Shown: piece by piece, positions 1 through 48,101 of the stretch
How the letters are laid out: every line of letters starts with the position of its first letter
How positions within the stretch are numbered: position 1 is the stretch's first letter
IMG/VR virus record: IMGVR_UViG_3300042461_000028
Location: 1 to 48,101 of that record
Direction: 5' to 3' (one strand)
From: a virus
Length of the DNA: 48,101 nucleotides
Translations under genes and position numbers: made by a program
Notes under the pieces: model-generated
The model's database searches: none
What the model was told of the DNA's origin: nothing
The model's input: the letters and a program-made list of their open reading frames with translations, nothing else

Positions 1-127
1 TGGGGCCTCAAGCCTCTGCGGCGTAGATCTGAGATCCTTTCAGGGAGCCAAAACAACTTGAGCAACCGAGGGGAAGCGACTCGGTGCCTTTTCAGGGCCT
101 CGACATGATCGGGGCCTTTCTGTTTTC
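1..127. repeat. terminal direct repeat, copy 1 (= 47975..48101)
   Basis: First 127 nt (tggggcctcaagcctctgcgg...ggggcctttctgttttc) recur exactly as the last 127 nt; unique unit 47,974 bp closes on itself. Confidence 0.95.
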
Positions 128-242
128 GGCTCCACCACACCCATTGCCCCGAGCTGGGAGTGCTGCTGGAGCTGATTCAACTTCGCCGCTGCTCCCCAGC
201 GTTTGGCCGATCACACCGGCCCTTTTATTCACGGTACCGCCC

Positions 243-560
243 ATGACTGAAGTATCGCGCATTGCAGACAGCACGGCGTTCAAGGTCGTCGTCCCGATCC
301 TGCAAACGATCCTGTCAGCTGGTGCCATTGGTGCGTTCGTCTACGTGGTCGGCTCGCTCGGTTCGCTCCAGATGCAGCTCGCCGCCTACCAGACCAACCA
401 GGCCCTAATCGGGCAAAGGGTGGATTCTTTGGAGAGGTCCAGGGAGTCGACAGACAAGTTGGTCGATTCCCTTCGAGTGAACACCCAGCGCCAAGAATTC
501 AAGATCGACCAGGTAGGGGAGAGTCTGAAGGCCCTCGTCCAAACAGGTAGACCCAAGTGA
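243..560 (+). CDS. membrane-anchored coiled-coil protein, i-spanin-like topology (105 aa)
   Basis: ATG 243 inside ORF 84..560. The upstream part is Pro-rich with lower third-position GC. One N-terminal hydrophobic span (FKVVVPILQTILSAGAIGAFVYVVGSLGSL) is followed by a charged heptad-like helix. Stop overlaps the next start (GTGA 557-560). Confidence 0.55.
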   Translation: MTEVSRIADSTAFKVVVPILQTILSAGAIGAFVYVVGSLGSLQMQLAAYQTNQALIGQRVDSLERSRESTDKLVDSLRVNTQRQEFKIDQVGESLKALVQTGRPK

Positions 561-793
561 AGCGCTTACTGATCGTCCTCATTCTGCTCACAGGCTGTGC
601 GCAAAAGGAAGCGATCCAGGAACCACTGAAGGTTCACCGCACAACCGTTTATCGATACACCAGCGAACAATGCCAGCCAGGCCAAGAAGAGCGCCTACGC
701 GAGGCGCTGAAAAGTGCCCGAGAGTGGAAGCGCTATGCCGAAAGCCTGGAAAAACTGCCAGCAGCGAAGACGACCCATGAAATTAATCCCTGA
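557..793 (+). CDS. small lipoprotein, o-spanin-like (78 aa)
   Basis: Signal peptide with lipobox MKRLLIVLILLTGC. Short mature part with one more Cys (SEQCQPG) and a charged helical tail. Translationally coupled to the upstream gene. Confidence 0.6.
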   Translation: MKRLLIVLILLTGCAQKEAIQEPLKVHRTTVYRYTSEQCQPGQEERLREALKSAREWKRYAESLEKLPAAKTTHEINP

Positions 794-1001
794 ATGGCGA
801 AAGGCCTGGCGAATGACCAGTGTGCAACTGGCGATTGTCGGCGTGGTGCTTAATGCCGCGGCTACCGGCTGGTCGTCCTTCCAAGGCTCGGTTGATCCTC
901 TGGTCTACGCCATTGTGAACATGGTGCTCGGTATCGCTGTGGCAGTGTCCAGGGTGATCAAGCAGCCGAAGCTCGCCGATCAGCCAGAACAGAACGAGTA
1001 A
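777..1001 (+). CDS. holin-like small membrane protein (74 aa)
   Basis: ATG 777 within ORF 714..1001. Two hydrophobic spans (VQLAIVGVVLNAAATGW; LVYAIVNMVLGIAVAV) and a charged C-terminal tail (KQPKLADQPEQNE), the class-II holin layout. No family match verified. Confidence 0.45.
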   Translation: MKLIPEWRKAWRMTSVQLAIVGVVLNAAATGWSSFQGSVDPLVYAIVNMVLGIAVAVSRVIKQPKLADQPEQNE

Positions 1002-1056
1002 TCCGCGACACGTTTCGCGAATCAGCAAATTGTGTCGCGACACTGGAGATAATCAA

Positions 1057-1617
1057 ATGGCACTAACCCCAAAGCAGGAGGCCTTCTGCTTGGCCTACCT
1101 GAAGACGGGTAACGCCAGTGAGGCCTACAGACAGGCATACAGTGCTGCCAACATGAAGCCTGAGACGATAAACAACAAAGCCAGCTCCTTGCTCAAGAAG
1201 GGCGAGATTGGGGCGAGGCTTGAACAGCTCAATCAATCGGCCGTCTCTGCCTCGGTCATGACCCGCCAGCGCGCCATGGAACGCCTTAGCCTGATTGCCG
1301 AGACATCCATCACTGACATCCTTGAGTTCGATCAGCTTGAGCTTGATAGCCCTGATGGCCCGGTTAGAGAAACAGTCTGGCGAATGAAGGACAGCGTCGA
1401 GATTGCCGATGTGGCTGCGGCCACCATCAAATCGGTAACCATGACCAAGTTCGGGCCGAAGATTGAGATGTATGACCGCCTGAGCGCTATTCAGCAGCTC
1501 GCCAGGATGCAAGGTTGGGAGTCTGCCCAGAAACACGACCACACCAGCAGTGATGGCAGCATGAGCCCCAAAGGGAAGTCGCTGGACGACTTCTACTCAG
1601 GCGATGTACCAGCTTAA
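1057..1617 (+). CDS. terS: terminase small subunit (Terminase_2/P27-like)
   Basis: ATG 1057 with GGAG 8 nt upstream. N-terminus MALTPKQEAFCLAYLKTGNASEAYRQAYS is the typical HTH start of this family. Directly precedes and overlaps terL. Confidence 0.85.
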   Translation: MALTPKQEAFCLAYLKTGNASEAYRQAYSAANMKPETINNKASSLLKKGEIGARLEQLNQSAVSASVMTRQRAMERLSLIAETSITDILEFDQLELDSPDGPVRETVWRMKDSVEIADVAAATIKSVTMTKFGPKIEMYDRLSAIQQLARMQGWESAQKHDHTSSDGSMSPKGKSLDDFYSGDVPA

Positions 1618-2947
1618 CCCGAACCTTCGTGAGTTTTGGCGGATCAGGAAGCCGTACAAGCTTCTGAAGGGTGGGCGGTTCTCATCGAAGACCCAAGACG
1701 CGGGCGGCATGGCTGCCTTCCTGGCTCGCAACTATACGGTGAAGTTTCTCTGCATTCGCCAGTTCCAGAACCGTATCGCAGACTCGGTGTATACGGTCAT
1801 CAAGGAAAAGATCAATCAGGCCGGTTGGGCGGATGAATTTGATATCGGCGTTTCGTCGATAAAGCACCGCACGACTGGCTCGGAGTTCCTGTTCTATGGC
1901 ATCGCCCGAAACCTGAACGACATCAAGGGTACTGAAGGCGTTGATATCTGCTGGATCGAGGAAGGCGAAGGCCTCACTGAGGAACAGTGGTCAATCATCG
2001 ACCCGACGATCCGCAAGCAGGGGTCGGAGATCTGGATCCTGTGGAACCCCGACCTGGTGACCGACTTTGTACAGGCCAAGCTTCCAAAGCTCCTGGGCAA
2101 CGACTGCGTCATCAAGCACATCAACTACCCCGACAACCCATTCCTGTCCGACACCGCCCGCGCCAAGGCCGAGCGGCTTAAGGAGGCGGATAAGGAGTCG
2201 TACAACCACATTTACCTAGGGCAGCCGCGCACCAACGACGATGCGGCAGTGATCAAGTTCTCCTGGGTAGAGGCATGCGTCAACGCGCACCTGAAGCTTG
2301 GGATGAGCCTGTCCGGCGCGAGAGCCGTTGGTTATGACGTCGCCGACAGTGGTGATGACAGCAACGCCTGTGCGATCTTCGATGGTGCACTTTGCCACGA
2401 ACTCGACGAGTGGAAGGCTGGAGAGGATGAGCTGAACGAGTCGGCCATGCGCGCATGGTCGCACGTTCTTGGCGGCCGACTGATCTACGACAGCATCGGT
2501 AACGGCGCCCACGTTGGTTCAACCCTGAAAGCCGCCCGTATCCATGGCAGGTACTTCAAGTTCAATGCTGCCGGCGCCATCGTGAATCCTGAGAAGGAAT
2601 ACGCGCCCAAGATCAAGAACAAGGACAAGTTCGAGAACCTGAAGGCCCAGGCGTGGCAGGACGTGGCTGATCGCATGCGCAACACGTTCAACGCAGTCAC
2701 CAAGGGGCACAAGTTCAAGGCATCCGACCTGATAAGCATTTCTGGCGACCTCCAGAAGATCGAACAACTCAAGCTCGAGCTTTCCACACCACGCAAGCGC
2801 TACAGCAAGCGCGGACTCGACATGGTTGAAACGAAGGACGAGCTGTCCAAGCGCGGCATTGCCTCGCCCAACCTGGCCGACGCGTTCGTGATGGGCGCAT
2901 GCCCCCACCTGGTGGCAAACGGAAGACCTATTCGAGACCTCCTCTAA
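1604..2947 (+). CDS. terL: terminase large subunit (PBSX/Terminase_3-like)
   Basis: 447 aa. Walker-A-like LKGGRFSSKTQ and Walker-B-like VDICWIEEGE, with a C-terminal nuclease-like half. Position between terS and portal. Confidence 0.9.
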   Translation: MYQLNPNLREFWRIRKPYKLLKGGRFSSKTQDAGGMAAFLARNYTVKFLCIRQFQNRIADSVYTVIKEKINQAGWADEFDIGVSSIKHRTTGSEFLFYGIARNLNDIKGTEGVDICWIEEGEGLTEEQWSIIDPTIRKQGSEIWILWNPDLVTDFVQAKLPKLLGNDCVIKHINYPDNPFLSDTARAKAERLKEADKESYNHIYLGQPRTNDDAAVIKFSWVEACVNAHLKLGMSLSGARAVGYDVADSGDDSNACAIFDGALCHELDEWKAGEDELNESAMRAWSHVLGGRLIYDSIGNGAHVGSTLKAARIHGRYFKFNAAGAIVNPEKEYAPKIKNKDKFENLKAQAWQDVADRMRNTFNAVTKGHKFKASDLISISGDLQKIEQLKLELSTPRKRYSKRGLDMVETKDELSKRGIASPNLADAFVMGACPHLVANGRPIRDLL

Positions 2948-2963
2948 ACAAATCGGTGAACAC

Positions 2964-4340
2964 ATGAGCAAGAAGGGCTTAGTGCCAGCAAACAAAAAGC
3001 TGGGCAAGGCCCTCACTCGGGCCCTGGTTGAATACGAGGCCGGCATGAAGCAAACCAGCGATGGATTGGTGAATGTCGTGTCGGGCCTGGGCACCGAGAA
3101 GGCCAAGCGCTCACACAACCAGTTCGAATACGGGTTCCTCAACAACTTCCAGCAGCTGGACGCTGCATATCAGACCAGTTGGCTTGCCCGGGCAATCGTT
3201 GACTACCCCGCCGAGGACATGACCCGCGAGTGGCGCACCATCAAGTGCGACGACGCGGACGTGATTAGGGCCGAGGAAGATCGGTTGAACCTGCCTGCCA
3301 TGGTCAGTGAGGCAACCAGCTGGGCGCGTCTGTACGGTGGCGCCGGCATCCTGATGCTGACCAATCAGGACCTGACCAAGCCGCTCAGGCCGGAGAAGAT
3401 CAAGAAGGGCGACCTATACCGCCTGCTGGTCATAGATCGCTTCGACATGACCGCGATGGACCTGAACCAGACCAACATCCTGGCCGCAAACTACTTGCAG
3501 CCGGAGTTCTACACCATCTCTGCCGGTGCCCAGCAGATCCATTGGACGCACTTCGCCAGGTTCGCCGGAGCCAAGCTGCCACGCAGGCAGCGCGCTCAGA
3601 CGCAGGGCTGGGGTGACTCCGAGCTGCGCAAGTGCCTCGACGACGTGATGGACATCGTAGCCAGCAAGGACGGCATCGCCGAGCTGATGCAGGAAGCGAA
3701 CGTCGACATCATCAAGCGAGAAGGTCTCTCTGATGAGCTGGCCAGCGATCAGGACGACGCCATCACGGCGCGTTACGCCCTGTTCAGCATGATGAAGTCC
3801 TCGATCAACCTGGCGCTGCTGGATGGTGAAGAGACGTACGACCGCAAGACCCTGGACCTGTCCGGGGTTGCGCCGGTGCTCGACCTGCTCATGACCTGGA
3901 TAAGCGGCGCAGCGGACATCCCGCTCACTCGTCTGTTCGGCACATCTGCCAAGGGCCTCAACGCCACCGGTGAAGGGGACATGGACAACTACTTCAACTC
4001 GCTGTCATCGAAGCGGTTGACGCAGATTGACCCGGGCATGCGCCAACTTGACGAAGTGTTGGTCCGCTCAGCCACTGGCACATGGAAAGACGACTTCAAT
4101 TACGTCTGGAACCCATTCCAGCAGCCTGACGCCGTGGAAATCGCCACGGCCAACAAGGCCAAGGCCGAGACCGACATTCTGTACAAGGACGCCGGCATCG
4201 TCTTGCCAAGCCAGATCATGCGCCGTTTACAGGCCGAGGAGCTCTACCAGTTCGACGACGAGAAGATTGCCGCGCTGGAGGAGGATGAAGACGTGACCAT
4301 GTTCAACGACCCGCCAGGCAAAGGTGACGAGGACGAATGA
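2964..4340 (+). CDS. portal protein (DUF1073/HI1409-type)
   Basis: 458 aa immediately after terL. Sequence (…AAYQTSWLARAIVDYPAEDMTREW…) matches my recollection of DUF1073 portals. Acidic C-terminus. Confidence 0.8.
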   Translation: MSKKGLVPANKKLGKALTRALVEYEAGMKQTSDGLVNVVSGLGTEKAKRSHNQFEYGFLNNFQQLDAAYQTSWLARAIVDYPAEDMTREWRTIKCDDADVIRAEEDRLNLPAMVSEATSWARLYGGAGILMLTNQDLTKPLRPEKIKKGDLYRLLVIDRFDMTAMDLNQTNILAANYLQPEFYTISAGAQQIHWTHFARFAGAKLPRRQRAQTQGWGDSELRKCLDDVMDIVASKDGIAELMQEANVDIIKREGLSDELASDQDDAITARYALFSMMKSSINLALLDGEETYDRKTLDLSGVAPVLDLLMTWISGAADIPLTRLFGTSAKGLNATGEGDMDNYFNSLSSKRLTQIDPGMRQLDEVLVRSATGTWKDDFNYVWNPFQQPDAVEIATANKAKAETDILYKDAGIVLPSQIMRRLQAEELYQFDDEKIAALEEDEDVTMFNDPPGKGDEDE

Positions 4341-4343
4341 CCC

Positions 4344-5159
4344 ATGGACATGATCGGCATCCAGTACAACGCCAAGCTGCAGAGACTGGTGAGGCAGGTC
4401 AAGGCGTCGATCAGCAAGGAGATTATGCCGCTGGTTCGCCAGTTGGCGTCGGAGTACACGCAGGACGCGGTGGTCACGACTGATGCCTGGTCTGACCTGA
4501 TCCTTAATGCCATATCCACATTGGTGAGCCGCTGGTCGTCACCGACGGTCCAGGCCGCCGGTGCACGCATCGCCGGAGAGTTCGTCCAGTCATCGCTCAA
4601 GAAGTCCGAGCGCGACCTGAAGAAGTCAGCTGGGATCGACGTGTACAGCGGCAACGCCGCCATGCAGGACTACCTAAAGGCATCGGCCCAGCAGAACGCC
4701 CAGCTGATCAAGTCCATCCCGGCCAAGTACCTGGAAGAGGTGCAGACGCTGGTTATGGCGAACATGCGCTCCGGCATGCGGCCCAGCTTCATCGAGAAGG
4801 CGTTGCAAGATCAGTTCGGCGTGACCCAGCGCCGGGCCAAGATGATCGCCCGCGACCAGACATCGAAGATCCAGGGCGAGCTGGCCGAGAAGCAGCAGAA
4901 GAGCGCCGGCTTCGAGTACTTCCAGTGGATTGACTCCGACGACAGCCGCGTCCGGCACCGCCACCACGAAATCGCAAACAAGGTCACCGCCTACGGCAAA
5001 GGGATCTACCGCTGGGACGATCTGCCGCTTAGCGCTGACGGCAAGCCGATCAAGCCCGGCTCCGACTATCAGTGCCGATGCATCGCGCGCCCAGTGAGTG
5101 CCCGCGAGGTCCAGGCCAACCAAGACGCAGGCCGTACAGCGCCGGGCGTCCTCAAGTAA
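4344..5159 (+). CDS. head morphogenesis protein, Mu F / SPP1 gp7-like
   Basis: 271 aa. C-terminal RAKMIARDQTSK…DSRVRHRHHE…YQCRCIARPV is the Phage_Mu_F signature region. Follows the portal. Confidence 0.8.
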   Translation: MDMIGIQYNAKLQRLVRQVKASISKEIMPLVRQLASEYTQDAVVTTDAWSDLILNAISTLVSRWSSPTVQAAGARIAGEFVQSSLKKSERDLKKSAGIDVYSGNAAMQDYLKASAQQNAQLIKSIPAKYLEEVQTLVMANMRSGMRPSFIEKALQDQFGVTQRRAKMIARDQTSKIQGELAEKQQKSAGFEYFQWIDSDDSRVRHRHHEIANKVTAYGKGIYRWDDLPLSADGKPIKPGSDYQCRCIARPVSAREVQANQDAGRTAPGVLK

Positions 5160-5184
5160 TTCATCCAATCCGCGAGGCCGCAAC

Positions 5185-6345
5185 ATGAAGTGCACGGTTT
5201 TCGACCGGGTAGGGCACCGCATCACCCATCGAGAGTACACCGACGAGGGTTTCCTCAAGGTGCCGGCCAGGGTGGCCCGTACCGGGATTCAGGAGTACCT
5301 GGCTCGCGAACTCGGGCTCGACGGTGACCCGAACCGCATTGTCCGAGTGTATCGGCCGCCTGAAGAGGTATTCGCACGGGACTCACTGAGCACCTACGAC
5401 GCCAGCGACATCACCAACGACCACCCGAAAGAGCTGGTCACGGCGCTTACCTACAAGGGTGTGGCGGTGGGCGTGGTGCGCGGGCCAGGACGACCAGATG
5501 GCGACTTCGTAGCCGCTGACCTGATCGTCAAGGACCAAAAGACGATCACGGACATCAACGCCGGCAAGTGTGAAGTCTCTGCCGGCTACACCGCAATTTA
5601 CGACGAGGCACCAGGCGTCACCGAAGACGGCCAGGCCTACGACTACGTCCAGCGTGAAATCCGAATCAACCACGTTGCAATCGTTGACAGAGCAAGGGCG
5701 GGCGCCAATGCCCGCGTTTTTGACCACAACCCAGGAGGCAACACAATGCCTGTACTTATCACCACCGATAGCGGGCGCAGCGTTGATGTTGCTGATCCTG
5801 CGAACGCCCAAGTGGTCGCCGACTCGTTCGACCGACTGTTGAAGCGTGCCACTGATGCGGAAACCAAGGCTGATAAGGCCCAGGCAACCGCCGACAAGGC
5901 TGTCGAGGATCTGGCTGAGGCCCGCAAGGCTTCGAGCGATGTCGCCATTGGCGAGCGCGTCAAGGCCATCAGCGAAACCCAGGCGCTGGCCCGCAAGGTC
6001 GCTGGCGACAGCTTCACCTGCGACAGCCTCGACGTGATCGAGATCAAGCGTGCCGCGCTGGCAGTCAAGCGCCCGAAAGTGGCGTGGGGCGACAAATCGG
6101 CCGGCTACGTGGAGGCTGCCTTCGACGCTGAGTCCGAGAAGGACGACGAAGACGACAAGGACGACGACGGCAAGAAAAAGGACATGAAATCCACCGGCGA
6201 CACCGCTGCGCTCTTCGCTCAGTTCATGCAGCTGGCCAAGGACGGTGCGATCACTACCGCGACAACGGATGCTCAGCCAAGCCCGCACCAGCAGCACAAG
6301 CAACAGCTGCGCGATGCCCACAAACAAGCCCAGAAAGGAGCCTAA
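5185..6345 (+). CDS. scaffolding-type protein (DUF2213-like)
   Basis: ATG 5185 within ORF 5098..6345. N-terminal MKCTVFDRVGHRITHREYTDEGFLKVPARVARTGIQEY resembles DUF2213. The C-terminal half is helical with an acidic run (EKDDEDDKDDDGKKKD). Sits between the Mu-F-like and capsid genes. Confidence 0.7.
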   Translation: MKCTVFDRVGHRITHREYTDEGFLKVPARVARTGIQEYLARELGLDGDPNRIVRVYRPPEEVFARDSLSTYDASDITNDHPKELVTALTYKGVAVGVVRGPGRPDGDFVAADLIVKDQKTITDINAGKCEVSAGYTAIYDEAPGVTEDGQAYDYVQREIRINHVAIVDRARAGANARVFDHNPGGNTMPVLITTDSGRSVDVADPANAQVVADSFDRLLKRATDAETKADKAQATADKAVEDLAEARKASSDVAIGERVKAISETQALARKVAGDSFTCDSLDVIEIKRAALAVKRPKVAWGDKSAGYVEAAFDAESEKDDEDDKDDDGKKKDMKSTGDTAALFAQFMQLAKDGAITTATTDAQPSPHQQHKQQLRDAHKQAQKGA

Positions 6346-6347
6346 CC

Positions 6348-6842
6348 ATGCCAGTTATCGGTGGTAACGCAATCAACCACGGCGTCGCCTATGCGGGCAT
6401 GGTCGCCGACGGCGAGCTGTCCAACGCCGTGTCCAAGGTCAACAAAGGCACCGTGAACATCGCTTTCGGCCTGGGTGTCGTGAGTGATGGCGACGACGGC
6501 GCCAAGCTTCCTGTAGCCGCATCGACCGCGGCCAACTTCATCGGTGTCGTCAAGCGCGAACTGAACCGCGCCTATGCCGCCGGTGATGTGGTCGGCGCGG
6601 TAGCCAAGCGCGACATGTCGGTCGAAACCACGGCGCCCATTTGGGTTACTGCTCGCGTAGCGGTTGCCAAGGATGACCCAGTATATCTGGTCGTCGGCGA
6701 CGGTACCGGCACCAACCAGGGCCAGTTCTCCAACGTTGTTGGCGCCGCCACAACTTTGGCCGTTCTGATCCCGGACGCCAAATGGGTCAGCTCCGCCGGC
6801 GCCGGCGCACTGGCAAAAATTTCTCTCAAGGTCGGGGGCTAA
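6348..6842 (+). CDS. head decoration / cement-type protein (DUF2190-like)
   Basis: 164 aa, Gly/Ala/Val-rich beta-type sequence, strong SD (AAGGAG), immediately upstream of the major capsid gene. Confidence 0.55.
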   Translation: MPVIGGNAINHGVAYAGMVADGELSNAVSKVNKGTVNIAFGLGVVSDGDDGAKLPVAASTAANFIGVVKRELNRAYAAGDVVGAVAKRDMSVETTAPIWVTARVAVAKDDPVYLVVGDGTGTNQGQFSNVVGAATTLAVLIPDAKWVSSAGAGALAKISLKVGG

Positions 6843-6847
6843 TCGAC

Positions 6848-7879
6848 ATGACTCAGCTTAAAAAAATCGTCGTAGCCATCGATGCCGCCATTGCGCACCA
6901 GATTGGCCGTGATGCCTACCAAGTGACCTTCAACGACGGTCTGCCGACCCTCGACGACGGCCTGGCGTTCTATATCAGCCAGCTGGCGAACCTGGAATCT
7001 CGTATCTACGAGGCCAAATACGCTGCGATCAACTACGCCGAGCTGATCCCAGTCCAAACCGACATGCCTGAATGGGCGGACAGCTGGGACTACATCAGCT
7101 ACGACGCCGTCACCATTGGCAAATTCATCGGATCCAGCGCTGACGACCTGCCGAACGTTGCGCTGTCGGCGAACAAGTCGTCCGTGCCGATCGGCTACGC
7201 TGGCAACATGTACGACTACAGCCTGGACGAGCTGCGCAAGTCGCAACAGCTGCGCATTCCGCTGGACTCCACCAAGGCGCGTGCCGCTTTCCGTGGCGCC
7301 CAGGAACACACCCAGCGCGTTGCGTACTTCGGTGACGCCACTCGCGGCATGACCGGCGCGTTCAACAATCCGAACCTGGCCCTGTCGAACTCGACTCTGA
7401 ACTGGTTCGACCCTGCCACCACCGGCATGCAGATCGTTGAGGATGTCGATGACTTCCTGGGCGACATCTGGACCAACTCGGCCACCGTGCACGTGCCTAA
7501 CACCCTCGTGCTGGACTCGGCGCGGTGGCGTCGTATCAACAGCATGCCGATGTCCAAGGAGCTGCCGAACACCACTGTTCTGCAGTACCTGAAGGAAAAC
7601 AACGTCTACACCGGCCTGACAGGCCAGCCACTGCGCATTGAGCAGCGGCTGCAATTGTCAGCCGCCCAGCTCGCCGCCAACGGCGTGTCCAACGGCAACA
7701 AGGACCGCATGATGGCCTACGAGCTGAACGACGAGAACCTGGGCATGCAGGTTCCGATCCCATGGCGCTCCCTGGCTCCGCAGATGCACAACCTGATGGT
7801 CAAGGTTCCCTGCGAGTACAAGATCAGCGGTGTTGAATTCCGCTATCCGTTCTCCGGCGCGTACCGCGATCAGTTCTAA
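6848..7879 (+). CDS. major capsid protein (DUF2184 / HK97-fold type)
   Basis: ATG 6848 within ORF 6782..7879. 343 aa; sequence (…LANLESRIYEAKYAAINYAELIPV…) resembles DUF2184 capsid proteins. Followed by a strong hairpin. Confidence 0.8.
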   Translation: MTQLKKIVVAIDAAIAHQIGRDAYQVTFNDGLPTLDDGLAFYISQLANLESRIYEAKYAAINYAELIPVQTDMPEWADSWDYISYDAVTIGKFIGSSADDLPNVALSANKSSVPIGYAGNMYDYSLDELRKSQQLRIPLDSTKARAAFRGAQEHTQRVAYFGDATRGMTGAFNNPNLALSNSTLNWFDPATTGMQIVEDVDDFLGDIWTNSATVHVPNTLVLDSARWRRINSMPMSKELPNTTVLQYLKENNVYTGLTGQPLRIEQRLQLSAAQLAANGVSNGNKDRMMAYELNDENLGMQVPIPWRSLAPQMHNLMVKVPCEYKISGVEFRYPFSGAYRDQF

Positions 7880-7892
7880 CCACCTGAACCAT

Positions 7893-7923
7893 GGCCGCCT
7901 CCGCTATGCCCGGGGCGGCGGCC
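7893..7923 (+). promoter_or_regulatory. GC-rich stem-loop after the capsid gene (no U-tract)
   Basis: ggccgcc(7893-7899) pairs with ggcggcc(7917-7923), plus inner pairs. Lies 14 nt after the capsid stop. Could be an mRNA-stabilising or attenuating hairpin. Confidence 0.4.
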
Positions 7924-7947
7924 AATGACTCCGGGCGAGGATTCGAC

Positions 7948-8265
7948 ATGTTCCTGAAGAACGAAGCAGCACGACTGATCACCATCCACCATTTGGTGAG
8001 TGGCGAGAAGGCCTCTTACAAGATCCTGCCGGGCGAAAACCCTGCGGTTGAAGTGCCGGACGAGGTTGCCAAGCTAGATTTCGTCAAGGCCCTGCTGCAA
8101 AACGGCGACCTGCGCCGTGTTGGCGAGGATGAGTTGGACGCTGAAGATGATGATGGCGACGACATCGAAGCTCTGCGCGAACAGGCTGGCAGAGCTGGCG
8201 TAAAGGTCAACAAGACCTGGGGCAAAGCGCGTCTGCTCGAAGAGATCGCCAAAGTAGCCAAGTAA
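7948..8265 (+). CDS. hypothetical head-associated protein (105 aa)
   Basis: ATG 7948 with GAGGA 7 nt upstream; the longer ORF start at 7891 lies inside the hairpin. Acidic centre and a C-terminal helix-extended-helix-like tail (KVNKTWGKARLLEEIAKV). Confidence 0.6.
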   Translation: MFLKNEAARLITIHHLVSGEKASYKILPGENPAVEVPDEVAKLDFVKALLQNGDLRRVGEDELDAEDDDGDDIEALREQAGRAGVKVNKTWGKARLLEEIAKVAK

Positions 8266-8304
8266 CACCCGGGCGCCTGGCGCCCACTCATTCAAGGTGA
8301 ACGC

Positions 8305-8724
8305 ATGCAAATTACGCCGGAAATGATCGCCGCCTTTCGTGCCGATCCGCTGATGAAGGCGTTCGCCGACCCTGCGAAGTGGTCGGACGCAGTCATCACC
8401 GAGGCGCTTTGCGAAGCGGACACCGAAACAGGGTCGTCTCGCTGGGGCGCCCTGGAGATCACCTGCTGCAACTTCAAGTGGCGCGGCATGAAGTACTACG
8501 CCGCACACTGGTTATCGACAAACTTCGGTGCGCTAGGGGATGGTAGTACGCCAAATCCTGAAGCCCGCTTGAACGTGGCCGAGAAATCGGTGGGCGATGA
8601 ATCGATCTCCTACCGCGTCCCTTCGATGATGGACGCCGGGACCGACTGGCTGACCTACACCAACTACGGCCAGCAGTTCTATCGGCTCAAGAAGCGCGCC
8701 GGGATGGGCGCCAAGGCGGTCTGA
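8305..8724 (+). CDS. head-tail connector/adaptor protein (DUF4054-like)
   Basis: 139 aa. SD AAGGTGA. Position and sequence (…YYAAHWLS…[15 protein letters not shown]…) fit DUF4054. Confidence 0.6.
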
Positions 8725-9323
8725 TGATCACTCTCGACATCCAAGGCTTCCAAGAGCTGCAGGACGAGCTCATGAAAGAACTGAACGCCCTGAAGTCGGA
8801 CAAGGTCGTCACCGTTGGTATCCATGAAGAGGCCGGCAGCGTTGAGTCCGGCGACATCACCATGGCCGGGCTTGGCGCTACTCATGAGTTAGGTGCCGAG
8901 ATCAAGCACCCGGGCGGCACCTCCTACGGCTACGCCAGCAAGGCCGCTGCCGACCGCGATGAAGTCCGCTTCCTCAAGAAGGGCGCCGGCTACATGGAGC
9001 TTGGCGTGACCCAGGCGCACAACATCACCATCCCGGCAAGGCCATGGCTTGAGCCTGGTGTCGCCAGTGCGACGCCCGAGGTGCTGCTGACCATTCAAGA
9101 CGGCATGGAGGCTGGGCAGTCGATGGATCAAATCCTTGAGGCTGTAGGTGTCGTGGCGGCGGGCAAGGTGAAGGTCTACATGACCGAACTGAAGACGCCG
9201 CCCAATGCCGCCTCCACGATCCGCAAGAAGGGCAGTTCGAACCCGCTGATTGACACCGGGGCCATGCGCGCCTCGGTCACTCACAAAGTGTCGATCGGCC
9301 CCGTTACGGAGGGCTTGGAATGA
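8724..9323 (+). CDS. head-tail joining protein (HK97 gp10-like)
   Basis: 199 aa. TGATG coupling to the upstream gene. Motif ITIPARPWLEP is typical of gp10-like neck proteins. Confidence 0.5.
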   Translation: MITLDIQGFQELQDELMKELNALKSDKVVTVGIHEEAGSVESGDITMAGLGATHELGAEIKHPGGTSYGYASKAAADRDEVRFLKKGAGYMELGVTQAHNITIPARPWLEPGVASATPEVLLTIQDGMEAGQSMDQILEAVGVVAAGKVKVYMTELKTPPNAASTIRKKGSSNPLIDTGAMRASVTHKVSIGPVTEGLE

Positions 9324-9691
9324 GCCTGAATATGGAAGGCCACATTGATGAGGTATTCGTCAGTGTGGCCGCAAGTCGTACGGTTGACGTCGGCGGCCAA
9401 TGGGCTGAAGGCATATGGACGCCAGGGGCGTCAGATACCAAGCCCTACATCGTCAACATTCAGCCAGCCAGCGACAGAGAGGTCGATTTCATTCGCCAGG
9501 GTGGCGAGCGTATTACCGACGTGCGCCGCATCTACATCAACCAGGGTGAGATGCAGTTGATCGACCAGACCGGCACCTGGACATTCCTTGGTCAGCAGTG
9601 GAAGGCCGTCAAGTGTGACAACCGGTACTGGCGCAACTACTGCAAAGTCCTCGTCATGCGCATCGACAATCAGTCAGGTGGCCCAGCATGA
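9320..9691 (+). CDS. neck / tail-completion protein, unknown family
   Basis: 123 aa, ATGA-coupled on both sides, within the connector gene block. Confidence 0.5.
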   Translation: MSLNMEGHIDEVFVSVAASRTVDVGGQWAEGIWTPGASDTKPYIVNIQPASDREVDFIRQGGERITDVRRIYINQGEMQLIDQTGTWTFLGQQWKAVKCDNRYWRNYCKVLVMRIDNQSGGPA

Positions 9692-10233
9692 CGAATGAAG
9701 AACTGTTCAAGAAGCTGCGACCGATTGTAATGCTTGCCACGGGCGTTCCTGAGTGCCTGCTTGCCGACCAGATCGGCCCCGGCAGCATGACTTCACCAAC
9801 GGGTGCATACGCAACGATCACGCCACGCCAGTACGTAAGCGAGCGGGGGCAAGCCAATATCGTCTCTCGCGATGTCCCGGGCGACCAGGTTGAAGTCGAT
9901 GTCCGTGCTCAGATCATGTGTTCGGCGAGCGTCAACTTCTATCGCGGTGAGGCCCTGATGTACGCCGAGCGGTTGAAGCAGGCCAACAAGCGCCCAGACA
10001 TCAGCATGATGCTGTTCAAGTCGAAGATCGGCTGGAACAGCGCTGACGGCGTGAACAACCTGACCAGTCTGCAATCGGCCAACTTCGAGCAGCGAGCCCA
10101 GATCACCATCCGGCTGATGTACGAAACCAGCAGCCTGCCGGTCGTCAACAACATCCTGAGCGCCACCGTGGCATTCGAGAACGAAAAAGCGCAGGTCATC
10201 CAGACCTTCACAGTGGAAGTCGATCCCACATAA
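9688..10233 (+). CDS. virion protein preceding sheath (tail terminator position)
   Basis: 181 aa, SD AGGTGG, high third-position GC. Function assigned by position only. Confidence 0.5.
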   Translation: MTNEELFKKLRPIVMLATGVPECLLADQIGPGSMTSPTGAYATITPRQYVSERGQANIVSRDVPGDQVEVDVRAQIMCSASVNFYRGEALMYAERLKQANKRPDISMMLFKSKIGWNSADGVNNLTSLQSANFEQRAQITIRLMYETSSLPVVNNILSATVAFENEKAQVIQTFTVEVDPT

Positions 10234-10251
10234 CCCATTGGAGCTAGCACA

Positions 10252-11394
10252 GTGAGCTATCCAGCTACCAACATCATCCGGATTAATGCCCGGATCAGCC
10301 CGGCAGGCCTGGGCAATGCGAACTTTGCCAGCGCCTTGCTGTTCGCCCCGCAAACTGAACTCCCGGTGGGGTTCTCCGCCGACACGTACCGGACGTATTT
10401 CAGCCTGCCGGCGCTTTCCGAAGACTTTGCTGACACAACAGAGACTTACAAAGCGGCCCAGCGCTGGCTCAGTGGCACCCCAGCCACTCGCGAGCTGAAA
10501 GTCTGGGGTGCCGCGACCGCCGACGCAACGCGCGTCGCGACCTTGAACAAGGCCCGCAACATGCTCTGGTGGTACTGGACCATGTGGACCGCGCCGATTC
10601 TGGCCGTCAAGGCGGACGTTCTGGCAATTGCCCAATGGTGCGAAGACAACACCAGCATGTTCATCGACAACCAGACCGGTGCGTCTGTCGTCGAGATCCG
10701 CGACCCAAGCGACGTTGATGACATCGCCACCCAGCTGACGACAGCCGGCTTCCGTCACGTCTACACCGCCGCGCATGCCACCGATGCCTATTCCGGCTCG
10801 GCGCTGGCCAAGCACTTCGCCGCGGTGAACTACAGTGCCGACCGGTCGACCATCACTGGCGAGTTCAAGAAGTCGCCAGGCGTTCCAGCCGAATCGTTGA
10901 GCGGCACGGCCTACACCGCGATGCAGAGCGCCACGAAGAAGGCCACGTTCTACACCGTCGTGGACAACCAAGGATCGATAGACTCTGGCCGGTGGTTGAA
11001 CACCACCACACACAGCACCTACGGCGAGTTCATCGACGACGTTGTGAACCTCGACGCGTGCGTGAACTACCTGACCACTTCGCTCTACAACGCCGTCGCC
11101 AATCAGCCCACCAAGTTGCAACAGACCCCAGTCGGGCAGGCGGTACTGATCGGCGCAGCTCGGGCAACCATGCAGCAGTTCATCAAAAACGGCTACCTTG
11201 GCCCGCGCAACTATATCGACCCTGATGACGGGCTGGAGAAGTACACCGCAGGCTTCGAGATCCTGACCAAGCCCGAGGACATCCTCGACCTGTCGGAAGC
11301 TGATCGTAACGCCCATAAGTCGGCACCGCTGCGTATCCGCCTTTTCCGCGCGGGCGCCATCCACATTGTTGACGTCGATCTCGACGTTTATTGA
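10252..11394 (+). CDS. tail sheath protein (DUF3383-like)
   Basis: 380 aa, GTG start with GGAG 8 nt upstream. Followed by the tube gene. Sequence resembles DUF3383 sheath proteins. Confidence 0.75.
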   Translation: MSYPATNIIRINARISPAGLGNANFASALLFAPQTELPVGFSADTYRTYFSLPALSEDFADTTETYKAAQRWLSGTPATRELKVWGAATADATRVATLNKARNMLWWYWTMWTAPILAVKADVLAIAQWCEDNTSMFIDNQTGASVVEIRDPSDVDDIATQLTTAGFRHVYTAAHATDAYSGSALAKHFAAVNYSADRSTITGEFKKSPGVPAESLSGTAYTAMQSATKKATFYTVVDNQGSIDSGRWLNTTTHSTYGEFIDDVVNLDACVNYLTTSLYNAVANQPTKLQQTPVGQAVLIGAARATMQQFIKNGYLGPRNYIDPDDGLEKYTAGFEILTKPEDILDLSEADRNAHKSAPLRIRLFRAGAIHIVDVDLDVY

Positions 11395-11404
11395 TAGGTG
11401 ACCC

Positions 11405-11812
11405 ATGAGCCTGAGTAATTTTTCGACAGACCTTTGCGTCGTCACCATCAATGGCCGTCAGATTCAGGACTGGGGTGATACAGCGACCCCCCTCACGGAC
11501 GCGCCGATCGATGCTCGGAGCCAGCTACGCCGAGGGCAGGGCGGTAACGCTGTTCGCCTCGACCGTATCAACCCGGGGCGGGAGGTCAATATTTTCCTGA
11601 ACCCTGGATCGGCAGACGCAGCGTATGTGCAAGGGCTGTTTAACTCGAATGCCAACGTAACGTTTACCTACACCCAAATCGGCACCCTGGAAACAGCCCT
11701 GGGTTCTGAAGGAGTAATTGTGAACGACGGCCAGCGCGGTCGGGCCGGCTCAACCATCACGGACGACCAGTTCACGATGCAGTTCAACATCTGGGAAGCG
11801 ACAAGGGGCTGA
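11405..11812 (+). CDS. tail tube protein (DUF3277-like)
   Basis: 135 aa directly after the sheath gene. Sequence (…CVVTINGRQIQDWGD…) resembles DUF3277. Confidence 0.7.
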   Translation: MSLSNFSTDLCVVTINGRQIQDWGDTATPLTDAPIDARSQLRRGQGGNAVRLDRINPGREVNIFLNPGSADAAYVQGLFNSNANVTFTYTQIGTLETALGSEGVIVNDGQRGRAGSTITDDQFTMQFNIWEATRG

Positions 11813-11815
11813 TAG

Positions 11816-12217
11816 ATGAGCGTAAAAGCATTCACCATCGGCGGCGTGCAGTACAACGCCGCCATGGCAAGCGCCGTCGATCAAGACCGCCTGATGTCCT
11901 TACTGGCCGGGGCCGTTCTGGAGCGATTCGCCACGGCGGCGCAGGCCGGCATTGAGGTTGATAGCCATGTGCTTTGCTCGATGTTTATGTCGATGCGCCA
12001 GGACGTGAAGGGCCAGGTCGTGCAGATCCTCATGACCCGGGTATTCATCAACGGCACCGAGCGCCCCGTCACCGTCGCCGACTTCGGCGGAAAGATGGTG
12101 CAGTACAACCAACTGCTGGCCGAGTTGCTGCGCTGGAATCTTTCCGATTTTTTCGACTGGCTGCCAAGCGGCGAAAAAGGCGCTCGGCAGCCGGGCGCGG
12201 AAAGCGCAGCGCAGTAA
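11816..12217 (+). CDS. tail assembly chaperone (G-like, zero-frame product)
   Basis: 133 aa between tube and tape measure. Contains the slippery heptamer T_TTT_TTC at 12148-12154. Confidence 0.7.
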   Translation: MSVKAFTIGGVQYNAAMASAVDQDRLMSLLAGAVLERFATAAQAGIEVDSHVLCSMFMSMRQDVKGQVVQILMTRVFINGTERPVTVADFGGKMVQYNQLLAELLRWNLSDFFDWLPSGEKGARQPGAESAAQ

Positions 12218-12381
12218 ATTGGTTCCTGATGCGCCCCTGTGTCGGGATCGTTGGCGTGTGCCCGCCGCTGTGCACTTGGGCGCAACTTGAAGACGGAACC
12301 CACTCCCTAGCCAGCGTCGAGCGCTTTAATCAAGCCATGGACGAGCTGTGGGATCAATACGAGGCTGCGAAGAATGGCTAG
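11816..12381 (+). CDS. tail assembly chaperone GT-like product via -1 frameshift at 12148-12154
   Basis: The -1 frame is open from the slip site to 12381 (…RLAAKRRKRRSAAG…WAQLEDGTHSLASVERFNQAMDELWDQYEAAKNG) and ends 8 nt into the tape measure gene. Confidence 0.55.
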
Positions 12382-13651
12382 CAAAGTACTGAAGTCATTC
12401 CTGATCGGCATCGGCTATGACACTAAGGCCCTGGAGGCGGGCGACAAGAAGATTGGCGCCAGCCTCAACGGGATCAAATCGAATGCCTTGGGTATCTCGG
12501 CCGCTCTCGTCGGGGCCTTCGGCGCGGGCGCCAGCGCGATTGTCGGCGTGGCTGACCGTGTAGACAAGCTGGCAATGTCCACGCAGAACCTGCGCACCTC
12601 ACAGGCAGCCGTGTACAACTACGGTAATGCCCTGAAGCTCATGGGTGGCGATGCGGCGGACGCCGTAGAGACCCTGGCCCACTTCGAAGAGATCCAGAAC
12701 AACCTTCGCCTCAAGGGAGATGCTGGGCCGATCAACGATCTGGCTATGGCTGGGATCGATGTTAGCTCTCTATACCAGACAAATACTGGCGAGGAGTTCA
12801 TGCGCGCTTTGTCGGGCATGATTCCAAAGCTGGATGAAGGGCAAAGATCAGTCGTTCAGAGCTCGCTTGGGTTGTCCGATGGTGTTTTTCGATCCCTTGC
12901 CGGCGGGATCGAGAACCTCGACGAAACCATGAAGCGCGCCAATGCGCTGACCGGTGACATCGACCAGCTCACTGAGAATAGCCGCAAGCTTCGCGAGAAC
13001 ACAGCGGAACTCGGCCTTGTCATCGAGAGCGTCAAGAACGAATTGGCTGATAAATTTCTGCCAAGCCTGATCGGCGCAACGGAGGGGGTGAACAACTTCC
13101 TTAGGGAATACCGGCCGGAAATCAGCAAGGGCATTGATGCTCTGTCTGAGAATCCGCAGGCCACCGCCGGAATAGGTATCGGTGCCGCAACCGTGGTAGC
13201 CGGTGCCGGGCTTTCCAAGATCGGTTTGGGCGGTATCGGCGGTGCATTGAAAGGGGCTGGGCAGGTCGGCATGGCAATCAGCCTTGCTGACCTCATGACC
13301 CCCTACATTGACCCAATGTTCGACAAGCTATTTGGAGTGGAGAGGGATACCCCAGAGATTTACTCCGGCCAGGTTATACGGTCCCAGGATGACATCGATT
13401 ACTTGAACCACCGAGACAGGTCGGCCGCTGACAGCCTCCCGCCTGAACCCGCATCAACAGCAGAGGATGATCGCCAGGCCAGCGCCGAAGCTCTCGCCGG
13501 CGCCCTGAGTCGCGCGCCGATCAAGGTGGAAAACCAGCTTGGTGTCACTTTGCAGCTTGACGGCCAGGCGCTGGAGACAAAAATCATGCAGGTCAACGAG
13601 CGGCAGAACTACGAAACCCTCAGCGACCTGAAGACCACCACGGAGCGATAG
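12374..13651 (+). CDS. tape measure protein
   Basis: 425 aa. Helical with Gly/Ala-rich hydrophobic stretches (GIGIGAATVVAGAGLSKIGLGGIGGALKGAG). Canonical position after the G/GT chaperone. Confidence 0.8.
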   Translation: MASKVLKSFLIGIGYDTKALEAGDKKIGASLNGIKSNALGISAALVGAFGAGASAIVGVADRVDKLAMSTQNLRTSQAAVYNYGNALKLMGGDAADAVETLAHFEEIQNNLRLKGDAGPINDLAMAGIDVSSLYQTNTGEEFMRALSGMIPKLDEGQRSVVQSSLGLSDGVFRSLAGGIENLDETMKRANALTGDIDQLTENSRKLRENTAELGLVIESVKNELADKFLPSLIGATEGVNNFLREYRPEISKGIDALSENPQATAGIGIGAATVVAGAGLSKIGLGGIGGALKGAGQVGMAISLADLMTPYIDPMFDKLFGVERDTPEIYSGQVIRSQDDIDYLNHRDRSAADSLPPEPASTAEDDRQASAEALAGALSRAPIKVENQLGVTLQLDGQALETKIMQVNERQNYETLSDLKTTTER

Positions 13652-13653
13652 CC

Positions 13654-14310
13654 TTGAGCATCATAAATATCTTCACGCGCCAGGCGCCGACCATTGCCGG
13701 CTACTCGTTCGACGCGGTGCTAGAGGATACGTTCGAGGCCACAGTGACCATCACCTCGGTTCCGATCGAGTCCGGGGTGAGGATTTCGGACCACCGGATC
13801 CTGAACCCCTACAAATGGGTGATGACCGGGGCCATCAGCAACAACCCGGTCAAGGTCCAGTTGACAGACTTCCTCGGCGGTGCGCTCTCCAACCTGACGG
13901 ACAACCCGATTGTTTCTACGGTGGCCGGCCTGTCGGCTGGATTCCTGGCCGGTAGCGATGAGACCAGGGCGAGCACCACGCTCGACTTTCTGATCTGGCT
14001 CATGACGTCCTATGACCCGTTCGATATCGATGCCGGCGACATCCTGCTCAAGAATATGGCGATCACTCGCCTATCCAGGACAAAAGAGCCGCGCAACGAG
14101 GGCGGCCTGGAATTCATCGTCGAGCTGCAAGAGGTTATCAGCCTAGACAGGATTGTCCGTACCACCGAGTGCTCACTACCTCAGCTGCGCGACGGAGATC
14201 CATCAAAGAGCGCGCTGGCCCGGGCAATCGAAAAGGGCCAGGCGATCGCCAAGGAGGCGAATGAGGCCGTCTCGAACGCCGTTAATAACATCATTGATGG
14301 GGTGGTCTGA
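13654..14310 (+). CDS. tail/baseplate protein, unknown family
   Basis: 218 aa, TTG start with GGAG 8 nt upstream, between tape measure and hub. Confidence 0.55.
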   Translation: MSIINIFTRQAPTIAGYSFDAVLEDTFEATVTITSVPIESGVRISDHRILNPYKWVMTGAISNNPVKVQLTDFLGGALSNLTDNPIVSTVAGLSAGFLAGSDETRASTTLDFLIWLMTSYDPFDIDAGDILLKNMAITRLSRTKEPRNEGGLEFIVELQEVISLDRIVRTTECSLPQLRDGDPSKSALARAIEKGQAIAKEANEAVSNAVNNIIDGVV

Positions 14311-14618
14311 TGCTTGTAATCCCGATCCTCCCCGGTGCCGCGAATGCCCATCAGCGGTTCGCTGTGCAGCTTGGCGACAACCTGATCGCGTTCGAGCTGG
14401 ATTTCATTTCATACATGGACGAGCCGGCCTGGTCCATGAACCTACTGCGCGACGGAAGCCGTATCGTATCCGGGGCCATGCTGGAGCCTGGTAGCGACAT
14501 AATCCAGAGCTATCGAACTGGAATCGGGCAGCTGGTGTTCACCGGTAACGACGTCACGTTGGACAATCTCGGCATCGAAAACTTCCTTGTTTGGATACCT
14601 CCACTGGTGGAAATATGA
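14310..14618 (+). CDS. small tail/baseplate protein
   Basis: 102 aa, TGATG coupling upstream and ATGA coupling downstream. Confidence 0.55.
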   Translation: MLVIPILPGAANAHQRFAVQLGDNLIAFELDFISYMDEPAWSMNLLRDGSRIVSGAMLEPGSDIIQSYRTGIGQLVFTGNDVTLDNLGIENFLVWIPPLVEI

Positions 14619-16030
14619 GAGAGCGCGTTTGGTCGATTGATATCAACGGCCAGCCCTATATCAGCCCGCAAATGGGGCGCCGCCAGTTTCGCATCCAGTT
14701 CAATATCGATATATCGCCAGGCGATGCAATCTCCTTTGCAGATATCCGCCTGTACAACCTGAACAAGGGATCCCGAATCACTCAGGGCTCTAGCATCGTT
14801 CTGCGCGCCGGCTACGACGACAACATGGACGCCATCTTCACCGGGTTCGTTACCAACTCGCTTCGCGAGAGAGAGCCGGGCGCGCCAGAGATTATTTACC
14901 GACTGATTTGCCGCTCAGGGCAGCCAGCTACCGACCGGGCATCCGCCCAGCTTTCCTTTGGCATCGGGACCAGGGTCGAGGAGGTCATCCGCGCCTTGGC
15001 TGCTGCGTGGCCGCTGCCAATCGATATCGATAATGCACAGTTCGCGGACGCCAAGCCGCTTTCATCTGGTCTGATGGTTGATGGCGACATACCCGCAGCG
15101 CTGACTGACCTGGCCTACGCCTACAAGTTCGACTGGATGCAGGACCGCGGGCGCATCATCATCACCAAGCCCAACATGCCGCGCTCCACCATCCCTGTGC
15201 AGGTTGACCAGTTCAGCGGAATGATCGGCATCCCTGAGGTGTCTCGCGGCCCTGATGGGCTTGGCGTGTTCGTTGCTGTCCAGCTGAACCCGGCGCTGCG
15301 CATCAACGGAAAGATCAACGTAGAGAGCGAATTCGCCACCTTCAATACCGGCAACCTGTTCGTTTCCGAGCTGAGCGGCGACGCCTCTGCCAACGGCGAA
15401 TACAATATTTTCGCCATGAAGCACTCCGGCGATTCGCACAGCGACCTGTGGCGGACCGAGATCGACGGGCTCCGAGCAGGCACCACGCCCGTTGCCACCG
15501 AGACTGCGACCAAGGAGAACGGCAAGCTGATCTGGGGTGCCAGGGTTGACCAGGCATTCCGCGTCAAGGTAAGGGAGATTGCCGGCCAACTGTCAATGGA
15601 CCCGAATTGGCTTATGGCCGTGATGGGCTTCGAGACTGGTTACACCTTCAGTCCTGCCGCTCGAAATCCTGGGAGCACGGCGACCGGCCTGATTCAGTTC
15701 ATCGAGTCCACGGCGCGTGGCCTAGGCACATCTACCGCGCAGCTCGCCAGAATGACAGCTGTTCGCCAGCTCGATTTCGTGGAGTCCTACTACAAGCCGT
15801 ACTCCGGTCGCATACGCAACCTTGGGGACGCCTATCTGGCGGTGCTTTGGCCTATCGCCGTGGGGCGCCCGGACTCCTACGTAATGTGGGAGCGCGACTC
15901 AGGGCCATATCAGCGTGAATACGCGGCGAACTCAGGTCTTGACGTGAACCACAACGGCTTCATCACCCGCGGGGAGGCGGTTGCGTCGGTCAATACTTCC
16001 TTCTTGCGCGGCCAGCAGTTCGTGCGATGA
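14615..16030 (+). CDS. baseplate hub protein with C-terminal lytic-transglycosylase-like domain
   Basis: ATG 14615 (ATGA overlap). The N-terminal ~300 aa are hub/late-control-D-like by position. C-terminal …LMAVMGFETGYTF…ATGLIQF… resembles the catalytic Glu and GLxQ motifs of SLT-type muramidases. Confidence 0.65.
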   Translation: MRERVWSIDINGQPYISPQMGRRQFRIQFNIDISPGDAISFADIRLYNLNKGSRITQGSSIVLRAGYDDNMDAIFTGFVTNSLREREPGAPEIIYRLICRSGQPATDRASAQLSFGIGTRVEEVIRALAAAWPLPIDIDNAQFADAKPLSSGLMVDGDIPAALTDLAYAYKFDWMQDRGRIIITKPNMPRSTIPVQVDQFSGMIGIPEVSRGPDGLGVFVAVQLNPALRINGKINVESEFATFNTGNLFVSELSGDASANGEYNIFAMKHSGDSHSDLWRTEIDGLRAGTTPVATETATKENGKLIWGARVDQAFRVKVREIAGQLSMDPNWLMAVMGFETGYTFSPAARNPGSTATGLIQFIESTARGLGTSTAQLARMTAVRQLDFVESYYKPYSGRIRNLGDAYLAVLWPIAVGRPDSYVMWERDSGPYQREYAANSGLDVNHNGFITRGEAVASVNTSFLRGQQFVR

Positions 16031-16077
16031 CCAAATAAATCAAGCCCGTCTGCCGCGGGCCATAATCCGAGGTGGAC

Positions 16078-16785
16078 ATGCTTGAATCAGAAGGCCGCGC
16101 AAAACAGGCAAGGCTGATCCGCGACTCTTTTCGTGAGGTAATGAAAGGCGTTTGCACCTCGCTACCAGGCTATGTGCTCACGTTTGATCCAGACACTCAA
16201 TTGGCCCAGGTGCAGCCTGGCGTGTCACGGGTGGATATCAATGGTGCGGAGTTCACCATCCCGCCAATCATCGAGGTGCCGGTCTACTTCCCCGGCGGCG
16301 ATTACTGCGTTGAGTACCAGATCGACCCGCTTTGCGAAGGCGACATTTTGTTTTCCCAGCGCTGCATTGACGGCTGGATACAGAGCGGCGGGGTGGCCGC
16401 AAACCCCATTGGTCGCTTTCACAACATGCAGGACGCCATGTTCCTGCCTGGGTTCCGGTCTCGACCGAATGCCCTCCCATCTTTTCAGAACAACGGTGTC
16501 CGCATTCGCAACCGGGCTGGCACCCAATTCGTTTGGCTGAAGAACGACAACAGCATCACGATGGATAACGGCCTGGCTAAGTTCGATGTGCGTGCCGACG
16601 GCACAACCCTCATGCAGAACGGGGCCGGCAGCTTCCAGCTAATGGCTGACGGATCGTTCCTCATTAACGGACTGAAGATCACGCCGGATGGCGATGTGAT
16701 TACGGCCACGGGTATTTCTCTGAAAAATCACAGAACGTCCGGTGTTACGCCTGGATCTGGAACAAGTGGAGTGCCAGTTATATGA
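16078..16785 (+). CDS. baseplate central spike (Mu gp45 / gp138-N-like)
   Basis: ATG 16078 (GAGG 5 nt upstream; GTG 16072 also possible). PGYVLTFDPDTQLAQVQP…EVPVYFPGG… is typical of gp138_N/V-type spike proteins. Confidence 0.65.
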   Translation: MLESEGRAKQARLIRDSFREVMKGVCTSLPGYVLTFDPDTQLAQVQPGVSRVDINGAEFTIPPIIEVPVYFPGGDYCVEYQIDPLCEGDILFSQRCIDGWIQSGGVAANPIGRFHNMQDAMFLPGFRSRPNALPSFQNNGVRIRNRAGTQFVWLKNDNSITMDNGLAKFDVRADGTTLMQNGAGSFQLMADGSFLINGLKITPDGDVITATGISLKNHRTSGVTPGSGTSGVPVI

Positions 16786-17129
16786 CCGTTCGCAGGCTGG
16801 ACGAAAACGGCGACATCGTGACACAGGGGCAGCAGTTCATAAGCGGTAAGGAAGAGATAGCGCAAACGGTCCTGACCCGGCTCCGTTTGTTCCTGGGTGA
16901 ATATTTCCGCGACATCACCGACGGCACGCCGTGGTACGAGCAGATCCTGGGCAAGTTCACCAGCCTATCGGCCGCCGAGGCTGCCCTGCGCGCCCGAATA
17001 GCCAACACCCCCGGAGTTATCCGGCTCACCAGCTTCTCCGCCGATTTCGATATCAACACCCGCCGCTACAGCGTGACCGCTGGAATACTCACTGAGTTCG
17101 GCACGGACGAGGTAACACTGAATGGCTAG
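16782..17129 (+). CDS. baseplate wedge protein (gp25/W-like)
   Basis: 115 aa, ATGA-coupled. IAQTVLTRLRLFLGEYFRDITDGTPW resembles small baseplate proteins upstream of baseplate J. Confidence 0.55.
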   Translation: MTVRRLDENGDIVTQGQQFISGKEEIAQTVLTRLRLFLGEYFRDITDGTPWYEQILGKFTSLSAAEAALRARIANTPGVIRLTSFSADFDINTRRYSVTAGILTEFGTDEVTLNG

Positions 17130-18336
17130 CCTGACCTCCACCGGCTACGTGCTACAGACTCAAAACGAGTGGTTTGCCCAGGAGCGACAGTTCTACGTGG
17201 AGATTGATCCACTGTGGAACCTCGACCCATCCACGCCCGACGGCCTGAAGATGGCGCACGACGCCGAAATCTTCTACGTCCTGGATGAGACCCTGCAGCG
17301 CGCCTACAACTCGAAGGACCCGAACAAAGCCAAGGGACTGGACCTCGATATCGTATGCGCGCTGACCGGGACGACGCGCTCGCTCGGTTCAAAGTCCAGC
17401 GTTTCGCTCGAACTCACTGGCACTCCAAGTACCGTCATTCCTCGTGCAAATCGGTTCGAATCATCCGTTACCGGAAGTCGCTGGGAAACCGATCAGGTTG
17501 TTACGATCGATGCCAGTGGCTCGGCAACAGTGAATGCCACTTGTACTGTTTCCGGCCCAACGCCAGCAGATCCCGGCACGATAACCCGCATAGTCGACGT
17601 TGTAGCGGGCCTGGCCACTGTCAATAACCCATCGCCAGCGGTAGCGGGCACAGACGAGCAGCGTGACGAGCAGCTTCGAGTGACCCGCGCGGCTGCCGTT
17701 GGGCGTCCAGGCAGTAACCAGATTGATTCGATGACCGGCGAGCTGTTCGCTGTCGCGGGAGTGCGTCGAGTAAAGGTCTACGAAAACGACACGAACAGCG
17801 CCGCTGTAACCCCAGACAACCCATACGGTTTGCCTGCGCATTCGATCGCCCCAATCATAGATGGCGGAACAGATGAGGATGTGGCGCTGGCCATCTACCT
17901 CAAGAAGAACCCGGGGGTTTTACTGTTCCAGGCCGGAGCCCCATTCGAGGTAACCGTCCAATCACCAAGCTTTCCCGACAACTTCAAGGTCATCAAGGCA
18001 AGCCGACCAAATTACATTGATGCGATCCTGGTCGTAGAGATCAAGGATGACGGAACACTCCCAGTAGATGCCGATCAGCAGATCAAAGACGCGATTATAG
18101 AGTTCGCTGAAGGCGAGCTTATCCCGGCTGACGTCGGGTTCAAGATTACAGGGTTTGGCATTGGCGAGACGGTTCCGTTCAGCACCATGTTCACTCCTAT
18201 CAATCAGGTGATCGGTAAGTTCGGTAATAGCTACGTGAACAGCCTGCTGCTCAATGGATCGTCCACGAACCTCTCTATCGCCTATAACCAGATGTCTCGA
18301 TGGTCGGCATCAAACATCACTGTGACGATAGTCTGA
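17122..18336 (+). CDS. baseplate J-like protein
   Basis: 404 aa. Size, position and sequence are consistent with the Baseplate_J family. Confidence 0.7.
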   Translation: MASLTSTGYVLQTQNEWFAQERQFYVEIDPLWNLDPSTPDGLKMAHDAEIFYVLDETLQRAYNSKDPNKAKGLDLDIVCALTGTTRSLGSKSSVSLELTGTPSTVIPRANRFESSVTGSRWETDQVVTIDASGSATVNATCTVSGPTPADPGTITRIVDVVAGLATVNNPSPAVAGTDEQRDEQLRVTRAAAVGRPGSNQIDSMTGELFAVAGVRRVKVYENDTNSAAVTPDNPYGLPAHSIAPIIDGGTDEDVALAIYLKKNPGVLLFQAGAPFEVTVQSPSFPDNFKVIKASRPNYIDAILVVEIKDDGTLPVDADQQIKDAIIEFAEGELIPADVGFKITGFGIGETVPFSTMFTPINQVIGKFGNSYVNSLLLNGSSTNLSIAYNQMSRWSASNITVTIV

Positions 18337-18350
18337 CCGGGCGGTGACGA

Positions 18351-19058
18351 ATGACTTTCTTCAATCGGGAATACTTCGAGTCCGGCTATATCGAGTCGGG
18401 ATATGTAGAGGACAGTTCTACCTCTTTAAATCGAATTTATGCGCAATATCGGGACAAGCCAAAGGCGGTTGCCTGGTACGAGATCGCTATCAAGATGGGC
18501 GCGAAAATCGATACCGCTGCCGAGGCCGTGCGCAACAGCTACAACATCGACACGGCCACATTCGACGCTCTGGACACCATAGGTCGGATCGTCGTAGCGC
18601 CAAGGAGCTACATCGGCACGCTGCCCATGAACCCTGGTCAGTTCGCTCTACTGGACGGTTCTGAGTTCGGTGATGAAGAGGCTGTTTTCAGCGCACTGAC
18701 CATAGACCAAGACGCCACTCTCTCTGATGAACTTTACCGCCTGGTCATCAAGGCCAAGATTGTCAAGAACAACAGCCACGCAACAATCGACGACATCCTG
18801 GCGAGCATGAATTTCCTGCTCCCCAACGCTATCACTCTTCGTATCGCGGACAACGAAGACATGTCGTTCAGCATTGAATTCTATGGCGGCATCACTCCAC
18901 TTGAGCGGTTCGCGCTTCTCAATGACCTGCTGGTGCCAAAACCACAGGGAGTTCGGTTCAGTGGATTCATGGAGGGAATCGACATGGCTGAATTCGGGAA
19001 TACCGAAGAGCAGTTTGGTGACAATCACGCCCAATTTGTTGGATTTACCGGAGGATAA
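18351..19058 (+). CDS. baseplate/tail-fibre-base protein (DUF2612-like)
   Basis: 235 aa following baseplate J. N-terminal …YFESGYIESGYVED…YAQYRDKPK… resembles DUF2612. Confidence 0.6.
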   Translation: MTFFNREYFESGYIESGYVEDSSTSLNRIYAQYRDKPKAVAWYEIAIKMGAKIDTAAEAVRNSYNIDTATFDALDTIGRIVVAPRSYIGTLPMNPGQFALLDGSEFGDEEAVFSALTIDQDATLSDELYRLVIKAKIVKNNSHATIDDILASMNFLLPNAITLRIADNEDMSFSIEFYGGITPLERFALLNDLLVPKPQGVRFSGFMEGIDMAEFGNTEEQFGDNHAQFVGFTGG

Positions 19059-19060
19059 TA

Positions 19061-19768
19061 ATGTCTCTCAAGCTGAATGAACGATACCCAGGCCGGTTCG
19101 ATAATCCGTCGGGCCAATACCCGCAAGGGGCATTCAAGAACCGCAGCGCGCCCGATGTTTTTGATGGCTCATACCTGGAAAAGGACTGGGCGAACGACAA
19201 GGAAGGCCTGTTTCAATCGCTCCTGGTATCCGCCGGCATCACCCCAAACGGCGATGTAGATGCAGTCGGATCTTCGCAGTATTTCGACGCGCTGCTCCAG
19301 CTCATCGCCTCAAATTCCAGAATCTTCCCCGGGCAGATCATCTGGGTTGCAGGCGATACTGCGCCAGAGGGCACCCTGAAGGCCAACTTCGCAGCCGTGA
19401 GCCGAACCGTATATGCCCGTCTCTTTAGCGCCATTGGCACCCGCTACGGCGCTGGAAACGGCACCACCACGTTCAACCTCCCAGAGATGCGCGGTGAGTT
19501 CCCTCGCGGGTGGGACGACGGGCGAGGCATTGATACAGGGCGAGTGCTAGGCAGCGCCCAAGCAGCATCCGCCCTCAGCTATTACGCAAATGGAAACTCC
19601 AGCGCCGCAGTGGCAACGCCTCTCATAAACGGCGATGGATCTCTGACATCAAGCACGGGTGTCGGCGGATTCAGATACGAGACAGCCACCCGGCCCGCAC
19701 AGGCATCCGAGACTTTTAATTATGTCAGGCCGCGAAACATCGCCCTGATGGCTTGCATTGTTTATTGA
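19061..19768 (+). CDS. tail fibre protein with phage tail-collar domain
   Basis: 235 aa. GTLKANFAAVSRTVYARLFSAIGTRYGAGNGTTTFNLPEMRGEFPRGW is the Collar-domain signature. Confidence 0.8.
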   Translation: MSLKLNERYPGRFDNPSGQYPQGAFKNRSAPDVFDGSYLEKDWANDKEGLFQSLLVSAGITPNGDVDAVGSSQYFDALLQLIASNSRIFPGQIIWVAGDTAPEGTLKANFAAVSRTVYARLFSAIGTRYGAGNGTTTFNLPEMRGEFPRGWDDGRGIDTGRVLGSAQAASALSYYANGNSSAAVATPLINGDGSLTSSTGVGGFRYETATRPAQASETFNYVRPRNIALMACIVY

Positions 19769-19775
19769 GGTCCAT

Positions 19776-20354
19776 ATGGAAAACAAAGCCCCCCAAATTT
19801 ACAATTACCACGGCGTAACACTGGAATATCTGGGAGAGTCAGTGGCTGACGCAGATCCTCTTGATGTGGGCGCGTGGCTTATCCCTGGTAATGCCTGTCT
19901 TGATGCGCCGCCGGCCGCGGAACATGGACATGTGGTGCGTAGGGCTGACGCTGGGTGGGAGATTGTCGAGGACAACAGGGGCGCCATATACAGCACCGAA
20001 AACGGTTCTGCATCCGTGCTATCCGAACTCGGCCCAATTCCAGATGGCTACACCTCAAAGCAACCCCCGAGCCCGATCCACGCATGGAGCGGAAACACAT
20101 GGCGACTCAGCAAGGAGCTTGAGAATGCCGCGCTCACGCAAGAGGCGAACGTCACCCGATCAAAGCTGTTGACAGAAGCGTCCGTTCGCATGGGCCCGCT
20201 CCAAGACGCAGTTGATATTGGTGAGGCCAGCGACGCCGAGAAGGACATGCTCGTGGCCTGGAAGCGTTATCGGATTTACCTGAACCGGATCGAGCTTCAA
20301 GAGGGCTTTCCGAAGACCATCGTGTGGCCACAGAGCCCTGACGAAGAGATCTAA
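19776..20354 (+). CDS. tail fibre assembly chaperone (Tfa/gpG-like)
   Basis: ATG 19776 with GAGG upstream. C-terminal …AEKDMLVAWKRYRIYLNRIE… is typical of Caudo_TAP proteins. Confidence 0.7.
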   Translation: MENKAPQIYNYHGVTLEYLGESVADADPLDVGAWLIPGNACLDAPPAAEHGHVVRRADAGWEIVEDNRGAIYSTENGSASVLSELGPIPDGYTSKQPPSPIHAWSGNTWRLSKELENAALTQEANVTRSKLLTEASVRMGPLQDAVDIGEASDAEKDMLVAWKRYRIYLNRIELQEGFPKTIVWPQSPDEEI

Positions 20355-20355
20355 A

Positions 20356-22197
20356 ATGACCATCACCTACCGGGTTAGAAATGGTGCACCGCTTACATGG
20401 GCGCAAGTGGACGAGAATTTCCGGACGCTGGACACAGAGAAAGTCTCCGCTCGGCCTGGCTTTGATCTCTCCCAAGAAAACTTCACGCCAACGTACAAGC
20501 AAACTCTGGACAATCTGCCAAACAACCTAGAGTTTCGGCTTGAGCAGGCTGAAGACAACGCGGCTCAAGCTGCGATTGATGCAGCGGCAGCCAACCAGAA
20601 GGCCAGTATAGTCGTAGCGCCTGATGAGGCTGATAAGGGTCCTGGCGCCATTCCGTATGACCAGTCTTTGGGGTATCCCGGCTGGAGTCTTGGCGCGGCA
20701 GTGAAGCTTGCGGCTCAGGGTAGTCAGGTACTTTCAAGTCTGGCGGAAAGTGACGGATCCGCCAAAGTTGGATTCATTCAGTCCGGCCTTGGTGTGGTGG
20801 CTCGAAACATCCAAGACCGCATGCGCGAGCGCGTCAGCGTCAAAGACTTTGACGGCGTAATCGGCGACGGCATTCACGATGACACAGTAGGCATCCAGGC
20901 GGCAATCAACGATGGCCGGCCCTTGGACTTCGGTGGCACGGAGAATGTGTATCGACTCACGGCTGACCTTACACCCCAGAACGGCGGCCGCTATTATGGG
21001 CATGGGGCAACGATCTTCCAGGAATCGATCGGTGAGGAGGCATTCGCTTGCACCTCTCTGACCGATGCTAAGTTCCATGGTCTGACCCTCATCGGCGCAA
21101 GCCCTGACCCCTTGGTCACTGACGGGACCAACCGAGCCTTCGAGCTTTTTGCTCCGAAGGATGTGGTCATCGAACAGTGCACGATGAAAAACTGGGGCTC
21201 CGCAGGGGTGTTCCTAACTGGAGGTGGCGGTGCGGCGTATGGGCCTACCAACTGCAAAGTGCTCAACAACCTAATCGAGAACTGTAACGACGGCATCTTC
21301 ACCTATGTCGGCGGGGTGGGCAATCTGATCTCTGGGAACACGATCCGTCGTTCAGGCCGTACAGGCATTTTCATCGACGATGTGTCGTTCTCTTCTGGCG
21401 GGACCCCCGTTATTGCCACCATGTTGACGGTAACTGGCAACATCATCGAGAACTATGGAGGCTTTGCAGAGGCAGCGGGTATTACGTCCGGGGCGATGCG
21501 GCGCGTCAATATAATCGAAAATATTATTGGCCCAGGCAATGGAGCCGGAATCTCTTTGTTTGCCGGCGGAGCAGAGGCTGACGCTCCTACGACTACCAAT
21601 TGCGCGCTGGTTGCACTGAATCAGATATACCGGCCAAGCAAGCAAGCCGTGGTTCTGGTTGGGGTTCAATACAGTCAGGTTATCCATAACCTGTGCTGGG
21701 AAGCGAACTACGGCGCAACTGGAAACAACAGCGCTATTGAATTGCAAGCGATGACTCGTGCAGGAACCACAGTTGGTTCCGACAAGAACATCATCGAGAG
21801 CAATACCATTGTTCGCGTCACGGGCGACGTCGATAACGGAATCCGCTTACAGGCGAACTGCTCGAGCAACCGGGTACGGCTGAACATCATCGAAGGCTCT
21901 ACATCGAAGGGCGTTCTTGACGAAGGTACTGCCAACAAGATCAGCCAGAACGAAGGATTTAAAACGGAAAACTCCGGAACCGCTAGCATCACCACAGGCA
22001 ATACATTCGTGGATGTGACTCATGGACTGGATTACACGCCGGCAGTTCAGGACATCACCATAACTCTGAACTCTTCGCTAGGGGCGGCCACATACTGGCT
22101 GATATCGGGCGCGCCTTCAGCAACGAACTTCAGGATCGCGCTGAATGCAAACCCTGGTGCGACAGTGAATATGGCCTGGTCCGTCAGAAAAAACTAG
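20356..22197 (+). CDS. tailspike with right-handed beta-helix (pectate-lyase-3-like) domain, probable polysaccharide depolymerase
   Basis: 613 aa. VSVKDFDGVIGDGIHDDTVGIQAAINDG matches the N-terminal cap motif of Pectate_lyase_3. Repeated NxIxN/GIF rungs follow (NNLIENCNDGIF, GNTIRRSGRTGIFIDD, GNIIENYGG). Confidence 0.75.
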   Translation: MTITYRVRNGAPLTWAQVDENFRTLDTEKVSARPGFDLSQENFTPTYKQTLDNLPNNLEFRLEQAEDNAAQAAIDAAAANQKASIVVAPDEADKGPGAIPYDQSLGYPGWSLGAAVKLAAQGSQVLSSLAESDGSAKVGFIQSGLGVVARNIQDRMRERVSVKDFDGVIGDGIHDDTVGIQAAINDGRPLDFGGTENVYRLTADLTPQNGGRYYGHGATIFQESIGEEAFACTSLTDAKFHGLTLIGASPDPLVTDGTNRAFELFAPKDVVIEQCTMKNWGSAGVFLTGGGGAAYGPTNCKVLNNLIENCNDGIFTYVGGVGNLISGNTIRRSGRTGIFIDDVSFSSGGTPVIATMLTVTGNIIENYGGFAEAAGITSGAMRRVNIIENIIGPGNGAGISLFAGGAEADAPTTTNCALVALNQIYRPSKQAVVLVGVQYSQVIHNLCWEANYGATGNNSAIELQAMTRAGTTVGSDKNIIESNTIVRVTGDVDNGIRLQANCSSNRVRLNIIEGSTSKGVLDEGTANKISQNEGFKTENSGTASITTGNTFVDVTHGLDYTPAVQDITITLNSSLGAATYWLISGAPSATNFRIALNANPGATVNMAWSVRKN

Positions 22198-22220
22198 AGC
22201 GCCTTCTGGCGCCCTCTTTC
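22196..22220. terminator. bidirectional hairpin between convergent tailspike and moron genes
   Basis: gcgcc(22199-22203)/ggcgc(22208-22212) stem. The - strand reads hairpin then tctagtttttt; the + strand reads hairpin then cctctttc. Confidence 0.45.
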
Positions 22221-22566
22221 ACCTCGATTGTGTGATCCATGACCCAATCAGGACTTTCGCTTCCTTGACCTCCTCAGCCGTAACCCTTTCCTGGAACTCA
22301 TCCTTGGACTCAGATCCAGGGTTCTGATTTGGGTCAGAAGTCTCGTAGTTATACCGAGTCTCTACATGAGCAGCCAGAGCCTTTCTACAAGCGGTGATCA
22401 CGCTGTTGGCAAGATCATTCGGGGCTACGTTGCCCTTCTTCTTATCGAACTCTTGGACCAGGCACTGGGAGTACGCATCGCTTGCGGTGCCTCTCAGGTC
22501 ATTGGTGTTGCTGGCATGTGCAGTTATTGCCAGGGCAGAAATCAGGATTGCAGATAGGTGCTTCAT
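22219..22566 (-). CDS. secreted moron protein, unknown function (115 aa)
   Basis: Opposite strand to all neighbours. Signal peptide MKHLSAILISALAITAHA|SN. Two Cys; helical and charged. Visibly lower GC than flanks. Confidence 0.7.
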   Translation of the reverse strand: MKHLSAILISALAITAHASNTNDLRGTASDAYSQCLVQEFDKKKGNVAPNDLANSVITACRKALAAHVETRYNYETSDPNQNPGSESKDEFQERVTAEEVKEAKVLIGSWITQSR

Positions 22567-22663
22567 TTCGTCCGTCCGTAGCTTGAATGAAATTTTGGCG
22601 GATGGTAGGGCAACGCGTCGAACACGACAAGAAAATCTCAGCGGTACCCATATTGGATATCAG

Positions 22664-22688
22664 AGCCCGCCATCAAGCGGGCTTTTTC
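22664..22688 (+). terminator. rho-independent terminator immediately upstream of the endolysin SD
   Basis: agcccgc(22664-70) catcaa gcgggct(22677-83) then tttt. 7-bp stem, 6-nt loop, U-tract on + strand only. Confidence 0.65.
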
Positions 22689-22705
22689 ATTTCTGGAGAA
22701 AATCC

Positions 22706-23131
22706 ATGAACGCAACAGATAAGGACCGCGACATCCTGGCCCGCACCCTGTGGGGCGAGGCCCGCGGCGAAGGCTTGGCCGGGCAGATCGCCGTAGCCCA
22801 CACCATCCGCAACCGTGTGGAGGATGGCAAGGCCAAATCCTGGTGGGGTGAGGGCTACGCCGGCGTGTGCCTGAAGCCCTACCAGTTCAGTTGCTGGAAC
22901 AAGAACGACCCGAACTATCCCTACCTGAGCGGCGCGAAGCCGATCCCGCCGAAGCAGTTCGCCCAAGCGCAGCGGGCGGCCGACCTGGTGATCTCCGGCG
23001 CCGAGCCTGATATCACGAAGGGCGCGACCCACTACTACGCCACGACCATGCCAAAGGCTCCGGCCTGGGCGGCCAAGGCCACGCAGACACTCCGCCTGGG
23101 TAACCACATCTTCTTCAAGGACGTGCCATGA
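22706..23131 (+). CDS. endolysin, SleB/Hydrolase_2-type cell-wall hydrolase
   Basis: ATG 22706 with GGAGA upstream. DILARTLWGEARGEGLAGQIAVAHTIRNRV…KPYQFSCWN is the Hydrolase_2 signature. No signal or SAR sequence. Confidence 0.85.
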   Translation: MNATDKDRDILARTLWGEARGEGLAGQIAVAHTIRNRVEDGKAKSWWGEGYAGVCLKPYQFSCWNKNDPNYPYLSGAKPIPPKQFAQAQRAADLVISGAEPDITKGATHYYATTMPKAPAWAAKATQTLRLGNHIFFKDVP

Positions 23132-23502
23132 ATCCCGCCGCGGTCAAGGTGCTGGTGGCGGCCGGCATTGCTCTGCTCCTGGTTATCGCGGGAGCAGGGA
23201 TTGGCGCATGGCTGGCGGCAGGGCACTACCGGCCACTGCTGGATGCGTCGAACAACGACCTGGCCCAGGCCACGCTTGCACGTGACAACCTGATTACCCT
23301 AACCGACGAGCAGGGACGCAAGCTGGGCGAGCTGGTCCAGGCTGGCGAGCTGCGGGAGCGGGCGGCGGCGTTGGCCCTGGAGAAAGCACGGGCAGAGGCC
23401 CAGCCTGACTATGCGGCAGCCAATCGCCTCCTGCGGGAGCGAACCGGCGGCAATCAATGTGTGGCGGCCGAGTCCATTATTGATCAGGAGTTGGGCTTAT
23501 GA
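23128..23502 (+). CDS. Rz: i-spanin (Rz-like)
   Basis: 124 aa, ATGA-coupled to the endolysin. N-terminal TM (VKVLVAAGIALLLVIAGAGIGAWLAAG) then a coiled-coil periplasmic domain. Confidence 0.8.
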   Translation: MNPAAVKVLVAAGIALLLVIAGAGIGAWLAAGHYRPLLDASNNDLAQATLARDNLITLTDEQGRKLGELVQAGELRERAAALALEKARAEAQPDYAAANRLLRERTGGNQCVAAESIIDQELGL

Positions 23503-23756
23503 AGGCGTTGCTGCTGGTCGTTGTGCTGGTTCTTGCCGGGTGTGCTGGTAGGACGCCTGAGGTGCGAACGGTTCGGGTAGAGATTCCCGTGCAGGTCCCA
23601 TGCAAAACGGAGGAAGTGGCGGTGCCGGCCTGGGCTGCGGCCGGGCTCAAGAAGTCTGACCCCCTTGAAGTGAAAGCCCGGGCATTGCTGGCGGAGCGCC
23701 GGCAGCGGATAGGCTACGAGAAGCAGTTGGTGGCGGCGGTCGGCGCATGCCGCTGA
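23499..23756 (+). CDS. Rz1: o-spanin lipoprotein (Rz1-like, separate-gene architecture)
   Basis: 85 aa, ATGA-coupled. Lipobox MKALLLVVVLVLAGC. Pro/Val-rich mature part with Cys residues. Confidence 0.8.
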   Translation: MKALLLVVVLVLAGCAGRTPEVRTVRVEIPVQVPCKTEEVAVPAWAAAGLKKSDPLEVKARALLAERRQRIGYEKQLVAAVGACR

Positions 23757-23757
23757 C

Positions 23758-24438
23758 TCACGCAACAGGCTTGATCAGCTCGGGGCCTTGATTGCGCACG
23801 TTGCCAACGGCCTTGTCCACCTTGAACCACTCGAAGACCTCGGCCGGCTCGCCCTGCTGCAGGACCATTTGTTCGGCACGCTCCTTTGGAGTGGCCGGGT
23901 CCAGCCACTCCCGAGCGAGTTCGGCATTCAGCACAACGGGGCGCCGGTCGTGGATGTCGATCATGCCGCCCTGGCTGTCGGCGGTGATGATGACGAATCC
24001 GTCGTGCTCGCCTGGCTCACGGTCACCGGTGGGGAACTGGCCGATAGCCGCGCAGAGGATCGGGGCCTGGTCCCGCCGGCGGATCAGGTACGGCTGCTTT
24101 TTCGGCCCACCCTCATCGACCCACTCAAACCAGTTGTTTATAGGCGTGATGGCGCGGTTCGGCCAGATCGACCGGTAGAAGGGGCCGTGGGCGACTTTCT
24201 CCACCCTGGCATTGATTGGCGCTGCCCTGTCTTTGGCCCAGGCCGGGCGCCAGCCCCAGCGCACCATGTCGGCATGCAGCGCGTCGCCTTCCTGGTGAAA
24301 CAGGGCGAGCTGACTCGATGGCGCGCCGTTGTACTTCTCCAGGGGTAGGTCACCGGCAGAGTTGACCAGGGCATTGGGCATGCTCAGCGCCGCCACGAAG
24401 TCGTGGATGCCGGTGTACTGGGAGAGTCGTCCGCACAT
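23758..24438 (-). CDS. SRAP (SOS-response-associated peptidase, YedK/HMCES-like) protein
   Basis: 226 aa starting MCGR (catalytic Cys2), with …NARVEKV…PINNWFEW…HDRRPVVL… typical of SRAP domains. Confidence 0.85.
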   Translation of the reverse strand: MCGRLSQYTGIHDFVAALSMPNALVNSAGDLPLEKYNGAPSSQLALFHQEGDALHADMVRWGWRPAWAKDRAAPINARVEKVAHGPFYRSIWPNRAITPINNWFEWVDEGGPKKQPYLIRRRDQAPILCAAIGQFPTGDREPGEHDGFVIITADSQGGMIDIHDRRPVVLNAELAREWLDPATPKERAEQMVLQQGEPAEVFEWFKVDKAVGNVRNQGPELIKPVA

Positions 24439-24451
24439 TTGGTGCTCCCTT

Positions 24452-24823
24452 TCAGACTCTGTTGGGAGTGGGTGGGGCGAGCTTGCCTCCCATGAATTCG
24501 TTCAACTGCCTGTAGTACTCAGAAATCAGCTGATCTTTTGAGGCAAGCAGGTAGTTCGAGTTCATTTGTAAGGAGACAAACTCTCGGCCCTTGCTAGATA
24601 GATCGGCCTTGACCTGCTTGAGTTCAGCTCGAAGCTTTGTACATTCCTTGGCCTCATTGGCATGCATCTCGACCAAGCCGAAAATATCCTGGCGCGCCTT
24701 GCGAAGCTGAGTCGTCAGCTCCTGCACCTCGTTCTCCAGCATCAGGCAAGAGTGTTTGTACATCTCCAGTGGAGTAGGACAGCCCAGCCAGTCGCTGGTG
24801 TCTTCGATTTCTAATGGGTCCAC
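24452..24823 (-). CDS. coiled-coil protein, unknown function (123 aa)
   Basis: GTG start with GAGG 8 nt upstream. Long heptad region (ENEVQELTTQLRKARQDIF…KLRAELKQVKADLSSK). Low GC. 13 nt upstream of the SRAP gene on the same strand. Confidence 0.6.
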   Translation of the reverse strand: MDPLEIEDTSDWLGCPTPLEMYKHSCLMLENEVQELTTQLRKARQDIFGLVEMHANEAKECTKLRAELKQVKADLSSKGREFVSLQMNSNYLLASKDQLISEYYRQLNEFMGGKLAPPTPNRV

Positions 24824-24841
24824 GGGTAACGCCTCAGCTTG

Positions 24842-24861
24842 TACTGTTTGGATGTACAGTA
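24842..24861 (-). promoter_or_regulatory. LexA (SOS) box
   Basis: tACTGTttggatgtACAGTa: CTGT-N8-ACAG palindrome matching TACTG-N10-CAGTA. Lies 19-38 nt upstream of the 24823 start. Confidence 0.7.
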
Positions 24862-25070
24862 ATCGAGGCGCGACAATTCGGGCGAGAGGGAGGCGACGAG
24901 CTGTAGTGGTTTGGGTTGTGAGCGGTCGGCAGAACGCCGGAGGAGGGGGAGTACTGTAGGAATATCCAACGCTAAGTTATTGATTCTTATAGGGGGATCT
25001 GGCGGTTTTGGGAAGGTCTTAAATCGGGTGTTTTGTTTTTAAAATCAAAAGGTTACAGTGGAGTCTCGGT

Positions 25071-25119
25071 CACCTTGACATGGTGGGGGTCGTTGGTTCG
25101 AGTCCAATCGCGCCTACCA
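25071..25119 (+). other. attP core: 3' portion of a tRNA-Val(GAC) gene (anticodon arm to CCA)
   Basis: caccTTGACATggtg anticodon arm (GAC), ggggtc variable, gttggTTCGAGTccaat T-arm, cgcgcct acceptor strand, ACCA. No matching 5' acceptor strand or D-arm upstream. Confidence 0.75.
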
Positions 25120-25150
25120 AACAAAATCCGCTCTGCTGGGCGGTCTAGAA

Positions 25151-25178
25151 GGGCTCACCGAAAGGTGGGCCCTTTTTG
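25151..25178 (+). terminator. rho-independent terminator after the tRNA fragment
   Basis: gggctcacc GAAA ggtgggccc (9 bp incl. one G-U, GAAA loop) followed by ttttt. Confidence 0.75.
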
Positions 25179-25188
25179 CTTTCTGCCA

Positions 25189-25221
25189 TTTGCAAAACTT
25201 TTGCAAAACTTTTGCAAAACC
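25189..25221. repeat. three tandem 11-bp repeats (tttgcaaaact x3), candidate Int arm-type sites
   Basis: 25189-25199, 25200-25210 and 25211-25221 (last base differs). Located between the att core and the int stop codon. Confidence 0.6.
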
Positions 25222-25227
25222 CCCACC

Positions 25228-26364
25228 TCAGAACGCCAATTCGGCGCACACCTCGACGTACTCAATCGTCTTATTCCCATGCCCTTCCTGATAGTGCTTG
25301 GTCATCTTCTCGTCTGCATGCCCCATCAAGGCCTGGATGTATTCCATTGGGAAATTTTGCTGCTCATAGAGCCAGGCACCCAAAGCGCGAATCTCGTGGA
25401 AAGTGGGGCGCTCTCCGGCCGGGACATGATCGTAGGCGTGGGCTGCGTCCCGAGCCTTGCTGAACTCCTTGGTCAAATAATCCGGCGTCACTGACGTCCA
25501 ATGGTCTTTGGCGTCGATTTGCTCCCTTCGCCTGGCCTTAGGCTTGTAGTGAATCAGGTACGGCGACGCGATCGGCGAGCGGAGGCACTCACCAACCACC
25601 TCGCGCAACGCGGCTCCCATGGTGATTTTCAGGTGCACCGGGTTGTCGTATCCCTGGGTTTTTCCCGGCGAGACGGTCAGCGTATTTTGATCCATGTCGG
25701 CTGCCGACTTCAGCCAGGTCACGATGTCTTCCCTTCGCTGAAGGCTGGTCAGGGCAAGGCGTATTGCTCGCTTCAGCCAGGGCGGCGTGGTGACGGCATC
25801 GATAATGAGCTTCAATCCCTCAACCGTGTGTCGCTGGCGCTTCTTCTCCGCCTCCTTCTTCACCAGGGTCAACTCGGCGTTGTTTCGTTCAGCCAGGCCT
25901 TTGGCCACGGCGAAGGCGAAAATCTGCACCCATAGCCCGCGGTGCTTGGTGTAGGCGTTGTTGCTGAACTGGTCCAAGTACTCCGCCATGGCGAGCACGT
26001 CCATTTGCCCGATCAGGCGGTCGCCAAGATCCTGTCGATACCGCTCAAGCTTGAATTTGATTTCTTCCAGGGTGCGTGCCGCGTAGCCTTTGTCCACGAC
26101 CCATTCATCGTGGAAGCGCTGAAGAAGGTTGCTGACCGTGGGCAGGCGATCGCCTGTTAGCAGCGTGAGTAGGGCGCCATCGTCGACGACCAGCGCGGCC
26201 AGTTTGAGATTGGCGGCCCGCGCCAGCTTGATTGCCTCCTCCAAGGGGCGGTTGATGCTGGTCATCAAGCCCGTAACCGGGTTGCGGTACCGCCAATATT
26301 TTCCGTTGGGGTAGAGGTTGGGCGGCAGCTTTCTGTTCTTGAGCGTGCGCGGTCGAGCAGCCAT
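25228..26364 (-). CDS. int: tyrosine integrase (lambda Int-like, with N-terminal arm-binding domain)
   Basis: 378 aa. N-terminus …LPPNLYPNGKYWRYRNPVTG. C-terminal catalytic region …HEIRALGAWL…LMGHADEKMTKHYQ (H-x-x-R, H, Y). Confidence 0.9.
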   Translation of the reverse strand: MAARPRTLKNRKLPPNLYPNGKYWRYRNPVTGLMTSINRPLEEAIKLARAANLKLAALVVDDGALLTLLTGDRLPTVSNLLQRFHDEWVVDKGYAARTLEEIKFKLERYRQDLGDRLIGQMDVLAMAEYLDQFSNNAYTKHRGLWVQIFAFAVAKGLAERNNAELTLVKKEAEKKRQRHTVEGLKLIIDAVTTPPWLKRAIRLALTSLQRREDIVTWLKSAADMDQNTLTVSPGKTQGYDNPVHLKITMGAALREVVGECLRSPIASPYLIHYKPKARRREQIDAKDHWTSVTPDYLTKEFSKARDAAHAYDHVPAGERPTFHEIRALGAWLYEQQNFPMEYIQALMGHADEKMTKHYQEGHGNKTIEYVEVCAELAF

Positions 26365-26597
26365 CAGCCTAACTCCATCATTTGAGCCAGGAGCGGGTCA
26401 TTCGAACCCATGACGGCCGCCTGCAGGTCCACAAAGTACATCCCGCCTTTTACTTCACCGATTACTTCGCCTTCCTCAATCCATTTCTTCAGCTGCTGGA
26501 CGCTGGGCTTGCCGCCGGCATACCGCAGCTTTCGATACTCGCTCACCTCCATGAGGCGCGGGAGCTTTACAGTAATCTGGGCAATGACTTTTGCCAT
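26364..26597 (-). CDS. xis: excisionase (lambda Xis-like)
   Basis: ATG 26597 with GGAG upstream. 77 aa; …MEVSEYRKLRYAGGKPSVQQLKKWIEEGEV…. Stop overlaps the int start (ATGA). Confidence 0.7.
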   Translation of the reverse strand: MAKVIAQITVKLPRLMEVSEYRKLRYAGGKPSVQQLKKWIEEGEVIGEVKGGMYFVDLQAAVMGSNDPLLAQMMELG

Positions 26598-26643
26598 GAT
26601 GATGCTCCGAGCCGCGCATGGCGGCATTGATGTTGCGCCACTG

Positions 26644-26847
26644 TTACGGGCGGGACTTCTGAATGATGTAAATGACGATGCAGCCGGTGGCAGCGAGCCA
26701 CACCAGCGAGCCGAAGCCTGCGGTTATCAGGGTTGCGTCCGTTCCGTGCTCGAGCATTCCCGGGACGGCGTAGGCGAACCAGAGGAGGCTGACCAGCATG
26801 TACAGCAGCGCGCCGATCAGGACTTCGAACAGTTTTTTTGCAGACAT
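26644..26847 (-). CDS. small membrane protein (67 aa, two hydrophobic spans)
   Basis: LIGALLYMLVSLLWFAYAV and FGSLVWLAATGCIVIYII. SD GGAG preceded by a conserved hairpin. Confidence 0.55.
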   Translation of the reverse strand: MSAKKLFEVLIGALLYMLVSLLWFAYAVPGMLEHGTDATLITAGFGSLVWLAATGCIVIYIIQKSRP

Positions 26848-26884
26848 GGGTGTACTCCATGCCGCGCGTGGCGGCAGAAGGTGG

Positions 26885-27268
26885 TTATTCGGGTTTGGCG
26901 GGGAACCACTCGTTGTCGTATTCGAACTGGGTCACCAGCTCAGGCGTGAGGCTCGGCAACTGGCGCTCGAAGACCAGGTAACCAAAGGGTTTTTCGATCC
27001 AATCCGGAGCAAGCTTCATGAACTCGCCCTTGTAGATTCGCAGCAAGTGGTCCGCTGCCTTTTCGAATTCCTCCTCGCGATAATTGCCATCGCAGGTAAT
27101 GCCATTGCTGACGCGCCAGACGGTGCGCTTTGGCTGGGCCTGGGCGGTCTTGATCTTCTGGTCCATCTGGTCGCGGGCATAAACGAGTTGATCCAGGGTC
27201 AGCGTGGCGACCCAATCGTCGGTACTGACGTGCTGTTCATGGCCGAGGTAGCACTTGATTGCGGGCAT
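26885..27268 (-). CDS. hypothetical early protein (127 aa)
   Basis: ATG 27268 with GAGG 7 nt upstream; high third-position GC. Confidence 0.55.
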   Translation of the reverse strand: MPAIKCYLGHEQHVSTDDWVATLTLDQLVYARDQMDQKIKTAQAQPKRTVWRVSNGITCDGNYREEEFEKAADHLLRIYKGEFMKLAPDWIEKPFGYLVFERQLPSLTPELVTQFEYDNEWFPAKPE

Positions 27269-27316
27269 ACGAATACCTCGCCCGCCGTTCACCGGCAGGC
27301 TGTAGGGGGATTGGGT

Positions 27317-27775
27317 TTAGGTTTTTTTGGTGGAATTGCGCTTTCTGGCTGCAATTACCAATGACTTCGATGTCTTGGCCACGCCGCCGACAACGTCTTC
27401 AGGAAGGATGGCGGTCATGCAGTGAGGGCAGAGGGGTGCCATCTTCGTACTACGCCAAGCGTCGTCCATCACCTTCGCGGCTCGGCTTCGGATCTGAAAT
27501 GATTCAGCTTCTGCCAGCTCGCGGCGCCGAGTATTCAACTTGCTCATGCCGGCGCTGAAAACCTCCACTATTCCAACGAAGGCATCAAAAGCTTCAACTT
27601 CGGCTTCGCAGTCTTGACACCAGACGCGCCGCTCCCCTTGGTCATAAACCAACTGTTTGTGTCGACAGGAGGATGCAGGGCGCCGCGTTAATCCTCTGGC
27701 TACGCGTAGGTCTTCGATCTGAACGACCTTCACGCCGTAGATGTAATCCTGCGGTTCGATGGGGGCATCACTCAT
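27317..27775 (-). CDS. hypothetical protein with two CxxC pairs (zinc-ribbon-like)
   Basis: 152 aa; CQDCEAE… and CPHCMTA…; basic C-terminus. Confidence 0.55.
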   Translation of the reverse strand: MSDAPIEPQDYIYGVKVVQIEDLRVARGLTRRPASSCRHKQLVYDQGERRVWCQDCEAEVEAFDAFVGIVEVFSAGMSKLNTRRRELAEAESFQIRSRAAKVMDDAWRSTKMAPLCPHCMTAILPEDVVGGVAKTSKSLVIAARKRNSTKKT

Positions 27776-27824
27776 GGCCTGGGCCCTCGATACACCAGCA
27801 AGGCCATGTAGAGCAGGGGGAGGA

Positions 27825-28046
27825 TCATGGCGTCACCTGTTCGCATCCGCACCGCGCCGGGTGGGCTTGGGGTTGTTGGCAGGCCTGCACATTCGCCTGA
27901 CGGTTGATTGCCGACAACGCAGCGTCCAGCCGGGTTACTGCTTTGTGCCTGGTCAGGCATGTGACGCTGACGATGGTGATGCTCGAACCGCCGCGAGCAG
28001 TCCATGACCCGTCCGGGTTTCGCTGAACTTCAATTACATGACTCAT
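27825..28046 (-). CDS. hypothetical small protein (73 aa)
   Basis: ATG 28046 overlaps the stop of the upstream mini-ORF (ATGA). MSHVIEVQRNPDGSWTARGG…. Confidence 0.4.
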   Translation of the reverse strand: MSHVIEVQRNPDGSWTARGGSSITIVSVTCLTRHKAVTRLDAALSAINRQANVQACQQPQAHPARCGCEQVTP

Positions 28047-28120
28047 GACATCACCAATGCAGCAGAGAGGATGAGAAGGCCCCACAGGATTGCGCTGAGG
28101 GCCATGGCTTTGGGGATCAT
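28043..28120 (-). CDS. 25-aa hydrophobic mini-protein
   Basis: MIPKAMALSAILWGLLILSAALVMS. Start overlaps the stop of 28117..28512 and stop overlaps the start of 27825..28046 (ATGA at both ends). Confidence 0.35.
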   Translation of the reverse strand: MIPKAMALSAILWGLLILSAALVMS

Positions 28121-28512
28121 GGGGTTACCTCGGCGTTGTTAGTGCGGACTATGTAGCCGTCTGGTGCAGAGTTATCTTTGACGAGCGCTTCGACCGGGCC
28201 TATCTGCCGAAGAACCTCAGCTATGCCTTGCGGGTTCGCTGCTTGTGCCCAGGACAGGCAGTTGAGCCAAATGTCTTCGCCGGTGCCAGACGATCCGTTA
28301 TTCGAGTAGTGGCTGCAGCTTTCAGCCTCATCCTTGGCGCGCTTCAAATACTCCAGAGTGTTGCAGCAGGGGCATGGGTTATCAGTCTCGTCTGGGTCCC
28401 ATCCGTCGTAGTCGGCATCCCAGAGGTAACCGTCACCACGACACTCCCAGGTCCCTCGTTGAAATTGGCACGCCAAAGCAGGCGGACCTTCTCGACCCAA
28501 GTTCTTTTTCAT
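28117..28512 (-). CDS. hypothetical Cys-rich protein (131 aa)
   Basis: High third-position GC; …NPCPCCNTLEYL…. Confidence 0.55.
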   Translation of the reverse strand: MKKNLGREGPPALACQFQRGTWECRGDGYLWDADYDGWDPDETDNPCPCCNTLEYLKRAKDEAESCSHYSNNGSSGTGEDIWLNCLSWAQAANPQGIAEVLRQIGPVEALVKDNSAPDGYIVRTNNAEVTP

Positions 28513-28564
28513 CGGGCAATACCTGTCCTTGCCGCTATAGCGGCTGACTTTGAAGGGGGAGGGG

Positions 28565-29503
28565 TTACTGCTGTTTCGTTATGTGAGCGTGAGCACGTGC
28601 GGCATTCATTTCAGCATCGGTTGCCTTGCGCCCCGATACCCATTTCCCATCAGGATGGCGCTTGAATGTCCACCCGAAGTGCCTATTTTCAGGATCGATC
28701 ATGACGGCGTACTCTCCACCAATCGTTTCGATCATGCCCTTGATGGGGGCTGGCGCGGATTGGTGGGCGACCGGCTCGTAACAGCAATCCTCGCATATCA
28801 TTTTTCCGCATGCCGTTTCCGCCCCGCACCGGCCGCATTTGGTTTCCGGTGGAGCGGTCCTCAACAGCAGGGACTTCGTTTCCGAGACAAGTTGCTCAGC
28901 ACGGCCTGTGGGATTCTGAATTACCCAGCTCCGCAGCAACTCCCGCGCCTTGGTCAGCTCGGCTTGCAGGGCGTCACGTTCCATCTGCCATTTAGCCCGG
29001 TCCTGGTCGTAGTTGTAATCTGATTGAGCGACCATCAAGTCTAGGCGCTTGTTCTCAGCCTGGAGCCGGGTGACTTGGGTGCGCAGTTCAATGCCGTTTT
29101 CCAAAAACCATACGGCGGCTTCCATGTTGTTATCGCAGAAATCGCCATCCCCTTCGAGGTAGCCGTCTGGCTGATCGTCGTCGTAGAGACGGCGTTCGTT
29201 GAAAGTCAGTGTGCTGAACTGAGCCAGCACTTCCACCTCCACGCCAGCAGGCGGCACAGGCTCAGCCAGGGCTGTACCAGTCATGCGCCGTTCGATGGCC
29301 GCCCACGTCGGTTCATACTCCGGCCAATCGCTTTCGATGACTAGGCATTCTCGGTGAGGGAGGTGAGTTCGCAGCCAGCTCAGTGGTTCGATCAGCGCAT
29401 TTCGGTAAATTGCCGGCACTTTTTCCAAGTCTTTGCGCTTAAGCACGATGTAGCGGTTCTCGCGCTTGAATTCCCGCGACAGGGTTACGGTTTTATTCTT
29501 CAT
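28565..29503 (-). CDS. hypothetical early protein (312 aa), Ea22-like mosaic type
   Basis: Central coiled coil (QVTRLQAENKRLDLMVAQ…), CGRCGAETACGKMICEDCC cluster. ATGA-coupled upstream. Confidence 0.6.
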   Translation of the reverse strand: MKNKTVTLSREFKRENRYIVLKRKDLEKVPAIYRNALIEPLSWLRTHLPHRECLVIESDWPEYEPTWAAIERRMTGTALAEPVPPAGVEVEVLAQFSTLTFNERRLYDDDQPDGYLEGDGDFCDNNMEAAVWFLENGIELRTQVTRLQAENKRLDLMVAQSDYNYDQDRAKWQMERDALQAELTKARELLRSWVIQNPTGRAEQLVSETKSLLLRTAPPETKCGRCGAETACGKMICEDCCYEPVAHQSAPAPIKGMIETIGGEYAVMIDPENRHFGWTFKRHPDGKWVSGRKATDAEMNAARAHAHITKQQ

Positions 29504-29727
29504 GGCTTCACCCGATCAGATAGAAAGTCAGCCCCCGCTTGAGTGATCACCCATTTCTCGCTCCGGTAAATGGAGCCGGGGATCTCTGACCACTCGATAT
29601 CCGCCAAGCCACGCCGCTTCAGGGCGTTCATGGTTGGGTTGGTGCAAGAGCCGTAGTAGCCGTCAGGCTTCCGCCCCAGGTTTCGGAGGGTGTCGAGCTG
29701 CCTGTAGGAGAGGGTTTCACTCTTCAT
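29500..29727 (-). CDS. hypothetical small protein (75 aa)
   Basis: ATG 29727 (GAGG 9 nt upstream) inside ORF 29500..29811. Start choice uncertain. Confidence 0.45.
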   Translation of the reverse strand: MKSETLSYRQLDTLRNLGRKPDGYYGSCTNPTMNALKRRGLADIEWSEIPGSIYRSEKWVITQAGADFLSDRVKP

Positions 29728-30217
29728 GGCTTGCTGCCTCGGCGGTGGGGTTGAGGGCGGCCAAGTCACGAATGCAGTCTTCATGATGTTCGGTATTTCC
29801 AACGGCTGCATGCGCCTGGATTGTCAGAGATCGGGCGATTTCCAATAGATCCTCAACCCGCCGCTCTGCCGCCTGGCACGCCTGCTGCTCTGCATGGCGC
29901 CGCTGTTCCAGGTCGTGGTTCGCTTCGTCGCGCTGGTTGAGCAGTTCTTGCAGGGCGTTGATCTTCACCTGCTGCGTGTTCCAGGCCAGGGCGGCGTTAT
30001 CGCATTCTTCCGGGTCGACCTGATCGCAGTGCGGGCAGCGCGCGTCGTCATAGTCACCGGTGTCAGCTATTTGCCCGCCGCCAAGGCAATGGAAGCTGGG
30101 GTATACCTCGCCACATCCCTGGCACTCGACTACGAACGGGCCGCCGGTGTTGTCGTGGGTGACCAAGCCCAATGCCTTGCGCTTCGGGATGCTGTTGCAG
30201 TGTGCTTCACTCATCAC
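29717..30217 (-). CDS. hypothetical protein with CxxC pairs and coiled coil (166 aa)
   Basis: ECQGCGEV…CPHCDQ… then a helical region. High third-position GC. Confidence 0.55.
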   Translation of the reverse strand: MMSEAHCNSIPKRKALGLVTHDNTGGPFVVECQGCGEVYPSFHCLGGGQIADTGDYDDARCPHCDQVDPEECDNAALAWNTQQVKINALQELLNQRDEANHDLEQRRHAEQQACQAAERRVEDLLEIARSLTIQAHAAVGNTEHHEDCIRDLAALNPTAEAASHEE

Positions 30218-30339
30218 AACCTCCGGCCTTTATAGGCAGCGGGCATAAACAGATATTGGCCTCGGTCATCTTTAATAACCGTCCACTCAGCATTGGTCAG
30301 GCGGGCCATAAGCTCGCTGAATCGGTATTGGCGGATCAT
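30214..30339 (-). CDS. hypothetical mini-protein (41 aa)
   Basis: ATG 30339 with GAGGA upstream; MIRQYRFSELMARLTNAEWTVIKDDRGQYLFMPAAYKGRRL. Stop overlaps the next start. Below the ORF-track cut-off. Confidence 0.4.
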   Translation of the reverse strand: MIRQYRFSELMARLTNAEWTVIKDDRGQYLFMPAAYKGRRL

Positions 30340-30409
30340 GGGGAGTCCTCGCCGGTTGGCGTGATTCGAGTTTGTGGGCTATTGGTTGATGGCCCGGCAT
30401 GGGGCCGGG

Positions 30410-31500
30410 TCAGGCGGCTGGCGCGGCGTCGTGGAAAACGTCCATCTGTGCTGCACCGTCGAGCCAGGCAGCGGCGATGCGCCGTTCTGCCATGGCGGCG
30501 TATTCGGGATTCAGCTCACACAGGATCGACTTGCGCCCCTCCTGCATGGCGACCACCGCAGTGGTACCAGCACCACCGAACGGGTCCAGCACGATGCCAC
30601 CGCGCGGAGCCCCGGCCAGGATGCAGGGACGAATCAGCTCGGGCGGGAAGGTAGCGAAGTGGGCACCTTTGAATCCTTGCGTCGGTACGGTCCATACGCT
30701 GCGCTTGTTCCGCGTATCCAATGGATATGCGCTCTCTTCACGATCGGGGCGGTGAGTGCCGGCCGTTTGCCCGGGTATCGCCTGCTCCCGCTTTGAATCC
30801 TCCCGCTTGAAGCTGTCTCGCTTGCTTCGCACCGCTTTCATTGGGCCATTTGCCTTTCCAGGCACGCGATCGCTACCCAGCTGATGCTCGAGATCCTGAG
30901 CCAGTCGCGTGATCGAGCTAAGGGCCACCGGCTCCCTGATCGCATCCTGGTCGTAGTAATAGCGAGGAGACTTGCTCAACAGGAACAGGTATTCATGTGA
31001 CTTGGTGCAGCGGTCCCTGGTCGACTCGGGCATTGGGTTCGGCTTGTGCCAGATAATGTCCTGACGCAGATACCAGCCATCGTCCTGGAGAGCGAAGGCC
31101 AGACGCCACGGGATGCCCATCAGATCCTTCTGTTTAAGGCCAGTCGGCGGAGACCGCCGCTTACCGCGTAACACAGCCCCCCGCGTGGACTGGGAAACCA
31201 TGTCGTGCTTGCCTGCCGATCCGCCTGGAGCATACCCGCCGGCGATAGAGGCGTATGTGTCGCCCATGTTGACCCAGGCCGTACCGTCATCGCGCAGCAC
31301 CCGGCGGACCTCCCGGAAAACCATCACCAGCGAGCTACAAATTCGACCGGCGTCTCCTCCAGGCCGATCTGTTCGGCCATGCCGTAATCCCGCAACCCGA
31401 AGTAGGGCGGGCTGGTGACACAGCACTGCACTGACTGGTCGGGCAAGGCCCGCATCATATCGATGCAGTCGCCGACCAGTATTTGGTGGGAAGGGGTCAT
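30410..31500 (-). pseudogene. beta-class DNA methyltransferase (N6_N4_Mtase type, SPPY motif) split by a frameshift at ~31324
   Basis: 31500..31324 encodes MTPSHQILVGDC…VTSPPYFGLRDYG…EFVARW*. The next frame continues (M)VFREVRRVLRDDGTAWVNMGD…DPFGGAGTTAVVA… to 30410. The junction reads gctggTGATGgtt. Confidence 0.8.
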
Positions 31501-31558
31501 GTTTGATTTCCAGTCAGGCGCCGCCCTCCGTGACCGGATGCGCAGCATGGGGTAGGGG

Positions 31559-31786
31559 TTATTCGTCGTGACAGATGCGCAAGGCTTCGCGCTGGTAGGC
31601 CAGCTCAAGTTTTGCGCGACACGTTTCGGATATGCGTATTTCGTGTCGCGGGATTGACAGCAGGGGTAGGGCGCCACCCGGTCCCAGGCCATGCAGGTGA
31701 TGAATCATCAGCGTGATTGCCTCGCCCTGTTCCTCGATTCCGGCCCAGGCCATCAGCTCAGCCAATGCCTGGCGGGTGCCGGCCAT
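31559..31786 (-). CDS. hypothetical small protein (75 aa)
   Basis: High third-position GC. The nearest SD-like AGGAG is 15 nt from the ATG. See the tandem-repeat finding. Confidence 0.5.
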   Translation of the reverse strand: MAGTRQALAELMAWAGIEEQGEAITLMIHHLHGLGPGGALPLLSIPRHEIRISETCRAKLELAYQREALRICHDE

Positions 31787-31806
31787 GGCGTGAAACCTGA
31801 TCTCCT

Positions 31807-31861
31807 CTTCGCCGCGGCTCTTTCGCTTCGCCGCGGCTCTTTCGCTTCGCCGCGGTCTTCG
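31807..31861. repeat. 19-bp tandem repeat, 2 full units plus a 17-nt variant
   Basis: cttcgccgcggctctttcg at 31807-31825 and 31826-31844; cttcgccgcggtcttcg at 31845-31861. Confidence 0.9.
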
Positions 31862-31892
31862 CTGAGCGTTCTTTCTGAGCTGCAGCCATGCG

Positions 31893-32519
31893 TCACCCCT
31901 GCTTTTTCTTGTCGAAACAGGCCGGCTCTGGCCCTTTCCTGGCCTTTGGATAGTCGATGCCGAACTTGTCCAACAAGTGGTTGAAGGTCTTGAAGGTGAC
32001 GCCGAGCTGGCTCATGGCCTGGTAGCGGGAAAGCCCGATTTCCTTGAAGGCCCTGATGCGCTCGGCTCGGTTGATGTCGTCTGCCTCAGAAGGGCGGCGT
32101 GGGCGACGGTTGTTGATGGCCGGCTGAAACGTGAACCCATTCTCCGCGGCGATCTTCTGCAAGCTCCGCCGGGACATACCCAGGCGCAATATGGCCTGGG
32201 CATAGGTCATGGTCTCGGCCATGGTGCGGACGCGCTGGATCAGTTCTATGCGATCCTTCGCCCGCTGCTCGGCGCGCTCTTCACGCTCGATATCCCGCTG
32301 CGCCATCTTGTCGAGCCATACCGGGGTTTCTTGTTTGGCCTTGGCCTTCGGCTTCACCTTCCTGGGTGGCGGCTCATGCCTTGGGGGTGGTGGCTCGAAG
32401 CTCGGGCTTGGAAGGACCGCAATAGTCCCTCCCTTGCTCAAGAAAGCCTCCTGGAGCAGGGCCAGTTCGTGGCGCCGAGGGTCGAGCATTTGAATCATGC
32501 TGAGTTCGGTACTGATCAT
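31893..32519 (-). CDS. putative DNA-binding protein with two HTH-like repeats (208 aa)
   Basis: Pro-rich/basic linker (PPPPRHEPPPRKVKPKAKAK). Repeated segments TYAQAILRLGMSRRSLQKIAAENGF and SRYQAMSQLGVTFKTFNHLLDKFGI. Confidence 0.55.
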   Translation of the reverse strand: MISTELSMIQMLDPRRHELALLQEAFLSKGGTIAVLPSPSFEPPPPRHEPPPRKVKPKAKAKQETPVWLDKMAQRDIEREERAEQRAKDRIELIQRVRTMAETMTYAQAILRLGMSRRSLQKIAAENGFTFQPAINNRRPRRPSEADDINRAERIRAFKEIGLSRYQAMSQLGVTFKTFNHLLDKFGIDYPKARKGPEPACFDKKKQG

Positions 32520-32526
32520 GGTGACC

Positions 32527-33024
32527 TCACTTGATGCTGATCGAGCTTTTGCCGATCTCGATATGCGCCCCCGGCACTTCCTGACCGTCCTTGATTGCCT
32601 TGGAAATGGCGGCCTTGTCTGGCGCGCTGGTCACCTTGACGTTGACGAACTCATCAGGGATCGCTTTTTCGTCATCGATCACCACGATTGGCTTTCCCTT
32701 CCCGCAGGTGATGGTGAACAGCGGATGGGTGATTTTGGTGATGCCCGCTGCATCCATGTTCGTGCGCAGGTATTCCTTCAGGCTTTCCTTGCGGTTCGTG
32801 ATGATCCGCTTGCGCTCAGTCAGCCGGTCGATCTGCGACTGGATCGCTTCTAGGTCGCCGTCGATGTTCAGCGTGATCATTGCAATCGCCTTGCCCTTCT
32901 CCTGGAACTCGCCCTCGATGGCTTCCATGGTGTCGCGCAGGGCGACAGCCAAGTCCTCGTCGGCGGTCTCGGCCAGGGCGGAAAGCTCCTTGAACTGCTC
33001 GGTGATGGTATAGAGGGCGGTCAT
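32527..33024 (-). CDS. Siphovirus Gp157-like protein
   Basis: 165 aa; MTALYTITEQFKELSALAE…IDRLTERKRIITNRKESLKEYL…FTITCGKG… matches my recollection of Sipho_Gp157. Confidence 0.7.
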   Translation of the reverse strand: MTALYTITEQFKELSALAETADEDLAVALRDTMEAIEGEFQEKGKAIAMITLNIDGDLEAIQSQIDRLTERKRIITNRKESLKEYLRTNMDAAGITKITHPLFTITCGKGKPIVVIDDEKAIPDEFVNVKVTSAPDKAAISKAIKDGQEVPGAHIEIGKSSISIK

Positions 33025-33758
33025 GCTGCATTCTCCTTGCCCGGCTCAAGAACCGCTTTGCGCTCTTCAAAAGCACGGGTGATCCGGGCGATAAACTGCG
33101 GTTCGTTGCGTCGGGTCGCCTCGCGGATGTATTTGACGTTCAGCATCTTCAGCTCGTGGCCGGTCACGGCCTTGCCGATCGTTTCGACCGCCGAGTTGAG
33201 CCAATCAAGGCGTTCCTGTTTCTGGCGCAGGATCTCGGCGTCCTTGTCCACTGCTTGCTCAATGGCCTGTTCTTCCTTGAGCTGATCAACGTAGGTCTGA
33301 TCGTCGAACAGGCCCAGGAACACGTCAGCGCTGAAGCCGAGCATCGACAGGGCCTTCTTGATGGCGTCGGTGAGGGACTTCTTCGGCGCCTCGCCATCGG
33401 TGGTCATGCCGTAGCTGGTCTTGTACTGGTAGCGGGTGCAGCCGTACTGCTCGATCTCGCCGCGCTGGCCGTCCTGGGTGAACCAGAGGGCAATCTTGAG
33501 CGTATGACCGATTTCCCGGCCGATGCAGGAGCGCTTATCGCCCTCGCCAATGTAGATTTCGTGGCCCTCATCGAAGCGTTCCTCGATGATCTTCCAGCCC
33601 CAGCCGATGCCGACCGGGCCGAACAGCTCGGTAGCCTTCATCACCATCGCGGTCCCGCTGAGGCTGGTGATGTCTTGGCCGTTGACCTTGGCTTTTTTGG
33701 TGAACCGGGTGTCGGTCTTTTCGACCTGATCCCAAATCTGCATGTTTTTATCGGACAT
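33021..33758 (-). CDS. single-strand annealing protein, Rad52/Sak-like
   Basis: ATG 33758 with GGAGAA upstream. …APKKSLTDAIKKALSMLGFSADVFLGLFDD… resembles the Rad52-family K-x-A-x-TDA-x-KRAL-x-x-FG motif. Confidence 0.65.
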   Translation of the reverse strand: MSDKNMQIWDQVEKTDTRFTKKAKVNGQDITSLSGTAMVMKATELFGPVGIGWGWKIIEERFDEGHEIYIGEGDKRSCIGREIGHTLKIALWFTQDGQRGEIEQYGCTRYQYKTSYGMTTDGEAPKKSLTDAIKKALSMLGFSADVFLGLFDDQTYVDQLKEEQAIEQAVDKDAEILRQKQERLDWLNSAVETIGKAVTGHELKMLNVKYIREATRRNEPQFIARITRAFEERKAVLEPGKENAA

Positions 33759-33811
33759 GACTGTTCTCCGCGCCACCGGAGAGGGGCGCTGTGAAGTTGT
33801 GGTGGTAGGTG

Positions 33812-34999
33812 TTAAAGCGGCTCGCCGGTCAGTTGCTCGCCCATCGAAACCAGCGCATCGAAAAGGAAGTTCTGCATGGCGTACGATTCATCGCGCAGCT
33901 TGTGGCGCAGATGAATGAACTCTTCAATGAGCGTGCCGCAGAGCATCTTCGTCCCCATCATGAGCGTGCGTTTGCTGATGAAGATTCGCTCGTTGTGAGC
34001 GCGCCCCAGCACCTCTTCCCCCAGAAACTCGGTAACGATGATGGGGTACTCGTCGACGCTGTAGCCGATGCGGCGGCAAAAGCTGATCGCTTTATCCATG
34101 CGCATCTGATCAACGCTGTTCAGCGGCATGTGTTCAACTTCGGCCAGGGAGTCGAGGAGGTTGCCGCGACATGCTGTTACTGCCGAATGGTTCAGATTTT
34201 TGGTGAATGTCTTCGCGAGAACTCGCACGACGGTCGAAAACTCTTCGCTTGGCGACGTGTTGGAGAAGTCGATCGATCGCTCATAGAGCCCATCGCCAGC
34301 TGTAACCACCTTGGATATCGCGTGCTTGTCTGTGAGTCGGCTCAGTCCTTGCCGGATGTAATGGTCGGCATAGAACGAATGTTTGATCGTCCGATCCTCA
34401 GTCAGATCGAGTGAAGACTTGATGTTGTATGTGTACAAGGATGGGTTGGAAAGCTTCAGAGCCCGGATGCCTTTGTAGAAAACAAATTCCGATGCTCCGG
34501 CGTGCACGTCCATCCCTTCCAGGGTATGCAGGGGCTCTGAACCGAGGATGATCTCGCTACGGTTGACCCAGGCGTCGTGGAACTCTTTGCTTTTTACGAT
34601 GATCAGAGTCTCATCTTCAGCAGGCTCCGGCTCCTTGTCCGTCACAAAGCATTCGCCTTGTTCGTCCAGGGTGTTGCAATACAGCTCACGAAAGGCCTGC
34701 CAGGTTTCCCAGGTCTTGCCGACCTCAGTGGTGAAGCCAAGGGCCTGGCCGTTCATTGTCACGAAGGTGAACTCGTCGACTCGGATCTTTTCCTGACGGG
34801 TGCCGAACTCCATCTTGTCCATGCCGGCATAAATGGTGATCGAGCCGCCATGGCGCAGGATGATGGAGATCGCGTACTTCAAGCCGGTGCCGAAGAACCC
34901 GATTGCGCCTTCGCCTTCTTTGGAGGAGACGCCGAAGGTAGTGATGCTTTTCGGGTCGATAACACCCTTGTTGCGAAAGGCTACGATTTTTTTAGACAT
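33812..34999 (-). CDS. 395-aa early protein of unknown family (glycine-rich GFFGTGLKYA loop)
   Basis: ATG 34999 with GGGAGA upstream. GC somewhat lower than neighbours. No motif I can assign with confidence. Confidence 0.7.
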   Translation of the reverse strand: MSKKIVAFRNKGVIDPKSITTFGVSSKEGEGAIGFFGTGLKYAISIILRHGGSITIYAGMDKMEFGTRQEKIRVDEFTFVTMNGQALGFTTEVGKTWETWQAFRELYCNTLDEQGECFVTDKEPEPAEDETLIIVKSKEFHDAWVNRSEIILGSEPLHTLEGMDVHAGASEFVFYKGIRALKLSNPSLYTYNIKSSLDLTEDRTIKHSFYADHYIRQGLSRLTDKHAISKVVTAGDGLYERSIDFSNTSPSEEFSTVVRVLAKTFTKNLNHSAVTACRGNLLDSLAEVEHMPLNSVDQMRMDKAISFCRRIGYSVDEYPIIVTEFLGEEVLGRAHNERIFISKRTLMMGTKMLCGTLIEEFIHLRHKLRDESYAMQNFLFDALVSMGEQLTGEPL

Positions 35000-35042
35000 G
35001 ACTGTCTCCCGCGCCATCCTTGCGGGGCGCCTTGAAATTGGT

Positions 35043-35156
35043 TTATTGAGTGATGTGGCCGGCGTAGGCGCTGGCGAGCATCCAGGCGGTGCACAACAGA
35101 AGGACGATTGCTGATCCGCGCCAGACGTATAGCCTGCGCAGGCGCTGCCGGGTCAT
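35043..35156 (-). CDS. 37-aa single-span membrane mini-protein
   Basis: MTRQRLRRLYVWRGSAIVLLLCTAWMLASAYAGHITQ. Start overlaps the upstream stop (ATGA). Confidence 0.4.
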   Translation of the reverse strand: MTRQRLRRLYVWRGSAIVLLLCTAWMLASAYAGHITQ

Positions 35157-35272
35157 CGCAGCACCTGCGATAGCTGAGGTACATGGCAAGCGGCAGGACG
35201 CTCCTTGACCACGGTGTAGGCCAGCATGGTCATGAGAAGGGCGGCGGTGAGGATCCAGGAAAGGGCTTTCAT
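35153..35272 (-). CDS. 39-aa single-span membrane mini-protein
   Basis: MKALSWILTAALLMTMLAYTVVKERPAACHVPQLSQVLR. Start overlaps the stop of 35269..35811 (ATGA). Confidence 0.4.
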   Translation of the reverse strand: MKALSWILTAALLMTMLAYTVVKERPAACHVPQLSQVLR

Positions 35273-35811
35273 GGCTTCACCTGCTTGCGGTAGCCGTCAG
35301 CGTGCAAGTCTTCCGCTATACCGCGCAAGCCGCGCTCGCTATCGCGATTCACCATCCATTTGAAGATGGTTTCGATCTCTTCCGCCGCGATCTGCTCGGG
35401 CGTGCGGATGGGACGGAACTCGCAATTATCAATCCGTTGAACCACGGGCCAGCAGCTTGGCGCCTGCATACACACAAATAGATGGTCTTCTGTGTAGGCA
35501 ACGACCCTGCTTGCGGTGTACACCCAACCATTTGGACCGTCGCTGTTTGGTCCGTGCCATTCGCACACCGTCCCAACAGGCGGCAGGCCTTCACCGGTCC
35601 AGGGCGCCGGGCGCAGAGTTTCGTAACGGAACTGATATCGGCGCGGATTATGGAACGCGCTCACAGCTCCGCCGCCATAAGGGAAGGGCTTGGTCTGATC
35701 CAGCCGCTGATACTGCTCTTCGCCAACCCACACCTCACTGATTTCGCCGCCAAATGCATGAAGCGCGTGCGCTATCGCCCAGTCCGGCGCCTTGCTCCAA
35801 TCAATGCTCAT
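35269..35811 (-). CDS. hypothetical early protein (180 aa)
   Basis: High third-position GC; Trp-rich; no recognised motif. Confidence 0.6.
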   Translation of the reverse strand: MSIDWSKAPDWAIAHALHAFGGEISEVWVGEEQYQRLDQTKPFPYGGGAVSAFHNPRRYQFRYETLRPAPWTGEGLPPVGTVCEWHGPNSDGPNGWVYTASRVVAYTEDHLFVCMQAPSCWPVVQRIDNCEFRPIRTPEQIAAEEIETIFKWMVNRDSERGLRGIAEDLHADGYRKQVKP

Positions 35812-35977
35812 GACGAACCCTCACAGCGATGCGTCCGCCCTTGATGGCAGCGGCCAGCTTTGGCGGAAGGGAGGCAACGGGCAGTTCCCGTGGCAGGCCG
35901 GCGCCAAGGAACGCCAAGGTCCGCTCAATCTCGGCGATCTGCTCGTCAATCAGCGACTTCACAACTGGTGTGGACAT
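35801..35977 (-). CDS. hypothetical small protein (58 aa)
   Basis: ATG 35977 with AAGGAG upstream; MSTPVVKSLIDEQIAEIERTLAFLG…. Just below the ORF-track cut-off. Confidence 0.45.
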   Translation of the reverse strand: MSTPVVKSLIDEQIAEIERTLAFLGAGLPRELPVASLPPKLAAAIKGGRIAVRVRHEH

Positions 35978-36171
35978 GACGACTCCTTGCGCCTGGCAAC
36001 GATCTTGTTGAGGCGCCTACAGTAGTGGTTGAATTCTTCGATGGTGATGCGCTCGTCGGCCATCATTTCGCTGATTGTTTTCTGGATCATCAGCGACCAA
36101 CTGACCGGCGTTGCTGGGTCCTCTAGGGTTTCCAGCTCTTCGCCGATGAGGACGTGCGGGGACATGGTCAC
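35959..36171 (-). CDS. hypothetical small protein (70 aa)
   Basis: ATGA-coupled to the upstream gene; high third-position GC. Confidence 0.5.
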   Translation of the reverse strand: MTMSPHVLIGEELETLEDPATPVSWSLMIQKTISEMMADERITIEEFNHYCRRLNKIVARRKESSCPHQL

Positions 36172-36587
36172 AATGCGTCGTCCTCTGTCTGAGCGATCAG
36201 CGCTTCATCGACCAGGGGCCGGAGTAGGCCCTCAGCAATCTCGCCGAGCGCGCCCAATGGGTGATCGCTGGGGCCCAGCAGTTCGGCGATGGCGTTCTTG
36301 TCTGGCCGGCCCAGGTCCAGCAGCAGCCAACCCAGGGCTGCGGTGTGAACCTTGCAGTCCGCCAGTCGGCCATTCACATGCTCATCAACGGCCAGGGCCA
36401 GCTCACCAACGGTCACGCCTTGGGGTTGGTGCATACGGCGCTGGAACTTCACGTCCACGCCCCGGAGCAGGTCTTCAACCGCGTTGTACAGCCACTCAGC
36501 CCGCGCCAGTTCCTGAGGCGTCTCGCTCACCGGTGGAGGCAACTTCGCGTCGTGCATGGCCTGACAGATATTCAGTGCTGCGTTCAT
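36168..36587 (-). CDS. hypothetical early protein (139 aa)
   Basis: ATG with GGAGG 5 nt upstream. Confidence 0.6.
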   Translation of the reverse strand: MNAALNICQAMHDAKLPPPVSETPQELARAEWLYNAVEDLLRGVDVKFQRRMHQPQGVTVGELALAVDEHVNGRLADCKVHTAALGWLLLDLGRPDKNAIAELLGPSDHPLGALGEIAEGLLRPLVDEALIAQTEDDAL

Positions 36588-36608
36588 GGTTGCCTCCAGG
36601 GTGGCGGG

Positions 36609-36815
36609 TTACTCGGTGGGCGGGGCGGGGAGTGGCTGCCAGTGCGTAGGCGTGATGTCGCAGCGGTCACCGTCGATGTAGCGCCAAGGCCGATGCTCGT
36701 TGCCGCACGTCATGGCGAAGAAGGGGCCGTCGTTTGTTTTCCTGCCCAGGCGGTACGCCAAGACTTTCTGCTTGATCGGCGGCATCCTGTCGCTGCACTT
36801 GATCCATTCGGTCAC
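36609..36815 (-). CDS. DUF551-like protein, paralogue 1
   Basis: GTG with GGAGG upstream. MTEWIKCSDRMPP…THWQPLPAPP is the DUF551 pattern. Confidence 0.7.
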   Translation of the reverse strand: MTEWIKCSDRMPPIKQKVLAYRLGRKTNDGPFFAMTCGNEHRPWRYIDGDRCDITPTHWQPLPAPPTE

Positions 36816-36830
36816 GGGATCCTCCGTTAT

Positions 36831-37040
36831 TTATGATTGTTCGATTGGCAGCTCGGGAAGCGGCGCCCAATGTGATATGCAAGAAAAACTTTTGTGCACC
36901 CACACGGTATTAGCCACCTGGATAAGCGAACCGCACTCGATGGAGTCATGTTTGTGGAGAACCAGAACTGAATTCACGCTACCGTCAACAGCCCAAACGA
37001 TTTCAGGCAAGCGATCTGAGCACTTGATCCAATCGCTCAT
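36831..37040 (-). CDS. DUF551-like protein, paralogue 2
   Basis: MSDWIKCSDRLPE…SHWAPLPELP; GGAGG 5 nt upstream; lower GC than paralogue 1. Confidence 0.7.
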   Translation of the reverse strand: MSDWIKCSDRLPEIVWAVDGSVNSVLVLHKHDSIECGSLIQVANTVWVHKSFSCISHWAPLPELPIEQS

Positions 37041-37061
37041 GGCGACCTCCAGTGTTTGGGG

Positions 37062-37307
37062 TTAGGCGGAACGGGCGGCGAGCATGGCGTCGGCTATTTC
37101 GTACGCGGTCTTGGCGCTGTCGAGATTGTCGAATGCTTCATCCCAGGGCGCGCTGGTGACAAAGCCCTGCATTACCTTGGCCGCGAAGTAGTCGCGCAGG
37201 CTCATGCCAGACAAATCCCGCTTCGTTTCGGCGACCGTCGCCGGCTGAAAAACCATGTGGTCGTAGTCCGCGACAGGGAAGGCCGGGCCTCCGTCTTGAA
37301 TGCTCAT
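37062..37307 (-). CDS. hypothetical phage protein (81 aa)
   Basis: ATG 37307 with GGAG 6 nt upstream. MSIQDGGPAFP… is an N-terminus common in phage early proteins. Confidence 0.55.
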   Translation of the reverse strand: MSIQDGGPAFPVADYDHMVFQPATVAETKRDLSGMSLRDYFAAKVMQGFVTSAPWDEAFDNLDSAKTAYEIADAMLAARSA

Positions 37308-37410
37308 GACTCTCTCCATTCGTTGATTGATCCAACAAAACTCGCAATGCACTCAGCCGCTCCGCTGTTTGCCGTTGGGCGCGAAGGGGAGTGCATTCGG
37401 GTGGTGTCGG

Positions 37411-37447
37411 GATAAGAAAAGGCCCAACTCGACAGGAGGGCCTTTCC
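37411..37447 (-). terminator. rho-independent terminator inside the leftward early operon (tL-like)
   Basis: On the - strand: aaaggccc tcctgtcgagtt gggccttt tcttatc. 8-bp stem followed by a U-rich tract. Confidence 0.55.
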
Positions 37448-37960
37448 GATGCAGTGGTTTGAGTTTTGGGCGGGACCGTCAGCGCCAGAACGCCTGGACC
37501 CCGCTGGTACATCGCCAGCGCTCGCTGTGGGCGCGCAGTGGATCGCCTGACACGCTGGCTAGCCCGAGAGGTTCTGGCCTCTCAAAGCTCAACGTGGCAC
37601 CGATCAAGAAGATTTGGAGCATGTGATTCTCCAGTTGGTTGGTTGCCGGTTACGTCTCCGGCGCCGAGTTCCACGGCCGCCTCCATTTCCTCCCGACTTA
37701 AGCGCGCAATCGGTCGGGCGATTTGGTGCACCTCCCGGCCGCGAACTCGCAACCCTGTGGAGATTGATGCGGACCCGCATCGGGGTATGATCTGGCAGGT
37801 GCCAATCTCTGCATCAGCCCTGTTCATTGCTCGGGCTTCGCTGCATGGAAGCTTGCTGCTTGGCGGCAGGATTCAGATCACACTCCGATACGGCCTGGGC
37901 ATGCCTTCCGGCGCCAGGGGATCGGGCAGTTTGCGTCAGTGCTGACGTGGCGCTGGTTGT

Positions 37961-38155
37961 TCAGTTGAGATGCATGGCGAGCATTGCTCGATCCATGATC
38001 GCCAGCTCAGTAGTGCCGTTCATGATGCGGCGCAGCTCGGCCTCGCCTCCTGCAATGCCGGAGATTGCTGCCACCACGCTGAGGCGGCCCTTGCTGTCGG
38101 CGTTGCGCAAGGCCTGTCTGATGCGTTCGTCCTGCTTGCTGTCTGTCAGGTTCAT
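37961..38155 (-). CDS. first convincing gene of the PL operon (64 aa), unknown function
   Basis: ATG 38155 with GGAG 8 nt upstream; very high third-position GC; MNLTDSKQDERIRQALRNADSKGRL…. Confidence 0.6.
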   Translation of the reverse strand: MNLTDSKQDERIRQALRNADSKGRLSVVAAISGIAGGEAELRRIMNGTTELAIMDRAMLAMHLN

Positions 38156-38720
38156 CGTCTTGCTCCGTTGTTGCTGGCTTTCAAATACCTCCCGGGGTGT
38201 GAGAGGCATTTGTAAAGCCAGATGGCCGACCTGAAACAGCAGGGAGCCATCTGTGCCCAGGCCCGCTACTGGCGACAGCCTGGGTTTGTTGCGTCAGCGG
38301 TGCTGGCCAGTTACCCGCCGCTGATTGCAGGGCTGGCCGGTCGTCTTCGTGGGTGGGCGGCGAGCTTCCTCCTCACAGCGTCAAACAGCATCTGTTCGCC
38401 GTGGATCACAGGTCCCTACAACATGCACGCTACAGCTCTGAATGCCCTGATTGAGTGGGGCAGGGTGCATGAGGTCCGGCGGTCCCAGCCGAGGCTATCG
38501 GGATCGCTAATTTTTGAATTCGGTGTTTCATCTCCACCACGCGCATCGCCGGAGTCCTCTCGCTGCCCGCTGTCGCATCTGGCGTCACATCGGGTGGCTT
38601 GCGTGGTTTCGCGTACTCACATGTGGGAGCACGGCCAGTTCCAGAGCTGGCATGGCATCGACTATTTGTTGCTCGCACTTACCGGATGAAAACCGGGGTA
38701 GTCGATGGCGAGGATCCTGA

Positions 38721-38734
38721 GCTGTTAAAGAGCG
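38721..38734 (-). promoter_or_regulatory. boxA-like element (candidate nutL)
   Basis: The - strand reads CGCTCTTTAACAGC (rrn/lambdoid boxA: (T/C)GCTCTT(T)AACAA). Lies ~45-55 nt downstream of the predicted PL start. Confidence 0.45.
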
Positions 38735-38781
38735 GCGGGTCTGTTGAGGCCCTGGCGAGTCGCTGTGGCGTCTCGATGGGG

Positions 38782-38826
38782 ATAATATCTCCTATGGAAA
38801 TATTTGTGTCAACTCCAATGGAGATA
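38782..38826 (-). promoter_or_regulatory. PL promoter with two repressor operators (OL)
   Basis: The - strand has TTGACA (38812-38807), a 17-nt spacer and GATATT (38789-38784). 17-bp operators tatctcctatggaaata (38786-38802) and caactccaatggagata (38810-38826) overlap the spacer and the -35. Confidence 0.7.
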
Positions 38827-38842
38827 ATTTTTATCGAGGTCA

Positions 38843-38868
38843 CGAAAAAGCCCGCGCTTGGCGGGCTC
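38843..38868 (-). terminator. hairpin with U-tract on the - strand just upstream of PL (insulator-like terminator)
   Basis: The - strand reads agcccgc caagc gcgggct tttt cgtg (7-bp stem). No U-tract on the + strand. Confidence 0.4.
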
Positions 38869-38884
38869 GGGTGGAAGGGAGGCC

Positions 38885-38893
38885 TGTTACAAT
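38885..38893 (+). promoter_or_regulatory. extended -10 promoter candidate for 38921..39262
   Basis: TGtTACAAT (TGn + TACAAT) lies 28 nt upstream of the ATG. No good -35. Confidence 0.35.
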
Positions 38894-38920
38894 CGGCTCA
38901 TTCAGCGACTGGAGTGGGCT

Positions 38921-39262
38921 ATGAATAGGATTGTCGTGGCAGGCTTGTTTTCAATTATTGGCGTGCCGTGCTTAGCTTTCGGATACACACAGCAGGACGC
39001 CAACGAGGACGCCGTTTTCATATGGTCGTCCGGCTGCACAGATTTCAAGGCAGGGATGAATGCAGGCGATTTTCGCGAATGGTTGAGAGTAGGGGACGCA
39101 GCAAAGACCTTCTTAGGGATCAAGAGCATCGCCGTCAATAAATTGTACATGGACGGGTGGGAGGTGGCGCGGGGGCTTGGTGGTGTCATCGACTGCCAGG
39201 AAATGGCTAAGCGACGCGCTACCGACTATGTGTCAGGCGTAGATATCCGGAGATTGGAGTAG
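38921..39262 (+). CDS. secreted/periplasmic accessory protein (113 aa)
   Basis: ATG 38921 with GGAG 7 nt upstream. Signal-like N-terminus MNRIVVAGLFSIIGVPCLAFG. Cys residues in the mature part. Lower GC. Opposite strand to the repressor operon. Confidence 0.6.
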   Translation: MNRIVVAGLFSIIGVPCLAFGYTQQDANEDAVFIWSSGCTDFKAGMNAGDFREWLRVGDAAKTFLGIKSIAVNKLYMDGWEVARGLGGVIDCQEMAKRRATDYVSGVDIRRLE

Positions 39263-39274
39263 GCCAGATACAAG

Positions 39275-39297
39275 AAGCCCGGCGCTGGGCCGGGCTT
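39275..39297. terminator. bidirectional hairpin between convergent accessory genes
   Basis: agcccggc gctgg gccgggct (8-9 bp stem) between the stops at 39262 (+) and 39300 (-). Confidence 0.55.
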
Positions 39298-39299
39298 TG

Positions 39300-39818
39300 T
39301 CACCTCTGCGGTTGAGGCTCGCTATGTTCGAGCTTAATTCTCATCTCAGTGACTGACTTTGATATCTCTTTCGTATCGTCTGCAATGCCTCGCACATCTT
39401 CGCGGACGTATGAGTTAAATCTAGCGTTCTCTTCCTTCTGTGCGGATAGGCCCCATTGAAGGGTGCCGAGAAAGATAGAGAGCACTGCTATGGCAGTTCC
39501 AATTGCCCACCACTTTGCATTAGATAGTGCACGCACGGTCTGCTGATTGGAGGACTTTAGATCGGAAATGGCTGTGGCGATATCGCCAACCTTCCGATCA
39601 AGGCGCTCTTCAATCAGCTGAAGTTTTGTGTCGATCTCTTCGCGTGTGATATTGGTCATGGGGTCAGTATCGCCCGCCAATAGCTTTTTGTCATGCGCCG
39701 CTACGGCAATCTTCTGCTCCAGCTCGGCTATTGTTTCTTCCTGTTTGGCGTACTGCCGCTGAAGCAGGGTAGAGGACACATTCGTTTCGGGAGCAGGATC
39801 ATCGGCCTTAGCTTCCAC
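39300..39818 (-). CDS. coiled-coil single-pass membrane protein (172 aa), unknown family
   Basis: GTG 39818 (AGGTGA upstream). ~100 aa of charged heptad-like helix, one TM (WWAIGTAIAVLSIFLGTLQWGL) and a charged tail. A/T-rich codon choice. Confidence 0.65.
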   Translation of the reverse strand: MEAKADDPAPETNVSSTLLQRQYAKQEETIAELEQKIAVAAHDKKLLAGDTDPMTNITREEIDTKLQLIEERLDRKVGDIATAISDLKSSNQQTVRALSNAKWWAIGTAIAVLSIFLGTLQWGLSAQKEENARFNSYVREDVRGIADDTKEISKSVTEMRIKLEHSEPQPQR

Positions 39819-40056
39819 TGTTGGTCACCTGTATCTTCGAAAGCTCATCCAGAATATCCATCTGCTTTTTTAAGCCTTTGAACTCGTCGAGCATTCTTGA
39901 TCTGAATGCCGATGGAAGGTCAGGCTCCTCCGCCATTGAGGACACTAGATTCATGATCGTTTCGGTGTTCGCAATGCTTAGGGCGTGCAGCCTGGACACT
40001 AAAAGCTTCAGCTTTAGCACGTCCTGGGATTGGTCCGTGCGCTTATCATCATCCAT
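39808..40056 (-). CDS. small acidic helical protein (82 aa), unknown family
   Basis: ATG 40056 with GGAGAA 6 nt upstream, 17 nt after the repressor stop. Overlaps the next gene by 11 nt. Confidence 0.6.
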   Translation of the reverse strand: MDDDKRTDQSQDVLKLKLLVSRLHALSIANTETIMNLVSSMAEEPDLPSAFRSRMLDEFKGLKKQMDILDELSKIQVTNSGS

Positions 40057-40073
40057 TCCGTTCTCCAAATGAG

Positions 40074-40865
40074 TTACAGCATCCCGCCGCGCCACACGAC
40101 GCGACCGATGATGCGAACCTCGTTTATCTCGCCATCACGCAGAATCTCATCGCCATAGCGCGCCTTGTCGGGGTTGTCGCTTCGGATGATCCAGCCGTCG
40201 ATGTCTGACTTCACCAGGCGCTTCACGATCGTGCCCTTATTGGCGCTCTGCATTGCGAAGATCTGGCCGTCTTTTGGCTCGATCTTCGACTCATCAACCA
40301 ACAGCACGTCACCGTCATTGATGGACGGCTCCATGCTGTTTCCGTTGGCATAAATGACGTCCAGGTGCCGCTGGTTGAGGTTGTTGGCTCGCAGCCAGGA
40401 TGACTTGAACGCCATGACCCCGCGAATCTCGACGTGAGGGTTGTCGTCGCCATCTCCGGTTGATCCGCGCGCGGTGAGCTGCAATACACCTGTGTAGCCT
40501 GGCTCGTTCTGGAGGTCAAAGCTTCGCGGCGGGATGCGCTCATCGATCTGCGCAGTTGCCGAATTCGACTTTAGCCCAGCCGCTGAGGCCATCCGCTCAA
40601 TGTCAGACTCAATCCGCTTACTGAAAGTCCCGATCGGAATTCCAAGCATCCCTGCCATTGAAACAGCAAGTTTCTGAGTCAGCGGCCTATGGCCGTTGAG
40701 GTGGCTACCCAGCGTCCCCTGGCTCATTCCGACAGCGTGCGCAATCTCGTCCTGGGTCAGGCGTTTGTCCTTTGGTCGGGAGGCGTTGTAGTCCGCAATG
40801 GCCTTTTTCAAAGCTGCGCACTCTTCTCGCTCCCAGTCATGCAATGGGCGGCGTTCTTTAGTCAT
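40074..40865 (-). CDS. cI: CI-type repressor: N-terminal HTH (XRE) + C-terminal S24 LexA-like autopeptidase
   Basis: ATG 40865 (263 aa). LTQDEIAHAVGMSQGTLGSHLNG HTH; linker with AAG (Ala-Gly); C-terminal …GNSMEP…IVKRL… (Ser/Lys dyad). Divergent from cro across the operators. Confidence 0.9.
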   Translation of the reverse strand: MTKERRPLHDWEREECAALKKAIADYNASRPKDKRLTQDEIAHAVGMSQGTLGSHLNGHRPLTQKLAVSMAGMLGIPIGTFSKRIESDIERMASAAGLKSNSATAQIDERIPPRSFDLQNEPGYTGVLQLTARGSTGDGDDNPHVEIRGVMAFKSSWLRANNLNQRHLDVIYANGNSMEPSINDGDVLLVDESKIEPKDGQIFAMQSANKGTIVKRLVKSDIDGWIIRSDNPDKARYGDEILRDGEINEVRIIGRVVWRGGML

Positions 40866-40875
40866 TTCGCAAGAA

Positions 40876-40941
40876 TATTCCCAAGGGAAATAGTTAACCA
40901 TCTCCATTGGAGTTGCAAAGTATCTCCATGGGAGATAATCT
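40876..40941 (+). promoter_or_regulatory. OR operators (x3) and PR promoter
   Basis: 17-bp sites tattcccaagggaaata (40876-92), catctccattggagttg (40899-915) and the perfect palindrome tatctccatgggagata (40921-37). PR has TTGCAA (40913-18), a 17-nt spacer and TAATCT (40936-41). Confidence 0.75.
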
Positions 40942-40971
40942 GCGCGCATGAATGCCAATGGAGATATGGCC

Positions 40972-41178
40972 ATGAGCCGAATCACTCTCAATCAGTTCGC
41001 TACCAGCAAAGGGCAGACCAAGGCAGCTCAGCTCCTCGGCATGACCCAGGGCGCTTTGAATAAAGCCCTGCGAGTAGGTCGTGACATCTACGTTACCGAA
41101 TCGCCTGACGGAACCTTCCAGGCTGAAGAGGTGCGGCCGTTCCCGAGCCAGACACCGCTTAAAAAATCAGCTGCATAA
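40972..41178 (+). CDS. cro: Cro-type HTH regulator
   Basis: ATG 40972 with GGAG 8 nt upstream (ORF extends to 40948). …GQTKAAQLLGMTQGALNKALRVGRDIYV… HTH. First gene after PR. Confidence 0.8.
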   Translation: MSRITLNQFATSKGQTKAAQLLGMTQGALNKALRVGRDIYVTESPDGTFQAEEVRPFPSQTPLKKSAA

Positions 41179-41207
41179 CCCTTTCGAACAACCAAGGAGC
41201 CTCACCA

Positions 41208-41402
41208 ATGGCATACGACGACACGCGCCACTTGAAAGACCGGGAGATCAAGTCCCGCTACGACGATGAAACCTACGAGGCCCTGAAGGCCGTTGCACGA
41301 CTTCACAAGCTGCAGCTCGCCGTATTCGTGCGCATGTGCGTCGAGGAGAAGCTGGAGAGCATCGTCGAGAGCGATGTTACCGATGAACGCCACATGGCCT
41401 GA
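41208..41402 (+). CDS. ribbon-helix-helix-like small protein (64 aa)
   Basis: AAGGAG 8 nt upstream. REIKSRYDDETYEALKAVARLHKLQLAVFVRMCVEEKL fits a beta-strand/helix/helix pattern. Confidence 0.5.
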   Translation: MAYDDTRHLKDREIKSRYDDETYEALKAVARLHKLQLAVFVRMCVEEKLESIVESDVTDERHMA

Positions 41403-41420
41403 AGGCCTACAGGAGGCCCT

Positions 41421-41663
41421 GTGCCTGAAACCACGATCTGCCATGGGATCGATGGAAGGCTTTACGAAAAGCTTGAACGGCTGGCTAAAGCAGCAGGCAT
41501 GACGCCTGACGAGTACGCCGCAAAGCTTGGAGCTGAGCGTTTCTTCGAGAAGACCAGGCCAAAGGGTTCCGGAAAGCTTCGGAATCTGCCGGTGACACGG
41601 CGTGACCCGCCGAAGGACTCAATAGGCCCGGAAAAGGGAGGCCCTGATGAAGCCCTTGAATAG
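41421..41663 (+). CDS. ribbon-helix-helix-like small protein (80 aa)
   Basis: GTG with GGAGG 4 nt upstream. TTICHGIDGRLYEKLERLAKAAGMTPDEYAAKLGAE. Basic, Pro-rich tail. Confidence 0.45.
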   Translation: MPETTICHGIDGRLYEKLERLAKAAGMTPDEYAAKLGAERFFEKTRPKGSGKLRNLPVTRRDPPKDSIGPEKGGPDEALE

Positions 41664-41683
41664 AAAACCCAAACCGCAGGCAC

Positions 41684-41716
41684 AAAAAAGCCGGGGTGCG
41701 ATCCCGGCTCTTTTTA
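41684..41716 (+). terminator. rho-independent terminator (tR1-like)
   Basis: aagccggg gtgcgat cccggct cttttt (7-bp stem, 7-nt loop, U-tract) between the small regulators and the Rha-like gene. Confidence 0.7.
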
Positions 41717-41753
41717 CAGCGCTTGCAAATACTACATCAACGTGGAGCTGATT

Positions 41754-42548
41754 ATGCACACCTCGATTCCTGATGTACAGGCCCTCAAAAAGCCCGCGAC
41801 ACATTTTCACGATTCTCAAAACGTGTCGCGTACCGCCATGTCATCGCAAGAGATTGCGGAGTTAGTTGGCTCCCGACACGACAAGGTCAAGCAATCCATT
41901 GATCGACTGGCGGACCGCGGCGCAATTCAACTCCCCCCATTGGGGGAAGTTAAAAACCATCTTGGGCAGAGTGTCACTGTGTACCAAGTATGCAAGCGAG
42001 ACAGCTTTGTGGTGGTGGCCCAGCTCAGCCCTGAATTCACCGCTGCCCTTGTAGACCGCTGGCAGGAACTCGAAGCCAGAACCGCTCAAGCTGTTTCCAT
42101 GCCGTCTTACGTCGAAGCCCTGCGCCTGTATGCCGACCAGATCGAGCAGACGGCGGTGCTGCGCGTCGAGAATCACCAGCAGGCCACCAAGATCCATTCC
42201 CTGGAGAACCTGTTCAAGGAAGGGATGACCCACACCCAGTTCTGCAAGGGACTCAATGGGGTCAACGTCATGCAGGTGGGCAAGTACCTGGAAACCCGGA
42301 ACTGGCTCTACAACGAGAGCAAGACCGGCCTGCGCATGCGTGTGGCGTCCTATGCCCGCGACAAGTACATGACCGAGCACCAGCACGAAGTCACCCCCCA
42401 CGGCAAAGAGCCTTTCGTTTCCTTCACGCCCGTCCTCCTGAAGAAAGGCGCTGTACGCCTGTACGACCTGTACCTGGCCGGCGAGCTTCCGATGAAGAAG
42501 ACCTGGGACGGCCTGTTCACCCACGACAAAGCACTGAGGGCCGCGTAA
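41754..42548 (+). CDS. Rha-family regulatory protein with C-terminal ANT/KilAC-like domain
   Basis: ATG 41754 (GGAG 7 nt upstream). …MSSQEIAELVGSRHDKVKQSIDRL… is the pRha motif. The C-terminal half resembles antirepressor (ANT) domains. Confidence 0.7.
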   Translation: MHTSIPDVQALKKPATHFHDSQNVSRTAMSSQEIAELVGSRHDKVKQSIDRLADRGAIQLPPLGEVKNHLGQSVTVYQVCKRDSFVVVAQLSPEFTAALVDRWQELEARTAQAVSMPSYVEALRLYADQIEQTAVLRVENHQQATKIHSLENLFKEGMTHTQFCKGLNGVNVMQVGKYLETRNWLYNESKTGLRMRVASYARDKYMTEHQHEVTPHGKEPFVSFTPVLLKKGAVRLYDLYLAGELPMKKTWDGLFTHDKALRAA

Positions 42549-43039
42549 TGGCCGCCTGGTTGAAGTTGAACGCAGATCTTCTGCACAAGACGGACTTTGC
42601 CGTCCTTTGCTCAAAACTAGATCTCAGCGAAGGCGAGGCGCTGATCGCTCTTTTCAAAACGGCTGCGTGGTTTGAAACCCACGGCCACTACGGAAAGGTG
42701 CCCGGTACGGTTGGGATGATTGATCAAGTGACCCGCGTGAACGGCCTTGGCGCAAAGCTCGTTGAGGCTGGATGGCTGGAAACGCTCAATGGATCGCTGG
42801 TTTTGAGGGGGTTCAGCGCACCGTGCGCCACTCGGAAGAGTCTCGGCGCCAAGGTCAGGGCCGAGGTTCTATCCGCTGGAGAGTGCGCGGCGTGTGGGTC
42901 CCCCGATGAGCTGGTAATCGACCACATCATTCCTGTTGCGCGAGGTGGCTCATGCGAACAATCGAATCTTCAAGCTCTGTGCGCACCGTGCAACAGGCAG
43001 AAGGGCAAGAAACTCCCGGAAGAATGGAGGATGAACTGA
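42548..43039 (+). CDS. HNH endonuclease-domain protein
   Basis: 163 aa. C-terminal CAACGS…IDHIIPVARGG…NLQALCAPCNRQKG (HNH). Confidence 0.75.
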   Translation: MAAWLKLNADLLHKTDFAVLCSKLDLSEGEALIALFKTAAWFETHGHYGKVPGTVGMIDQVTRVNGLGAKLVEAGWLETLNGSLVLRGFSAPCATRKSLGAKVRAEVLSAGECAACGSPDELVIDHIIPVARGGSCEQSNLQALCAPCNRQKGKKLPEEWRMN

Positions 43040-43758
43040 TGGCTAATCCATGGTTCCGGCTCTACTCAGAGTTTGCCACTGACCCAAAAGTCCAGATGAT
43101 GTCGGAAGCTTATCAGCGCCGATATCTGATGCTGCTTTGCATCAAATGCAGTAACGGCGATGAAACGTTACAGGATGATCAAGTAGCGTTTCAGTTGCGA
43201 ATCTCTGAAGACGAATGGGCGTCCACAAAGGCTGCATTCATCGAAAAAAATCTCATCAATGACGATGCAGTTCCGCTCGCGTGGAACAAGCGCCAATACG
43301 TCTCCGACTCAAGCACGCCAAGGGTTGCAGCCTATCGCGAGAAGAAGAAACGGGAGCGTAACGTTTCAGTAACGCCACCAGATACAGAAACAGAATCAGA
43401 TACAGAACATAAAAAGCAAGGCGCTGACGCGCCGGCGAAGTCTGGAAAGTTCGATCCCCTGACTGCCAAGCCTGCCAACGTGTCCGACAAGGCCTGGGCC
43501 GACTGGTGCCAGCACCGCAAGGAGATTCGCAAGCCACTGACCGCCAAGAGCTGCGAGCAACAGGCCAAGGCGCTGGAGGGCCACGCCACACCGGACCAGG
43601 TGCTCGCTACCTCGATCGCCAACGGTTGGACCGGGATATTCCCGGAGAAATCCAAGGGCAACGTCCATCAGTTTCCCGCATCCCGTCACACCGGGTTCGA
43701 GAACCGCGACTACACGGCGGGCCTGACTGCTCGCGGGGATGGCACCTATGACTTCTAG
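43039..43758 (+). CDS. replication organiser / initiator (lambda O position; DUF1376/YdaU-like N-terminus)
   Basis: ATG 43039 overlapping the HNH stop. MANPWFRLYSEFATDPKVQMMSEAYQRRYLMLLC. Precedes the helicase-loader gene. Confidence 0.6.
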   Translation: MANPWFRLYSEFATDPKVQMMSEAYQRRYLMLLCIKCSNGDETLQDDQVAFQLRISEDEWASTKAAFIEKNLINDDAVPLAWNKRQYVSDSSTPRVAAYREKKKRERNVSVTPPDTETESDTEHKKQGADAPAKSGKFDPLTAKPANVSDKAWADWCQHRKEIRKPLTAKSCEQQAKALEGHATPDQVLATSIANGWTGIFPEKSKGNVHQFPASRHTGFENRDYTAGLTARGDGTYDF

Positions 43759-44566
43759 CCCGAAGCAGATCGACCTGAGCATCAATGAAATCGAGAAGCG
43801 CTTTGGCGTGATCGGCAAGCAGCCGGCCATGTGCTCGCTGCACGGCGAATACGCATCGGTGATCCGCAAGAACGCGGACAGGGCGTCCGGTTGCCCCGAT
43901 TGCGCCGCCAAAGCGCAGCAGGAACGCGACGAGGAGGAACAGCGGGCAACGTATGCCAGGATCGTCGAGCAACGCCTGGAGCGAAAGCTGGGGGCCTCCC
44001 TGATCCCCAAACGGTTCATGGGGAAGAACTTCGCGGACTTCCGCGCCGAGACAGCATGCCAGAAAGCCAACCTTGCCAAGTGTGTGGAGTACGCGGAGAC
44101 GTTCCCGCAGCACCTGGAGGAGGGCCGGTGCATCGTCATGACCGGCACACCCGGCACCGGGAAGACCCACCTGGCCGCCGCAATCGCGGGCTACGTGATC
44201 GTCAACCACAACGCCACCGCCGTGTATCGCACCGTCGGCGGCCTGCTCCAGTTCATCAAGGGCAGCTACGGCGACCGCGCCGAGTACACCGAGTCGGAAG
44301 CGTTCGCCAGCCTGGTCGAGCCGTCGCTGCTGATCATCGACGAGGTTGGGGCCACCAAGCCTTCCGAGTTCGAGCTGGCGACCCTGTTCGCCGTGATCAA
44401 TGGCCGGTACGAGGCTCAACTGCCGACCATCGTCATTTCCAACATCGATGCCAAGGAGCTTGGCGCGGTGCTGGGCGACCGCAGCGTCGACCGTTTGCGG
44501 GAAGGTCGCGGCATTGGCCTGGTATTCGAAGGTGCCTCAGAGCGCGGCAACCGGAGGGCTTCCTGA
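43739..44566 (+). CDS. DnaC/IstB-like AAA+ helicase loader
   Basis: 275 aa. Walker A GTPGTGKTHLA, Walker B LLIIDEVG. ATG 43748 is an alternative start. Confidence 0.85.
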   Translation: MAPMTSSPKQIDLSINEIEKRFGVIGKQPAMCSLHGEYASVIRKNADRASGCPDCAAKAQQERDEEEQRATYARIVEQRLERKLGASLIPKRFMGKNFADFRAETACQKANLAKCVEYAETFPQHLEEGRCIVMTGTPGTGKTHLAAAIAGYVIVNHNATAVYRTVGGLLQFIKGSYGDRAEYTESEAFASLVEPSLLIIDEVGATKPSEFELATLFAVINGRYEAQLPTIVISNIDAKELGAVLGDRSVDRLREGRGIGLVFEGASERGNRRAS

Positions 44567-44664
44567 TGACCACCCAAACCCACATCACATTCGCCCTGAC
44601 CCTGGTAGCTCTTTCCATTGGCGTGTTTTGGGCGCTGGCAATCCTGGAGGTGATCCGTGGCTGA
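44566..44664 (+). CDS. 32-aa hydrophobic mini-protein
   Basis: MTTQTHITFALTLVALSIGVFWALAILEVIRG. GGAGGG upstream. Start overlaps the loader stop (TGATG) and the end overlaps the next GTG start. Confidence 0.35.
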   Translation: MTTQTHITFALTLVALSIGVFWALAILEVIRG

Positions 44665-45289
44665 TTACACCGAACTGAAGCGGCTGGCCGAGGCTGCTCA
44701 AGAAGATCCAAATTCGCCATACCTGCCGTGCCCGGTTGCATTCATGAACGCCGCTACTCCGGGCGTGGTGTTGTCCCTGATCGCCGAGAACGAGGAGCTT
44801 GGGCGCTACCTCTGCACCTGCCGGGACTGTGGCGGGGAAGGATCTCTGCACACTGGCGACTGGCATTCCTACAGCCACATGGAGCCGCCAGAGCCGGTTA
44901 TGGAGAAGTGCGGGGAGTGTGACGGCACCGGCTTGCTCGGGGAAATCCAGGACCTGTACCAGGTGATAACAGAGCGCGACCAGCTCAAGGCCGAAAGCGC
45001 CGGCCTCCAGACCGGCTACAAAGCCTATGAGCAGGTGAATGCTGAGCTGAGGGCTGAGGTGGAACGGCTGAATAATGCCTTGTCAGTCACTGACGCGGCA
45101 GCTCAGAAATGGCTAGAGGAGCGTGCAGCCCTGCAATCCGCGGCGGCTGAAGCCCGGGAGTTGTTTTGTTCTATTTTGGACAACCCAAGATTAGTGCTCG
45201 GAATGCCGTCAGCTCTGTTGGTTGGGGTAAAGGACTTCATCTTCAGCCAACCCGCGCGCGCCGCCATGGGCCAGGGAGAGCAGCCATGA
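44657..45289 (+). CDS. hypothetical protein with CxxCxGxG zinc-finger repeats and coiled coil (Ea22-like)
   Basis: 210 aa; CRDCGGEG and CGECDGTG; a helical region follows. Confidence 0.6.
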   Translation: MADYTELKRLAEAAQEDPNSPYLPCPVAFMNAATPGVVLSLIAENEELGRYLCTCRDCGGEGSLHTGDWHSYSHMEPPEPVMEKCGECDGTGLLGEIQDLYQVITERDQLKAESAGLQTGYKAYEQVNAELRAEVERLNNALSVTDAAAQKWLEERAALQSAAAEARELFCSILDNPRLVLGMPSALLVGVKDFIFSQPARAAMGQGEQP

Positions 45290-45702
45290 CCGAGATCGTG
45301 ATGCGCAGCCGCGACGACACCAGCCGGCTACGCGGTGTGCTCGACGGCACAGACTTCACCAAGCCCAAGAAAATCATCATCAAGGATCTGGACCGCAGCG
45401 GTGAGCAGAACAAGAAGCTCCACGCCTCGCTGACCGACATCGCCAACCAGGTGGAGCACGCCGGCCGCAAGTGGGACGTGCTCATCTGGAAGCGTCTGCT
45501 CACTGCTGCATGGCTGCGAGAGGCCGGCGACCAGCCTCAGATGATTCCTGCGGTCGATGGTCACGGCTTCGACGTGATCTACGAGCGGACCTCGAAGCTG
45601 ACCGTGAAGCAGTGCGCAAGCCTGCTGGAGTGGGTCGCAGCATTTGGTGCCGAGCACGATGTTCGCTGGACGCAGAAGGATTTGTGGGAAGGAAGGTATT
45701 GA
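45286..45702 (+). CDS. ninB: NinB/Orf-family recombination protein
   Basis: ATG 45286 (ATGA overlap; GGGAGAG upstream). …KKLHASLTDIANQVEHAGRKWDVLIWKRLLTAAW… resembles NinB. Confidence 0.7.
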   Translation: MTEIVMRSRDDTSRLRGVLDGTDFTKPKKIIIKDLDRSGEQNKKLHASLTDIANQVEHAGRKWDVLIWKRLLTAAWLREAGDQPQMIPAVDGHGFDVIYERTSKLTVKQCASLLEWVAAFGAEHDVRWTQKDLWEGRY

Positions 45703-45704
45703 GC

Positions 45705-46382
45705 ATGGGAAACCTGAAGAGAACCAGCATTCACGGCTGCGACAACGTCCGAGACTCTTCTGGCGAATGGGTCAAGTCGTGGATGGTAAAGACTGATGAT
45801 TCGCATGAGTGTCGTTATACGCGGCTGGGGAACCTCTGGAATGCGATGGTTGAGCGATGCAATCCGAATAGCTTCGTCGGTCGTGCAGCCCCGTCTTATA
45901 GCGATGTGTCCAATGGGTTTGGGTCATTCAAGACTTTCTCTGATTGGGCTGTCATGCAGCCCGGATTTGATGTCATTGAAGATTCGGGAAAGAGATATGC
46001 CCTGGACAAGGATCTGTTGATTGCCGGGAACCGGGTTTACTCCGGCGACGCATGCTGCTTCGTGCCTCAACGAATAAACAATCTGTTCATCTTGCCTCGC
46101 GCTCCGAAGGAGTTTCCCTTGGGCGTTAGCTGGGAGGCTGATCGAAAAGTATACGGGGCGAGCATCAGCATCGATGGCAGAAATAAGCGGCTCGGAAGAT
46201 TTCAGAGCCCTGATCTTGCCCATTGCGCCTGGCAAAAGGCGAAAGCTGCAGAAATTGAACGCCTCATGGATTGGTATCAGCAAGCCCCTGGCTTTAGCGA
46301 CCGCGTACTTCTCGCAATGGGATCTCGAGCTGAAAAGCTCTATGCCGACATCCATTTGTCCGTACAGACGGTGGTGCTATGA
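45705..46382 (+). CDS. AP2-like DNA-binding domain protein (225 aa)
   Basis: ATG 45705. PLGVSWEADRKVYGASISIDGRNKRLGRFQSPDLAHCAWQKA resembles AP2/integrase-type DNA-binding domains of phage homing-endonuclease relatives. Lower GC. Confidence 0.5.
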   Translation: MGNLKRTSIHGCDNVRDSSGEWVKSWMVKTDDSHECRYTRLGNLWNAMVERCNPNSFVGRAAPSYSDVSNGFGSFKTFSDWAVMQPGFDVIEDSGKRYALDKDLLIAGNRVYSGDACCFVPQRINNLFILPRAPKEFPLGVSWEADRKVYGASISIDGRNKRLGRFQSPDLAHCAWQKAKAAEIERLMDWYQQAPGFSDRVLLAMGSRAEKLYADIHLSVQTVVL

Positions 46383-46969
46383 GCCTTTCCACCAAACAAC
46401 CCCGCGCCAAGAAATGCCGTGTCGCTGAGTGCAGGGCCTCTTTCGTGCCCCAGCGCCTGGGCCAGGCCGTATGCAGCCCAGCGTGCGCAATTGCCGATGC
46501 TGCCACCAACCAGGTGAATCAGCAGAAGGCCAAGAAGTCCCTGGCCCAGGTCGAGCGCCGGGAGATCAAGGTTCGCAAGGAGAAGATCAAGTCACGCGCC
46601 CAGCACATGAAAGATGCTCAGACCGCTTTCAATGCCTGGATCCGCGAGAGGGATATCGGCCTACCTTGCGTAAGCTGCGGCAGGCATCACAACGGCCAAT
46701 GGCATGCAGGGCATTACCGGACCGTCGGTGGCAATCCGGAACTCAGGTTCGAGCCGCTCAACGCTTGGCGCCAGTGTGCCCCGTGCAACAACCACAAATC
46801 CGGCGACATCGTGAACTACCGCATCGAGCTGGTGAGGCGCATCGGCGCCGAGGCGGTCGAGTGGCTGGAAGGCCCGCATGAAGCGAAGAAATACACCGTG
46901 GAAGAACTGAAGGCGATGACCGCCGACTACCGGGCAAAAACAAGAGAGCTGAAGGGGAGAGCGGCATGA
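46379..46969 (+). CDS. ninG: NinG/Rap-family protein
   Basis: 196 aa. N-terminal Cys cluster (CRVAECRASF…CSPAC) and C-terminal …CVSCGRHHNGQWHAGHYRTVGGNPELRFEPLNAWRQCAPCNNHKSG… typical of NinG. Confidence 0.8.
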   Translation: MSLSTKQPRAKKCRVAECRASFVPQRLGQAVCSPACAIADAATNQVNQQKAKKSLAQVERREIKVRKEKIKSRAQHMKDAQTAFNAWIRERDIGLPCVSCGRHHNGQWHAGHYRTVGGNPELRFEPLNAWRQCAPCNNHKSGDIVNYRIELVRRIGAEAVEWLEGPHEAKKYTVEELKAMTADYRAKTRELKGRAA

Positions 46970-47511
46970 CTTATCGCAACGTGGTATCCGCAGTAGTTCG
47001 GGCCCTGGCCGCCGAAACCATCAACTCTGCCGGCGGCTGCGACTTCGAGCCCAAGGTGCAGTGCGCCAAGCAGAAAGGGGAGATCGTCGGCAAGGAGGCT
47101 GCGTTCCTGACTGACTGCTGGGTATTCGGCCGACTGCACAAGTCGCTGTCTGCTGCGCATTGGCGGGCGCTGGTAGCGAAGTTCTCCACCCACACCGAGC
47201 GAAAGCACACGGCCATTGCCGAGCTGACGAAGGTCATGCGGTCCCCGGCGCCCGAGCGGTTCCTGCACTGCGCGATCGTCACATGGGCATTGCCGAAACT
47301 GCCAGGCGTAGATGGAAAGCGCTCGACCAACGTCCTGCCGGCCGGGTGGTACGAAATGGACAACTGGTCGAACGAGCCGCACCCGATCAAGACCCAGGAG
47401 CGGTGGCGGCGGGACATTCGCAAGGCGCTGGAACGCGAGGTGGATGAGGCTTTGATGGCCGCACAGACACTTCTGGATGATGAGGGGCTTATCGAGACAA
47501 AAGCCGCTTGA
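46966..47511 (+). CDS. putative late-gene antiterminator (Q position)
   Basis: 181 aa, last gene of the rightward operon after ninG. Immediately followed by a promoter-like sequence and a strong terminator. Family not verified. Confidence 0.4.
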   Translation: MTYRNVVSAVVRALAAETINSAGGCDFEPKVQCAKQKGEIVGKEAAFLTDCWVFGRLHKSLSAAHWRALVAKFSTHTERKHTAIAELTKVMRSPAPERFLHCAIVTWALPKLPGVDGKRSTNVLPAGWYEMDNWSNEPHPIKTQERWRRDIRKALEREVDEALMAAQTLLDDEGLIETKAA

Positions 47512-47537
47512 CGGCGACTGAACCAATGAGCCATTAT
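47508..47537 (+). promoter_or_regulatory. candidate late promoter (PR'-like)
   Basis: TTGACG (47508-13), 18-nt spacer, CATTAT (47532-37). Lies ~45 nt upstream of the terminator. Confidence 0.4.
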
Positions 47538-47582
47538 CCACCCATCCTGTCATTCCTGCGTGTATCGGGGATTGGGTATTAA

Positions 47583-47610
47583 GCCCGGCCACTGTGCCGG
47601 GTTTTTTATT
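47583..47610 (+). terminator. rho-independent terminator (tR'-like)
   Basis: cccggc cactgt gccggg followed by ttttttatt. Confidence 0.75.
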
Positions 47611-47820
47611 GCCCACGATTTACCGCTGCCAGGGCGGCCTCACGGATAACCTGGACGCCGATTAGCCGGACAGTACGGCGTACGGAAATAACACCGGCAG
47701 CCCGCGCACCTTGACCTCACATGCTTTCCGGGTGGCGCGAGACTTGAGCGGCGAGATCGATGCAATAGGGCGTCGACGTCGCGAACGCCTTCGGCTGGCA
47801 GCGTGGGAAGACACGCAATT

Positions 47821-47890
47821 GCGGGTAGCGCAGGTCGCTAGACAGCCTTCCAAGCTTTCGATCAGGGTTCGATTCCCTGTATCCGCTCCA
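47821..47890 (+). tRNA. tRNA-Gly(UCC)-like, atypically short D-arm, encoded CCA
   Basis: Acceptor GCGGGTA/TATCCGC (one G-U). Anticodon loop CTTCCAA. T-arm CAGGG-TTCGATT-CCCTG. Discriminator T + CCA. Only 14 nt between acceptor and anticodon stems. Confidence 0.6.
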
Positions 47891-47894
47891 AATC

Positions 47895-47970
47895 TGTCCC
47901 GAAGCATTGAAGGTTGGTGCGCCCGACTCATAACCGGTGGAAGAGGGTTCAAGCCCCTGCGGGACGACCA
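47895..47970 (+). tRNA. tRNA with CAU anticodon (Met or Ile2-type), several mismatched pairs, encoded CCA
   Basis: Acceptor TGTCCCG/CGGGACG. D-stem GCAT/GTGC with a GG loop. Anticodon loop CTCATAA on a 3-bp core stem. T-loop TTCAAGC. ACCA end. Confidence 0.6.
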
Positions 47971-47974
47971 GGCA

Positions 47975-48101
47975 TGGGGCCTCAAGCCTCTGCGGCGTAG
48001 ATCTGAGATCCTTTCAGGGAGCCAAAACAACTTGAGCAACCGAGGGGAAGCGACTCGGTGCCTTTTCAGGGCCTCGACATGATCGGGGCCTTTCTGTTTT
48101 C
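47975..48101. repeat. terminal direct repeat, copy 2 (= 1..127)
   Basis: Exact 127-nt identity with the window start. Confidence 0.95.

Follow-up and report, generated by a model that had tools for sequence, protein, structure and literature searches.

LexA-gated accessory operons of prophages are classical, as exemplified by p95-tum of coliphage 186 and by dinI-gfoA/gfhA of the Salmonella Gifsy prophages. In 186 and Gifsy, the repressors are non-cleavable and the LexA-gated product is an antirepressor. Enterobacterial prophages also carry SOS-linked division inhibitors and DinI homologues. In P. aeruginosa phage F116, a LexA-type box is followed by p69, a 30-aa membrane peptide and an SRAP gene, in this order.

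Aravind et al. (2013; PMC3765255) drew attention to SRAP genes in temperate phages, e.g., yoqW of SPbeta and genes of proteobacterial prophages. The link between SRAP and the SOS response was drawn there from gene neighbourhood (UmuCD, ImuAB-DnaE2, DinB), not from phage operators, and phage SRAP was proposed as a "damage sensor or lysis switch" (PMC3765255).

The stretch of DNA analyzed in this study, referred to as the window, is a complete phage genome of 48.1 kb. The host group of this temperate phage is fluorescens-group Pseudomonas. At its att-proximal end we find what is most probably a LexA-repressed accessory (moron) operon, composed of an SRAP gene and the gene of an independent SOS-timed effector. 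Read on the minus strand, the order is integrase, attP region, palindromic box, the Shine-Dalgarno motif GAGG, an ORF of 123 codons, a spacer of 13 nt, and an ORF of 226 codons (Table 1). The operon converges with the lysis cassette, which consists of endolysin, i-spanin and o-spanin, the o-spanin being last, and the SRAP stop lies 1 nt from the o-spanin stop. An earlier note, made from the letters of the window alone, had given coordinates for the box, the SRAP stop and the Rz1 stop, all of which are correct. It had also described the operon as antisense to the lysis genes, with the stops 1 nt apart and no terminator between them, which a terminator scan confirmed, and had placed it beside attP. 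The latter holds as well, since the attP core is 100% identical to the 3' part of the host tRNA-Val(GAC) gene and 11 nt downstream of it. From the geometry of the att site we infer that, in the integrated state, the operon would lie at the prophage end opposite int, just inward of the end with the duplicated tRNA-Val fragment, where it would be transcribed inward and head-on to the lysis genes.

Table 1. Features of the operon and its surroundings, in positions of the window.
Feature	Position	Strand	Basis or remark
Two-component spanin: i-spanin 23128..23502, lipoprotein (Rz1-type) o-spanin 23499..23756	23128..23756	+	convergent with the operon, tail to tail
SRAP / YedK-type abasic-site-shielding protein (by homology), 226 aa	23758..24438	-	PF02586, YedK, phrog_1599
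123-aa gene, GTG start at 24823	24452..24823	-	Shine-Dalgarno GAGG 24835..24832; family uncharacterised
LexA (SOS) operator, predicted, TACTGTACATCCAAACAGTA read on the - strand	24842..24861	-	matrix score 23.4 bits and conservation
Conserved upstream region tcgtcgccc..ctcgCc..cgCCTCgAt, abutting the box	24862..24905	-	consensus of 60 loci
Element of ~27 nt, CCCCCTCCTCCGGCGTTCTGCCGACCG	24923..24949	-	recurs heading different cassettes at Pseudomonas prophage ends
attP core: 3' 49 nt of tRNA-Val(GAC) and 11 nt	25071..25130	+	100% identical to host genes
Strong terminator hairpin	25147..25176	+	nearest + strand terminator downstream, beyond attP
Lambda-type tyrosine integrase	25228..26364	-	PF09003 and PF00589

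The box is a palindrome of the form CTGT-N8-ACAG, which reads TACTGTTTGGATGTACAGTA on the plus strand, with 18 nt between it and the GTG start of the 123-aa gene. Taken alone, the bare pattern is weak evidence for a LexA site: it matches twice in the window, and two or more matches also occur in 14 of 100 shuffles. The second match, at 27653, lies inside a coding region, scores 13.7 bits on the matrix described below, and was rejected as chance. The stricter pattern TACTGT-N8-ACAGTA, with at most one mismatch, is found at just 12–15 sites per whole Pseudomonas genome of 6–8 Mb.

For scoring, a LexA matrix was trained on eight chromosomal SOS boxes from Pseudomonas genomes holding relatives of the 123-aa gene, namely two boxes before lexA, those before recA, a umuD-type S24 gene and a radical-SAM gene, and three others. 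On this eight-site matrix, the score of the window box falls inside the range of the training sites (16.6–28.0 bits), while the second-best site in the 48-kb window reaches 13.7 bits and the top site of 30 shuffles 18.7 bits. TACTGTACATCCAAACAGTA is the sole strong LexA-type site of the phage.

Conservation across related loci was studied in several samples. Among 62 distinct loci of the 123-aa family, duplicates removed, 60 have the box in the same position; none of these deviates in TACTGT or CAG, and the end of the box is usually 10–20 nt from the start codon. In the first set, 33 of 34 loci had a CTG-N10-CAG box some 36 nt ahead of the start codon. An independent, evenly drawn genus-wide sample of 201 Pseudomonas species genomes gave a box in 29 of its 30 best loci. 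Outside the box, the upstream flanks vary from locus to locus: att sites differ, and integrase arm repeats are of at least six kinds. The box thus moves together with the gene, not as a part of the integration module. The same arrangement recurs in the isolated phages PseuP_222 (OP626800) and VW-6S (MF975720), where a homologue of the 123-aa gene stands behind a CTGT-N8-ACAG box, beside int and convergent with the lysis genes.

That the palindrome is no LexA site at all, and either matches by chance or serves some phage regulator as operator, is very improbable. The frequency of the bare pattern in window and shuffles could be held to speak for such a reading, as could the lack of a recognisable sigma-70 promoter overlapping the palindrome, but the high score was obtained on a matrix built from chromosomal SOS boxes only, the arms are invariant in 60 of the 62 loci, whose prophages differ in integrases, att sites and repressors, and in the host genomes boxes of this type also precede umuD, recA and lexA. 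Nothing speaks more strongly for the predicted operator being functional than this footprint, which diverged loci have kept. By matrix score and conservation, the box is more than chance, and the near-perfect SOS box of the earlier note stands.

Directly upstream, the conserved region that abuts the box probably holds the promoter of the operon. A sigma-70 consensus scan of the box and of this region gave no -35/-10 pair, and -35/-10 elements assigned by hand were dropped because they were inconsistent between loci. LexA may block transcription here by occlusion or as a roadblock.

No terminator was found by a search between the converging SRAP and o-spanin stops, and the nearest one on the plus strand is the hairpin beyond attP. 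Consequently, the late transcript probably runs antisense through the whole operon up to the attP terminator and, conversely, the transcript of the operon probably extends antisense into the spanin genes. The convergent, overlapping layout recurs in relatives. Convergent transcription would, by inference only, confine expression of the operon to the time before late transcription. A search against Rfam returned sub-threshold matches only, all of them within the stretch of attP and terminator.

The distal gene encodes an SRAP protein, as the earlier note had proposed from its MCGR start and its SRAP-type motifs. The PF02586 model is matched across its whole length (positions 1–214 of 214, E = 1e-44), and E. 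coli YedK is matched over residues 1–225 (E = 2e-48). The start MCGR supplies the Cys2 nucleophile, and the motifs INARVE, WFEW and DIHDRRP align with the YedK motifs that hold Asn75, Glu105 and His160. Judged from these alignments, the gene is intact and full length with its catalytic residues. The 13-nt spacer in front of it contains AGGGAG. In PADLOC, neither the SRAP gene nor the 123-aa gene has a match.

The 123-aa ORF is a real gene, as indicated by its Shine-Dalgarno motif, by 344 homologues in a large protein collection, and by a dN/dS of about 0.31 over the N-terminal 53 codons (638 pairs). All homologues with a named source are from Pseudomonas, and Pfam domains are absent from the whole set. 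When 1.8 billion cluster representatives were searched with a profile, 173 clusters at 50% identity were found, all of small proteins. The N-terminal residues, about 55 in number, are strongly conserved and acidic (IEDTxDWLGxPTPLE...LENEVQEL...LRKAR..IFGLVEMH); an acidic stretch is followed by (W/C)LGxPTPLE and a helix, and the C-terminal half is a variable coiled-coil tail. AlphaFold2 predicts one continuous helix for residues 18–110 with a mean pLDDT of 87.6, which suggests an oligomeric, dimer-like coiled coil bearing a small N-terminal head.

Searches of Pfam, PHROG, NCBIfam and PADLOC with the 123-aa protein gave no significant match, sub-threshold coiled-coil noise only, and a profile search of the PDB gave nothing below E = 0.05, with colicin coiled coils, troponin and keratin above this value. 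Foldseek with the model against the PDB returned 0 hits; as the AlphaFold2 model is a single long helix, the comparison of folds is uninformative. The low GC content that the earlier note attributed to the gene is real but modest, at about 52% compared with 65% for SRAP and 58% for the genome. The homologue of PseuP_222 is annotated as "minor tail protein", that of VW-6S as "defense against restriction protein A" (DarA). We found no support for either name, and both annotations look wrong.

Within the genus, the family occurs in 73 of the 201 Pseudomonas species genomes with one to three copies (E <= 1e-5), the weakest matches among these 73 being unrelated coiled-coil ORFs of 450–500 aa. This patchy distribution fits prophage cargo. 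Family members have Rz and endolysin genes, in antisense, and Mu-type baseplate genes as neighbours. That the gene is a core chromosomal SOS gene was rejected on the grounds of its presence in 73 of the 201 species genomes only, always in prophage-like contexts.

In this phage the two genes are packed as an operon. Across the family, an intact SRAP gene follows directly behind the 123-aa gene in 22 of the 62 loci, mostly with a spacer of 2–30 nt; PseuP_222 is among the phages with SRAP in this position. In several other loci with an intact 123-aa gene, SRAP is frameshifted or truncated. Where SRAP is missing, the 123-aa gene either abuts antisense Rz/endolysin genes or precedes other cargo. 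Some of the cargo in this slot matches PADLOC defence models (DUF4238-Pers, PIN/PDC-S34, mad2-like), and an HNH protein also occurs there. When the presence of SRAP is mapped on a maximum-likelihood tree of the family, 17 changes are required, compared with a mean of 18.3 for shuffled labels, and SRAP thus shows no clustering. The difference in GC content between the two genes (52% and 65%) likewise speaks for their independence. The earlier note had suggested, as one option, that the coiled-coil protein is a cofactor of SRAP; with SRAP in about a third of the loci and scattered at random on the tree, this role is ruled out, and the coiled-coil protein represents an independent SOS-gated gene.

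Seen from the side of SRAP, a LexA-type box lies upstream on the same strand in 26 of the 30 closest SRAP genes of the genus sample. Three architectures account for these boxed genes: 10 are reached via the coiled-coil gene, 7 or 8 via an unrelated 237-aa leader (phrog_19595, a distant relative of F116 p69), and in about 8 the box stands directly, 80 nt before SRAP. The pair as a fixed unit was rejected, as a box right before SRAP, or an unrelated leader in between, is equally common. A box before all phage SRAP genes was likewise considered and fails as a generality: the SRAP gene of P. stutzeri phage pAN lacks one, and only a half-site is present in the Gifsy-2 remnant. Taken together, LexA-gated cassettes at prophage ends appear to be modular, with SRAP as a frequent distal passenger and the coiled-coil gene as one of several leaders that is apparently also self-sufficient.

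What the coiled-coil protein acts on has to be judged in the light of the phage repressors. The CI of the window combines an HTH with an S24 domain (PF00717, E = 1e-15) and has a Ser (GNSMEP)/Lys (VKRL) dyad; the canonical Ala-Gly was not found at the expected position. The earlier note had spoken of host-LexA-wired cargo in addition to an autocleavable repressor. Its first half is borne out by the predicted operator, and, as to the second half, CI has the HTH-S24 architecture with its dyad and is putatively self-cleaving. S24 repressors are also present in VW-6S and PseuP_222, one of them with a classical AAG|SG site. The three repressors resemble each other weakly in the S24 part and not at all in the HTH part. 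In the 123-aa family, by contrast, the three phages share a conserved N-terminal domain.

These data bear on the possibility of an antirepressor role under LexA control, as in Tum of 186 and GfoA/GfhA of Gifsy. In this role the 123-aa protein, once LexA has been cleaved, would inactivate the repressors of its own or of co-resident prophages or tailocins and thereby lead to induction. The gene does resemble those of 186 and Gifsy in that it encodes a small LexA-gated protein far from the immunity region, a dimeric repressor would be a suitable partner for a coiled coil, and the missing canonical Ala-Gly leaves self-cleavage of the window CI putative. This CI nevertheless has a full S24 domain with its dyad, and a repressor devoid of a self-cleavage domain, as would go with an antirepressor, was encountered in none of the three phages. 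Moreover, the N-terminal domain of the 123-aa protein is conserved in VW-6S and PseuP_222 despite repressors whose HTH parts are unlike that of the window CI. No similarity to catalogued antirepressor, DinI or ANT families was detected in Pfam, PHROG and NCBIfam or, at the level of fold, by PDB profile search and Foldseek, and the phage encodes a separate Rha/ANT-type protein. A repressor-specific antirepressor role is unlikely.

As the N-terminal head is conserved while the immunities vary, its target is presumably conserved as well. On the basis of three phages with different repressors, this target would be a conserved host protein, most plausibly one of damage response or cell division. 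A specific version of this part of our explanation casts the 123-aa protein as an SOS-timed host modulator, either a division inhibitor analogous to SulA, Kil or DicB, or a modulator of RecA/LexA analogous to DinI, RecX or GIL01 gp7. It is conceivable, though not probable, that the protein belongs to one of these kinds. The LexA box is invariant in the family, phages of different immunity share the conserved N-terminal domain, the protein is predicted to be cytoplasmic and all-helical with a likely oligomerising tail, and the enterobacterial prophages mentioned at the outset provide precedents for division inhibitors and DinI homologues. Set against this, neither sequence nor fold resembles any division inhibitor or RecA/LexA modulator, and the choice of FtsZ, RecA, LexA or another target is a guess.

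Under the reading that we prefer, i.e., a LexA-repressed accessory operon with SRAP and an independent SOS-timed effector, the following course of events would result. In the lysogen, host LexA would sit on the operator beside the start of the first gene and keep the operon off. Upon DNA damage, active RecA filaments would trigger self-cleavage of LexA, and both genes would be expressed early, as part of the host SOS response and independent of the phage CI. By homology, SRAP would crosslink via Cys2 to abasic sites in single-stranded DNA, and would shield these sites during replication of host or phage DNA under damage. The 123-aa product would act as an SOS-timed effector in its own right, its most likely binding partner being a conserved protein, of the host or otherwise, instead of a phage-specific repressor.

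A more far-reaching interpretation is offered tentatively, and we consider it doubtful: the 123-aa family may represent a new class of SOS-timed phage effectors whose acidic N-terminal domain docks on a conserved host protein of damage response or division machinery (e.g., RecA, LexA, or FtsZ), and the exchangeable "LexA box plus gene" cassettes, headed by the element of about 27 nt at Pseudomonas prophage ends, may form a modular system of SOS-wired cargo.

If the predicted operators bind LexA, the SOS regulon of fluorescens-group Pseudomonas reaches regularly into prophage cargo. Members of the 123-aa family almost never lack a LexA-type box, and predicted LexA control is nearly universal in the phage SRAP clade. 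In a literature search, neither the coiled-coil family nor LexA operators in front of phage SRAPs turned up in any paper. New in this study are an uncharacterised family that is almost obligatorily LexA-boxed, figures for the independence of this family from SRAP, and the three architectures that place the phage SRAP clade under predicted LexA control. LexA-type boxes before SRAP support the view that phage SRAPs act in damage-induced replication, and the 123-aa protein offers itself as a clean candidate SOS effector, new and amenable to experiment.

Compared with described SRAP proteins (PF02586), the window protein shares with E. coli YedK, SPbeta YoqW and human HMCES the full-length domain and the counterparts of Cys2, Asn75, Glu105 and His160. 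Here, it is phage-borne and encoded distally in a cassette behind a conserved LexA-type operator. The idea of SRAP as a "damage sensor or lysis switch" (PMC3765255) is unsupported by the present data. The closest parallel in architecture is p69-p68-p67 of Pseudomonas phage F116, which likewise lies next to int/attP, converges with lysis or structural genes, and has the box before its first gene and SRAP as its last. The difference is in the leader: cassettes of the F116 type start with a globular Cys-rich protein of 171 or 237 aa, with or without the 30-aa membrane peptide, whereas a 123-aa coiled coil takes this position here. With p95-tum of 186 and dinI-gfoA/gfhA of Gifsy, the locus has in common that a host LexA box would gate a small accessory operon away from the immunity region. 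It departs from both in that the window repressor has an S24 domain, in that library searches showed no similarity of the 123-aa protein to their products, and in the conserved N-terminal domain of the 123-aa family, which makes a repressor-specific target less likely. Real and conserved as the arrangement is, it is phage cargo of an already known kind and not a new type of system.

At the ends of Pseudomonas prophages, an element of about 27 nt with the consensus CCC(T)CC-N2-3-CGGCGT(C/T)CTGCCGACCG heads differing cassettes, with as many as 3-4 copies in tandem. Integrase-specific arm repeats, of which at least six different kinds were seen, always precede it, and it is followed either by the SOS-boxed unit, i.e., a LexA-type box with the coiled-coil gene, or by another small-gene unit (..CTGCTACGCTGA..CACGGAGGA..ATG). 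It may act as a promoter element or mark a boundary at which modules are exchanged. The coordinates of all features are compiled in the table.

The P arm of the window also carries the half-site-like TACTGTAGGAATATCCAACG, approximately 90 nt upstream of the predicted LexA operator. It scores 10.1 bits, belongs to an arm sequence common to the window, phage VW-6S and several prophages, and is probably not a LexA site.

Cargo varies in the slot between the antisense lysis genes and the SOS-boxed gene, whether or not SRAP accompanies the latter; relatives have candidate defence genes there (DUF4238-Pers, a PIN_12/PDC-S34 protein, a mad2-like protein, and an HNH protein). In several relatives, including phage PseuP_222 (L063), a Dam-type adenine methyltransferase adjoins the cassette; in L013, L015, and L027 a second LexA-type box (TACTGTATATATAAACAGGT) belongs to the methyltransferase gene itself.

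For the homologues of the 123-aa gene in PseuP_222 and VW-6S, no support for their GenBank names was found in this analysis. A divergent family member is oriented divergently to a histone-deacetylase-family gene, in a setting that may lie outside a prophage.

Features of the window and of related loci
Feature	Position	Strand or orientation	Remark
~27-nt element	window 24923-24949	-	also in L020, L031, L034, L009, L024, L030 and others
Half-site-like TACTGTAGGAATATCCAACG	window 24952-24971		P arm; 10.1 bits
CI-type repressor	window 40074-40991	-	S24 Ser/Lys dyad present
Dam-type adenine methyltransferase	L013, L015, L027 about 3940-4770	divergent from coiled-coil gene	
Dam-type adenine methyltransferase	L063 3243-4004		adjoins cassette
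Candidate defence genes, cargo slot	L019 6438-7472; L028 5530-6696; L034 5439-6305; L032 6061-6924		
123-aa gene homologue	L063 2142-2480 (PseuP_222)		'minor tail protein'
123-aa gene homologue	L065 2489-2848 (VW-6S)		'defense against restriction protein A (DarA)'
Divergent coiled-coil family member, 103 aa	L037 (G002:C1:6453438-6453748)		perfect box TACTGTATATGCGAACAGTA upstream

The listed reading frame of the CI-type repressor probably reaches too far in the 5' direction, the true start likely being at MTKERR. The canonical Ala-Gly is absent from the window CI at the expected distance; the residues at the corresponding place are TARGSTG, where VW-6S has AAMGGG and PseuP_222 has LAAGSG.

Follow-up and report, generated by a model that had tools for sequence, protein, structure and literature searches.

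The last gene of the repressor operon in a Pseudomonas prophage carries, within its own reading frame, a conserved element that is probably a promoter for the leaderless mRNA of a 119-aa short isoform of the encoded membrane protein. Where transcription starts, that a short protein is made and that leaderless translation takes place in Pseudomonas are all predictions from sequence comparison. The gene belongs to a large unannotated family of more than 400 clusters. Within Pseudomonas and related bacteria its members come last in cI-type repressor operons with few exceptions, and comparison across the family gives an unusually clear signature of a promoter inside the ORF, which would give a leaderless mRNA and a nested isoform. 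Every lysogen of a prophage expresses the accessory genes of its repressor operon, and the study of abortive infection began with those of lambda. If the proposal below is true, the cassette would add a new prophage membrane system, probably of exclusion or abortive infection, to the defence repertoire of Pseudomonas, which bears on host range in phage therapy. It would also be a clean natural example of isoform control via an embedded promoter, and would correct the annotation of genes called at either 119 or 160-210 aa. An earlier note on this DNA described the anatomy as found here but missed the conserved internal promoter and the predicted short leaderless isoform.

Position and anatomy of the operon

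The window, which is the whole stretch of 48,101 nucleotides analysed, contains on its minus strand a cI-like repressor gene followed by orf82, the 172-aa ORF and a terminator. The features of this region are as follows.

40074..40865, minus strand: cI-like repressor CDS, first gene of the operon, 263 aa from ATG 40865
39808..40056, minus strand: orf82, an 82-aa acidic helical-hairpin protein, exchangeable partner gene
39300..39818, minus strand: long isoform CDS, 172 aa, GTG start, with a variable N-extension and a conserved coiled-coil/TM core
39275..39297, minus strand: intrinsic terminator at the end of the immunity operon (TIMM analogue)
40900..40965, no strand: OR, three operator-like sites between cI and cro (40900-14, 40922-36 and 40951-65)
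40948..41178, plus strand: cro, divergent from cI
38784..38825, minus strand: OL operators (38787-801 and 38811-25) overlapping a PL-like promoter
38723..38734, minus strand: boxA-like CGCTCTTTAACA in the PL leader (nutL-like)

The repressor combines HTH_3 (2.5e-5) and Peptidase_S24 (1e-15) domains in Pfam, matches PHROG 4, transcriptional repressor, at 1.5e-34, and ends at a TAA (40076..40074). Divergent from it, cro is recognized by Pfam Cro at 4.5e-24, and its true start is probably ATG 40966. Operator sites resembling ATCTCCATTGGAGAT number 15 in the whole window, against 1.0 expected. Two of them overlap a PL-like promoter, TTGACA-17-GATATT (38812..38784), whose position and direction are confirmed by the boxA-like sequence in its leader; an Rfam search of the conserved element in that leader gave no real match. 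Operator mapping places the cassette between cI/OR and OL/PL, that is, in the rexAB position to which it had been assigned.

orf82 starts at ATG 40056, 17 nt past the cI stop and preceded by the Shine-Dalgarno sequence GGAGAA (40066..40061), and its stop (39810..39808) is overlapped by 11 nt by the GTG (39818) of the 172-aa ORF, in agreement with the coordinates given before. The membrane gene is thus the last gene of an S24-repressor operon and overlaps a small upstream partner gene. Since both genes are co-oriented with cI and the gene junctions leave no space for signals, they are very probably read on the repressor transcript, as the earlier note had proposed. Its statement that there is no room for a promoter holds at both junctions but not inside the 172-aa ORF, where a promoter-like element lies at 39694..39666. 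The unit ends, as described, at the hairpin 39275..39297, which has 9 bp, 7 of them GC, and a T-rich tail; it also closes a convergent ORF on the plus strand. Equivalent GC-rich hairpins directly follow the stop codon in loci L001, L007 and L010.

Third codon positions of the cassette are richer in A/T, as had been noticed: GC3 is 0.54 for the 172-aa ORF and 0.63 for orf82, compared with 0.71-0.81 for cI and most other long genes sampled, the exception being 20356..22197 at 0.61. A second exported-protein ORF (38921..39262) adjoins the cassette. Separate lysis genes are present in the phage, a holin (714..1001) and an endolysin (22394..23131).

The membrane protein and its exchangeable partner

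In a comparison with a 90%-identical relative, synonymous and non-synonymous codon differences stand at 18:2 in orf82 and 13:3 over codons 1-53 of the 172-aa ORF, while the other frames give 0-1:15-19. On this substitution pattern, orf82 and the 172-aa ORF are real genes under purifying selection. The two products are acidic (pI 5.1 and 5.0). The acidic, helical character ascribed to the smaller one is borne out by its AF2 model, a helical hairpin with a pLDDT of 75.5. Only 7 homologues of orf82 were found, every one from Pseudomonas or metagenomic, and its PHROG match, phrog_17996 (5.7e-6), is of unknown function.

The 172-aa product is helical with one hydrophobic span, as first described; in its AlphaFold model two long helices cover residues 12-48 and 59-165 (pTM 0.24), and the span comprises residues about 103-124. 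Two segments of its gene are referred to below.

39660..39818, minus strand: variable, partner-linked N-terminal extension, codons 1-53, translated according to the substitution pattern
39447..39512, minus strand: transmembrane segment WWAIGTAIAVLSIFLGTLQWGL, residues 103-124

The best-conserved part of the family consists of the TM segment and the SAQKEENARF..Y.R.D segment that follows it. Alignments define two core motifs, ITRxE(I/L)DxKLxxIExR(L/M)DxxV and, in the TM helix, KWWAIGTA, and the window protein has both. In the flanks of the TM segment, the N side has 3 basic residues and no acidic ones, and the C side has 3 basic residues and 2 acidic ones; these charges suggest an N-in/C-out topology.

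The 172-aa ORF is a mosaic, in which residues 1-53 are variable and linked to the upstream partner and residues 54-172 form the conserved core, with the junction coinciding with Met54. The same N-extension is joined to different C-terminal modules in L013 and L014. The partners encoded upstream of membrane-protein homologues are zinc-ribbon-like in 38 of 65 loci, and the orf82 type is a minority. These comparisons indicate that there is no fixed two-gene pair, contrary to what had been claimed: the conserved element is the C-terminal 119 aa, and the upstream partner together with the first 53 codons of the membrane ORF is an exchangeable module.

The possibility that the N-extension is a gene-calling artefact is ruled out by the substitution pattern and by open-frame statistics. 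The long-form frame extends without interruption to the upstream stop in 60 of 65 loci, and its overlap with the partner gene is mostly 8, 11, 14 or 4 nt (65 loci). By these criteria the whole of the 172-aa ORF is translated, and the overlap of its start with the partner's stop allows translational coupling. The long form starts with ATG, GTG or TTG across the family, while the core start is always ATG. Databases call the 119-aa or the 160-210-aa form at random.

A putative promoter within the membrane-protein gene

Two further features concern the interior of the 172-aa ORF.

39666..39694, minus strand: predicted internal sigma-70-type promoter, from a consensus scan and comparison of loci
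39300..39659, minus strand: predicted short isoform CDS, Met54..Arg172, 119 aa, with a leaderless mRNA from the A of ATG 39659

The element consists of a -35 hexamer ATGACA (39694..39689), a spacer of 17 nt and a -10 hexamer GATACT (39671..39666), followed after 6 nt by the ATG of Met54. This methionine is invariant and encoded by ATG in all homologues aligned, several of which are annotated from it. Across 14 independent loci, the sole conserved columns upstream are TGACA at -34 to -30, ATACT at -11 to -7 and C at -1; together these columns carry 14.2 bits, whereas none of 500 random-ATG controls exceeded 4.65 bits. When 65 non-redundant loci were compared, the -10 hexamer was found at exactly -12 to -7 in 53, the -35 hexamer in 55 and both in 49, with a spacer of 17 nt in 46 of these 49. 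The same geometry occurs at 11 of 6518 other ATGs (0.17%). The motif is also found in Burkholderia and Alcaligenes members, and an independent promoter tool gave matches at the equivalent place in L007 and L010. The full motif is absent from 16 of the 65 loci, and P. aeruginosa has a variant with a weak -35.

An alternative is that no internal promoter exists and that only the 172-aa protein is made, the TGACA and ATACT columns being due to a conserved peptide motif (D-K ... D/H-T-x-x-M) or to some other signal in DNA or RNA. The motif does lie within translated sequence, and a single-sequence consensus scan, which found 2 promoter sites against 2.0 expected, is by itself not significant. Nevertheless, the conserved T at -34, -10 and -7 and C at -1 occupy third codon positions, and the codon at -9 to -7 is ACT in 12 of the first 14 loci, a codon that accounts for 16.5% of Thr codons in the window. 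Nothing is conserved between the hexamers, and the encoded amino acids (D, H, N or Y, followed by T, N or D) change exactly so as to keep nAT-AnT. The exact 17 nt, the 6 nt to the invariant ATG, the C at -1 and A at +1 of the predicted start, both conserved across loci, the frequency in the family relative to other ATGs, and the mosaic junction at Met54 all speak against this alternative, which we regard as very unlikely indeed. The promoter element is conserved at the DNA level in dozens of loci whose upstream sequences are otherwise unrelated. The operator scan of the window found no cI-operator-like sites near it, and control of the internal promoter by cI was dropped as an idea for that reason.

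Proposed function and comparison with known systems

From its position and architecture, a role of the cassette in exclusion or abortive infection is plausible. We consider the chances about even that the distal cI operon encodes an exchangeable cytoplasmic protein, orf82, and a bitopic inner-membrane protein in two forms, which by analogy would act as a lysogen-expressed exclusion or abortive-infection effector. In the lysogen, the transcript from the repressor promoter would yield cI, orf82 and the 19-kDa long form. The embedded, operator-free promoter would start at the A of the Met54 ATG and give a leaderless mRNA for a 13.5-kDa short form, which would lack the partner-linked N-terminal module. 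Both forms would have the cytoplasmic coiled coil, the TM helix with its small-residue motif (G..xA) and the conserved periplasmic juxtamembrane helix, and because they share these elements they can probably co-assemble. How active the membrane effector is may then depend on the long-to-short ratio and on binding of the small partner to the N-extension of the long form. By analogy only, the scheme is akin to lambda RexA/RexB with its promoter PLIT, and to P22 SieB, which Esc antagonises as an in-frame product.

A more specific version, which we hold tentatively and think possible rather than probable, is a self-regulating membrane switch for exclusion or abortive infection from an undescribed widespread family, with a partner-specific sensor module in the long form and a constitutive short form that antagonises it or confers self-immunity. 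Synthesis of the long form would be confined to times when the repressor promoter is active, and the small protein would bind the sensor module. The short form would co-assemble with it via the coiled coil and TM helix, like Esc with SieB or antiholin with holin, but by means of an in-ORF promoter.

The distribution of the family bears on this proposal. The membrane protein has 413 representative clusters at E<=1e-3 and 459 at E<=1e-5, with Pseudomonas and Burkholderiales as hosts. An S24 repressor lies upstream of the membrane gene in 46 of 51 further loci and also in each individually examined locus with an upstream flank available, even though the linked repressors are very diverse (mean column identity 18%). 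One protein of the family, P0021, occurs in P. aeruginosa strains, for example in GCA_025399155.1 (CP104695.1, around 2.4739 Mb). No relatives of either protein were found in 50,697 phage records by megablast and tblastn. Scans of species-representative genomes gave 0 loci in the first and 1 locus in the second, so the comparisons were built on IMG/VR, metagenomes and exact-protein look-ups.

Such persistent linkage to diverse repressors is untypical of freely exchanged defence cargo, which usually varies, and could point to a role in lysogeny itself. With the same anatomy, the protein might modulate the prophage's own lysis-lysogeny switch or induction without excluding other phages, for example by membrane tethering or sensing that feeds back on cI or Cro, as for lambda RexA/RexB. 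Lambda RexA is a CI-binding protein that biases the switch, and PLIT keeps supplying newly made RexB after induction (doi 10.1101/2021.04.19.439022); here the operator-free internal promoter would likewise maintain the short form when the repressor promoter is off. Neither a DNA-binding nor a repressor-interacting domain is present, however, and conservation is best in the TM helix and periplasmic juxtamembrane segment, which points to an envelope target, while the base composition of the cassette is moron-like. We therefore judge modulation of the prophage's own switch unlikely.

Another alternative is a lysogenic-conversion envelope factor that alters host surface or inner-membrane function (pili, transport, stress tolerance) for host fitness, with incidental effects on phages. 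The lysogen-expressed position, the low GC3, the bitopic protein with a conserved periplasmic segment and the adjoining exported-protein ORF are in line with such a factor. The dual isoforms and the coupled small partner suggest tight control rather than a simple structural factor, and no homology points to a specific target; we find this distinctly improbable.

The preferred exclusion or abortive-infection reading was also set against known families. Neither protein has a described family in Pfam, PHROGs, NCBIfam, PADLOC, PDB sequences or, for the orf82 model, Foldseek, so that the impression of no recognizable signature was correct. Save for phrog_17996, the Pfam, PHROGs, NCBIfam and PADLOC scans gave nothing or sub-threshold coiled-coil noise (KIF21A, DUF948, TIGR04211 SH3_and_anchor). 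With PADLOC-DB 2.0 (5027 models), the window proteins had no match at E<=1, and eight alternative partners and two family members had none at E<=0.01, bar one stray at 0.005. The PDB sequence search with both proteins gave nothing meaningful. Foldseek covered the orf82 model, which retrieved only generic helical hairpins from PDB and BFVD, none at E<=1e-3. SieB gave no match at E<=1 in Pfam and PHROG scans of the window proteins. Fc02, a phage of P. aeruginosa, has overlapping exclusion genes (PMC9936078); they were rejected as relatives because the phage is Mu-like and the genes, which differ in size, are upstream of its repressor.

The likeness to XhlA that had been suggested holds for topology but not for sequence: the window protein has no Pfam match to XhlA (PF10779) at E<=1, and two relatives, P0060 (21.9 bits, 2.1e-4) and P0063 (27.9 bits, 2.6e-6), stay below the gathering threshold of 34.7 bits. 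DUF948/YoxC (PF06103) matches the window protein at 17.4 bits (E=0.0049) over residues 106-158 only, short of its threshold of 37.2 bits. Dual-start isoforms are typical of holins, as in lambda S105/S107. Together with the coiled coil, the one TM helix, these sub-threshold XhlA matches and an acidic upstream partner that overlaps the membrane gene, they would accord with a toxin-antitoxin-like or lysis-accessory module, in which a holin- or XhlA-like lesion former is curbed by the small partner and serves prophage maintenance or lysis timing. We consider this very improbable, given that the phage has its own holin and endolysin, that a gene of the repressor operon would be expressed in healthy lysogens, and that an extra promoter for the "toxin" alone clashes with antitoxin-first logic. 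XhlA and DUF948/YoxC share with the window protein a short coiled coil, a single transmembrane helix and the weak profile similarity just described. XhlA is part of a late lysis cassette, where it works with holin and endolysin (PMC5589764), whereas the window gene belongs to a lysogenic repressor operon and the lysis genes lie elsewhere.

The exclusion or abortive-infection reading finds parallels among prophage exclusion genes. P22 sieB/esc is an exclusion gene expressed by the prophage, with two nested in-frame products and a regulated switch; the window gene, as a candidate exclusion gene with a predicted nested short form, would resemble it. Esc is reportedly nested in frame within sieB, as Ranade and Poteete are said to have described in 1993. 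There is no homology between the systems, and sieB lies outside the repressor operon, unlike the window membrane gene. P22 sieB codes for separate peptides, with a switch in their synthesis (PMC12197685). The P22 switch is translational, via antisense RNA, in contrast to the separate promoter and leaderless start predicted here. RexABpp of P. putida prophage P1 (PP_5643/PP_5644) is a two-gene abortive-infection system, shown experimentally, downstream of a cI-like repressor, and PP_3897 and PP_3898 are two intervening genes of that prophage, whose deletion left the plating of the phages tested unchanged (PMC12894663). RexABpp pairs a cytoplasmic sensor with a membrane effector; in the window cassette, which likewise follows a cI-like repressor of a Pseudomonas prophage, these roles are assigned by analogy. 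RexApp is RexA-like and RexBpp has four transmembrane helices, and the window proteins are unrelated to them in size and topology.

Lambda cI-rexA-rexB shares with the window operon the location between cI and OL/PL, co-transcription with the repressor (here very probable), the order of cytoplasmic-partner gene and membrane gene, a second, embedded promoter (here predicted) for the membrane gene alone, and a terminator right after the last gene. The proteins are not similar in sequence or fold: RexA, which binds DNA, has 279 aa and orf82 is an 82-aa helical hairpin, and RexB has four transmembrane helices and the window membrane protein one. In lambda, PLIT is embedded in rexA, transcribes rexB alone and ends at TIMM (doi 10.1101/2021.04.19.439022). 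Unlike PLIT, the window promoter lies within the membrane gene's own frame, and would thereby produce a nested shorter isoform from a predicted leaderless mRNA.

Anatomy of the repressor operon

In the window, a cI-like repressor gene is followed by two small genes that end at a hairpin. By its sequence, the unit is an accessory cassette of the immunity operon with a predicted second promoter inside it, built from an undescribed, widespread protein family. The features concerned are as follows.

40900-14, 40922-36 and 40951-65: three OR operator sites, between cI and the divergent Cro gene (Pfam Cro, 4.5e-24)
40074..40865, minus strand: cI-like repressor (HTH_3, 2.5e-5; Peptidase_S24, 1e-15; PHROG 4 'transcriptional repressor', 1.5e-34)
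39808..40056, minus strand: orf82, the small upstream partner gene (82 aa), ATG at 40056, 17 nt past the cI stop
39300..39818, minus strand: 172-aa ORF, coiled-coil/TM membrane protein, GTG start at 39818
39694..39666, minus strand: predicted internal promoter ATGACA-17-GATACT, from a consensus scan
39297..39275, minus strand: hairpin of 9 pairs (7 G-C) with a T-rich tail, 3' of the 172-aa ORF
38858..39262, plus strand: ORF between OL and the cassette, probable start ATG 38921, ~113 aa
38787-801 and 38811-25: two OL operator sites, overlapping the PL-like promoter
38812..38784, minus strand: PL, promoter-like TTGACA-17-GATATT
38734..38723, minus strand: boxA-like CGCTCTTTAACA, downstream of PL
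714..1001 and 22394..23131: holin and endolysin, both away from the cassette
47623..47702, plus strand: Proteo-phage-1 RNA (RF03044, 82 bits, full length)
47821..47887, plus strand: weak tRNA-like Rfam match (30.9 bits), not called by ARAGORN

The repressor ends in a TAA stop at 40076..40074, GGAGAA (40066..40061) lies ahead of the orf82 ATG, and the GTG of the 172-aa ORF overlaps the orf82 stop (39810..39808) by 11 nt. An earlier note had described the coordinates of the two small genes, the 17-nt gap, GGAGAA, the overlap and the hairpin correctly, and its assignment of both genes to the repressor operon holds, as the genes are contiguous or overlapping up to the hairpin. A palindromic, ATCTCCATTGGAGAT-like operator motif occurs 15 times in the window, where 1.0 would be expected. 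Operators, PL-like promoter and boxA-like element place OL/PL at ~38.8 kb, so that the cassette, bracketed by the OR and OL/PL operators, occupies the rexAB position between cI and PL, as had been claimed.

In 40948..40972 (plus strand), the third OR operator (40951..40965) covers the opening codons of Cro in its longest ORF, whose Pfam match begins at residue 9; the true Cro start is probably ATG 40966 or 40972. The cI ATG (40865, minus strand) has no Shine-Dalgarno sequence and is preceded at ~9 nt, within 40866..40890, by the -10-like hexamer AATATT, so the leader of the cI mRNA may be very short or absent; the lambda cI mRNA from PRM is likewise leaderless. In the PL leader (38520..38780, minus strand), a conserved hairpin-like GCCAGCTCTGGAACTGGC follows the boxA-like element; this stretch is kept as DNA downstream of cassettes in many related prophages (L007-L014), whose flanking genes differ, and is probably a nutL-type antitermination site, with no matching family in an Rfam search. 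The ORF at 38858..39262 converges on the cassette's terminator; its product from 38921 begins with MNRIVVAGLFSIIGVPCLAFG, which resembles a signal peptide, and scans of Pfam, PHROGs, NCBIfam and PADLOC gave no match. This ORF is another candidate for an accessory gene expressed in the lysogen. Region 36000..38700 is G+C-rich (0.60-0.67), and overlapping ORFs are numerous on either strand, the tested ones (36029..36649, 37961..38209, 38222..38689) having no Pfam match; short segments at 37915..37968 and 38256..38302 are kept as DNA in several related loci.

Two genes and a mosaic membrane protein

Codon comparison with L013 and L014, relatives with the same orf82 and N-terminal region, indicates that both ORFs are real genes. 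Against L013, synonymous and non-synonymous differences number 18 and 2 in orf82 and 13 and 3 in the first 53 codons of the 172-aa ORF, versus 0-1 and 15-19 in the other two frames. The A/T-richer third positions noticed earlier are confirmed by GC3 values of 0.54 (172-aa ORF) and 0.63 (orf82), whereas cI and most of the long genes sampled besides it lie at 0.71-0.81 (one exception, 20356..22197, at 0.61). AlphaFold2 models the 172-aa protein with helices at 12-48 and 59-165 (pLDDT 74, pTM 0.24) and orf82 as a helical hairpin (pLDDT 75.5). These models, the pI values (5.1 and 5.0, respectively) and the one hydrophobic span present agree with the heptad-like helix, single hydrophobic span and acidic helical partner already described. 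The span covers residues about 103-124, flanked by 3 basic and 0 acidic residues on the N side and 3 basic and 2 acidic on the C side.

The earlier remark that neither protein shows a recognisable family signature also stands. In Pfam, PHROGs, NCBIfam and PADLOC, the 172-aa protein has only sub-threshold coiled-coil matches (DUF948, 17.4 bits, cut-off 37.2; TIGR04211, 24.7 bits, cut-off 65) and orf82 matches one PHROG of unknown function. Neither has a match among 50,697 phage records or in PDB sequences, nor has the orf82 model in Foldseek against PDB and BFVD at E<=1e-3.

Residues 54-172, the core, are the sole part common to 45 homologues of the 172-aa protein, all from Pseudomonas wherever the source organism is named. 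All of them keep Met54, and for several the annotated protein, 119-122 aa long, begins there. The N-terminal 53 residues (the N-extension) and orf82, which has only 7 homologues, recur together before other coiled-coil/TM C-terminal modules (L013 and L014; 227 and 195 aa), and the core is also found behind unrelated N-extensions and unrelated upstream partners, among them zinc-ribbon proteins of ~118 aa and other helical proteins. The 172-aa ORF is a mosaic, and of the two-gene pair proposed earlier the genes survive, while the unit is better described as a conserved membrane core with an exchangeable partner/N-terminal module.

A profile search of 1.84 billion representative proteins returned 413 clusters at E<=1e-3, including 12 full-length relatives at E<=1e-30, and a second search returned 459 at E<=1e-5. 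The members come from Pseudomonas, Burkholderia, Alcaligenes, Castellaniella, Cupriavidus and Janthinobacterium; of those that bear a name, nearly all are 'hypothetical', apart from a few stray automated names, and with two exceptions they lack Pfam domains. The family carries the motifs ITRxELDAKLExIExRMDARV and, within the transmembrane helix, KWWAIGTA; in a narrower Pseudomonas clade, LQWGLSAQKEENARFxxYxRxD is also present, immediately outside the membrane.

A predicted embedded promoter and short form

The -10 element of the internal promoter ends exactly 6 nt before the Met54 ATG (39659). When 14 independent homologous loci were aligned on the core ATG, upstream conservation was confined to TGACA (-34..-30), ATACT (-11..-7) and the C at -1. 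All remaining columns, those of the 17-nt spacer included, hold ~0.27 bits each. The ten motif columns amount to 14.2 bits, versus a maximum of 4.65 bits for the best two windows in 500 random-ATG-anchor sets. Another 47 non-redundant loci, taken from IMG/VR and belonging to the wider family, and 4 further ones brought the set to 65. A -10 (A2, T6 and at least 4/6 matches) stands at exactly -12..-7 in 53 loci, a -35 (at least 4/6) is present in 55, and both occur together in 49/65, with a 17-nt spacer in 46 of the 49; among the other ATG triplets of the same loci, 11/6518 (0.17%) qualify. In L007 and L010, the consensus-scan tool independently finds the site at the core ATG and no other promoter-like site. 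Members from Burkholderia gladioli (TTGTGC-17-AATACT-6-ATG) and Alcaligenes (TATACT-6-ATG) retain the arrangement. The earlier note overlooked this predicted internal promoter and the second isoform. An operator-motif scan of the window found no operator-like site near this promoter.

The motif is constrained as DNA rather than as protein. In the long ORF, the T conserved at -34, -10 and -7 and the C at -1 occupy third codon positions; 12 of the first 14 loci have ACT as the codon at -9..-7, and ACT makes up only 16.5% of Thr codons in window genes. Among 198 N-extended family proteins, 166 have H, D, N or Y as residue -4 and 154 have T, N or D as residue -3, the residues with codons able to read nAT-AnT.

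From the 6-nt distance between the -10 and the ATG, together with C at -1 and A at +1, we infer a transcription start on the A of the Met54 ATG, and the mRNA of the 119-aa short form would therefore be leaderless. The core start is always ATG, consistent with such an mRNA; long-form starts are ATG, GTG or TTG. The core frame is open back to the upstream gene's stop in 60/65 loci, and the nearest in-frame start overlaps that stop, in the most frequent classes, by 8 (22 loci), 11 (11), 14 (8), 4 (5) or 1 nt (3), an arrangement that would allow translational coupling of partner and long form. The open frame, the overlap and the substitution pattern show that the N-extension is translated, so a long form is to be expected alongside the short one.

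Genomic context and comparison with known systems

The gene order around family members is remarkably uniform: Cro, divergent S24 repressor, small gene(s), family gene and terminator. The nearest large same-strand upstream ORF encodes a Peptidase_S24 protein in 46/51 further loci, and the mean column identity of these repressors is only 18%. The upstream partner is zinc-ribbon-like in 38/65 loci; no partner exceeds a Pfam threshold or matches any PADLOC model. One or two extra small helical genes (~78-99 aa, M.LTKPNQ.L..DL...) lie between cI and the partner in L013 (4710..4949), L014 (4658..4957) and L006 (2906..3381), so the repressor operon is a variable small-gene array ending in a conserved membrane gene. 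Neighbourhoods in other prophages also hold known defence and counter-defence genes: a BstA_C/KilA-N protein (L030/L031, 7250..7630) and an Acb2/Tad1-like anti-defence protein (L023, 4622..4975) lie within a few kb of family members.

Our best explanation, by analogy, is that the membrane protein would serve in exclusion or abortive infection, as a bitopic effector in the inner membrane of the lysogen. The sequence comparisons establish the architecture; the transcription start, the short protein, the interactions and the function are predictions. Because the family stays so persistently linked to repressor operons, a part in the prophage's own switch is a serious rival. As an exclusion or abortive-infection effector, the protein would be controlled by how much long form there is relative to short form, and also by the small partner, which would recognise the variable N-extension of the long form.

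The cI-rexA-rexB unit of lambda has the same anatomical logic, with unrelated proteins. There, two promoters serve rexB, PRM and PLIT; PLIT lies within the end of rexA and remains active following induction, and transcription stops at TIMM, just past rexB (doi 10.1101/2021.04.19.439022). In contrast to PLIT, the predicted embedded promoter of the cassette lies inside the membrane gene's own frame, and the second transcript should therefore encode a nested shorter protein. The predicted long and short products recall Esc of P22, which is nested in frame within sieB, and likewise holin/antiholin pairs, which arise from dual starts. The P22 sieB mRNA gives distinct peptides, SieB and its antagonist Esc (PMC12197685). 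A two-gene abortive-infection system downstream of cI has been demonstrated in a P. putida prophage; it consists of RexA-like and four-TM proteins, unlike the window cassette (PMC12894663).
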